Source: Styela clava (lineage: Eukaryota). From it: a DNA stretch of 64,000 nucleotides. This document shows, piece after piece, positions 1 through 64,000 of this stretch. The translations under genes and the position numbers were made by a program. Positions within the stretch are counted from its first letter, which is position 1. The number at the start of each line of letters is the position of its first letter. The stretch spans positions 13,206,001-13,270,000 of the forward strand of contig NC_135261.1 of assembly GCF_964204865.1 (NCBI RefSeq), given 5' to 3'. The notes under the pieces were generated by a model. The model saw only the letters and a program-made list of their open reading frames with translations, did not search any database and was not told where the DNA came from.

Positions 1-843
1 ATAATCCGCCTTAACTTGCTTCGACTATAAAGCATAATTTAATGAAATTCGTAAATAAAATACTATTATTCAGACTCAAAAAACGATAATATCTTAAAAG
101 TGGGTCATCGCGGAAGAGTTTTTTAAATTTGATTCTATAAAAAAAAAATCGGAATTTTCTACGCTCACTATTTACATAGAGTCGACTTAGTCTTTTACTT
201 ATGTTTTTTTTTTAAAACCCGCTTCAACGACAATCGACGCAGTTCGAAAACAGCCTTTGATTACGTATACTGAGAACTCGTTCCAGAAGTTGTATTCATC
301 GCACATTCATGAATAGGGTGTTTAACCTGTGATTTTTTGTATTTACTTCTAGTTCCTAATTGCGTAGTTTAATAAAGATTGAAATGACCAATGTAACGCT
401 GGACAGAAATGTTTTATTGCATAGGAAGCCCAAACGGTAATCGGGCAATGACGCAATATTTATAACAAATCCCAATAACTCAAGTTTATATAGAAATAAA
501 CATAAATTTAATCACCATGTTTATTCACATAAATGTATCAGAATCTTTGTGAAGACTTTTAAAGCGCTTTCAAGGTCATTCTAAACGGTCGAAAGACGCA
601 AATTTTTGTTCAAAGACCACTCAGAGTATATATAATATGCTGAATAATATGTAGTAATATGCTGAAACTTCTGGACAAACCATGAGGTTTTTCAGCCAAA
701 TTCACTACTTGAGTGTTACTTTCGACACGAAGAAGAGTAGTATCCAGTTTAGTTGAGAAATGCAAAAATCTCGATTTGTCAATTTTGTAAAAATGTACAG
801 TTGTGAACAGGAATTCTCAATCATGAAAATGGATGAATCTTAG

Positions 844-2219
844 CTACGGACTCGTTAACAAATGAACATTTAAATTCAGTGATGCGCATCGATATTTCTT
901 CTTCGAAGTCCAGCATTTTGAATTCGTTCCGCCAAAATCCTTATCAAAGTTTTCAACGTTTTTGAGGATATTAAATTGATTCAGTAAATAGTTATTCATT
1001 TTGGATTTTACTAGCCACATATTCTCATTCAAGTTGTGCACTCATGGAGCATAACCTACACAGTTTCACCAATGTTTCTACGACTATTTTTTATCAAATC
1101 AAGCAATAATCATCATCGTGCTTCTAATAACTCATACCTTTTAACAAGTTCAGTCATCAAACCTTTTCCTCGGTATTTCGGAAGCACAGTTAGCATTTTT
1201 ATTTCCCAGTAACTGCCAGTTCCGAGGACGGTTGACAAGTCATTACCGAGCATCGACGTCAGGAGCTAAATCAAGATATATATTGAGATAAATATCAATT
1301 GTATCACAGGTAATTACATTCGGTAATAGAGACAGTCAATTGTTGTATTGCAATTTTTCAGGAGTTTTATGTTTATTTATTTATATGACCTTTAAAACGA
1401 CTGCATCGCGAAAATTCGATTTTGTAAGTCATTCAGAATTTTTTGATTTCATTAACTTTCCAGACAAAAAAATTCTAATTCCAATCAAATGATAATAGTC
1501 GTTGACATTTCTTTTGAGTAACCGATTTAAAGCATGTTACCCGATTTACAGTTGCTTCCTTTTCGCTTAAATGTAAGGTATTTTCGTATTTTATCCAATC
1601 ATTTTCATCAGGCTTTACATTAATAGCTACTCCGCGTAATTCATCATCTTTACCATGAAAAGCTCCAATTGAATTTCCCCGGCTTAGGAAAGGCTAAAAA
1701 GGAAATATGATATCCCAAATTAAATTCCTATGGAAAGTAGATGATCTCATAATTCAGGATTATTGTTAATATTAAATGGACACGTGGAAAATTATCTGTG
1801 GAAGACGATAAACAGTAATACTTTATTTCACTCTCGAATGCTTTTGAGTATATATACAACGGAACAACAACTGACGGAATAACTTCAATAGTCTTACTGT
1901 AAGAATGAGATAGTGAATAATAAATGAGCTCTTAGTATACTTCTACAAGTAAGTAACAAAATTACTTGAACTTGGCATAAACAGGTTCAACAAACTTATA
2001 TAAAGCAAAGAACAACTTTTAATTCTAATACCACAAAATAATAGTCGATTTTCGCACCTCAATTAGAGTATAATATGTTAGCATTGATGTTTCCTTAGTG
2101 CAATTCAAATGCTTTCCCAGGGCAGTATGTGGTGTGTAATTTTCTTCAATCAAAGCTCGAACTGCGGACAAATCGCCCAAGTCAAGAACTTTGTATGTGA
2201 TATTACTTAATGAGGCCAT
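844..2219 (-). CDS. GNAT-family N-acetyltransferase (arylalkylamine N-acetyltransferase-like); last exon apparently disrupted, so possibly a pseudogene or null allele
   Basis: Exons 2219-2058 (MASLSNITYKVL...LIE), 1693-1541 (PFLSRGNSIGAFHGKDDELRGVAINV...) and 1265-1138 (...YWEIKMLTVLPKYRGKGLMTELVK) have GT-AG introns and matching phases 0,0,2. VLPKYRGKGL is the GNAT motif A acetyl-CoA loop (R/QxxGxG/A). The putative exon 4 from 1055 reads RLCSMSAQLE*EYVASKIQNE*; a shifted frame stays open to 844. Confidence 0.75.
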
Positions 2220-2340
2220 ATCCGAAATAAAGTATTCTGTATAACGTAAAATTAAACAAAAATGTAGTTGTTAAGGTTATTGCATTTTTGACTGGCAAGT
2301 TCGATGAATAAAAATGTGACAAAATTATTGAATCATCAAT

Positions 2341-2636
2341 AATAAGACGAGAATATCGGTCAGAGACCGAAGACTTATCGATCGAAAGTTATGGGATCCC
2401 CCAAAACAGCGCTCTTACTCCATAGTGACACCTTGTGTCCCCTCACTAATAATTAATAACCCGCTAATTATACGACATAATTCATCCAAAATCAATAGGC
2501 TTCTGGTACGACATATGATGAATGCACATGCAAAATCTGGAGCAGATTCAATCTCGCTTTCGTGAGATATCGCGTGCATCTAACAGACAGACAAATACCT
2601 ATCGACATACTTACCGATTAAAATCGATAAGTAATA
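2341..2636. mobile_element. Non-autonomous Helentron/HINE (DINE-1-like) element
   Basis: Short hairpin TCGGTC-aga-GACCGA at 2356-2370. ACTTATCGAT (2373-2382) is inverted relative to the terminal ATCGATAAGT (2623-2632). Terminal stem-loop ACTTACCGATT-aa-AATCGATAAGT at 2609-2632. An ACAG microsatellite lies at 2583-2593 and the flanks are AATAA-type. This layout is typical of HINE/DINE-1 elements. Confidence 0.6.
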
Positions 2637-2930
2637 ACGACGAATCGTTATACGAATATAAATTATGGTTGCATTGAAAAATAATCTAGAAGAAACTAAG
2701 ATCGAAACTAGTATTATTCAAAAACAATTATGTTGAACAATCTAATCTAGATTCTCATTATTTTGCATATATATATATATTATTTCGTATAAAATGCCAA
2801 AAACAAGGCAATAGTCAGTCATTTAAAAATTGAAGAGATAAATTTACGTTATAGACGGCATTTGCCGTCAATAACTTGAGTAGTTTTTTCCATTTGCAAT
2901 TTAGTGGTGTATTTGTTGAACTTTTTAAGG

Positions 2931-2996
2931 CAGGGTGGTCCAAGGTTGCGAAGTTGAAGGGCCGCAAAAACTTTTGAAGACGTCTTGCGGGCCGCA
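2931..2996 (+). mobile_element. hAT (Charlie-like) MITE terminal fragment
   Basis: CAGGGTGGTCCAAGG start with GGGCCGCA subterminal motifs, similar to the hAT ends at 44829, 45279 and 45933. No partner end found. Confidence 0.45.
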
Positions 2997-3452
2997 TTCG
3001 GAGAAAACCCAGAAGTGATCGAAATATCGCGAGTTTGCTTACTCTAAATTAAATAAACAACGAGAGGTTACCGTTCTAATTAGACTAATATTGCATTATA
3101 GTTGCAAACCTTTTTTGGGCGTAAATCTCCCTTTGCCTATGTTCTAGCTTCTACTTTCTCCCCAACTACGCATAATACTTTATTCGCATTTGCTATTCGA
3201 TCTTTAACAGAACGTTCGCTTGCGATACGTGGAACTTGCACTCTGGATTTTCAATAATTTATAATACACGCATATATATGCATTACGCTAATACTAGATA
3301 TGTATGAGAATTAGTAATACCACGAGTAACGTAAATTGTAAAAGTAAAATTCCTACCTACCTTGTACGTGTACTATAGCTAAGAATCATGAGCGCGCAAT
3401 TAGAAACCAAAAGACGAAAACGTAAACCGAGACGAAGTAAATTGGTCTTTTG

Positions 3453-3547
3453 AAAAGGAAATTGCTGCTTGGGGGTAATTAATCAGTGAGCGGTAGTTAA
3501 TGCTACAAAAAAAGGAAATTGCTGCTTGGAGGTAATTAATCAGCGAG
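3453..3547. repeat. Short direct repeat (2 x ~38 bp, 57-bp period)
   Basis: AAAAGGAAATTGCTGCTTGGRGGTAATTAATCAGYGAG at 3453-3490 and 3510-3547. Confidence 0.85.
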
Positions 3548-4729
3548 GATAAAAATTAAAATGCAGGAAGAGAGTTCGAAACATATTAAGCGAAACATTG
3601 AATTTGAAAATTTGAATTGCGAAGCGCAATAACCCACGAAGTTTGTGATGTAACGCTCACGTTACCAATTTGTGTCTAGCAACAAGTTCCATTTGTTATT
3701 ATTCTCGCATTGTGGTTTGTTTTTCTTATCATGAACATGTTGATAGTATTTTCATATTACTCCAACATTGCTTAGAATAATGTTGTCCAAGAGGTCCTTA
3801 TATCCCGCTTTAGCAATTATATCAGTTCGCTCAAAGCACTGTCAAGTTACGCATCGCGCCCAAGAAACCACAGTTTTCATATTAAATTCATACAAAGGAA
3901 AAAGAAGTTTGCAATTTTACTCGTATGTATCCAACAAAACCATTTCAACTGCCAGAAAATTTCCCAGAAAATTGCCATTCGCTCATACAATGTCGTACAG
4001 CTGCTAGCACTTTTGTAGTGTATATAAAGATTTGAAAGTCATGTACCACGTATTTTCGAAGGTTTGGTGAGGTTTGCGAATAGGATCACTAGCAACGAAG
4101 GACGAGTCGCGACGCAAGTAAAGAAGCGAGTCATGAAATGCGTGGATTTGATTCGAATCTCAGCCCTCGGCAGTGATTACAATATTATTCAAATAACAAC
4201 AACAATCTACAAAAAAGAAATCAACAACAAAATTAAACAGTATTCTATCTAAAATAAACAGTAATTCTATCAGGTGGACACAATCGCGGTAATAATTCAG
4301 GGTCAGGAAAATTAGTTTTTCAACCAATACCTCTGAAATACGAATATGACGATCTAATGCTAAGAGGGAAGCATCTCCGCAATTTGGGATTCGAAAGTTT
4401 TCATTTCGGTTGAATACTTTGTAGCTAAAATAATACGAATGAATGATTTGCACATAAACGGACTAAAAAGAAGCGCAAATGATAGTGTCGGGGAAAAAAA
4501 GAAATGGATAAAACCATCACAGTTTATATTAGTCGCTATTTGCAACGTTATCTAGCTGATCCAGTGGTCGGCAAAGACTAAAATTAAAAATGAAATACAA
4601 AGGTGGTCATAAATGATAACATGCATCAAACCGAGAAATATATCAATCTGTATTATCTCAACCAACCATCACGTTTCATCTGTCATTCCGGTAGATCACA
4701 ATATGTGCAACGATATTAAAACAAAAGAA

Positions 4730-6526
4730 ATACCATGGCAGCTGTTTCAAATGGATTTATTTAAAAAAAAAACGGGCTGCTTGAATCCCCGACTTGGTAA
4801 TGAAATTTTACCAGTCTGGAATGCCGCAAACTCTGTGTTTAGTGTCAGGCACATTCTCTTGGGACATTCATGTAAGATTTTTCCCAGTGCTTACTTTCCA
4901 TGTTGATGAGTATACAAAGCAATAACTTTTTCAGGATGTTTTTGCATTTCTAGATTAACCAGAACTGCCAGTAGGACAGGGACTTCATTCGAGTAAATTA
5001 ACATTCAATCTATGCTGAATGCCGTACAAATTAATTCGAATCTTCTTGAATTGCCTCTCAAAGAGGAAGCTGCATAACATCATCAGTCAAGTCGTTATGC
5101 CAATCGTTGTCAGAGAACAACTGGTCAATGTGAAAAAATGATGATGAGACATACAAAAACTTCGAAATAGAAGATTCATATAGAAAACAGCTCGACTTTC
5201 TGACACAGTTCATCGTACTAACACGAAAACATTTGCTTCAATTCACTTAGAGAGAGAGAGATGAAGTTGAATGCAAAGTCAGCTATTAAGAAGGAAGGTG
5301 CTCACAATAGAAGAAGCCTAAAAATCGCACAGGAGAGAGGTATTACAATGGACGAGCTACCTCAGTATGATGTATGTACAAAGTCTTGTTTGAAGCTGAA
5401 GGATGTATGACTGAACCAATGAAAAGTACAATTGTCCACCAACTCAAAACGATATTTGGCCTCAGGTGACCTAAGTTACCTGTTATATTACGTCAAACAC
5501 TCGTAAAATTCCGACTGAGAAGTATTCCTTAGATGCATTTTTGAGGTTTTACATGTGCTGTTACACAGAACGAGACGCGGCTATCACATGAAATGGACAA
5601 GTTCTGGTAATCAATAAAATCAAGATTGAATGTCCAATTCACAAAGAGGCCATTGAAAAGAAAAGGTTTCTATCATCGTTGCAAATAATTGTGAGCCATC
5701 TGAGAACTTGCTGACGGCATTTCCATTCCTTGTTGGTCAAATCCTTCTAATACCACAGTACAATTATTCGGCCTCCAGAAGGAAGTGGGAAACGCTGACA
5801 TTAATGGAATACCACATGCGAAGCACGGCGTTATCAAGAACAAAACAGATCGTAGTTTTATCATCTGGATACGGAGTCTTCATCTTCTTTGTCTACTGCT
5901 GCAGAAACTAAACATGGAAGACCTCAACGAACTTTAGGTTGGAAATGGTGTTAGAGCAATTGAACCTGGTATGTTTGATATCCTTCCTGACATTCATGCA
6001 TTAACCGACTGCGATTACACCAGCGATTGGAACAAAATATGGAGCAATTTCTGTCGATGCAGACACATATTTAAGAGAGTTCTATGTGCTGCGAAATGAC
6101 CTAGACAAATCGATAGTTAAGTCTCAGGTTCTGAAAAAAGGAACCAGCTCGGAAACAATGGACCAGCTCCAAAGCTACAAATATCATTCAAAGCAAGCAT
6201 TGTATATATGGTTACCCACCTGCAAATCATATCGGTAGAGCCTTTATTGCAACAAATGTGGACTATGTGGTGTCCCTAACTGCGTCTCAGCTGATTCTTG
6301 ACTCGCGAGAGTTCGGATTTGAACTAGTTCTAGATTTTTTTTGTTCTTGATAGAGGCAACAATTCGATTCCTGAATATCTTTCAATATAGCATACACATC
6401 CCTCAAGACGTGAGGGAGAAAACGATGGCATTGTTGCAAGTAGGAAAAGCCTGCTGTGCATTCTGTGATTGTGAAAGTGTCATCACGAGTGATAATTACG
6501 TATGTCAGAACGCTTTTGGTAGATAA
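4730..6526 (+). mobile_element. Decayed Academ (AcademX-type) DNA transposon ORF: transposase, XPG/PIN-like nuclease and Cys-rich C-terminus
   Basis: Frameshifted fragments occur in the expected order: PVWNAANSVFS (~4811), KIAQERGITMDEL / LFEAEGCMTEPMKS (~5320-5430), TKQIVVLSS..VFIFFVY (~5840, degenerate SxDTDV), ILPDIHALTDCDYTS (5980-6024, the HALTGCDxTS H2TH motif), ETMDQL...LP...HIGRAF (~6150-6245) and KACCAFCDCE...CQN* (to 6526). Many stops and indels; TIRs not identified. Confidence 0.7.
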
Positions 6527-7903
6527 GGCGATGAACGTGATTATTGGTTTCAAATAAAACAAGTTGTTTGAGTTTTTGGACAGCCTATGCAAAAAAGGGC
6601 ATATTTTAAGTTTACGCGACGGTAGCTTTGTATCAAAGTTGCTTTACTGAAAAACATGCAAATATTTACTTGTTTCTATTCTGTTTTATCTGCAGGGGTG
6701 AGAGTGTTTGTGAGTCGCCATTCGCTAATATGTTGAGCTTCTCCCAAAAATAGACACCAAGGTTTTCTAATAAAGGGATAAACTTTCTTAAAAATAGCAG
6801 ACCTAAATCTCGGGTACAAGTTTTACACACGTTATCGGCCATAGCAGATACATCTAAGTTCCCATACCGACGTTTGTATTCGGCATTTCGTCCATTATAA
6901 TGCAAGGTATGATGTTGGGACTTTTTTTTATCTATTACTTGAGCATCAAATTAATATGGACAAAGCAGCTAACAATTTGACAGTAGTGCTTATAAAAGCT
7001 TTTTTGACCACTCTAGTATTCTATGTCAGCGACTTTGTTGCTCCATTAACAGCTGCCTTTGTCGGACCCTTTTTATGTAAAAATAGCTATGGAAACTACA
7101 TTGACCCGTGTTCAGCCATAAATCAGTGGTTACATGCAGTGATGAGCTGGGAAAATTGTAACAATCGGAACGCACCTAATTCGCAAAAATGTGATATATT
7201 CACAACACGACGGGGACATTTATAGAACTGCGAAGAAATTATATGAAATATGTTTGTGTAAAATTATAAGAAAATTATAATCCAATATTATTAGAAAAGT
7301 ATAGAATTTTCATGGGGTAAAAGGTCGGGGTAACATCTATTACACGTTACTGCTGTAGTAATTTGCGTGATGTGACGTAAAAAGATTTACAAATTATGAT
7401 GTAACAAAAAATTAATTAAATTAAAGTTTACCATAGAAACTAGACTTGTTGTATCACAATTTTACTTCAACAACAGGAACGCAAATTCAGTAAAATGTCC
7501 AACAAACGGAACGCCGTGTGTGATCACGCTCGACTTTTTTCTAGCTATATGTTTAATTGAACTCTTCACAATTGTGGTAAGCACAAAGACTTAATCATTA
7601 AAAGATACTTGCTTTAATCCGAATTCTTTCCGCTTTACAAATTCTTAAACTTTTCCTGGTCCACCTATATTTAACCAGATAAATTATGGGGTCAAACCCA
7701 ACTCTATTTCACTATTTGAATAAATTGCATGCATTTATTTGCGAAGACTAAAGCCTAACCCGAATGGACATAAAAAAAATTCCAAGAAAAGCCTATTTAC
7801 ATTGCTATACTTTTCATAAGATACGATCTTTAACACACCACTTCTGTAATTGTCGTTGCAGTTTTAAAAAAAAAAACAGTAATGGAATTATATTTTGTTA
7901 AAG

Positions 7904-8398
7904 CAGCAGTTCCCAAAGAGGCGATTTGCTAAGTGCGCTACGGAAATTACCAAACTTGCGTTAAACAAAACCAATATATAAATGTTTTGTTTCTTCTTTT
8001 TAAATGCGGTGAATATGAATCAATAAATTCATTTTACCTTTCTATGTCGTTTATCTTCTTTTACGCAGTCTCTGCCTCTATTGTTACGTAACAAAAGAGG
8101 TAAACAATACTTGCTGCAATTTCGCAAGCTGCAGTGTATTTATCTGCTGAACCGAGTTTAGCGAACATGAGTGATTTTTCAGCATTTCAAATAAAAAGCA
8201 CGCAGAGATGAGAAAGAAGAGTTCACTCTTTGTCTTTATTCTTTAGGCTTACATGTTAACAAACTTCAAAAAGTCAAAAGTACACATTATCAGTCATAAA
8301 ATTGAGTTTTATTTGAAGGTACTAATTTTTAGTAAGTGCGTCGTGAAAATTTTCCTGACAAGTTAGCGCCGCACGAACTAAAAATTTAGAAATCGTTT
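7904..8398. mobile_element. Decayed hAT-type MITE overlapping the lipocalin 3' UTR
   Basis: Left end CAGCAGTTCCCAAA; GTGCGC/GCGCCGC subterminal motifs near both ends; degenerate right end AAATTTAGAAATCGTT; no clean TSD. Confidence 0.35.
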
Positions 8399-8404
8399 AT
8401 TTTT

Positions 8405-10421
8405 CTATTTTCTGAAGTCAACATCGGGGCATTCCGACAATTGCAGTTGGGTAGTTGCTTGAATTTCGCTCAGCGCATTTCCAACTTGTAAAACTTCTTC
8501 CACTGATGTACTTTCAGTCGAAGTGTAAACAAGAACAACTTTTTCATCTGGAAAATTGAAGGTTACAATCTAAAATATACCCCACTCAGTCGTTAGAGCT
8601 TTAACGGCTGGTTTTTCAAGTGCTCGTTTAATTGGCACAATATTCACTAGTATAGCAAACAGAAGTTTCAACAAATGTGATTGAAACGAGCAAAAAATTT
8701 CAGACTGAAAAGACTATTATTAAGTGCGCCCAGCCCCGCACCGCACGAAGACTTTAAAATATGAATATCAATTCGTTGCTAATCCAATTGTAGAAAAAAT
8801 ATTTTGCCACTGTGAAGATATTTTTTTATTAAAACCTTTCTGGTTCGTTGTTTGTATTTATTTTTATCTCGATTCCAGTGGGAAAATGGATAATACAAAA
8901 ATTATAAACAAAATATTCACCGTCTTCTGCGTCACACAGCACGAGGATCATATAAGTGGAATAATCTGTGGCCACTGTAAGTTCTTCTTTGCCCATTCCT
9001 GTTTTTGTTGCTAAAATGCATAAAGCATTATCGTTACTGATAGTTCTTTACCTCATTTTATGTATTTAGATATTATTTAAGATCTCACCCTCAATAACAG
9101 CTTCCAAGTTATAATCTGTTGGAGTTATTTCGGAATCGGCTTCAATCGTCCCTTTTTCTCCTTGAAATTAAAAGTTTATATTAAATATATCGCTATTTCT
9201 ATTTATTACTCTGAATGTTTTCAATAGATACCTGCTCCATGATAAATAGAGGAACCATCTTGTTTTTCAGCATGAAACGTAAATCTTCGTGGATCAGCTC
9301 TGAAAGAATTTTGAGGGTAAGAATTTAAAATATAATGGCATCAGACGTAAGTTCGAGATGTCTTCTGAAATTGCGACTATAGTTTTTATGAAAATATATT
9401 TTCGTTGAAAATATTGATGAAAATAACGTCATAACGACCCCAACTTTTACATTGTGCTTTTTTAAATATATAAACGTTAGCCTAACTGTTTTAAACTGCT
9501 TTTTATTTATAGCTTTTTATAGTTTTGAGCCTCCGGCCCAGTAACTAAGTCTATGTAACTGGCCCACTCAGAAGTGTAATTGCCCTCCCCTTTTCTAATA
9601 CAATGTTGATACATCATATTTACCCGGATAAGTAGTAATTCTTGATGTAGAGTCGAAATCCATGAGTCTCAGGATTGGTAATATTTTCTATTACTTGGCA
9701 AGCTACAACGTTTGAAAAAACTTCATCAGGTGTATGAATCGTCAAATACCATCTAGGTGGCATCTAAAAAGCAATTTTATTTATTCATTTTTTCAAACTA
9801 AATTTTTTTCCTATTCCATTTATTTAAAATAAAAATGAATTTCAAATTCGAGTTTTTTTTGTAATCAACACTATCAGTATTTAGTATGCACATGAATGAA
9901 TATAACTGACAATTGCCATCCTAGTTTCATAAATCATAACAGATATAAACATGTGCATATGTATACAATAACAATCCAATATTTCACGAACAAAATAGAA
10001 ACAGAATACCAAAGAATAATGTCAAATTTTTAGCTCTTAGTTTTACGTACATTGTTCGTGGTTAAAAAATATGAGAAGAGATTTCAATCGTATTAACAAA
10101 CAAGTTTTTATGAAACTCTAATTTCTCGCGTTTTGTTCAAATTTAAGTACTTCTGATTTTTGAAAAATTTCGATAAAACAGTTCCCTTGCATGTATTAAA
10201 ATTTGTGTATATAATTCGATGAAGGTATCATAAGTTATAGATTCCAAAACAACGCCTCTTTTGTTTCTTGCTAACGTCAAAATATTAGATAACTTTACCT
10301 TGGACCAATCAATATCGTTCTTTGGCTCCTTTACATTGCATCCCAACTGGCTTCCACGTGCAGTCGCAAAATTATTTGCCACAAAAAAAACTGCTAAGGT
10401 TGCAATTATTGCAGAATACAT
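8405..10421 (-). CDS. Secreted lipocalin (calycin superfamily; apolipoprotein D-like outlier), 211 aa
   Basis: Six exons 10421-10299, 9763-9624, 9299-9232, 9160-9089, 9010-8921 and 8547-8405 (636 nt, phases 0,2,1,1,1, all GT-AG). Signal peptide MYSAIIATLAVFFVANNFATA; SCR1-like DIDWSKMPPRWY; SCR2 VATDYSTYMILVLC; C-terminal helix and Cys; four Cys in the mature chain. Confidence 0.88.
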
Positions 10422-11290
10422 ATTTAGTGCAGATGTATATATATGATGTCTGCAAGCTAATGATAAACAATAGTAAATATATTAATACAAGAAAGATGAA
10501 CAAATAGGGATTTGCTGCTTACAAACACATATGACTGAAGTTGAGTCTTCTGTTGATGGTGTAAGTCTAACCTATTCCAAACCTATGCTAAATTGTTTTC
10601 TGAGTTAAAATTCAGCTGTCAGCGCAATATAACAGATTATCCGGTTGAGATTGTCAAGCCGGATGAGGAAATTTTACAGTTGACAATTAAATGCCATTAA
10701 TTATTTTTTCAGTTTCTGTTGATGATGCGATATCGGTAAGTCTTCTGTAAATATTTAAAAAAAAAATAAAAATAAAAGTTTTTTAACATATTGCAATTAT
10801 TTTATAAAGCATTTCTCGCATTTTCTCTGGACAAGGATCTGCGCAAACCGTAGCTGATATGTTAAATATTTTATTTGAGTTTTGACCAGAATTTCTCGAA
10901 TTATTATTCCACATTGTCCCTCTAAATAAGATTGAAGCCTACGGATACGTAGTGGTCGTGATACCTGAGCAAAAAGGAAAAAATATATATATATATGGTA
11001 CAACAAAAAATTGTTGTCCAAACCCAGACGTCAAATCAAACTCTTGTGTTCCGATCTAAAACTGGCGGCAAAATTACTATTTCCGTGGGAGTGAGGGCAG
11101 ATGTTTGTTAGCTGTTTGGTGGAAGTGGTCAATGGGCCGACATATAATAGTCCGGCAGAATCGGGCCTCAACATTGTTTTGGGACATAAAGTTTTTTTTT
11201 ATTGTTTAGATATAATGTATATGACATATATAATGATACCCAGGTGGGTGTGGAGTATGTAACGTTGAGCAATTTTTTTTAAGTGGATTT

Positions 11291-11391
11291 GAAGTATTCG
11301 GTCCAAGATGACGCACATCCTGAACCCTAACCTGGTAAACATACGATGTTCAGGTTGTGCGCCATCTTGGTACGAATACTTCGAGAGCGCC
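11291..11391. mobile_element. Foldback MITE copy (same family as 53173-53284), left end eroded
   Basis: Inverted arms GAAGTATTCGGTCCAAGATGACGCACATCCTGAAC / GTTCAGGTTGTGCGCCATCTTGGTACGAATACTTC around an AACCCTAACC-containing core. Confidence 0.75.
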
Positions 11392-13685
11392 GTTTTGTTA
11401 AAAACAATTATTTCATAACTACATGGTTTAGTTTTGCATACATAGCAACATTGAATCTCCTTACAATGTCAGAAATTCAATTTTAGTAGAATAAATGGTA
11501 GTTTATTTCACTAATACAAGCAACGATCCATCGACAGCATCTAGCCACTTTCTATTGCGCTCTTCAGACTAAATTTGCGTTGCCGCGCGCATTTCGTTTT
11601 CCTAGTTTAAGCTTAGGGACTTGGGAAATATTTTATTAATTGGATTGGAATATTTGACCTCGTCTTTCACTCCGAACAAGGCCATGTAAAACCATCCACT
11701 GGTGTCTAAAGATGTGTAACGTATTTTATTTTGGAAGAACCGCAACCTTTCAGTGCTGCATTGACTTTGGCAAAATTAATATATCCTTGTGGAGATCAAA
11801 GGTATGCTTATGCGAAACCGAGATGTGCACCTGTTATGCCAACATAGTTGAGTCAAACGTTTTGAATACTGGTACATCACACACATTTTCCTACGTGCTT
11901 CGGTTGTACGTATAGTAACACGCACATTTTTGCGCACATGCATCAAATTTCACTTGATTATTGAGCTATAGGTTTTTGACGTGCTTTTGTGTATGATTTC
12001 ATTTCATAGAATTTGTATGCTGTTCTAAAAAATACTATAGTTTCAGCTTTTTCATTCATTCAAACCGCGAGTTGAAAGTAAGTTTTATAATATTGCGTGT
12101 TGGTTTTCAACATCCTTAAATCGGTGATGCCAGTAAATCTTTAATACAAAAAGATCAGTAACATCTGCAATAAAAACAGCAGTACCCACTCAAATGACAG
12201 CTGGGGGATGGATACTCTTAGTATCTGCTCCATCGCGTGCCTCCTACAGTCTTACCAGTTAACATGAGTGCCAATTGGTATCAAAGCTCAGCCAGACCCA
12301 AAAAAAGTTTCGGACTGCAGTTGGCGTGACGAAATGTTTTTAAATATACATTCTACAATTAGATTATTTGATTGCATACTACTGAAAGTTCCGCCTTATA
12401 TGTCTTTTCCCATTGCGCTATTCCTTTACTGATATTCGATAATATGACGCTCATCTGACATAGTTCTTAAAGTGTGTAGATGGGTATAATCTTTTCCACG
12501 CTGTTCAGATGGGAATGCGCGAATATATACAAGAATTGCTAATATTGGTTTGCAATGCGATGAAATCCCATCTTGGCATTTCTGCCTCTCGGAATTGCTG
12601 CGTATACTTATTGGGGAAGTTCTGTGGCGTGGTTATCAAATGAAAAAAAAAACATGGTAGTATTTTTTCTACTTCTCTTGTACTATCAAACCTTGACATT
12701 TTGTAAAAACTTTTTTCCATGCAACCTTTTTTTAAAACATCCCCAACAACCACAATTAATTCTGTTATTAAACTTCCGAAAAAACACATAAAATCATTAA
12801 CAGATGCATATCACCAAGTAGATATTGCTGAATTGATCTTTATTTTACCATTTTTCATGTAATTCTTCTTGATAAACCTGTTATCTATCGTAAATACAGC
12901 ACATTTGACAATGTTGTAGTGTGCCTTTTTCGGCCTCACATTTTTTGATATTTGTAGTTAGAGCTCTCGGGGCTCTGTCAAACAAAGTTACATACAAAAT
13001 ATTGGTTGTAAATTGCAAAATATGATCATGTTGTTGGAATAACTTGCCATTTTACCACCCGTATATCATTCATTGCTGAGAATATTAAGAAAATCATAAA
13101 ATTTAAAAATCCGTTTTTGTAAAATTTTTGTTGTAGCTGAATTCGAGGGACAGCATGACAACAGACAAGAGAAGCACGGTCGCCTCTTTTAGTTTATGAC
13201 AGGGTTTCTTAAAAGGGGACCCCGTCCTCCTTGGAGGCCGCTGATCGGTTATCTGGGAGCACGAACAAACAGAGGGAAATGCAAATATATAATAACAATG
13301 TATTTTTATGGAAGAGAAGAAGCAAAAGTGTTAAGAGTCTTTGGTAGTTTGAAAAGCATTGGCATGGAACATAAGAATGAACTACATTCTTTCCCAGGGA
13401 TATACTATAAAATGTAGTATTTTCTCATTCTTGTTCTCGTGATATCATTATCTTTCACTGCGTCGTCGTGATCATCCCGCCGCATATCAATTCTCGCTAA
13501 CAAATAATTGACTGTTCTCCACCGGGTGTATATCCACTTGAACCACTGGCGACTGCATTAGCAGGCTTGTATTGTTAATTGCAACAAAAACGGGTATTTT
13601 GAAATAGTACTCTTTACTTTACGGGTATGTTTCGACAGTATTTCCATATACTGTATTTGGGTCGCGACCCAAAGCTGGGATTAAC

Positions 13686-14006
13686 AAATACCTAAAAGTT
13701 ATTGATTTTATTTCCTAGTAAATTTGGTGCTTGCGTAGTTTGTGCACCAAGATTGCGCACAACCTGAACATAGTATTGTAACAGGTTATGCATCATTATG
13801 ATGCACATGTTTGACGAAAAACACTAATACAAATATCTCAATAAATACCTAAAAGCTATTGATTTTATTTCCTAGTAAATTTGGTGCTTGCGTAGTTTGT
13901 GCACCAAGATTGCGCACAACCTGAACATAGTATTATAAAAGGTTATGGTTCAGGTTGTGCGTCATTATGATGCACAGGTTTGACGAATAACACTAATACA
14001 AATATC
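13686..14006. repeat. ~157-bp tandem duplication, each unit carrying a decayed copy of the foldback MITE
   Basis: Units start at 13686 and 13843 (AAATACCTAAAAG...). The MITE arm GGTGC...GTGCACCAAGATTGCGCACAACCTGAAC starts at 13726 and 13883. Confidence 0.85.
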
Positions 14007-15235
14007 AAGCCGTAAAAAAAATTGCTCAAGGTTGCAAACTCCACACCCGTGTAGAAATGATGGGCAATGACCCCAAGATGCATAATCACAAATAAAAAAA
14101 ACTTTATGTCTGTAATCAAACTTGGGCCAAAAAGGTCCCCTTATCTGCCGGACTATAAAGCAATTTATTCCGAAAAGCATCTTTTGAATATTGTCAACAA
14201 CGCACCATCTAACGGCAGGTAAAGATTTTGGTACGGGTACTATTATGATGAGCTCGTCTTTTGTCTTTAGCCCGCCAAACTCTCAGCGTCGGATACAAAA
14301 ATTTTACAGTCCGTTCAGCCAGTTGGTCACTGGTTAAGTTGCCAGTAATTTCTGTCTATTCAACTGTTTCTGTTGCTAACCAAACTCGAGAGTAATCCGT
14401 AGTGTTAATCTGACTGTTATCTGCCGTTAATTCCCATATCAGCTGCTAGTGAGATCACCATTTTGCATCACAATATTCTCATGTGTGCGCTGCGCAAACA
14501 GCAGAAAATAATCTCAATTGTATCGCTTTCACCGCCATGAGTTCACGAGGATAAATGTGGAACAATTTGCATTTAAAAAAAAATAGATTATCAATGCATT
14601 ATATATTATGAGATATATATAACAAATTATTAGCTTAGGCCCTTTTGGTACATACTGCCTTGTCCCGAGCTTCAAGTAAAATTAACAGTCCAATAAAAAT
14701 AGAGAACACGAGACGAAGTATTTCTCATCAACGGACATATTCTCGAGCATATAGTCCCGGATTCTACATGTTTATAAATATTGTCGCATGAATGATTATA
14801 GTCATGTCAATGCATGCACCAACTGAAACCTGAACAACAATTCACGGTTTATCTTGATTATCTATTAATCATTGTGTAATTCCAGTTCCAATTTATTAAT
14901 TTGTTATTTATTTATGCGTGTTGAACCGATTGATTTATTAAAGCGTAGCGGAGTTCGACATGAGCTTAGCTCTGGTCGAATATGTCATAGTTTGGAAAAA
15001 AGTTCGAAGCCGAGCGCAAGTGTTGCTAAAACAGGTGTCTAGTAAGAATGAAGGAGATACAACATAATTATAGTACAATGAACGGAAAATAAATTTATCT
15101 GCGAGATGATTATATCTCTAGAAGGCCTCCTCCTAAGAGGACAAATTACGTTCTTCACATCTGGTTTGATTAACTAAGTCTGTACTGCCAATCGAATGCA
15201 ATTTTTATACGAAAACTTTTTATTATTGTGTTCAA

Positions 15236-15475
15236 GCAGGTTCGAATTCCAGGGAGGATAACTATGAGCGAGAGGATTCCTGTAGTCTTCGCTGCCTTAT
15301 GGTGGTCGGTACGGCTTTCTCCACCATCAGGTTTGTGCATCTGAAACAAATAACTGGCAAACCGATTCCCTATACCTGACATGGTAATTTGACAAGAGGC
15401 TGTGGGTCGCAAAATGATTGGGCTGTCTTATCGGCATTCCCCTCCACCGGGATAAATATGTAAATCCCATCTTAT
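15236..15475 (+). mobile_element. tRNA-derived SINE-like element (5'-truncated)
   Basis: Pol III B-box-like GGTTCGAATTCC at 15239-15250. The 3' half is homologous to an inverted copy at 42563-42701 and shares TGCATCTGAAACAAA and GTCTTATCG...GATAAATATGTAAATCCCAT. Confidence 0.6.
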
Positions 15476-15680
15476 CCCAAACGTCTATAGCTTGAATCAA
15501 AAATGTGGTAAAAAGACGATGAAAATGGAGGATTGAGTCATAGGCATTGTTGATTCGAAACTTATTTCATTCTGTTTCCTCGAAAAACACATACCTACTA
15601 AAAACTAAACTACTACAAATTACTATTTCCTCCTGACTATACGATCACATATGCATATCTTTCATGAAACTATAGTTGAA

Positions 15681-15686
15681 TTTATT
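15681..15686 (-). terminator. Candidate polyadenylation signal (AATAAA) of the protocadherin
   Basis: TTTATT on the + strand about 46 bp past the stop codon at 15732. The AT-rich context makes a chance match possible. Confidence 0.35.
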
Positions 15687-15731
15687 GTTGAAACATAAAA
15701 GGAAGAAAAATAATATAAAAATTTAAATAAC

Positions 15732-18700
15732 TCATACGAGTAAACTCTCTATTCCGTCCAAAATTTCTCGGGCCTCTTGCATAGAAACTTTCATTTCAGT
15801 CGGCTGCCGAGTTGGGCTAGAATGTCTTGAAGATAAATGAGATAAATTACTGAGTGAGCTTTTTGACAAGGGAATAACATTCAAGTCACATGGACGAGGA
15901 ACGCGTCTTGTGTTGTACTGCGTTTCACCGCGAGCCAAAACGGGTGCCTGATGTACATACGAGTCTTTTGATGAATAGTTCACCTCGTACACAGCATCTA
16001 GTTGCCGATATGTGGAACATAGTTGAGCTGTTGTTGTGTTTGTGTTGTAATTAGAGGGTAATGTGGGATATGGTTGGGGCAATGGCGCTAGATGAGCATC
16101 AAAATCCGTTTGTCGTGGCCTATGTCCGTGTCTTAGGCCGTGATGTCGTAATCGATAGCACGCTCGTCTGTTGTCGTCTTCTTGGACTGCGTCGTACACA
16201 CTGTGATGAGACGTTGCCTCGGACGGCGCAAAAGAGCCATTGTCAGTATTTGACGTAGAAGCATAAGAACATCTGCTACTGTTCTTCCTACTCGGGGCTT
16301 CTCTATCAGGACTGTAGTACCTGGATCTCAACTTGTCCCAATCGTAAGATAGCGCACCGTTCGATGGATTTTGAAATCTACCTCCGATCTCATCTAAAAT
16401 TATGGAAATTGTTAACAAAGGTGGTAGTTGATAAAAAATCAGATTTTGATAGATCTTCATCTCATAGTGTTATTTTTAGAATACATTAGCATAATAATCA
16501 TGTTTACTAATAGAACTTACTTTTTGTTGGCATCCAGCACTCATCACTGTGTCCATATATTCTGCATGTCTCGGTACATTGAGCTCCCAACTCTTTTCTT
16601 TGATGGTAGGCTGAATACAAAAAATAATTTAAGTTATAGTAACAAATCACAAAAAAAGTAGGAAAAAAATGATTTTATTGTAATTTTACCTCTTGATTCA
16701 TTGACTAAGAGACTCGCTGCTTCCACATCGCTTTCGCCCTTGCCGCTGTCACTGTCACACGCTGATGAAGCTCTACCGCCACCGACGTCTAACGATGGCA
16801 CTGTCTGCAATTGGAAATTGAAATCTCAATAGAAAATTGAAGTAAAGCAGTTAAGGTTAAGAAAATCGTTTTAGAAAATATATTCGACTTTTTTTCCGCA
16901 ATGTCAAATATTCAGTTATAACGTACCAAATTGTGAATGTGGTGGATATTGGTTGAACTCTTAAGATGTTCCGGAAGTATTTGCTTCGGTTCACTGCTTA
17001 CCTGAAAGCTCTCTGACTTGGTCCTGTGTGTGAAATAAGATTCCAATAAGAGAAATGCATGTTCACTTCATAAACAATAAATCTCATGTGTTATGTAACT
17101 TACGGTTGATAGTCTCCCTTTTCACCTTTTACGTTATTCATTTCTGTTGTACTATTTTTATTAAGAGATTTGACGGAGAGTCGGATTTCAGGTTTTGCAA
17201 ATTTGTCTTGTGAATTTTGCCTGCTCAATCCTGCTTTGTTCATGCTGTTGATTTCCTGTGAAAAAAGGCACACATCCTTTAAAATATTTTAATACCTTGT
17301 AATATATTGTATATCTAGTTTTGTTATGGTATGTTTACCTCACAGTTTGTAATAATTCATTGTAATTAGAAGACTTACCCTGTTCATTCTCCGGCATTTA
17401 ACGACGACTCCAATGATTAAAAACACCAAAAACGCTGCTGCACAGCCCAGTGAAATAGCAAGGACCAGGAAATTAACTGACGCGGACGAGACCTCCATAT
17501 TTCTCCTGTTGCTGTTACCATACTCTCCCACTGCAATTCTAAGAAGAATGTTTGTTTCTTGAGGTACAGGGCCGGAATCTTTAGCCTGGTGAGTTTAAAA
17601 TAAAAATAGGATAATGTTAGATACTAACAATAATGATAGAAGTTAGCGTTTTGAATAATATGGTTTTTGCTTATTTCTAGAAGACAATTTACCTTTATTA
17701 TGATACTGTGCACTCCAATTGCATTTGTGACATTCGGCTTGCTGAAATTAAGGCGAAGATCTCCACTGACCGGATTCAGAATAAAATATGAATTGGTGTT
17801 ATTTAAATTTGACTTCTTTTCCGATGACGTCAGTTTGGGAATGATGTAATAAGACACTTTTCCGTTCTTGTCGTGATCAACATCTCTGGCCTGAAAGTAG
17901 GTAGTGACATTTTAAGTTTGGTGGATCAAAATTCGTAAGGATTTCAAATATTACAAAAATTCATGTAATGAATATGATGAATACGGAATTAAGTACAAAA
18001 CTTCCCTCCAAATACTACCGGAACAAGGTATAGTCACACTCACACGATTAGGCTATAATATATAGCATTTCGTACGTTTTATTTGCTTTGAAATTATAAT
18101 CAAAATTTTAAATATAAAACACCGTGAAACTAACATTTCAGTCACTGTGCACTTTAATGCGGTATATCCACTGTACGAGTGCGTATTTAAGTATGTTTGA
18201 GTGTAAAAAAAAATTAGTTACCTTAATCGTAGTTATGACTTCATTGGTTGAAATATCCGCGTATATTAAAGAATTATTTACTCCTGGGTTGACGAATATC
18301 GGTGCATTGTCATTAACATCAGTAACTTTGACGATAACTGTCGAAAAACTTTCCAGAAATGGCGATCCTCCGTCTCTCGCGGATACCGTGAGCTGTGAGA
18401 TAAAAATATACAATAAGATTTGGAAATCACTTTGTTTGTAGGAATTTTATTGTTGCGTGAGAACCCACCTTCCATTCCGATCTTTTTTCCCGGTCTAGTG
18501 GTGAAATCAATCGAATAAGTCCTGTTCCTTTGTCAATGCTGAAAACTCCTGCGTTCCCACGCGTGATCGAAAATGTTACGTCGCCGTTACGAGATTTTAC
18601 AATATGGTCGGTCTAAATAGAAAATGATCATAATTGAAACATTGTGACGAAAAATAATTATTAGTAAAAAAAAGCAGGATCGTCATAAAATAAAACAGAC

Positions 18701-21700
18701 CTTGTTACGTGTGAGTGCAAATCCGTTTGCACTATCTCCGTCGTTGGCAATAATTTTGGCCACTGTTGTTCCCACATAAGCATCTTCACGCATCGTTACA
18801 GTTTTAAGTGGCGTTTCTATGTTTGGCGCGTATTCATTTACGTCCAAAATAACGACAGTGATTTCTTTATTAGAACACCTAATAATAAAGTGTGAAATTA
18901 ATATAATTTACATAATTGACGTTACAGAATTTCTCAGAATCGAGATATACCAAATTGGTTATACGGCTTTTACTAATCATGAAATTATCGTGGTTGAATT
19001 TGATCTTTATGATTGAGGGAGAGGAAAAACTTCGCAAAATCTAAATCTTACCTTTGTGGGGTACCTTGATCGCAAGCTCTGATAAATATTCGATACTGAC
19101 TACAAGTCTCTCTGTCAAAAATTTCTCGAGTTTCCAAAAACCCATCCTCTGTGAGAGCAAAATGTCGGTCATTCTGGTCTGAAAGAAACACAAAAAATTA
19201 CAAGAAAGAGTTAAAAATGACGTGAGAGAGTTTAAAAAAAGGAATTTAAATAAGGAGGCCAGTTCATACCTTTGTCATTTTTGTTTCTTTTTGAGTTCGC
19301 TCGAAGTGTTGTAAGAGATACTTCAAGTTTTCCATTCTTGCCGTGATCAGAATCGCTTACTGATATCTTAGCGATATAACTCCCGTTCCCAGTGGATTCG
19401 GAAACATAAACTGCGGAAAATGTAAGAATTTACTTTATTGTACTAAATTCTATATTGTCATCTCGAGGTTTTGGTACAAAACTCACCAGTATCTTCGTCC
19501 GATTGTGATATGTAATCGGCCGTAATAACCGGCGAGTTATCGTTGATGTCTTTAACGTTGATCGTTAACCATGTCTCACCAGTTTTGGGATTTTCGGGAT
19601 CAGAATCTCTTGCTTCGATTAGTACACGAAGTCTGAATATAAAGAAATTGTATAATAAAAGTTAAGCATAAATTTTATTGCAACTTACGGCCTAATATGA
19701 TTTTAAAAGGGCTTCGAGTAGACGTCCGACTCTGAATAAAGATTAAATGGATTTTATATGTATTCCAGTAATAGGGTAGCGACCCAGCCAAAATCGATTA
19801 TGCTAGGGGTGAGCCAACTTGTTCTCTCGTAATAAAAAAATTCCTCGCGAAATTTACTTTGAATGACTTGAGAAAAATGGGCGTATAACTTTAAAAGAGA
19901 GAAACTATATATATATTGCATCAATTTGCCTACTACATTTTGAAGTATTTATTTGTATCAACTATTAACATACCCGTTATGCTTCTCCCTGTCAAGGGAC
20001 TCTCTGATCCACACTGTTCCCCGGTTTTCATCAATTCTGGCTAATTTTTGAACTAGTTTGCTGTTTCTCGTGGATATAAAATAACGAATGTGGCCGTAAA
20101 GACCGCTGTCTGGATCATGAGCTTTTAACATAGCAATTGTGGTGCCACGAGGTGCGTTTTCTTCGATGGAAATAATATACTCCTGGAAAAGGGTAAATGG
20201 ATAAATGTTAACAAAACTATAGAATTTTACTTGGACAATGTCGGCCCAAAAGTAAAATCGGCAAAACAAGCTTGTCTCTTCATTTAATTATAGAGTCAAG
20301 GTTTGCTTTGGATTTTTGGGGTGCTTTGAAGTTCTAAGAAATCAAGCCTATAAAATGAATTTACGTTTGGGATTGAAAATTTCCATATTGTGTTTTGTAT
20401 TATATTTGATTAAATTCAGAAATAAATGCTATTTGAATAAATCTTACCTCCTCCTCAAATATTGGTTGATTATCATTCACATCAATTATATTAATCACCA
20501 AGCGCATCTGTCCTGCCAATGAAGGAGCGCCCGCATCTCTGGCCCAGACGTCTAATTTAATTTCAGGAGCAGTTTCGTGATCTAAAAGTGACAAATTGAA
20601 TGAACGCACGATTATATTATGAAATTGACAGAAAATTGAATCACAAATGATTACAATTAAGCTAAAAATTTGTCACGGGTAGGGACGTTGATCAAATGGT
20701 CAAAAATTGATGTTGTTGTACTCACCAAGCTCGTCAATAACATACAGGCGAAGATGAGAAGAATTTTTATCGTCCACAAAAAATTTCAAATTGAATTGTT
20801 TGTTTTGTGTCGTAGTATATCGAAGATGAGAATTTCGGCCTGTTTATGAATAAGAAAACATGATTTAAATTATGAACTAATATAATACTATCATATTTGA
20901 ATACCTTGTGCCATATTACCATGTATTTATTGAGGCCTCGCTTCAAGAAAGTGATTCCTTACCGAAATCGTAGTCTTTAGCTTGGTACGCGTCAAGGTTT
21001 ATGACGTCACCAATTGCAGAACTTTCAGAAACATTCAACTGGAGCGTTGCTACTGGAAACGTAGGTTTGTTGTCGTTTACGTCATCAATAACGATATCCA
21101 ATTCAACCAACTTGAATGCGGCGTGTGGTAGAACCGCGATCTAGAAGCAATAAAACTTGCGTTTGTTTTAGGTGGAGAATAGGGTAAATTTTCGGGATAC
21201 TGTTATGTCAGTGCTTTCACACAGCGAAATTCGACTTACTTACAATATTGCCAAATGAGATATATTTTTACCATGAGCAGGGTTATGGGTACCGTTACAC
21301 AATACCTCAAAATTAAATGGCTTATCATATTACTACTATAGGCTTACCTGAGCTTTGATTATGCATGTTTGGACTCCAGAGCAAATTTCATCTCTATCGA
21401 AGACTTTGGCTAGTTTGACTGTACCCGTATTTCGTTCAATCTCCAGAAATTTCTCTTTGATTTTTAGATCAGTTTCGAAACCATTTGAAATTGCGTGAAC
21501 CTTTTGTGAAATTAATTTGTAGGTCCGTGAATGGCTATTCCTGCTCCCAGTAATGAGTTGCGAAACTTCAACAACGATTTCACCTGAAAGTAACAGACGA
21601 TGCCAGTGAAAAACGCGCCGAATATAGTAGTTTGTAAACAAAGAAAGATATATAATAGGTAAAAATAACTATGTGAAGTCTGGTAACGCTAATGTTGATC

Positions 21701-22769
21701 AAATATATTCTAGACTGTCCCATTTATTTAAACAAAAAAATACAAATGAACTAAAGGCAAATTACGAATTTGAAAAAAATTGCGACAATCTTGCGGATGT
21801 GAACCGTTTCGAAATATACGAATGAATTGAGTTTCTCACAGGTAAACCATGCGTTGTCCAATGAAACAAAATAACAAAAAATAACAAAGTCTTGCTCCAA
21901 TAAGATAACACGATTAGATCACGAAATTAGGTATGTCATTTGCAAAGTTTTCCAAAAGGGCAACTTCTAAAAATAACTACGTTTTTCACGATGTAGATTC
22001 AAGAATCGAACCCCTGTATTCTACGGCCCAATCTTCAACAATACATATTGAATTTCACTAAGGCGATGCCAACGTAAACACTAAATTTGTTTAAGCATAC
22101 ATAATTGATTATAATATAATGACGCTGGCTTGCGAGTTCGCTTTCATCCTTCTCAACCTAACCAAGAACGCTGAGATGTCGACAAACGAAAGAACAAAAT
22201 AGGAAGTTAGATTATATCATACTAAAAGTATACGGACGTAGTAGGACGATTTCATCATCGTCTGACTTTGAATTCAAGCAAATATCATCATTTAATAACT
22301 TAAACCGTGACTATTGTAAACTAGTAAATAATCTAAAATACATTAAAATAACATCAATTGCGATTTACTGATTTTAGTTGAATAAATACATGCTATCGAG
22401 AGGTAATGCAATATTTTAAACCCAAGATAACGACAGAAATACGGGCCGGTGAAAACTCCAAATAATCTTTCATTTAGGCGATTGGGGAATAGATAAAACA
22501 GCCCTTTGCCTGGACGGAATATTATAAATTGGAAAGACCGGGAATTTACGATTATGATATAACACTCTCAAAGTGGCTTTTAAAATTGAATCTCAATCCA
22601 TTCGGTGAGTATAAATACAAATATAATATAATTAGGCAAAAAGTTGGTGTAAAATACCTTTGCTTATACTTTCTTGAATGTGTACAGTTGATTTCACTCG
22701 TCGTGGAGCTGCATTTCCATGTTCCAAAATACAAAATAATAAAACTACACTGCGTAACAAGTCCACCAT
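15732..22769 (-). CDS. Delta2-type (non-clustered) protocadherin: signal peptide, 6 cadherin repeats, TM, cytoplasmic CM1 and CM2; ~1136 aa
   Basis: 19 exons with consistent phases: 22769-22658, 21583-21348, 21140-20963, 20839-20726, 20581-20448, 20182-19974, 19632-19487, 19410-19270, 19178-19052, 18878-18701, 18612-18469, 18392-18222, 17890-17693, 17585-17379, 17255-17104, 17023-16927, 16804-16690, 16610-16521, 16393-15732 (3411 nt). Kozak GCCACCATGG. EC1 has DRDEIC-x5-C. Linkers are DVNDNKP, DVNDNQP, DINDNSP, DVNEYAP and DVNDNAP. TM FLVLAISLGCAAAFLVFLIIGVVV; CM1 DSDSGKGESD; CM2 CTETCRIYGHSDECWMP. Confidence 0.95.
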
Positions 22770-25738
22770 GGTGGCTGTCGCCTGGACAAACGCTAAATAA
22801 ATAATGCTACACGTTGAACAGTGTTTAAATCTAAATAAAATTCAATAATTTTAAATTAGTTCAAGCCTAAATTAAATCAAAATGGTCGAAAATTTTGCGT
22901 GCCATGTCGGCTGAAATTTGAGTAACCGATATACGCTTCAATGATTCAAACTATTTATTGAGTTTAGAGCACTCGAAATATGGTTGTATCCGAAAATATT
23001 GTTAAAATTAAATTCGATATCTCCCCAGTAGAAAGCAATATGTTTCGCGCAGTCGGGCGGAATACGTGAGCCTTTGTTTTCTTACAAAATTTGGCCGCGT
23101 GGAATCGATTTGTCTCGCAAGCCGTGAAATACAATTTATTCCGTATGGTCGAAGATTTCGGACTCTTGTTCGTTCTAGGGCCACGATTTCGTTATTTAGT
23201 CAAGTGTATACAGTAAACGATTGAAGAGTTTGCCATGCTCTTTCTATGTCTATGCGTGGCTCTCGCACTCGCTTCTTGGTAAATTGCGGCGGTGTACTAA
23301 AAGAGAACTTCGAACGGATTTTCTGCTACGCTAAATTAAAATCTGCGGGTGTTGAATTAATCCTCATTTAGTCCTTTTATCTATTTGCTAATCCTGAACC
23401 ATTAAACGGGTCAGAATATCTTGTAATAGGCTTAGTCCTGGGCAATGTTTAACTAAAATGAGGCGATATGTGAATAACTTCCAATCGCCGCCTGTGGAAA
23501 ACTAATGGAGAGCTTGAAAACAGACGATGAACAAACGAAAAGGATCGAGTGTTGTTTAGGCCGTTTCAAACGGCAGGTGGTAAGCGACTGCCATCGCGGT
23601 AAATTTGAAAGCATAACGTGCTACGAGATACGTTGTAACGGTCGTTTAACTCAAACAGATCTCATTGCCGATAAGCCAGTAGTAAATAGAAGTTTTTTAC
23701 CATGACATTTCAGTAAAAATAATATATTTAATGGTAAAACTAATCATTCGTACATAAGCACCAAATGCGACAATGATATGCTATACAGTATGTTGACAGA
23801 AAACGACACCAAACATGTTTTACCAAACGAAGTTAATTTTATGCAAAAAGGAACAAATTTTTTCAAAATAATTTTGCTAGTCTCAAATTACGGGTTTCCT
23901 TCATTTTAAAGAAAGACCAGTCACCCCAGAATTTAATTTGTTTTAGTTTATTTTACCCACCGCTGAGCAACTGTAATCGGAGTAGCGTAAACAGATATAA
24001 CTTTGGGGTTGCGTCACGTCATTCGGACTTCTCCAAATTGAGGGAAATAGAAAACAATGTTCTGTCCCATCTCTGCATAAGTCTAAAATCGGACAGGGTA
24101 AAGGGTTACTGTTTTTGTTTAAACCGCACACACGAAATAGACACCATAGAACTACTTAACCATGTCTTTACCCCCGTATCCTGAAACCCAAAACCCATGT
24201 GAAACGAGTAACGTTAGGCTATGTGAGATGCGGAATCCGGCTGCAAATTGGAAATGGGTTATGTTTTTTACAGATCTAATTTAAGCCAAGTGTAGACCTT
24301 AGAAATTCTAATTTATAGATATCGGATTCGTTCATGTTTTATACTCGATCGGTATATATTTAACCAGATAGCAAATATGGCAATCTGCAATACAACAAGT
24401 GCCAATACAACGCGTTCGACAGCTGCTGGCGACAGTGCCCACTCGAAAAAGCCATCTAATTACTGCAGGTGAATGGCACGCGGCTCGGTCGTACCGCGGT
24501 ATCGGATTAGTGTTATTATCACCAAATGATTCAATAAAACCAAAGTCAACCGCAAACATTTGCAACAAAAGCCTTCAATTCCTTGTTAATGGGGGATTTT
24601 ACACACTACCTTTTGAATTGGACCAAGACACGCGATAGAGCTATTTCAACTTTTGAACGTAAACATACCCGTAGTTAATCACATTGCCTGCTTGAAATCA
24701 AATAGTTTGTCGTGGAAAAAAATCGTGAAGCACGGTCCTAAATCATTATATATATAAATTACATGTTTTCAATTTGTCGACCTATTTGGTTTACAAAAAC
24801 AAAAAACCCAAGGCAGATAAGTTTAATAACGAAAAATCTACATTATCTATTCAAAAACATAGCTAGAGTAAATATGACATATCGCACCAATCAAAAACCT
24901 TATCTTTAATCTTTACCTTCATTTTAACCTAGTAACGTTTTTTCTCCGGCCATGCCTAATAAAATATACTTTTGAATTGGGGCGCGCAATTATAAATATA
25001 CATCAACGTCAATCCTATCGCGTTACAGTAACTAAACCCCTTTACTTGGCTTTTTGACTGAGACAGATTTGACTTCTCTTTGATCTTCAGATTCCCAATC
25101 AGCAAATCCACGACGTAAGCTGTATTTCCCCACTTCGTGTTTGTACCTGAATCTAACGTTACAGTAACCTAATTTAACAGTTTAAAGTGCGCACTATGGG
25201 AAAGTTTAATTTTGACCAAATAAAGTTTATACATAATATACATCAGAAAGGGTGGATACGACCACGGAAACAATGAATTATAACCGGAAAAACTATTTTT
25301 TTTTATACAGGCGTGAATCTGTTAATCATCCTAACTACTGTTTATTCTATTGTAACTGTAAACAACAAAACTAAAAACTAATGTAAATCTTACAATTGTA
25401 TGCTTTCCAAGTGTCATGCATGTTGATTTATTTATCCTGACATTCTCGGAATGCTTCCTCGTGGAATCAATTTAAAGTCTTGAAAATTCAATTCCTTTAT
25501 TTACCGTTTGACGAGACTGCATTTTAATCTCATTACTCTTAACGCGTGAAATCCATATAATTCCATTTCTAATCCAATCGAGACAATAATTTTGAAAGAA
25601 AATTTTGGAGAATAAATCAGGAAATTCGTACAAAAAATCTTTGAATTGGGAAAGACCAAATCGCAATAAAAATGTTCATAATAAACAATTCCGCAGCAAA
25701 TATCAACTTCAATGTTAATTAAAATTAATGTATACAAT

Positions 25739-25762
25739 AATATATATATATATATATATATA
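25739..25762. repeat. (TA)n microsatellite
   Basis: About 11 TA units; a second (TA)n run is at ~38491-38509. Confidence 0.9.
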
Positions 25763-27789
25763 ACTTAAACTGCACTAAATTTTGTGCTCGCTCTCTACAG
25801 CATCGTCTTCACGAAAAATCTGTTCGGTCTGTGATAGTTCATCAAGCGAAAAGATATATTGGGTTTGCATAATATTAAAATAACTGACGCGTATCTAATG
25901 AAAGATTATAAAAATATGTTGCCGTTTCAAAACTCCGTCGATATATGTGCGAAATTTTATATATAGTGCATACTAGATTATACATACACATATCTATGAT
26001 GAAAGAATGCTTACTTTGTTGTGACCGAGTAATTTTGATCGAACTCTACATTTTGATGTTTCTACAATTATTATTTTGAAATTATTTGAATACAACATAT
26101 TTATAGAACAGGTTCGGATCAAGAAAACTTAAATTTAGATATAAATATATAAAAACCTGTTAACTTTAATTAGCAAATTGACTTTTCAAGTTTCGCTTCT
26201 CGCTGTTCGATATAAATATTTCGCTAAATTCTGCCCCAATCCACTATTTCTCTTTTTACCAATTTTAATATAACGTCACCGTTCTCTGCCTTTCCTCAAT
26301 CAACAAATTGTCCATGAACAATGTTTCTTTCTCATATTGCGTCATTTCTTATCAAACTTTTCTCCGTTAAAATGCAATTAGAAATGATAAGAACTCTTTG
26401 ATGAGATCTTGTTGACCTGGTATTGCCATCGAAACTATGTTGTGGGTGGAGATTGACTGACTATCTGTTTTTGTGTCACTTTAGATAACACTAAACAACA
26501 ATCTATTCTTGCTCCATTTGCTTTAATAGAATGATTAAATTAACTTCGGATTAACTTTGTATCAAACTTGCCCTGCTACACTCGCCTCAATTTATCAATG
26601 TTACATCTTTGGTTACATCATATATAAAACGTACGTTTGGAGCTAGACCGCATGACGACGTTTTCGCGACACTGTCCAGAACACACGTCAAAGTGTCGAC
26701 CTTTTATACTAGCAGCGTAAAAGCTTTCTTGAAAATGTTACGTTCGATCAAAAAACATGGTAGATATAAATTCATTTTTTTTTATCAAAAGACGGAAACC
26801 CGTTTCTATACATAACATATGCTCACGCTGGGGCGAGTATAGATAGATACTTCTGTGATAGCAAAATGACCAGACAAGCCGTTGTTAGCACTATGATAAA
26901 ACCACCGCAAATCGTAGTTCCGATTTTCTTCCGGCGGTAGAGCGAAGTCTGTACTGTATCAAATCTGACAAGCTGTTTTCCGTCTGGTCTACTATTCCGA
27001 ATTGTCCCTTAGAAACTAAGACGGAGTGCAACTTACCGCCCACTGAGCGAGCTTGCCATTCTCTCGACACTCGACAAAAATCTGACCCTCGCACCCCTAA
27101 ATGCTACAGACCCACGACTAGCCAGTCTTGTCGTACGCGTGGAACACTTGAAACATTTTTACACTCTCGACATTTCTTTTGTCTGTTGCAGGGTAATCCG
27201 TTCGTGCGACTGTTGGTCACGTAAACGCCCATCAAATTTGGATGAGATAATAGTTTATTAGTAACGCCAATTAATACTAATACCCACAGCTTCACATCAG
27301 CTCGAAAACATAATAATCAACACGCGTAAATCCTGTAAGTACACTCCCTTTTAAACAAATAAACTATTATTATTCCCCAAAAGTTGGGGTGGGATTTAGA
27401 TAATGTTTTTGTCTATGAGACTCGTTTTCCCTTACGACATAATTTTAACACCACTCTATGTTTTATAAACTATACATTAGTGCTGAGAGCCAATGTCGTT
27501 GTTACTCAATCTTTCGTTGCCCGCTTTTCATTGGAATGTAAATAAGCGGAAATTTAATTTTTTTTCATTACTGACTTTTTTTTATGTTCGAACGACGTTT
27601 TTTACGCACCATTAGAATCACGTGTCGGTGACACATTCGCATGTCGCATGCAGATATGGTACATATATGATACATTCATAGGATTGAATCCGAATTTCTG
27701 ATTTCAAAGCTTTATCCGACTGCATTTTTGATCAATTTTATTATTCATATTATTATTTCCGCCCTATTAAACGTTTAAATTACAAGGTT

Positions 27790-27940
27790 AAAACATGTTT
27801 TTGATTTACGCGCTAAATTTGTTTAATTAACAATATATGTAAGTTAACCGCGAAATACAACCGCGAAATTATTTTCTACCTATCAAAAACATGTTTTTGA
27901 ATTACGCGCTATGTTTGTTAACAATATATGTAAGTTAACG
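27790..27940. repeat. Imperfect local tandem duplication (~55-bp units)
   Basis: AAAACATGTTTTTGAWTTACGCGCTA...TTAACAATATATGTAAGTTAAC occurs twice; CGAAATTATTTTCTACCTAT recurs at ~28036. Confidence 0.7.
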
Positions 27941-30545
27941 CACTTTGTTCGGATAACACCTTGAAAAATTTCTAATTTACCGAATAATTTTTATAGCAAA
28001 TGAAAACTAAAGCACAATAATATTTCGTCATTCCCCGAAATTATTTTCTACCTATGCTTCACGAAAAAAATGCAGTTTTATATTGTTTACCATGCGCAGA
28101 TTCTCACAAATTATACACTTATTTTCTTAAACTGTAACTCTAATGTTCTCGCAATGTTTCTGCGTTGGCTAACTTCATTTAGAATAACTAAGATGTCTAA
28201 TTTGCCAGCATTTATATTCATTAACTTTCGGTGACTTTCATTTGAATAAGTTCGAAGGTGTAAATAACATTTTCTCGTACACACTAATTATATTTGACAT
28301 TGAGCTTGTTATTTACAAATAACATCGTCTATTACAATTCAATCTCTAATTAGGATAAAATATATAGATAAGAACGTCCGGAAAGATAACGATAACAATT
28401 GTTTCCTTTGATGCGCAATACATTAACTGGTCTAAATTGATATTTACTTTCGATCTCGTTAGCTTTCGCATCCAGGTATATCGTTATCACCTAATAACGA
28501 TTACGAGCCGTTTTGACGGAAACTGGCATCGCAGAGACACCGCAATGTAAGATTAAAGTCGGTAGATGATTGGATGCTCACTCATCGCTTTATTAATTTA
28601 TGATATTTTCACCAGAAAATGGAAAATAACAAAGGCTGACCTTACTCGGAAACATATATGTGAATTATGTATGATTTATCTTTGCAAGTAATTAGATTGA
28701 CCGATACATAAGTCTGTAAACTTTTTGCCGCGTTTTAACCATCTCCAAAGCTAAAAGTAATTCCCAATGAATTTATACAGACTAAAATATTATATTTCGA
28801 AAGTATTCGATTGGCCATGCATGGACATAGACTAATTACGCTATATTGAACCACAGTCATAAGTAGCTGTGCCTGACCAAGTTTAACAGACTTAATTTTA
28901 AGGGTTCAAAGAAAGGTCACTGTTGCCACCTGAAGCAAATTAAAATACGAAAGAGCTTAAAAGTTCATTTCTTCGTGTATTTGAAACCTATAATAATCCA
29001 GCTACCCGATGCCGCACTGCGTCACTTGTTGAAATCGATATTATGTATTTCTTGTCAGTATATTTTAAATTATGAATTTATTTACATGCGCAAACAGTTA
29101 ATTTGTAACTAAATTCGTATGAAATATTGAAAAAAAGACCGTGTTCATGTATATGTCCACCACTACATTGGGGGCACAATAAGATGGGTGGATTCCGTTC
29201 AATAGGGTACTATTACGGCTTTTGGAAAATTGGAAAATTTCCTCCCCACAAAATTGACCTAAAATTATGTGCATTCTGCGATTTTAAATATTTTTTTGTT
29301 TTTGACTCTCTATTTTTTGACACTGATATAAATGTATATTCTTTGATCTTGCGTTTTTCAACACAAGCTGTACTAGATTTTTTTTTCAAATTAGAGAAAA
29401 AATTATCCCAAAGTTCTAAAACATAAAATACTAATATATGAGTTGATTCATGTCACCTTAAAACTCGAATTTGGCAATTTTCAGAAATTTGATACAATGT
29501 GAAATAGTTTTGTGTAATATTTCCACAATATTCTAAACTCTTTTAATTTAGTTGAGATTTGTTCATCGGCAATAATTTTATATATCATTTTAAAATCTAA
29601 ATATTCGATTTATTCAATGTCAATCTATTTTATTTTCCCAAGAAAATACAAATAATCGATTAAAAGTGAAATAAAATGATATGACAGAAAATCAATCGTT
29701 AGAAAACAGTGGAGAAACCTTGAAATTTGAATATTTTTAACAAATTGAGTCCGACTATTTCATATTACTGAACGAAAGTTTTAAAATATAAACTACTAAT
29801 TTCATAATAAATTTATTCTCATTTGGCTTTAAAAACAAGAATGCTAGAATTGAATTTCATCTGAATTTAGCTAAATATTATATATTTTCGTAAATATATA
29901 TTTCGCTTGTATGGTATATGCATAGAAAATGAACTATTTCATTGTTGTAGACGCCGTAGGACTCATAATCTCAATGCTATTGTTCCTGTGTTTCGTTTGC
30001 AATAATTAGAGCTATCACAATTATAAAACCACTCATTTAATAATAATTATATCAAGCGACTGTCGGTCACGCGACACCTGTAATATTTCCTATTGTACTG
30101 TTTAGTAATTATCAAAGTATATTATTACTTCCTCAGATTGAATTTTATTACATCCTTCCGTATATCTCCGTGTGAATGAAGAAGATAAAAACCAACTCTA
30201 CATGAGGTAGGGCCAGGGGTAAGAACGACGCCACTAATATAGTACCCAGTTTCTCACAGAGGAGAAGCGCCATTTCTGAAATATAGGAAATTATTTAAAA
30301 TAGAAGTTGATGGTGCTACTATAAGGCGATTTACAATAACTGACAAAAGTTATTACCAACCTCAAGTGATAATAGGTATGCCCACAAATGATGAATTCAT
30401 AGATACTTGAAAATTTCACCGAGTGGAACCGCGTATGCGATCGTATTGATATGCATATCTAACGAACGAATACCACCAGGTTTCCTCATAGGGATCCATA
30501 CGTAACTGATATAAAGCAAACAATAATGAATTGTTTGATCTAATG

Positions 30546-30979
30546 CAGTTTTTCCCATCCTACGGGTCGCGACTCAAAACTGGTTAGCCTGAAATTCCTC
30601 TTGAATCACTTGTTCTTTCAACAAAATCCTAAAAGCTATCAATTCTACTTTATAGTAAACTTCATTGTTTATTTGATATTGAAGTGTTGTTCAATAGTAA
30701 CTATATATGTTGGAGCTAACACTGCGAAAAAATTTGACTGCATTTATTTTGCTCCAGTAAAGCGAGGTCACGATTTCAAAAACTCGCTGATGGCAAACAC
30801 GCGCAGTTTTCTCACTATAAAGTAATTTATGGGGGAATAAATGATTGCTTTATGATAGTCATTTGGTTTTGCGGCCATCAAAGTGCTGCATGTCATTCAG
30901 TATTTGAGCATCTCGAGATTTTACAAAATTTATTTTTCAAAAAATATTGGTCGCTTGAAAAAGGGTTGAGAAACCACTG
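30546..30979. mobile_element. Non-autonomous hAT MITE with perfect 8-bp TSD
   Basis: Ends CAGTTTTTCCCATCC and GGTTGAGAAACCACTG; GGGTCGCGAC subterminal motif; TSD ATCTAATG at 30538-30545 and 30980-30987. Confidence 0.85.
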
Positions 30980-33900
30980 ATCTAATGTGTCTCGAGGGAC
31001 ATTCGAAACTTTAACAAACTAACATCGTTTGCTTAGCCAATGATCCAAATTCTGTGGAAATTTTGCCAAAAATTAATATTTAATTTTACTAATTAAAGTG
31101 AAAAAGTATTTTGTTTTATGTGCGCTTCCACATGAAACAGACAGTATTGATTTTTAAGGTTCGCGGTTCATTTCATCCGCCGACCACTGGATGAATAAGC
31201 ATTATGACTTGACGAATAAACTTCCAATAAAATTTCCCGTTTGTTACTGGTTTACGCGCTGTTATCCATCGCATCCAGATAAATTGTATCGAAAATCGTA
31301 CATCCAATTTGTGATAAAACACGAAGCAAAAGCATGAGAAGCGTTCAATATAAGGATGAAAACTCAAATATTTAAATTTGGTAGTCGAGTAAAATTTCAT
31401 TCACAAATTATCGCAATTGATGAAATAGTATTTTCTCAAATAAAATACATTTTATAAATTACTGACGAAAAATAAAAACATTAAATCTCAATTTTATCAC
31501 TAATTGTCTATACTAATGTGAGAAAATCACGCATTATTGGCTTCGACAGCCTACTGTTAATATTTCATGTTAATTCGTTTTAAACAAATTATCTCCTTTC
31601 ACAGTTATTACTATCATTTTCATGATCTTCAGACTAACTATAGTCTTATTAACTCCACCTGGTCGATGTTTAGTCTGCTGTATTGATGAATCGATAATAC
31701 CCTGCGACGCTTATTAGTTTGGTAAGCGGCGTACACTGGAAATATCTTCTATCTTAGTACCAAAACACTGCTGAGTCGAGGCTAAATTAACAGTGTTTCT
31801 CGAAATCCTGTTTTAATTTGATTTTTAGTGAATTGTTAATCATATCCGTGTTATTATTTATACTTATATCATTTTTTCACGGTTCCTTCCACTGTCCACC
31901 TGTTTTCTTTTCATTTAACGTCGTCGGATTTATTGCCAGCACGGTTTCACAACATTATAACACTCAAAATAATTTATAATAAGAATATAGAATACAAAGC
32001 ATATGAATAAACCCTAGGTGCTGGTAAATCTTCTTCGCGGATAGACAGTTACTCGCTTGAAACAGTACCTTTGATTTTGACTCATATCAATGCCATTTGC
32101 AGTGGAGCAAAGTGACAGTAAACAAATTTTACTCTGGTTTATCACTACCTGAATGTTACAATGCAATCATAATTGATTACTTTGCAAGTTATCACATGCG
32201 GTTTGCTTTCTGGATTTCCTTTCCGTCGATCTGATTATCTACACTACATTTCCGATTGCTCTCGTGATAAATAGGCCAGGAAATCTAACTTAAATCAAAC
32301 CTAGCCGAGTATGGAAAGACTCTACCATATAAATCTGCGCAGGAAGGATGTTGTTTTGGAAGTATTAAATGACTTGATATAGGATATTAGGATGGTGCGA
32401 AATATCCCACTTAGATTTGCTTTACTCGAACTCACCGAAAGTTTACTCTGTTCCACAACATTAGAAAGTCGTCAATTTTCGGCTGAATACTTTTCCGACT
32501 CTTGACCCGCCCCCTTTCCGATCTTTTCCTATACTCTACCATTGCGCATTTTTTATGCTTTTTTAATTGTGTTTTTGCGAGTTGGTACTTACAATCAGCT
32601 TTGAATGTTCGTATCCACCATTTTGATCAAAATATTCAATTTAAAATTTATGATATCTAATTTCAGTCTTGTATATAACAGATTCTTCGGGAGTTATTTT
32701 TGATTACTGCAACTAAACTAAAATTGATCGGTAGTGTCCATTGAGTTATTCGATTTTTAAATTTTCAGAAACTCCAATAAAATCTGACAAATATGCTAAC
32801 AAAAACGCGCCACACGATGCCCAAAAATCTGTCTGAGTGAAAAGTGTCTGAAAGGCTGCTAAATTTTCAGTTGTTACGTCACGGTAAACGTCCAGCTGAT
32901 TAACTCATGTTACGGTAGTAAATCTAAGATACTGGGAACATGCATTGAGCACAAGTAGTTAGTATTTTGGAGTATATAAATAGGCCTATTAGTAACACTG
33001 ACACATACGTATCTTCATCAAATGTTGACAAATTTAACCAAAAGACTTTTGAAATAAATTGGAAACGTGTTTCTGAAATTTGAGAGAATATGAAAAGTTC
33101 AAATAATATCTTCAAAGTACTCTTCATGTTTTTGAATACTACTTTTTACATTAATGCAAGTAAATGCGACGTATGTTATTGTTGTGAGTTGGTTCAGAAT
33201 GTTTGGACTAGTTTGTATTGTATATATCTTAGATCATATTATTTCCTCGTTTAAAAATCGATCTATTGTTACAATCAATGTTATTCATTAGCTCTGAAAA
33301 CACAGTATACATTGATGAAAATGCGCCTATCACAGCACTACATAGACATGTTGTATCGCCAGGGACTCGGGGTGACCAACACGTCCATCACCACAATCCG
33401 GCAGATAGTTTTCATTTATAACACGCATTCCAGATAACATTACGACATCAAAATCTGAACACAAATCGGCAATCGTTGACATAAATAAACCTCTCGGGAA
33501 ACACGTAACCCACCCTTGTGCACACTGTTAGAGAAACATTGGTTAGAAAAATTTTCTCCTAAACACCAAAAAAATAAACAGACTTAAAATACCTGGACCG
33601 AGATATTTATATTTAAATTAGTACATTGCAGATAAACGCTCATCTCTGAAGTTCTTATGATGAAAATTTGCCTCTCATTACCCTTGAACGATTTAATAAA
33701 AACCAATTTCGAAGTATTATTCGTAAAAGCATTAAGCAATTCTTATTTTCTCCAATGCATACATCTTTGAATTCACAACTGGAATCACAAGAATCATTAT
33801 CATTAAATATTTGTGTAGGATTTAAATGCACAAAATTGCTTGAATGAGTAATCTTTCATATTATTTCTGCCTTACGTTTTGTTCAGATACGATTAAGACT

Positions 33901-36900
33901 GGGCAACTTGAAATATTTTAAATCATAAATTTGTCAAAATGACGCGATTCTAACATTAAATCACATCTTTTCATTTTCATATAATGTGTAGAATTCGTGG
34001 AAACGGGTAAAGTTATTGGGTTGCGATAAATGTCGAGTTGGAGAAAAGTCAGTAATTTAAAACAAGAGAACAATGCTCAAATATGTGGACACGAAGGCAA
34101 AAAACGAAGTAGTACGGTATGTGATCTTTCGCAGTACCGGTACCGGTACGGTACCGTAGATTTCCCGACTTGGACTGATCACCGAATCGCAAAGAACGCA
34201 AACGCGGAATCGCCACAAGATGCGAAATAATTAATTCAGATGACGCCATCACTCACATAAAACGAATTCCATAGAGTCTACAAACTTTTATGAAATAAAC
34301 AAAGCATTCTAACGGCAACAACAATTTTTAACCACTAACAATTCCATAGCAATTAGCCTAGTACTCAACAAGCAAAGCGATTTTCCACAACAAAAAGAGG
34401 AAAAAAATATAAAAAACAACAAAATGAATAACAACATTATAACAATACGATCCGATCCATAGGTCCAATAATGTAAATATATGTTAGTAGTTTAATAATT
34501 TCAATTTAATAATATTGATTATCTTATAGTCTTCCTAACAACCTAGATTGAAATGACAGAAAAGGTTTGTTGTTTGTTTATTTCGTTTAGTATGATTCAT
34601 ACTATAGTAAAGGATTAAATTTTCAAACTAGTATTTATTGAGCATGTACTTCATACATCAAACTGCCATGAAGAGCAAGTTCAATTTTCCAACTTCATAA
34701 AGAACACAACACTACAACAAATATAGGCAACAAAATAAATAACCGCAAAAACATTTGATATCATATTTAGCAATGCGTTCTCTAACTTTTGATTGCCATA
34801 ATCTTATTAATACAAAAATATTTTATGCAATTTTATATTGTATTCCAAACTCGATTCATTTTGATTACAATGCTTTACTCTTGCCGTCAATGGGCCGAGA
34901 GGTCATTTGTGCGATTACAGTAACTTAAAAGCCTAAAATGAACTAAAATAATAGACGCGTACGAGTTGCTTGCTATATACACGATGGAAGGCTGTTTGCG
35001 CGTGATAATTCTCGTTCCATGGTACTATAACTTTATTTCAAAATTTCATTGTTGTTTGTGGAGTGGCCGATGATTTTATCCTGTATGCATCAGTAAAGGG
35101 CAACGGCCAGTCGGGCTATCCTAATTGTTGCCAACAAAACTGACTTTCTATGTGGCTGGCTTGACTTTCCTATATCTCTTCCTCTTACATTTACATATAT
35201 ATTTCAATATACGTGTATGTAATATCATGTTTCATCATAATTTAGCTCCATGAACCCAGCTTGATATTAAATCGATATTGTAGTCAATTATAAAAAATTT
35301 AACAACGTTTATCACAAACTATAGCACAAGCTCATACTTAACAGAAACTTAATTAGATTTAAAAACTCAAAAGAATTCTGTATAATTGACAACATCATGG
35401 CAATACAAAAAGCATTCAGTTTGGCAACCTAGAAAAATGATCCCCGAGAATGCTGTTCAGTGGTTTCTTAACGTGACGGTGACGTATGTCTTGAATTATG
35501 CATTTTCATTACAAGTTTAAAACACAAATAGGATGCCAATGAAACGTAATCACTAAGTACAGCTGACAATGATAACATAATACGAGATTGAAAAGACTGA
35601 TGTTTCAAAATGGTGAATCGGCATTCTGATTCGAAATGAGACAAAAAATACAATATAACCGTGTTTTTTTATCCATGGATTACGCTCAATAATGGCAAAT
35701 GTCTATATAGGTAGTGTCCATTATTAAATTCGTTATTTATCACGTTTGAAGACGAAATGTACTAATGAATGGTTTGGCTAAATTGTTGCTCGTTGCTGGG
35801 ATTTAAAGACCAGCGCAAGGTGGATAACGCGATTACATTTAAAAATATTTAGTAACGCCCATGGACTAGAACCAATATACTGAAGCATTGTTTAACCACT
35901 GGCTCTATGGATGTTAAATATTTGGTGGGTGTTAAACATTTACATGAAGCAAACTGTGCTGGTGTAATCGGTAAAAGTAATAAACTACTCCACGGGAATC
36001 CTTCATACGTCATAAAGTTCTGAACGGACAAGATGGTTTTCAATTTCTAAATAACGGATTGACTGATTAGCGCCCACATGTGGCATTTTGGACTTGGACA
36101 TTTTAAGCTACTTCCATTGAGCTACCATTTGCATAACCTCTATATAAAAATTGTTTGGTGTGTTGTGCATGGTTCTCAACATAATACAATGAATACGTCA
36201 CATACGTGATGTATGGAAATTACGAAGTTACTGAAGACGTGGGATGGCGGCGTGCGAGATTGGTGAACTACCAGCTGCAAGTTTGGAGTCATCCAAAATA
36301 ATAACGAATATGGCGGACAACAGAATACTGTGGGGGAATTGAGTAATTTCGCTATAATTTTTCATTGATAACCAAGCGCTGCGTTCGATAACCTATTGGG
36401 TCAATTATCCGTACGGCACTGCGTTATATTATGCATATATATTATACTTTTAAAGGAGTAGGTATAGGAATATCCCTAAGCTGACGCCTCCAGAGGTCAG
36501 TATAACACAACAATTATGCGAGGCCAAATTTCCATATATTGTAAAGTACATTGAAGCAATATGAGAAAGGGCCAATTCAGAAGCGTGATCAGACTTTTTT
36601 TTCGCATCGAATCAACACTTGCATAATCTTGATTTTGCAAAAGCATGCAATGAAATGAACAGTGCGTCCACCTTGAGGGGATTAGCACATTCAGCGGTTA
36701 TTAAAAGTATTTAAAATCCACGGCAACTATTCATCTTAAACCCATCCCGTATGTACTTACTACTGCACTGTTGTGAAATAAAATCCATCAGTTTTTTAGA
36801 CCAAGAAAGCTCTCGCTATCTTTTGTTGATGATAACTGTGACATCATTCGGAAAACACTCGAATACAACAGTCTGTAGCTATTTTGCTGCAAGCTATTTA

Positions 36901-38169
36901 TCGAGGTAAAAATATGAGATAAAACTTGGTAGAATGTCCAAGAAAATTAGTAACAATCTGGTATGATATTGGTGACCTTAAGTATAAAGATAAATAACGT
37001 AATGTTTTAGTTCATACATCGACCATCTTAAAAACAAAAACGAAATTTCCTAATTTTTTTGATTTGTCTATCCAAACCAGGAATATATTGCATAAAAATT
37101 TCACCATAACTTAGTCCAATGCCCTAGACACGTGACAAGATTTATCGTCATTGTTGCCATCTGATATATATGTATTAGTTACTGAATTTCTTGGGTATGT
37201 ATTCAGGTATATTATGCCAAACGACATTTTAGCAGAATTTAAATACACAATTTCGAATATCTCAAAACAGTTTTTAGACAATTTTATCCACTTGGCATTT
37301 GGCTCTGTAAAATCTTTCAGTATTCAATGAGTGGCGGCAACTCTATTTATGGGTATTGCGTTTTTCGATTACCTTAAATACGTCGTTTTGTTTGGATTCA
37401 TCGTGATACTTCTATTAAAACAAAAAACTTTACTTTATGAATGCAATTCTTAAAATCGGATTGTCATAGCTCGTGGTTTACTGAAGTTACGATTTACGCG
37501 TATATGCCACAAACCTTCATAGTAATAATGACCTGGGGCATGATGCTCTGTTTTGAGTTTCTTGGCGACCTCGCGAATTCTAGTAAACACATTCAATCGC
37601 AATCTTTCTGTAATATTGCGTCATAAAATTTTACTACAGTTGCATGGGGCGATCTGTACAGAATTAAAGAAATTTTCCCACGTGGCAAGGGTTTGTGTAG
37701 TGTAGACATTATTCCAAGCTCTGTGTATTATCGTCGTTATTTTCGACTTTCGCGTTCGTGAGATCAAATATTTGGACATGATTATTGCTTCCCATTGAAG
37801 ACCATACAATAAAAGTTAGAATATCTCCGCTAAAACATTGTAGATGTGATACTTAATGCGTCCGATGTAACAACTTTTCCTGATTCAGTTTACAGCTTCA
37901 GCTATGCCTTATTTCAGCCTTACAGCCTTGAATCCGAGAGCAATGAGGGAGACCGGTTGTAGTTAGAAATCTGATATTCTAGAATTAGGCTAGATGCGAA
38001 TTTAATCTTTATGGCATGGTGATATTGAATAAGACGTTTTCAACAATTGTGGTGATTATTCATCTCAATGGACCCTTATGATTGTCATACTTTGTTTGGA
38101 TTCTACAATATTCGATAATCTGAGCTTAGACAGTGTACACACCCTTAACGTGAGCCATTTTACGGCTTT

Positions 38170-38722
38170 TAGTAGTACATTCTTCATATGGTATATAGTA
38201 GAATATATTTCGTGAAAATGACGCGGCGTCGTATAGATTAGTCCTGTGGTGTTATTTTTGTAATCCAATGCAATATCCGCGTGGTGTCGCTGTCGTGACA
38301 CACTAACGAGCTAAATCGCCTTCTCATGCTTCACTGGCATGAGTGTAACTAGAGTGCTGAGGAAACAAATTTGCAATAACTCACTATTGCACAATAACGT
38401 TTTTTAGTTTCAGTGAAACAGACAACAATACCAAATAATTATCATACTTTGATTGTATTCTACGATATTCGGCTATCTGATCTTAAACAGTATATATATA
38501 TATATATATCCCTAACTAATATGAGTACATTTAGTAGTACATTCCTAATGTTGTAAAATATATTTTGTGAAAACGATCGTAGAGATTTTTTGCGTGATGT
38601 TATTCTTTATTCAATTCCAATGCAATATCCGCGCGGTGTCGCTGTCGTGACACATTAACGAGCTGAATCGCCTTCTTGTGTCTCACTGGCATGAGTGTAA
38701 CTAGAGTGCAGAGAAAACAAAT
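38170..38722. repeat. Imperfect direct duplication (~200-bp units) with a conserved 94-bp core
   Basis: Units 38170-38370 and 38532-38722. The cores at 38264-38357 and 38616-38709 differ by 7 transitions and no indels. Confidence 0.85.
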
Positions 38723-41700
38723 AACCACTAATGTATACTCACAAAACATTTTTTTTATTATTTTGAAGAACTATAAAAGAAAAGTGACACGCAAAGGCAT
38801 GGAGTTTGTAATCATATGTAGTTTTCACATCTTTCGCCGGTGGCTCGTGTTTCGACATATTTTAGACTTTACGAATGGGCGTTGAAAAATATATTTCGCA
38901 TCGTGTAGATTATTAAAAGTCTCAGATATTGAAAATTCAAGATATCTTTCACCAACTCATTGGCAAGAATCAAATCTGTATCTGGAAGAAATAATTATCT
39001 CCTATAGACGTATACTATGGCCTATTTTTAGAGTTTTTTTGAATTATTTTCTATCAACTCAATTAAGTTATTCAATTTCAAAAAATAAAATTTAAATTGC
39101 ACTGTCATGATGGTTTGTTCTTTTTTTTTATAGATATACGAAAGTTCATGAGATTATCTATTTTTTCCAAAAAATGTTTGTCAGTAGCTATATCCGCCAT
39201 TTTGGTAAGTAAGTTTAGATTGGAGCAAGATAAATAAAAATTTTCGAATCATTAACGCAAGAAACTTGTTGCAAATTAAATTTTCACTTCCTAAATTATT
39301 TTTAATAATTTTTGATAACCAATATATTTTTCAATAACAAATTATTCAACTTTATGCAGAGGTAATATTGCAAAGTAACATTCTGGGCTCACAATCCCAT
39401 AACATAAGTTTCACGATATTATTTTAAAATTTGGTATATGGATATATTTCTGTATAAATCATACCCATATTTTAATTATTCGTTTCTCCCGTAAAGATAG
39501 TAAATTTGTTTTCTTGTGTGGTTGAAGTCTTTTTGTTAATTTCAAATTTGAAAAATTATTTATTCTCACAAAAACTAATAAAAAATAAGAAGGGCCTCGC
39601 CGTAATTTTGACCACTTTTTAAAATAGAGAAGAAAAACTTTTAACAAAGGAAAATGAACAAAATAAAATACTGGCCAAATACACAACAAATTTTAAAATA
39701 GCATTCTACAAAGATTGATACATGCATTGCCAAAAAACGAGGAATGATTAGGCTGGTCTAAGAGAGTTTGGTATAAACAGGTAAAATAATGCTAATAGCA
39801 TCAAAAATATTTGAATTCTCGATTAGATCTGTAAAGGTTAATTAATATTTTTACTTATAAAAATATGTTATGATACATCAAAACAATACATTTATCAAAA
39901 TATTTCTATTGCAATTGTGTTAAGAATAAACATACACCTGGGATGTATAATATAGACAAGAGAATCAAATATGGTCATCGTACTTTAAATCTGAAGTGAA
40001 ACTCAATCTCAGACTTTGATTGGGAACTATATTCTACAATATTTTATTAAAGCAGCAGGCATACCAGCTATATCAATTTTTTTTTAAGAAAACTTAAAAA
40101 TACAAAAATGACCATACGAAACTACATGTTGGCCCATTTTGAAACGCATAAATTGGTATAAAATGGTACATATTTGCAATATGCCACATGTGAAATAATG
40201 AAATGAGGTATTGAGCTTAGTTTTCAGCTTCTATCACACAGTTTCTGTTAGTTAGCCCAAATATATGAAAATACAAAGCATCCAATCCGATAAATTTGAG
40301 ACCGAAAATGCCAGTCGCGCATCGCGAAAAATATATTTCTCTTTCAATATTATGAAAAAGATGATTGTCGGCGCAATTAAATATATTTTTCTATGATATT
40401 TAGTAACTTGTACTTTGAATTTTACGTGACATTCAGGGACTAATTTAATTTTATTGTAGAAAAATATTATTTGATTTTTTGTTTCGGCGATTTCGTTATG
40501 ACGTTTACCGAGCATTTTTGTCCCAAATGCCCTTCGACTCAATAGCGTTCGCGTAAAATAATAACAACAAGTCAGTTCATCTTAAATAATACTTTTTCTC
40601 ATCATATGTGAGAAGCTAGGCGTGTTGCCGCACTCCCCTGCTTAAATCATTCCAAAAGCCATAACACCGTCTTCTCAATCACTGCTGTAAATAAACTATT
40701 CCATTGATAATGCCAATTTCATACAAAGGATCCAGAAGCTTACAAAGTCTATTACAAATATAAAAGCAATCTGCTTGTTTGAATTTTCACACAACATGCT
40801 GGAATTACTATTTTTGTGAGACAGCAATTGATGAACACGAAATGAACCTATGAATCGTTTTGTTATTTATTCTTGTCTTGTTGTTATGGAAAATTGATTT
40901 TCTCGTTAACTACTGGACTAATTGCTTTGAAACGTTGAGTGGTTAAAGAGTTTATTTTTTGGTAGATTGTATTATTTTATTCCTTCCAAAATTTCTGTGG
41001 GCTTTATAGGATTCGTTTTCTTGTGCACGATCATGTTATCAAAATGACAAAATTACGCATTCGCGTTAGTAGTGAAGACTGCCTGCCGTACCGGTAATCT
41101 ATTGTGACAAATTGCATAACCGTACTACTTCGTTTTGGCTTTCGTGTCCATATATTCCAGCATCGCTCTCTTGCTTTTACTGCACTGGTTTTAAATGTTT
41201 GCAACCTGCAAAAAATGGGAGGTAATGGTGCCTGAATATTAAATGTAAAATGATAATGTTCAATAGCGCCCTTTCATATACATGTATATGAGCAAAGCAG
41301 ATATAAACAGTCAATACGAATGGTTGCGTTTTATCCTATTACCAAATAATTAATGTTTATTCATTCATTTTCGTTCGAACTACTTAATTCAGTACAAATC
41401 TTAAATCTTTTGCCGCTATAGTTGTACATTTTTCAAATTTGTTTTTGGTATTCCGATCTACTATTTATATGAGTATTATTTATTTAAACATGGATCATGA
41501 ATGAAATAAGTTTTCGAATCCTGTTTACCGCCTATGCACGATAAGAATTAAATTATGCTCGCCACTAGATAGAAAATGTGTTATTGATTATGATATGCAA
41601 TGTGTTTGTCTTATTTAAATTGAATTATTTGAAAATACGATATTGTCATGATAATATAAGTAATGAAAAAAACGAAATTTTATTGCGATTCTAGATAAGT

Positions 41701-42562
41701 AATATAATACTATATAAATTTCGAAATTGAAAGCAGTAAATTATGATGATAATTTACTCAATTTACGATTATTTTTAATAAATATAGAGATATGTGAGCC
41801 CATGGTATATATACCGAATGCTGTTTATTTGCTTTTTAATATTGTTAAAAAGTAAATTTTTATTAAATTTTCCTTATTTTTTCAGTCTAGCTATATCACG
41901 AATAAGTATATAAATTGCTTTTTCTATCAAAAATATTAATACATTTTTGCAAAGTTGAATTTTGTTATAAAAATTATTATTTATTTTAGGTTTATAAATT
42001 AATTTGATTGTTTTTCAAGTATGAAGTTGGTAAAATGAAACGCCGAAATGATTATTACTATTGAAATTGTGAAATAAATCTAGGACATTATTTTTTAGGT
42101 AATATAGCTCAAATTATGCCATAGATATAATGTTGAAATTCCGATCTTGTGAAGTTTTCGAGTATTCCCATTGTACGGTAGTCTAATACATTTGCCGTTG
42201 ACAAAGTGATCCTGCGTAACTAAATAACAAATATTGTATGTCGTTATATCCAAACAGATACATCAACGATTCTACAAATATCACACGCATTACATCGAAA
42301 TGAATAGTATATGACTACTGTGATTAAATTGAAATACCGGTAAATGCTTCAAAAACAATATGGTTTTTGCATTGTGTGATTCATGGAATTGATAGCTGTT
42401 ATATATCTCATAATTTTATTTTAATTCGTAGATAATATTAAATCGCATTTTGATGTCCTTTCCCTCAAAATTATAAGCGCTATGAATGATTGTATGCAAG
42501 TTCTAACATGTTTGATATGTAATGTTATTTAAATTTTGACATCTTTGTTGATGTGTAATATG

Positions 42563-42701
42563 ATGGGATTTACATATTTATCACCGGGGATAGGAAAGTC
42601 GATAAGACGGTTTGATCATAGGGCTAACCACGACTTCTCGTCCGCTTACCAGTCCATGTCGACATGCGGGGTTAGTTGCCACTAATTTTGTTTCAGATGC
42701 A
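42563..42701 (-). mobile_element. SINE-like element, 3' fragment (family of 15236-15475)
   Basis: The reverse complement aligns with ~15337-15470. Confidence 0.6.
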
Positions 42702-42734
42702 TCGACTTGATCTTGATTAGTAACTCACGATAAC

Positions 42735-43430
42735 TGCATATTCTATACTGCATACTATTTTTATCACTCTTTTGGTCGCCCAAGGTGTTTAAGTTGATTT
42801 GAAATTATGACCGTGTAAAGCAGTGATACATAACCGCGGCTCTCAGAGCCACGTGCGACTCCTATTTTTCCTGCGGCTCTCATTATCCTTCACAAATTAA
42901 TCATTTTCAGTTGAAATTTTTCATGAAAATTAATCAATGGCTTGAAATTGAAAAACCGGAGTACAGTAGTTGAATTGATGTCACCGTGACTGTTGAGTGC
43001 AACTTTTTATTATGATATATATCGTTGTTATATATCATATTTTTTCCTCCCAAATGGTTGGGCTACGTTTCAGTAATCAGTATGCATATTCTATACTGCA
43101 TACTATTTTTATCACTCTTTTGGTCGCCCAAGGTGTTTAAGTTGATTTGAAATTATGACCGTGTAAAGCAGTGATACATAACCGCGGCTCTCAGAGCCAC
43201 GTGCGACTCCTATTTTTCCTGCGGCTCTCATTATCCTTCACAAATTAATCATTTTCAGTTGAAATTTTTCATGAAAATTAATCAATGGCTTGAAATTGAA
43301 AAACCGGAGTACAGTAGTTGAATTGATGTCACCGTGACTGTTGAGTGCAACTTTTTATTATGATATATATCGTTGTTATATATCATATTTTTTCCTCCCA
43401 AATGGTTGGGCTACGTTTCAGTAATCAGTA
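42735..43430. repeat. Apparently perfect 348-bp tandem duplication
   Basis: 42735-43082 and 43083-43430 appear identical on reading; the unit includes the left end of a hAT MITE. Confidence 0.9.
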
Positions 43431-43883
43431 CTCTGATTTCATTTTTTTCAGTAATCACAAGCAAGATATGCCGTATTCTGTTTCCATCTTTTTGCGATTT
43501 TCAAAACAAATATATTTATATAATTGTTAGTTTGTCAAGATAAAATGTAAAGCTTGCACTCTTCGTTAATGTGATCGAGCGTTACAATGTGATTGAATAG
43601 AACTATTTTCAAATTGAAATAGATATCAATATGAAACTATGGCGCAAGCTGTTGTTATATTGCAGATCGCACTTTGCTTTTTCAGACTCAATATAGGTCA
43701 AAGCCAATGTCAAGGTTGGCGTTAAATTGGTTTTTACCCTGAGTTTTGTTGATGTTATTTAAAAATACATCTTGAGTTTTATTGTGTTGCTTTTTTAATC
43801 TGCGTTGTTTTTATGAGGTTCCTTACAACTATATATAAGGTTTGAAATTTGGCTCTGACACTAAAAAAGGTTGAGTACCAGTG
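42821..43883. mobile_element. Non-autonomous hAT MITE with duplicated left end
   Basis: Left TIR CAGTGATACATAACC at 42821 and 43169; GGCTC subterminal repeats; right end AAGGTTGAGTACCAGTG at 43883; TSD GTGTAAAG / GTTTAAAG. Confidence 0.75.
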
Positions 43884-44828
43884 GTTTAAAGTAATTTCAT
43901 TCATCCAATTTAATATTGGTCAAGTGTATGTTGCACTTAAGTCTAGTTTGATATTGCCCTCGTCAACGTAGTATCTTATGATTTTCCATTTTTCCACTTG
44001 CAAAAAAAAAGCTTCAGAAAGTTCATGTCGCCAACCTGAAAAGATAAGCCCAGAACCCAATTTCGTGAAAGATCAGATTTTGTTAGATTCCAGTCCAGCA
44101 TAGCATAGAAATGTTGCTCATATTTTCTTTACATGCTTGCATAGTTTTGCATCATTATCCTGAGATTTTTCGCCTAACGCGTGACATCTTTTGATACGAA
44201 CTTGAATTTGATATACGCAGCTTAAAAGTTCATGGTTTTCATTTCATAGAAGATTGTTTTATAAAAAACAACAACGTACATCCCATATTTAGCTTATTCC
44301 GCCATGTGTAAAAGTGGAAAAAGAAGCCCCATTTAATCACCTGATGCCTTAACTTACTTAAGCGTCAGTGCCTTTTTAGATTACCAAAATGCACATTATA
44401 ACACTAACTGTATCAGCTTACCTAATCGCGAAAAAGGCATATTTTGTTGATAAATGCCAACTTATTTAGGAAGACATGAAGTTTGAGTAACTATGCAAAA
44501 CTTTATATAAATCACGTTTCTGTCTATATGAAAGCTCGAAAAGATTATTATCATAGCCAACGCGTATCAGGCTTAGATATTTTGCTGGATGACATGATCT
44601 TTGTAAAATAACGGAAACGTCCATTGCCCTCTCCCACTTGATTCAAATCAAGCATGCATTCAATGAGTTTATCTAATCATCAAGTCTCTGACGAATCTTT
44701 TAAATTCTACAATCAAAGTAAAGAGATATCATATTAAGATGACCGGGTGCTTGACTACTACGCTCCACTCCATATCTTTTTTGGTTGACGGAATCTAAAG
44801 ATGGATATTAAATATGAATGATTTAAAT

Positions 44829-45270
44829 CAGGGGTGTGCAAGCTGCGGCCCGTGGGCCAAATGTGGCCCGCAAAGATAATTTGTGCGGCCCGCAGAGAAA
44901 GGTCAATTTTGAATGGTGTGCCAACGAAACGAGTTTTAGTTTAGTTAATCTGACGTGCGAGCAATTCTAATCCCTGCGTCGCAAAACCCATACCAGTACC
45001 TGAGTGCCACTGTCATGCTAGTAAAACTAGTTAACAAAATCCTGTTTCAAAATACACAATGCTTCAAAAACGTGTTTCCCACTGAATTCGTTTAAAGTCG
45101 GTGTGACAATAAATTTAAATTGCAGTTTTTTTTTAGAAATTTATGCGTTTTTACTCACCATTTCTGCATTTCTTCTTAATGTTGAATAATTTTGCACATG
45201 CAGATTTGTTACGGTCACAAAAATTCTCACATTGCTTACCAATTACTCTTTAAAGAAAATGGTTTCAAGC
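44829..45270. mobile_element. Truncated hAT (Charlie-like) MITE, inverted relative to the adjacent copy
   Basis: CAGGGGTGTGCAAGCTGCGGCCCG... matches the reverse complement of the 45933 end; internal segment ~45074-45108 matches the reverse complement of ~45478-45514. Confidence 0.75.
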
Positions 45271-45278
45271 GTTTAAAC

Positions 45279-45933
45279 CAGGGGTGTGCAACCTTTTTCG
45301 CAGGCGGGCCAAATATCAATAACTGTGCAAAACTGCGGGCCGCACCTTTATTTAACATAGGCTTTATATTAGTTGCAGGCACAAAATAGTTTCTTTTTGT
45401 TATTGTTCTCATGTTGTCATCATAAGGGGTCCTTGCAGAAAACGGATAAATATCTTAAAACTGTAACCCAAATATAATGTCACACCCAATTCAAACGAAT
45501 TCGGTGAGAAATACTTTGCTGTCAAATCTTATTCCAGATTAGAATTCAACAAAATCAACTGATAGGCTTGAACCAAAACTCATTTAGCTTTTGTATCTCT
45601 TAATATTACATTTTTCCAAACTGCTTTCCAGTTGCCTAATCTTCAATTGTCCGTTCTTACAAATTCATTAGCGTCTGCTCCGCATTTTTCTTACAATTGT
45701 TCGCTGCTCGGCAAGGGACAGCTTCCTTGTGAATCGCGTTGTTTGCTTCGCTGTGAGGACGTTGTAACGTCATAGGCATAGATAATAAATTGAACTCGAA
45801 TATAAGATTCGCAACGCAAAGGGAACCAGATCAAACTAAATTAAAAATTAATTTAGCTTGTCGCACACCGTTCAAAATTGGCTCTTCTCCGCGGGCCGCA
45901 TTTGGCCCGCGGGCCACACTTTGAACACCCCTG
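45279..45933. mobile_element. Non-autonomous hAT (Charlie-like) MITE
   Basis: TIRs CAGGGGTGTGCAA / TTGAACACCCCTG; GCGGGCC subterminal repeats; TSD GTTTAAAC / GTTTGAAC. Confidence 0.85.
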
Positions 45934-46017
45934 GTTTGAACTTAATAAAAATTTCGATAACACCTGTATCAGACTATTCCATGTCTACAAGTTATCTCTT
46001 GTAATGATTCCATAACT

Positions 46018-46304
46018 CAGTGATTCCCAACCTTTTTTGTTAAATTCCTTCTTTCGGTTATTTTCAACTCTTTATTCCCCGCACTATGCATAAAAAGTAC
46101 TTTATTTATTCAATCTTTAATGAATCGTAGCTAGTGTTATGCGCAAGTCACGCTCAAGCCTTTGTACCGTTTATTAAGTAGTTTATAATACTTGTATTAT
46201 ATGAGTACTATGGCAATGATAAAGAAATAAAGAATACAAGTAATAGTATAGCAAATACGAAATACCTTCAAGGGTAGGTATCACTCCCCGATAGGGAAAC
46301 ATGG
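46018..46304. mobile_element. Decayed hAT MITE
   Basis: Left end CAGTGATTCCCAACC; degenerate right end GATAGGGAAACATGG; TSD CCATAACT / CCTTAACT. Confidence 0.55.
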
Positions 46305-49300
46305 CCTTAACTGATGTCATTCGTTGTAACTTACCTACAAATCAAGTAGTAGAGAATAACACCGTATTTGGTGAATTTTACAGAGCTGGTATCTGAAATT
46401 TCATTACCTGCCGACAGAACTTGACAGTTTAGTAAACATGAAGTTACTAATCTACAAAAGTTACTAAAAACTTTCAGTCTTTATCATCTGAGAACAGAAA
46501 CATTTTGATGCCAATTTAGTAAATCAGTAAACACCGACGACACACAGTTCAATATAAATCTAATTAATTGTATGCAATACTAGTTTACTAGATTATTACA
46601 TTACATTATTATTGAATCAAAATTTATAAATTAATTTATAATATCATTGGACTTGAATAAAATTTGAAAAAAGAAATCAGTAGTAATCAATTTCTGCATG
46701 GCAAGTATTTTCAAACACTGAAAATTTGAAGTCAATTGGTTCCTTACTTGCGGAGGAGCGCGATTTTGTATCAAAAATAGCAAGACCAACAACAGCGATT
46801 TAAAAACAATCCCTATCCAAATAATGCAAGTTTAATTACAAATCAGACGACAATGCTATATAAACACTGCAAATAAATGATCGCATTTGTTGAAGATATA
46901 GGAATTATATTCGTGACGCTTCAAATAAGAGCAAATCTTTAGTAGCACTCAATGGTTCAATATTACATATCAATTTTTAGTCCGGGAAAAATGTGTACAA
47001 AACAAACCTGTTGGTTGATAGTGGTTCAAGATCATTTCCCGAATCTGACGGGGAACGAGGGGCATACCAACCGCAATAGAAGAATAAATTCTTAATTTTA
47101 ATCGCGAAAAAGATGATTGGACCCGCGAAACAACATAATAAATAATCCAGATTTGAACATGTCCTCAATGCGAACGTAGTTATAGAACTTGGACTAAGGT
47201 AATATATCTGGCAAATTACGTTTATGATTTCCTTGACTCTCGCCTTTACAGGAAGATTGCCAAAGCATGAAACAGAGGCTAGATACAATTTCTTTTACTT
47301 CTACAAAACTTCTCGAATTGCAACTAAACACACTGAAGTCTTTGATTAAGATGAAATAATACAATACAGTCCAATCAGAAGTTAATAAAAACTATCAATG
47401 AACGCATGCTTTGTGTCGTTTATAATATAAATGAAAATAATATAATATTTTTTAACTGAAAAATCTCCGATAGATTGTTGAGTTTGCACTGAGACAAGTT
47501 AATTTTTTTTATATACTGCTTCCTTTAAACCCGACACCGAAGAAAAGTTTTGTGACTGCATACTGAAATAATTACCAAATCAGCGTAAAATAATGAAATC
47601 CTGGAACAGATTCGTGCTTTTTCTTAGTGACAACTTCCTCTGTAGACTATGAACAACAAATCGTACCATAAAGGCAAGTGAAAACTTGGTGGTCTAGGAA
47701 TATTGTACAGCAATATTGCTTATACGAAGTCACCATCGCCCAGCCTGGTACGGGCTGAAATCTGCTGCTGCCATAGTATTTAGCTTTTCTATTTTCTACA
47801 CAGGACTTATGACTTGATCAAACTTTGTTGTTGAAAGGCACAGGCCTTGATTCGTTGATCAGAGGACGATCGTTTCTAAAATTTATAATTAAAATCCTCT
47901 ATTCCAAATACAGTTGCCGAACCCCAAGGTGATTGCAGTTTTTGTAACTGTAGCTGACAACCATAAAGGAAATGCAATGCAGTGTATCGAATCATTCTAT
48001 CTACAATAAAAAATATGAATCCGAGACAAAAAATCCTTTAATTAAGTCTTGGATTTTGAAGCATTTTGGATATCATTGATTATAAAACACCTGATAAATA
48101 TTGATGTTTATATTTGATAATCGAGCTAAAATATAAACACCTAAACCAAAATCGATCAATTCCAGGTGGAATTTACAACTTGATTTCCTGAGGAACATTC
48201 ACAATTTGATTTAAAACAGATTTAGATTTTAATTACAAATAATATATATTGTTTATCACTCGTGACACCTCTGGTAAAATAATTATACACAGGTTACCAT
48301 ATTCTGAAAACGCCATCTGATTTGTGAAGAATTTTTGATATACTTAAACGGGTATTTTCGTATTTGTTGTTTGAAATTTGCAAATGTATAGAGGTTCCGA
48401 AGAAAAAATTCAATATTCTATGTTTAAAAGCAGTGCAAAATATCTTTTGCATTTTACCTAATTACCTGAGGGATACTAACCGCTCAGGCTTACAACATAC
48501 GAAATATTGCATCAGACAAAAATTGTTGATATAAAACATGTGCATTGGAACCAGTGCGTTCATTTCAAAACAAAGTTTTTTATTAGAAGTAGTCTTCGTC
48601 AATGAATCGAGTTGATTCTGAGTGCTAATAAATACACTTTAGAAATGTGGTCGGGTGTTTTAAAGATTTCAATGTAATTGTGATAGTTATTGATTTGCAA
48701 TACTTGTATTATATCAGATTAGGACGCGTTATGATGTGGCGTTTTGTAATACAACAGAGACATTAGTGCAAAAATACCTTTGATCAGTTTAGTTTTTATC
48801 TCAAAATTCATTTTTTAATGTTTATTAGTATCTGTTTTATCAATTGATTTGAATGTTAGGAAACTGGTGTATCTGTTTTACCTGCAAGGATGAATTGAAA
48901 TAGTTTGGCTATTGACGTTTCCTTATACAATTGCTCACTGTGATTTCAAAATTATTTTTTCAGAATGATAAAGAAAATCTGAAACAATGTTCAAATGTGC
49001 ACAGCAAAACAGGATGTATCAGGAATGGATTAATTCAAAATGGCGGAAAATATGAGGATGTAAACAACATGCGTGTTAAGTAGCAAAAAAAAAGGTTGCG
49101 GCCATATGGTAATCTTCTTTTTTTATCATGTAAAGCCTAAAACTAATTTTTTTTAAATAAATGACGTGCTTATAAATTTTTTTACGTCTTTACCGTGTGT
49201 TCTAATTTGATTGGTTGACAATATAGATAACAAAGGTCGATTATATTCAACATGATATATTATTGAGCTATTCTATCGTCGATACCACCGTGAAATAAAC

Positions 49301-50072
49301 ACCACGTAACCGTGTCTCCAAGACACGCAACTAATAAAAATGCAAGTTTAATATATATTTATAGTAAACATACAACTTTCACATAGTATAGAAGCGTATT
49401 CAGCAAATTTGAACTTTGGTGAACTATGCATCAATAGCTCACTTCGAATGTTAAAATATTCATTGATTTCTCTCCTAACTAGCACTGCGCTTATTTACAA
49501 TAGACATTGCTTGAAGAAATCGATTTGTCAAAGTGTTATATATATAATAAACGTAATTTTTCAGTCTATTTATGCAATCCAAGTCTTGTTTTTTTTCAAA
49601 ATATTTGAGTTACGCCCAATCGTTAAATCTTTTGTGCAACTCTGCAACTGGTACAACTAGAGTATCCGCGTATTTTATTAATAGAAATTTATAAGTTCTA
49701 AAATACACATTCATTTGTACAGTATATAATTGAATAGTCCCGCTGCACACAAACACAAAAGTATTTCTATAACGTTTTGTCTGACTAAAGTCAGACTTCC
49801 TCAGCCAAGGAATGTAAAACAATGACAATATGTGAACAATCATGTAGTGTAAATATACCGATAAATAAATTTGTTTGAAATTGAAATAGAAAAAAAAAGA
49901 TACGGAGAGGAATCTTATAGCAGTATATAGTTAATTTTGTACTGTGTTGTGAAATTGATTTACATTTCATTTATATCTAGGGCATATATATTTAGGGCTC
50001 CTCAATGACATTTACCCAACCAAACCACGAAAGGGAAGTTGTCACGTGCCAAAAACATTATCCAATTAAACA

Positions 50073-50921
50073 TTACTGTCGTGCGCTAACGGTTGCATCT
50101 ATGTGCTGTCTCCAGCTCTTTTCTGTATTTGTTCCAATTCTATTCACTGATAAAAATTTACATATACGCATTTGTATTGTGCAAAATAAGAATCTCCCCA
50201 TCAACACACTTGTTTACTTTTACTGCAATGCGTACTTTAATGAAATATTCCAGTTATCTATCCATTTAAACTTACGATTGTTTATCATTGCCTCACGAAT
50301 GTCGATGGAAAATTGTGTCGAAGGCATTGCATCGCTTGCTCCGCCGGCTTTGCTATCCTTGGGAATATATTCACCGCCACTATTTACCGATAAACAGGTA
50401 TTGGCAGCTGGATTTGCAAGATCCGAAATATCAAAGACAGCGAGTTTACCTCGATAAACAATAAATCGCCTATTTGTCGTCTGAATTTAAACTTTTTTGT
50501 GGGCACAGCGCGTTTTCCATATACCTAAAATGGTAATCTATTTTCTGCAGAAACACTTAAAGGTTATGGAATACAATGATTCGATTGATTTATGATACCA
50601 AGCGTAATTCAGCTTATCAGCAAAAAAATCTTTTTGTTTTAAAAACTGATTCAAAGGTGATCATAATATGCTTATTTGTGACGCAAATTTTTCTCATAGA
50701 ATTTTAAAATTTCTTATAGAATAAAATTTCATATAGATTGGTGTTCGCATCTTATTCCATTCGGTCAGTGACGATCGTATGAAATCCATGGCTGAGGCCG
50801 ACGTGAATTGGTTTGGGTATGCTTCTCTGGGTATCAAAACTCATACCGGAAGGATTAATGTCGACTTCCTGGTCTTGGGAATCATAGACCACTATTCTTT
50901 TCAGGCGGTATGTTTTTTTAA
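50073..50921 (-). other. Candidate unannotated spliced gene or pseudogene (2-3 exons), product unknown
   Basis: Phase-compatible exons 50480-50276 (TTNRRFIVYRGKLAVFDISDLANPAANTC...MINN, donor GTAAGT) and 50146-50073 (LNRIGTNTEKSWRQHIDATVSARQ*). A possible upstream exon 50921-50847 joins only through an acceptor at 50524 that carries an in-frame TAA. No recognised domain. Confidence 0.3.
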
Positions 50922-53172
50922 CTAAATTAAATGACAACCTAAATTGAGCTATCGATATTGCATCGTATTTTTTTTTTATTTGTGTAGTGCGCAGACGGAT
51001 TTAAATTCTAAAACCGAACCGTAAGCCAATAAAAATACTGAAGATGATTCACTTGACGTCGGGCCTCGTTACATACAGATATTTTATATTTAAAATACCA
51101 GAACTGTCAAAAATTAAATGCCAATACAACGTGCAAGTATCTGATTTTAAACCGCGGAAAATGTTTCAGGCGAGTACGAGACGATTACCTGGTAATGGAA
51201 GGCGTATGAAATATTGAAAAAAAAATATATATATTCTGAATATTTCTTAAAATAGGACCTAAAAAAGGAAACGTATAGAATAATTCAAGTAACATATCAT
51301 TTATGTTTTCCAATTGGGGTCACAAGCAGAGGCCTACGTTTTTGAAGTTTCAGATGCGTTTTATAAAATTAATTATGATTGAAGTCTTATAGGATATTTG
51401 GATGAAGGCTGCAGTAATTGTTACAATGTTAGTCTTAGCTATGCAACTTAAAACTTCTCGTATTCAGGTTCCATGTCCACCAACCACTTCAGTCAGTGTA
51501 ATAAATTGTGAAGTCAGTTCCCTTCCTCTCAAAATAAAGTATCTCTTCGCATAGCAGTGACTGCTTTTGCAAGATGAAATGCGTATAAAAACGTCATTTA
51601 AAATACACATAATATTTTTGTTATATATGCAACTGTTTTTTGTTGTGGCCGATTACAAATCATTCCATTGTCTATATTCCCAATAAGGTGTTTATCGATG
51701 TGATCCTCGCATTCTCAATCTTTTCTTAAACTTTTGCTGAGCGTTACATTATATTTTGTCCGGCATTGGGTTATAAAACTCGTTGACGTTTTAAGTTCAT
51801 TTGAAATCGAAGTTGTTTATCATAATTTGATATTTTTCAGTGAAATTAATACATATTGTGTATCCATAATCATTTTTGATCGTTTAAGACAATGATTCTA
51901 AATCTTTACCTACTTGTGGCACATTTTCAACACAAAAAACCTTTAAAAAAACTTCCGAGTATTATAAAAAAAAAAAATTTTCGAATTATATATAAACAAT
52001 AGCAATAGCAGGGTTTCAATGGCCACATTAACATTTTTATCAATTCATCAGTTTGTTAAGTTAAACTTCCAAACCTTGGCACAACCTCAAGCGTAAATCT
52101 TCTCTCTTTTCAATTTGTAATTGATGACGTTTCCCCGTGATCTACTGTATACCAAATGAAAGATCTAATCCGTTTCAAAATTCCTCAAAGTCTACTGGTG
52201 GGCCTGAGTGACCACTATGAGAAACACTCTTTAACAAGATAGTTCAACAATATTCGTAGAAAAATTATGGAATGTAGCAAATATGAAAAGTTTGTGATGA
52301 AGTCTGAAGCTCAACAAAAAAATCTTGCATTGTTAATTTTATTGAAAATATTCTTTGGTTTCATTGTACATTCTTTGGTTTCATTATGACTTATGCTGCA
52401 CTTCGTGATGATGACGTCAGAATTATTTTTGATCGGTAGTGCAGGTGCTCCTTAACAAATCGATTGGGCATTTCATCACCAAAATAAAATAAACACTTCC
52501 AATGTACACAAATTTGCAACTTAAATATTCGCTTTGAGCTGAGATTGCGGTTTTTATATAAAGTATAATATTACCAAATTAGATTCTTTTAAATGATTTC
52601 GATTTCTTGGAAAAATAAAAGCTTTCTTTTTGCGAAAGGGTAAAAATATCTGCATTTGTAGGCCAAACTGACGTATAACTTTTCTTTTACTGATTTCTTC
52701 TGTTAAATAATTTTAGGAGGAAAAATGAGTAATTCACTGCAATTGTGAATATATATTATATCCAATGATATGTGCGCCTTTGTTACCATTGTGACGTTCG
52801 GTACGGATGGGGCACTGTTATATTTGGTCACGAAGTGAACTTATCAATATTTTTCGATAAATTGGTTTGAAGAAAAAAACCGTCTTTTTTCATTTAAATT
52901 TATGGAGAATTGGGTTTCAAATTTTTGGTAGTTTTCTTTATTTTCTTAAATATTCCTGGGACCCGTTATTTTGTTATAAATTTTGCTGTTTCATATTGTG
53001 GATTTTCCACAATACACAAGTATTGGTCTTTTTTTTCATAAGTGTACAATTGCAAAGTGCAAAAGTAAGATACTCATCGATACACAATTCGCACGAACCT
53101 CATCTTCGTAATTCAATATTTTGATTTCTTGAAGAAAATGAAAGTTAAACTTTCATGACAACGTTTTGAAAT

Positions 53173-53284
53173 GGCGCTCCAAAAATATGTGCACCAAGAT
53201 GGTGCACAACCTGATAACCCTAAACTGGTACACATACTATGTTCAGGTTGTGCGCCATCTTGGTGCACATACTTCGGGAGCACC
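53173..53284. mobile_element. 112-bp foldback MITE with GG...CC termini and 8-bp TSD (Merlin-like)
   Basis: ~42-bp inverted arms GGCGCTCC...CACAACCTGA / TCAGGTTGTG...GGAGCACC; perfect TSD TTTGAAAT at 53165-53172 and 53285-53292. Confidence 0.8.
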
Positions 53285-53835
53285 TTTGAAATGTGGTAAA
53301 AACAATTTTTTCTCCCTCATTTAAAAAAAAGTAGAGAAAGCCAACTGTAATATTAAGTTAGAAATAGGAGTTCATTTTGAACAAATCTCTGAACCGTATT
53401 TTGACATGGCATTTTCAACTGCCCTATGAGTTGACATTATTTATGAATGATGAAATAAATCAACGTATTGTAAGTAAAAGTAATGTTATTTTTTATTAAA
53501 GCCAATTCATCATTCATTTTTAAACTTTAATTTATTTGTGCTCAAGGCCAATATTGTTTTGAGTCTGCAATTAATCTTTTTGTAGCTACTTGAACTTAGG
53601 AACGACATAATAAAACTGCCGGTATTAGAAGATCAGTTGAGAAGTTATCTAAAACCAACAGTGAGTTGTAGCAAACATATTAGCATGCATGGTCTGACAT
53701 AATCATTTGCACCATGGAGCCCTGGGGCTATGATATTGTTTGGCCACACATAATTTATTTTCAGTACTCGGAACTTAGAAAATGTTCTTTCTCTCCCTTT
53801 CATTCGTCCAAGCTAATATCTTACGAGATACACGC

Positions 53836-53899
53836 CAGCCAATCACATGTCTTCTCACCGGTATAAAACCGTTATCCCCCATATTTGCTTGCTCACTTC
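53836..53899 (+). promoter_or_regulatory. Core promoter of the VWD mosaic gene: CCAAT box, TATA box and initiator
   Basis: CAGCCAATCA (53836-53845), TATAAAA (53862-53868) and Inr-like TCACTT with A at 53895, 33 bp from the TATA start. The ATG is at 53972. Confidence 0.7.
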
Positions 53900-53971
53900 T
53901 ACTCTGCTAGAAGTTAAGCTTTTTGACACCAAGGTAGTTGAAGAATATTAGTTCGATTTTATTTACGTACA

Positions 53972-56900
53972 ATGGAAACGCGCTCACTACCAAGAATGAG
54001 TGTGTTTTCCGTTTTACTTCTTGCAACATGGGTTGCAGTAGGTAATGCCGGATTCGAGGATGTTGCCTCCATTGTGGGTAGGGACTACGTTATATCTTCA
54101 AGTTTTATAAGTTAGAATTTTTCATTTATAGCGCCCGAAATTTTACCAATTGTTTCGATTTCGGACTGCTCAGTTCAAAAAAAATAATAAGGTTGTCTGG
54201 CGCTAGCCTTCGAAATACATATAAATATATATTTGAATGCAAATGGAACATCTTATCACACGCTACTGAAATATTTTTAGCAAAAATTTCTTTATTGATG
54301 TTTCCATCTGTGTCTATAAAATGGTAAAATTACGACAATTCTTGACAATTAGATAAGTTTGTCTCTACTAAATCTTACATTTGAAATGTATAAGAAACAT
54401 TTTATAACTTTAATATGCTAATTACATTTACCAACTAATTTCTCAATCTTTTCATTTCCTTGTTGCTATCATGTATTTAGTGAGATCCAACTTCGCAGCG
54501 GCATGTCCGGGTGGAACGGCGGAAGTCAAATGTGAAGATCCAACGCATGTCATATATGTTGAAGATGCGTATTATGGACGAGAACGGAACGACATGTACG
54601 TATCCATAAAACCTACTTTAACAAAGATTAATAATTTCTATTCAGACTGTTGTCGGGGAGCATTATCGAGAATTTTTTTTTTCAGATGCCCGACCACGAG
54701 AATGCCCAGGCGACCATGCAAGTCTAGAACGTCTTTCGATGTTATTTGGAAGGCTTGTCAAGGCAAAAATTCATGCTCAATTCAGGCTAATCCAAGAATA
54801 ATGGGAAATGTTTGTCGTGGGGTAGATAAATATGCCTACATTGCATATCGATGCGAACTCCCAGGTATGCATATCGAAACAATGACGTTGTGTTTCATTC
54901 ATTCTCACCATTCACATTAAAAGTGCTTTAATTTGTTTATTATTTATTTATATTTAATATCTATCAAAAAGCAGTTCACTCATTATTATTATATATATAG
55001 AGACTGACCTACGTTCTATTTTATTTTATCTTTACATCTTATTTTTATTACTGGTTGGGTGCTAAATATAAAAATATGTATTCCCGAGTATTGAGCTAAA
55101 TAACTCGCTTCGAAGTTCCTAATCCATATTTATATTGGTGGAAAAAGTTGTAATTAATGGTTATGGCTATCATCCGACGAGATAGTTAGTTGATGCTTGT
55201 ATGATGATGGTGATTTAGGCAGAAGTATGATCGGAGGATGCCCCGGAACTTGGGGGGAATGGATCAACATGGACAAACCGTCATCTGGTGCGGGAGATCT
55301 AGAGACCATAACAAGGCATATGAGACAAAAACAGGGATGCAAAGAACCCATGGGAATTGACGTAAGTTGTCATCTTCATGCTTTGAAAATTCGAAACAAC
55401 CAAAGAATTTATTTAGCAGTAGTTTGCTTCGAGTAGATTGAGTGCATTAAAGAAAAACAATAGGTATACTGCTGCCTTCCTCACCTACGCATCACACTTA
55501 ACTGAATAATTTTACCATTTTATTATTGTAATTTAACGTTGAGGTGTTCATTTTATTTAGATGCGAGTCGCCAGTAATGATGAACCATACTACACAGCAG
55601 GAAACCCTGTTCGCGTAGGCTGGAGATTTGGTTTGAGTTGTCTCAATGGTTTTCAACCTGCTGGGTCTAAATGTGCTGATTTCAAAGTTCGTTATTGTTG
55701 CCCTGGAGTTGCTCCGCCAGGTATTTATAGATATTAAAACAAATTTATCGAGAATAAAATGCATTCTTCGTACACACTCTACTTGATTACCACACTGACA
55801 ATTCCCAACGTTCGTTTAGTAACTTCGTACTGTAATTTCTAGTAATGTTTAATATTTGAGTTTGAATCTTCGGCGGCACTGGGACCGGCGAAACTTTTCT
55901 AATATATATTTCATTATAATTTTAGAAGCCACTACTTGTCCTGGTTTAAAACTGCCTGCACGGGGAAGTATGACCCCTGCAAGGGCCAGAAGGCCGATGA
56001 AAATAGGAGCAACAGTCAGGTTTAGATGCAGAGGGGGATACATTATGGAAGGCTTTACATCAACATCTTGTTTAACGGGCGGAAAGTGGTCAACCGAAGT
56101 CCCGACTTGCACTAAAATCGGTAAATAATTTATTTTAATTTTTCTATTTGGGGTTCAACTGTATTACTTATTTGCTATTTTTTGATCGCCGTTTTATTAT
56201 AAAGGGGCCATCGATAGAGGTAACGTTTAAAAATTCACATTTTAAAGAATTAGCATTATTTACTGTTTTTGAAAAAGGATAATTAATGTATATACAACAT
56301 TTTTGCAGAGAAACAATCATGTATATTGGGACGCGTACCGGTCAATGGAGAGAGAAGGCCAAAATTCAGGTCGAATTTTAATTTGGGTGACAAAGTCACA
56401 TTTTCTTGTCGAAGAAATTATAAGCTATCGGGCAATAATGAGCTCATTTGTTCACCGGGAGGAACATGGAACTTGCCTGTTCCAACTTGCGAGAAGGAAG
56501 GTAAGAAACTAACCTTTCTCAAAGATTTCAATAGGACAGACAAAAAAGCCCGCTGAAAATAGCCCGTGTGTAGAATTTATGTGTCATAATTTGTGTAATT
56601 TCAATCTGCAAGTATTATAAAATTACGACTGTTCATTGCTTATTTTGCAGAAGCCAAACCACAGGGACCTAAAGGATTGACATATTGTCGCGGAATCGGT
56701 GATCCACATTACACAACATTCGATAAAAAGAAGTTCGACTTTCAAGGAGATTGTTCGTACATTTTCACAAAATACTCTGGATCTGAACACGAGAATTTCC
56801 AAGTCGAGGTATTTTCACTTTTCACTGTTCCCCGTCTGACCCGTGATCTGATGCGGTAGTTAAATTATATAACTTAAATATAATGTTGTAGGAACTTTGC

Positions 56901-59900
56901 TTATGTTAATTCTGAATTTAACTCAATTCAAGGTTATTAACATTCATCGAGGCCGCAAACTTGATGTTTCTTGGCTGGGAAGAGCCATTATTACTGTGTT
57001 TGGTCAAAAAATCAACTTCAATCCTGGACGCGAAATTCGAGTATGTTTTAGAATATTTATTCTTTCCATTTTAAGTTTATGATAAGTATATAGGCAGAAC
57101 TTTTTTCTAACACTTTTATTTAGATCCAAAAATCTTGTTTGGCAAGACGTTATGTGGTCCACTGTGACATTTCCATTTTTTTAGTTTTGACCTTTCTATG
57201 TCAATCTTATTTACCGAGTAAAAGTTTTTATTATTTGCCATGATATATTATCAGTCAGTTGAGTTCATTTTAATATTATTAATGTTTGGCGTTGAAAATA
57301 TCAAAGGTTTACTTCTTAACAGTACAATCTTCTTTTTGTATCTACTTTGTGGCTCTTCTGATTTATAGATGACTGTGTCATTAACCACCGATGTCACGTG
57401 AATCCTGTCAGGCGGCATTCTGCCCGGCGGTCAAGTTTTTAAGCGAAAATTTATTGCAACCTGTCAAGTTTATAAGTATGATACAGAATAATCCTATTAT
57501 TAAACGAACGAAAACACTTGGGTTTGCGTTTGTCGGCATGATGTCGGAATAAGAGACGCAAACTGAATTTGATTGGTTAAATAAAATGTTAGAAAGCAAA
57601 CATCTCGAGCCTTTATATAAAACAGAATCTTTGAATGCCATGACCTGATGGTCATCGAATTATATTGTGATTACTTCCGATTAACGGGGCTAACGGGATT
57701 TGCACTATTTACAAGCATATATTTATATACTTCTCATATTGAATTTAATATTATTTTACATGATATTTGAAAAGTCGAAAATCATCAGTTGGCGATTTTC
57801 GTATCATCGATCTTTTTTTTTTTGAACATTACATGTGGCCTTGATTAAAAATCCGACCTTATTATCATAACAATCCTGAAATCAACGTTAGTTTTACTTG
57901 CTTATTAGACAGAACTCAATCAATCCGACAACAACGTGCCGGTATGCATACGTGATTTGATCAATGATAGTCTGATATGGCCGCAAGGGGTGTTATGCCG
58001 GTTTGCAAAAATTCGCTGCAAAATTCGGTTTGCAGCATAATGAGTCATCCATGTTTTAGAAATTTATTAAAGTTTATGGAGACCCAAATAATTCATTACC
58101 ATTCTCAGTATACGTGTTTTGTATTCCCAAGTATATATATCAATATATGTTGGGTTCTCTTCAGTCATAAACGATCACATGTAAATAAAATGAAACCTCA
58201 ACATGCTCTTAGTTATTGATGGCTAAAACAGTAATCGCATGATTTTACCTAGCGTTAATGTCAATTAGGTTGCTTCAATCTGTGTTGAAGATTCTTGGTT
58301 GTTTTCGTCGCACCAGATTAGCGGCTTAGAATCTGATCTCTGTGGTAAACATATATCGCTATATACAGTGCATCTTGGTATAGCTAGAATTATGCCCACG
58401 GCAAGGTCGTGGTTTATACCAAAGTTTCACCTTATTGGGCTAGAGTAACAGCCACTCCCATTCTAGTTGAAATGTCGTTTGGTGGCCCAATCTGAACTTT
58501 AGAACACGTTATTGAAGTAAGTCACATTATTTGGCAGATGAATCAATTATTTTCTTCTACATTTTTCAATATTATTTCTCTTACCGAATTAAATAATTTG
58601 TTTTAATCCGCCGGCAAGACGGTATTCACTTGATGTCCAAGCTGAAAATTACTCGCAGATGTACGCGCTGCCAATGTCCTTTTCATTGCAACATTTATGT
58701 TAACGTTTTGTTGTTGATCAGAGTTGCACAAACACTAAAACGAAAATACCGCGCAAATAATAGCACGGAGGTTACTGTCACACAACACGACTTAGTAAAT
58801 TTGTGCCCATCGCAGTTAGAAGACTCTACCAAAAAAATACTTCCTGCACTTATGCCCTAACCTTTTCTATGTGTAATAAAAAATATATTCTATGTTACAG
58901 TCCTTCTATTTTATTCCATTTTCTTCATATAGACATTTGATTGAAGTGAGGCTTTCTCATGTCTTATTCAGTCTTTGATTGCCAATGTGTCCGAATTTTC
59001 AAAAGGTTTTGTCCCTCGTGGAGTCATAGTCAAGTGTACTTGGGTTCCTCGCACATATATATGTAGACATAGATTTTCCTCGATAAATTCAACCATTTTA
59101 GATTCTAATTATATAGTACAGGCGATGTTTTCTTAGATGCTTGAAAGTGAATTACCTAATGGCAAACACCAGTGTCAAGAAGCTCGGATTAACGTTTTAG
59201 ATAGTAATTAATACTTAACGTATAATTTTCAGGTCAATGGTGAAGAAGTTAATCTTCCTTTCTCGTCACCCGCCGGTTTCACAATATCTCTAAGCGGCCG
59301 ATTTGTGATTCTGGAAACGTCTTATAAACTAAAAGTTAGTTTTGATGGGCGCCACTCCCTTGCTGTCGCTGTTCCACCAGAATATTTTGGCGGAAAATTG
59401 GAAGGTAATTTGAAATTTGTTCATATGTAAACGCATTCCTATTTAATATTGGAATTTTTTTTCAATCCGAGGACAATTTTTCGTATTGCATTTTATGATA
59501 TTGTACTTTCAAAGGGAATTAAATATTTTCATATTTGAACAGTGAAGTGCTTAACATATGAATGAATTAATATATGGATGAATTAACGCAAATCAGAATT
59601 GGTGAAATTTACTGTACTTATGAAAGAAGAGTAATTGATAGTTCAAACTTGTTTATGTTTTCGAACTCTTTTTATCTGATCAAGACTACCGGTATTGATA
59701 TCTGTAATCTTGTAAAAATCGCCCGATGAGTCACATTTAATTAATGTAAGAAAATGTCACCCATAATGTTACTTTTTAAGTTGTTAATTCAATGATGCAT
59801 TATCCTTGGCCGATAACGTATTAGTGATGTCTAAATAAAAAACAAACATATCGCAAACAGTCGACTATCTGCTGTCAGGCATTAATTTGCGATGAGAGAT

Positions 59901-62900
59901 GATAATCATATTGGCTGTTGTCCAACGACAATTTCTTAAAATTTCGACAAAATAAAGTTCCTTCACGTTTGTTTGGATACAAAACAAAGCTTCTGTGGGC
60001 AATTAAGCAAGTTTTTATGAGAAACTAAATTGTCTATTGCAACAGTAAAAAAAAGAAATTTTATTTTATTTTATGGGGAATCTCATCGGGTTCTTGTTTA
60101 ATAATATAATACAGACACGAATTTTGCCCGGAAGCTATAATTTCCGTCCAAGTGTTTAAGCTGTTCAGGACTGGTATAAATGTTTCGAATTAGAATGTAA
60201 ATCATCCACGGACCATGAAAAAAAACGAATACACTTGTATTACACAGTTTATAAAAATAAGTAGAACATGAAAGGCTTGTGAAGGGATTTTCTCATTTCA
60301 ATCTCGACCAAAAATGTTAGAAAATATTAAAAAGATAACTTTGTTGTAGCGGAAGAGTTTACAAACCTGTCATAATTATGTTTCATGTTTATTCAAATTC
60401 TCAGGCTTGTGTGGAAACTTTGACGGAGATGAGAACAACGATATCGTCGTCGACGGTGTCGAAAACCCAAACGCTCACGGAAACAGACACATCACTGACA
60501 CTAAAACCGAGTAAACATTTTTGCGAGTTTGATAAGATGAGATAAGAGTTTTACAGACATTTCTTGCTTCCTCAACTGGTTTAGCTAGTTTTTTTTGTAT
60601 TAGAAGATAGTCACGCATAGTTCAAATAAACCAACAGTGTAGGCCACTCCCTATGAACAATTTTGTTGGTTCAGTCTGAACGGTAAAAGAGATTGCAAGT
60701 GTATCCTATTAAATATAAGTTTCTGTTATAATAATAATAAACAGTTTATATTTAACGTTCGGACTTGAATATTAATTAATTTCTCTCCGCTCTCAGTTGC
60801 ATCAGAGAAGATCTTAAAGACAGTGAATGCTCCAAAACTGGGGCGTCAGCAAGATTCAGAGCAAGATGCGCTGTTATTACTGAGGTTGGAGGCGTATTCT
60901 CCGCTTGTCACGCGGTAATAACCGCGCAAACCTTCTTCGAGGTAAGAAAGCTGTGTGATACCTTAAATCTTATTTTGATAGCATTCCAGTAGGCCCACAT
61001 ATAGTGATTTTTCCTGTGCTCTTTCATCACGACGCAAGTCCTAAGTGCGGGTCGACAAGCTGCGTTAAACTACTAGAACTACATGCCTTTTTAAAATGGT
61101 ATTACAATCAATTCATTTCGTCACAATCAGGATTGTATATTCGATGTCTGCGTGTACGGTGGAGCTGACGTAGCGCTTGAGAATGCCGTTGCTGCCTACG
61201 CTGAAGCTTGTAATGACGCGGGAGTAAGAATCGGAAAATGGAGAGAAGTAACAAAAACACGTAAGAGCAACGTATATCCTCAATAATTTCAGCTACTGAA
61301 TGATAAAAATCAGCTACTAAATGATAAATCTGATTGTATTATAGTCTTTCCTACTGGGCAAGATGTTTTTCTTTCAACTATCTCGCCAGTCGCACTGGGT
61401 TTTACAGACAATAGGCGCTATTTTCAATATACAAGTCAATGCATTTCTAAATGATTGACCACCACCATGGTACCTAAGCAAAAGTTTTTAAGTGTATTCA
61501 TTTTTGTTCATTTACCCCTTATTTTACAGCGCTACCATGTCCTGCCAATGCTCGTTACGAGTTGTGTGCAACAAAATGTCCCGCTACCTGTTCAGATCCG
61601 TCACCTAAATGTGCTTCTGGATGCGTTGAAGGTAGGTTCATACCATTTAAAGGAAGCTAATGTAAATGCAGTTGATAGAAAATATCGGCGTTATTAATCT
61701 TGCTCGTTTTATCAGTATCATGTCCAATCATAATATAAATTACGAGTATGTTGATATATTCATAGGTTGCGTGTGTAATAACGGATTCGTTCTATCTGGT
61801 AACCAATGCGTAAGGCGATCAAAATGTGGCTGCACATTTGAAGGAAAATACTACTTGGTAAGTTGCAGATTATGTTTTGATATCGTATACAATATAATAA
61901 AATAAGTTTAATCAATGATAATGTGTAATAAAAGTACCAGATCATAGGCTGTGAACCCAAAAGACAGAAGCATTGTAAAAACTATTGATAGAATAAAAAA
62001 TTAAGCAACGCAATAGATTTTGATTTTTCCTATGCATTTTCTGTGCGGGGGCCTTGTTATCTTTATTTAAACTAAAGTAGTATACTCCTGAAAGACAATT
62101 TGTAATACATAATATTCCCAAATCTTGTTTGATATTTGTCAAAATGAGAAAACGGCTAATACGTAGGTATCATTCTGAATTCGAGAAAATTTGAAAAAGT
62201 AATGCCTACTGATTTGACTTCTGTCCAAACGTGTTCGTCTGGTTGTGAACTTCGCGTACTTGATATTGTGGGTGCTGAATTTTGATTGCAGAGAACGACA
62301 GTTCACTGCTTTATATGTATTATACAAGTTTACCGACACTCGCTGAAGAATTTTTCATAATTCTTTATTTTTATCACTAGAACGGACAAACAATTTTGAC
62401 AAACGGATGTACTCGTCGATGCACATGCAGAGCTCAAGGGATGGTTTGCATGGATGTTAAATGCAAAGCTAGACAGACGTGTGGCAAAAACGAAAAAGGC
62501 CGAGAAGCGTGTCAGGCAACTGGTATTTGCATATTTGTTTCTACTTTTTGTTGAGTTTGAGTGATATTGCAAAACTCCAAGCTTTTTTCAATATTATTTA
62601 TAGAAAATAATACTCGATTAGTGTATAGACACGGTGCAAAAGATATTTTCCCGGATTTCTGAATATATAAAACGAAAAGAGTAAAATGTTTCACTGAATC
62701 TTCTGGTAAAGAAGCAAATTCATAAAATACGCATATGCCTTGAACTAGAATGTTTTTAGAAATGTGCATTCAAAATCACACGACCAACCACGGATTTTGG
62801 TAACCAGCGGTGTAATAGCCAGTGTCTTTGTAAAACTTGGTTCTATTGGCAAACCTTGATCATACAAAGTCTATGTATATGTAATAGAAACACTTTTAAA

Positions 62901-63855
62901 AGTTTGGCCGAAACATTGAAAACGAATTTTGATTTAATCGCCTATATTGTCTCTTTAATAATTCAGAAACTGCAAGATGTCGAATTATGGGAGGTTCTCA
63001 ATACAATCTTTTCGATAAAGTTGGGATCCAGAGGTTTAATGGAAAATGTAGCTACAGGTTGGCAGAATCTTGTGGTCTTGCTGAAGATGACGAAAGCTGG
63101 TTCTCAGTGTATATCAAGAATGAGGAACGACGAAATCGAAAGAACAAAGCCTACGTTAACAGTGTAACTGTTAAACTCGGACAAAACATCGAAGTTACGT
63201 TGATGAAAGGTGGTATGGCCATGGTAAGTATTACTATTTGTTGAATCTTGTTATTTACCGATTTTTTTATAATATATGGTGTGAAATTGTTTCAGGTAAA
63301 TAATCGTCGGGTGAGAGCAGTTCAGAATGATATGTTTAGCATAAGACGAAGAGGCAGAGGAGCAATAGTTCTCAATACCATGCATTCTTTGAGAGTTCGA
63401 CTAAACAACAACGGTGTTCTTGTCAGAGTTCCAAGTACATATATGGGACAGGTAACCATTAGATCTTTTACAACCCTCTCTCTTTGTTTCCCCACTTCGT
63501 GTTCTTACTTTTCATCATCATCACCCTCTTTTTTCTCTCTTTTACTTTGTCATTTTTACTTTCGTCCCCTAACTTTTTATAGTGTTTCCCCAATATTGAC
63601 CCCCATCCTTTCTATATCATTCTCATTTATTTATTCATATTTTTGGCCTTGTTATTGTTTTAATATCTATGTCATTTTATTCAAGATGTGCGGGTTATGT
63701 GGAAATTATAACAAAGACCCAACAGATGACATGCAGATGTCTGATGGTAGCATGGCTGAGGACTTTAATGAATTTGGTCTCAGTCACGAAGTGGAGAGCT
63801 GTGGTGAACCGATTCCAGATCCCGTTACTTGCACAGACGACATGAGAGCTAAATG
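53972..63855 (+). CDS. Large secreted FCGBP/zonadhesin/mucin-like mosaic protein (SUEL lectin-CysD/WxxW-2xSushi-VWD-C8-TIL-TILa-VWD...); 5' part only, continues past the window
   Basis: 19 exons with consistent phases: 53972-54077, 54481-54595, 54686-54864, 55219-55361, 55561-55720, 55926-56120, 56309-56500, 56651-56808, 56933-57040, 59233-59404, 60405-60510, 60797-60941, 61131-61260, 61530-61631, 61766-61857, 62381-62522, 62967-63223, 63296-63451, 63686-63855 (ends on donor GTGAGA). Motifs: signal peptide; AYYGR...C.GVDKY (SUEL); WGEW...GDLET...VRYCC (CysD); two C..P...C..GY/NY...C...G.W...PTC (Sushi); GDPHYTTFD...GLCGNFDG (VWD1); FSACH...AYAEAC...WR (C8); TIL; CGLCGNYN (VWD2). Confidence 0.93.
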
Positions 63856-64000
63856 GTGAGAAGCGGTTTGATATAATTTGTCTTCCTGAATGAATATGGA
63901 ATTTTTTTCGATATAGCATCAACTAATGATTTTTTTACTTGTGTCTGGTGGAAGCATTAACACCAGCTTATTGTTTTTCTTTTATTTGGAGTAAATGATT

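Follow-up and report, generated by a model that had tools for sequence, protein, structure and literature searches.

A lectin-type, probably self-cleaving VWD head in Styela clava very probably forms the N-terminus of the giant EGF-rich protein reported as its thyroid-hormone precursor

An old idea holds that thyroid hormones arose when mucus or structural proteins of the endostyle became iodinated. In the ascidian Styela clava, Zhang et al. (2026; PMC12992692) reported a thyroid-hormone precursor, ScTG-like (Sc.CG.S284.31, XP_039253271.1), whose locus they put forward as the invertebrate thyroglobulin so far missing, screening other phyla for a 'large, Tg1-rich' signature. The protein was localized to endostyle zones 7-9 and to an anterior larval pit that is open to the tunic, in-vitro iodination of a recombinant Tg1-enriched segment gave a T3-antibody signal, and siRNA against ScTG-like lowers T3 and T4 and delays metamorphosis, which T3 rescues, while in the IP of the same study ScTG-like is seventh of ten by iBAQ (PMC12992692). 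The data for the hormone role come from this one paper and from antibody detection.

The chemistry of self-cleaving VWDs is described in other proteins. The GDPH cut falls between strands b1 and b2 of the VWD, requires the Asp and the His and is helped by a Gln 14 residues further on, after which b1 stays attached via a disulfide and hydrogen bonds, and cleavage raises resistance to proteases and heat, stabilizing the domain (PMC10880436). The GDPH of MUC2 remained uncut in one recombinant host (PMC10880436), and hence the motif alone is not proof of cleavage. A possible redox sensitivity has been tied, speculatively, to the thioredoxin-like CxxC of the CGLC motif (PMC8267560). A lectin and a self-cleaving VWD of the GDPH type occur together in the sea-star proteins Sfp1 and Sfp2, whose subunits are disulfide-linked (PMC9382459, PMC12817120). 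VWD-lectin proteins also occur in the Oikopleura house, one of whose proteins, Oikosin 30, contains VWD (PMC3390340).

The window analyzed here is a stretch of 64,000 nucleotides of Styela clava (G000:C16, 13206001-13270000), and positions beyond it are given as extended coordinates (C16 position minus 13206000). A 19-exon model that runs from 53972 to 63855 has a stop-free conceptual product of 942 aa, and the features are as follows.

53972..54077, plus strand: exon 1, start codon and signal peptide (contigs begin at 53907-53927)
54481..54864, plus strand: SUEL-type domain, 8 Cys (exons 54481-54595, 54686-54864)
55219..55720, plus strand: WxxW/CysD-type domain, 6 Cys (exons 55219-55361, 55561-55720)
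55926..56120, plus strand: Sushi 1, basic, pI ~10.2 (Pfam)
56309..56500, plus strand: Sushi 2, basic, pI ~9.4 (Pfam)
56651..60510, plus strand: VWD1 (exons 56651-56808, 56933-57040, 59233-59404, 60405-60510)
56686..56709, plus strand: C376 and GDPH, predicted Asp381/Pro382 autocleavage (sequence compared with PMC10880436)
60410..60412, plus strand: C512 in EGLC, putative disulfide partner of C376 (sequence)
60797..62522, plus strand: C8, TIL and TILa of D assembly 1 (Pfam and contigs)
62967..63855, plus strand: VWD2, without GDPH and with CGLC (exons 62967-63223, 63296-63451, 63686-63855)
63856..64000, plus strand: intron through which the gene exits the window (gene model)

The ATG at 53972 opens a hydrophobic leader, and scans of the head exons with Pfam match SUEL_Lectin (E 3.4e-13), Mucin2_WxxW with both half-exons (E 4.1e-5 and 2.4e-6), two Sushi domains (E 8.6e-10 and 2e-12) and, after the Sushi pair, a VWD (E 5.8e-10); VWD-C8-TIL-TILa and a second VWD are also recovered in the window. 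By leader and Pfam, the signal peptide, SUEL, two Sushi and GDPH-bearing VWD named in an initial annotation of this DNA are thus all present, and its mucin CysD stands as a WxxW/CysD-type domain, but one with 6 Cys where a mucin CysD has 10. The CRGIGDPH that it described as intact in VWD1 is found at aa 376-383 (GDPH codons at 56698-56709), and the borders that it placed in phase 1 are in that phase at all five module junctions of the head, from signal peptide through SUEL, WxxW, Sushi and Sushi to VWD, the introns inside modules being of phase 2 (SUEL) and phase 0 (WxxW). Its picture of an exon-shuffled mucus- or matrix-type protein with a tethered head is supported, and the gene probably encodes such a secreted protein, the head of which would be cleaved and yet held by a disulfide.

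According to exon modelling and Pfam/HMM scans, the gene extends ~74 kb beyond the window, with these features.

Extended 64075-81813, plus strand: rest of D assembly 2 and 36 Arg/Tyr/Gly-rich EGF (exon model)
Extended 71030 (L001:7030), plus strand: published ScTG-like ATG, within an EGF exon (sequence mapping)
Extended 82073-132529, plus strand: ten thyroglobulin-1 (Tg1), three TIL and ~89 EGF (exon model/HMM)
Extended 132797-137870, plus strand: four Sushi, five EGF, a 438-aa Gly/Gln/Pro tract, TIL and stop (exon model)
Extended 138047, plus strand: AATAAA (sequence)

Phase 1-1 gave the best score in 127 of 143 module exons, and joining in that phase was stop-free in 141 of the 143. The concatenated model is 8,675 aa long, and because it leaves out two exons (no GT donor in the scan) and the tenth Tg1, which was found by HMM, the full protein is estimated at about 8,800 aa and 0.95 MDa, with module totals of 130 EGF, 10 Tg1 (PF00086 matches), two D assemblies and one GDPH. 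In the Gly/Gln/Pro tract, Gly accounts for 32% of residues, Gln for 31% and Pro for 12%. No PTS tract, cystine knot, cholinesterase-like end or transmembrane segment was found in the gene model, hydrophobic peaks beyond the leader coming only from over-extended acceptors in the transmembrane check, and assignment of the EGFs to the calcium-binding (fibrillin-type) class was rejected, the consensus occurring in 0 of 129. The first EGF block is divergent and can be called old (median nearest-neighbour similarity 0.65; 0 of 31 exons with a neighbour at 95% or above), and its EGFs are therefore too divergent to be collapsed in contig assembly. Blocks 2 and 3 consist of recent duplicates (nearest-neighbour similarity 0.98-0.99), and hence EGF copy number in the later blocks is uncertain and may vary by assembly or allele. 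EGF exons contribute 333 of the 413 tyrosines, whereas the 8 modelled Tg1 exons contribute 28. One EGF exon (extended 109465-109600, L005) has an apparent GC donor.

The transcript data are assembled contigs from four runs (X1, X2, X3, X5) of two studies, presumed to be of RNA although none of the matching runs listed is recorded as such. Three runs labelled with the same species share almost no sequence words with the gene, which is no measure of its expression. Across the head-VWD stretch they cover exons rather than introns, GT..AG is seen at 15 of the 15 joints listed (of 20), and all 15 are on single contigs in X1, X2 and X5, as are 12 of the 15 in run X3. Because the listed joints lie together on single contigs, the head and VWD region are one transcript, rather than being split between separate cDNAs, the outcome named beforehand as contrary to the annotation. 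A contig of X5 (8,171 nt, depth 25.1) runs from 53927 to extended 80864 (record position 8,084), to which point a 55-exon model measures 8,081 nt against the 8,084 of the contig; a NAGNAG acceptor, consistent with the published ScTG-like peptide, supplies the missing 3 nt to give a base-exact match. Two acceptors of this model had been reset, one from a contig joint and one from P0157 (the RefSeq protein discussed below), the automatic model having earlier been 63 nt longer. Contigs of X1 and X2 extend across the published ATG as far as the second Tg1, and another contig joint connects the third Tg1 with the next EGF block, while three joints that are non-canonical or run backwards are read as misplacements among similar EGF exons. 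The contigs show one spliced transcript that begins with the signal exon, passes the published start and continues into the Tg1 domains; beyond extended 83.9 kb, continuity is provided by modelling, two contig joints and the published model.

The search for relatives of the D assemblies covered proteins of 767-2,442 aa, and 120 of its 316 matches were listed. Vertebrate FCGBP, zonadhesin and alpha-tectorin have the VWD-C8-TIL-TILa units in common with this protein (28-37% identity in the matches listed), as well as the GDPH chemistry, and the best PDB match is FCGBP; in contrast to them, it has two D assemblies and a huge EGF/Tg1 body, and is without FCGBP_N, MAM, NIDO, ZP or a transmembrane segment. 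Among the 119 other matches listed (of 316), the FCGBP, zonadhesin and tectorin proteins of vertebrates are all without WxxW and SUEL, in line with the earlier claim that these proteins lack the head combination. Among 150 listed of 541 HMMER matches, VWD occurs alongside SUEL only in P0023 (Acanthaster) and P0128 (Ylistrum, a scallop), and the WxxW/Sushi part in none; a word-based search for SUEL homologues gave no match, and leads from the ESM Atlas were confined to generic EGF and VWD proteins below 0.9. With P0023, P0128 and, as far as they are described in the sources cited above, Sfp1 and Sfp2, the protein shares secretion and the set of Gal-lectin/SUEL, VWD-C8-TIL and EGF, but P0023 and P0128 are without WxxW, Sushi and Tg1, EGFs are few in these relatives, Sfp1 has several cleavage sites where this protein has one, and likeness to the Sfp1-type adhesives is confined to the module set. 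A lectin with a self-cleaving VWD is an architecture known before, from sea-star Sfp1 and Sfp2, and one also present in the Acanthaster and scallop proteins, whereas the SUEL-WxxW-Sushi-VWD head is undescribed in the literature searched (subscription papers and figure images aside). Modules and cleavage chemistry alike are familiar; what that literature did not yield is the architecture as a whole and its connection to the reported hormone precursor.

Membership was rejected for FCGBP, for the gel-forming mucins and for zonadhesin or tectorin. For FCGBP, PF17517 is absent, the N-terminal exons being SUEL, WxxW and Sushi, and the 8,675-aa model has two VWD-C8-TIL assemblies and one GDPH against a long series, most with GDPH, such that the FCGBP-like VWD body first proposed reduces to two D assemblies followed by the giant EGF/Tg1 part. 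A quick tree of 49 VWDs groups them without resolution, with VWD2 as a long branch. A gel-forming mucin does not fit a maximum of 18 S+T per 100 aa, two D assemblies instead of three and a TIL end instead of a cystine knot, and zonadhesin or tectorin does not fit the absence of MAM, NIDO and ZP from the Pfam scans (16 window stretches, 17 of 19 exons). The endostyle gene that the supplement of PMC9953650 lists as 'zonadhesin-like' encodes another protein, not this one. Vertebrate thyroglobulin is likewise large and secreted, with multiple Tg1 and a reported hormonogenic role, but the present protein is ~3x longer, its Tg1 domains make up <10% of the chain and are central, and it ends in Sushi-EGF-TIL rather than ChEL. 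It has 0 CxxCPxG (the Tg2 motif), and its first Tg1 comes after 36 EGFs instead of after the signal peptide; multiple Tg1 (the 10 PF00086 matches) is the sole thyroglobulin feature present among those checked by sequence. In P0214 (Clavelina), the VWDs alternate like the pair of this gene, with xGLCG lacking the first Cys and a one-residue insertion after FD, a pattern hinting at a tunicate D-assembly doublet.

There is little doubt that the head in the window is the N-terminus of ScTG-like. Nine published Tg1 sequences match exons of the gene with 0-2 differences each (by-eye comparison), and both siRNA targets (L011:559 and L011:3773), the N-terminal EGFs and the antibody epitope given in PMC12992692 also map to the locus. 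The published 'full-length' protein of 5,790 aa (against ~6,730 aa for the equivalent span in the present model) starts at an ATG that falls within the final 10 nt of an internal EGF exon, at about residue 1,950 of that model and after 18 EGFs, and its start is missing a signal peptide; what it lacks is the ~1,950 N-terminal residues that comprise signal peptide, SUEL, WxxW, two Sushi, two D assemblies and 18 EGF. The qPCR primers of that paper (L001:5367 and L001:5833-5853) lie 1.2-1.7 kb 5' of its own ATG, and this upstream amplicon drops with both downstream siRNAs (PMC12992692). The paper counts 9 Tg1 where 10 are found here and states Tg1 domains only, VWD and, for this protein, EGF domains being unmentioned in its text, supplements and preprint and a lectin in its main text (figures were outside this check), and by its primers, read by eye, its first iodinated 'Tg1 cluster' appears to include EGFs. 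RefSeq XP_039253313.1 ('zonadhesin-like', P0157) is 99% identical and holds WxxW-Sushi2-D1-D2 and the first EGFs, without signal peptide, SUEL and 32 aa of VWD1, and ends early at a frameshift where the frame stays open here. Because contigs bridge the published start and the primers lie 5' of it, the 'zonadhesin-like' and ScTG-like models are fragments of one gene. That they are instead separate products, of two genes or of an internal promoter, would agree with the split between the public models and with the inability of contigs to show transcript starts, but it is most improbable given contigs from three runs and two studies that cross the boundary, the open frame at the site of the RefSeq frameshift, and a published start that has no signal peptide and lies at the very end of an internal EGF exon.

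Conserved in VWD1 are D381, H383, the helper Q395 (D+14) and C398 (D+17), as in FCGBP D10, and the C376/C512 pair is also present. Because D381, H383, Q395 and the cysteines are conserved, autocleavage at Asp381/Pro382 is likely, and would, in the model, yield a 39-kDa head and a ~0.9 MDa fragment. Of the proposed tether, both cysteines are there, but C512 is in EGLC, not CGLC, and falls outside the stretch to which the annotation had been applied; CGLC occurs only in VWD2, which has no GDPH. The idea of a redox-releasable head is weakened because VWD1 is missing the CxxC and cleavage between b1 and b2 stabilizes the fold, and the cut is read as maturation rather than release. The primary site of the SUEL lectin CSL3 consists of Glu7, Tyr27, Asn74, Asp79, Gly83 and Lys86 (PMC3269628), and the alignment equivalents here are Pro45, Tyr67, Pro110, Asn115, Gly119 and Lys122, so that Tyr, Gly and Lys are kept and Glu, Asn and Asp lost. 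The 150 listed of 541 HMMER matches contain 355 SUEL domains, of which 280 have the Glu, 241 the Asn and 305 the Asp, and all three are absent in only 18 of 353 homologous domains of the matches listed; the Glu7 equivalent is also missing in three paralogue heads (read by eye). Since all three ligands are replaced, canonical rhamnose/galactose binding by the head is doubtful. With 52 K+R to 32 D+E, the head carries a basic excess that would fit docking on proteins or polyanions.

The function first proposed, that of a head which recognizes glycans, can be released by reduction and serves to capture microbes, would draw on a complete 8-Cys SUEL fold (Pfam, alignment) with the Tyr, Gly and Lys of the site, on the single GDPH with its single putative tether disulfide, and on the published speculation that such tethers are redox-sensitive (PMC8267560); with the Glu7, Asn74 and Asp79 equivalents all altered, as in few homologues, Glu absent from the paralogue heads too, no CxxC, a hydrogen-bonded b1 and a domain that cleavage stabilizes, it is very unlikely. 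The best reading, and a reasonably probable one, is a secreted EGF/VWD matrix scaffold, self-cleaved but intact, iodinated and hormone-storing, for which the location and hormone data are those of PMC12992692. The product predicted for the whole gene is a secreted scaffold of ~8,800 aa that, by homology, would be cut once at the GDPH (Asp381/Pro382) during secretion and would keep its 39-kDa head through strand b1 in the VWD sandwich and the C376-C512 disulfide. The tyrosine-rich EGF rod would be the source of most iodination sites, the D assemblies may keep the protein packed for storage, the head, basic and degenerate in its sugar site, may dock on proteins or polyanions, and the Gly/Gln/Pro tract may confer elasticity. 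Hormone-making here likely rides on a secreted matrix protein and not on a true thyroglobulin. The main alternative, conceivable if unlikely, is that this gene product works chiefly as a fibre for cohesion or adhesion, or of the tunic or mucus net (compare Sfp1-4 and mussel mfp-2), its iodination being incidental and the knock-down reflecting a lost iodoprotein pool or settlement secretion. The 130 Arg/Tyr/Gly-rich EGFs that give no calcium-binding match, the Gly/Gln/Pro tract and the lectin with VWD-C8-TIL point that way, as do the module set and disulfide-linked subunits of Sfp1/2 and the EGF arrays of Sfp3/4 (PMC9382459, PMC12817120), the house protein Oikosin 30 (PMC3390340), and expression that is highest in hatched larvae and juveniles, together with the anterior position of the pit, open to the tunic (PMC12992692). 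T3 rescue, the loss of the T3 signal in the pit and location in the thyroid-equivalent zones 7-9 argue against it (PMC12992692).

A more far-reaching reading, offered tentatively, is that the sole experimentally supported invertebrate thyroid-hormone precursor belongs, at ~1 MDa, to an ascidian family of VWD-EGF fibres of mucus/adhesive type and is no relative of thyroglobulin, with its hormone tyrosines on the EGF rod, and with D assemblies and a self-cleaved head that would store and anchor it as a colloid. If true, a living animal would exemplify how thyroid hormone can be made on a matrix protein of the endostyle, and the thyroglobulin of vertebrates would be a separate, later solution. 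The idea of an origin in endostyle iodination also becomes directly testable on a named protein, ScTG-like. The signal peptide and the ~1,950 restored residues explain how ScTG-like can be secreted, a mostly-EGF protein with mucin/FCGBP-type D assemblies changes the set of homologues that can be counted, and the unique N-terminal domains can be used for orthologue searches, antibodies and knock-outs.

At least three other genes of Styela clava begin with the SUEL-WxxW-Sushi cassette, two VWD genes on C16 and one on C4, and, judged by sequence, this is an ascidian gene family built by phase-1 exon shuffling. On the minus strand of C16, from 19784559 to ~19672000 (L019, L020, L033, L034; ends only), the head is accompanied by GDPH-VWDs, related 'CQPNPC' EGFs and many more VWD matches, and the upstream neighbour of this paralogue has a Sushi-EGF-TIL end, as in the ScTG-like gene. 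The second C16 paralogue (17756400-17739000, minus strand; L013-L015) is SUEL-WxxW-Sushi-VWD-VWD-EGF/Sushi, and its VWDs are without GDPH, which makes it a natural non-cleaving control. On C4 (13132683-13121000, minus strand; L021, L022) the head precedes a CILP-like body (Pfam CILP E 3.8e-4, below the cut-off). A second giant gene, on C1 (15976000-16031000, plus strand; L038-L044), combines 43 EGF matches with two GDPH-VWDs, 3 Tg1, 4 Sushi and TIL, and its product may correspond to a further Tg1 protein of the pull-down described in PMC12992692. Elsewhere in the window, two frames at 51402-51554 (plus strand) and 10143-10481 (minus strand) have signal-peptide-like starts and no Pfam match, 21339-21668 (minus strand) is a protocadherin-type N-terminal cadherin exon (Cadherin_2, E 1.5e-5), and a short palindromic high-copy repeat at 53159-53299, ~0.7 kb 5' of the ATG, is matched by hundreds of contigs.
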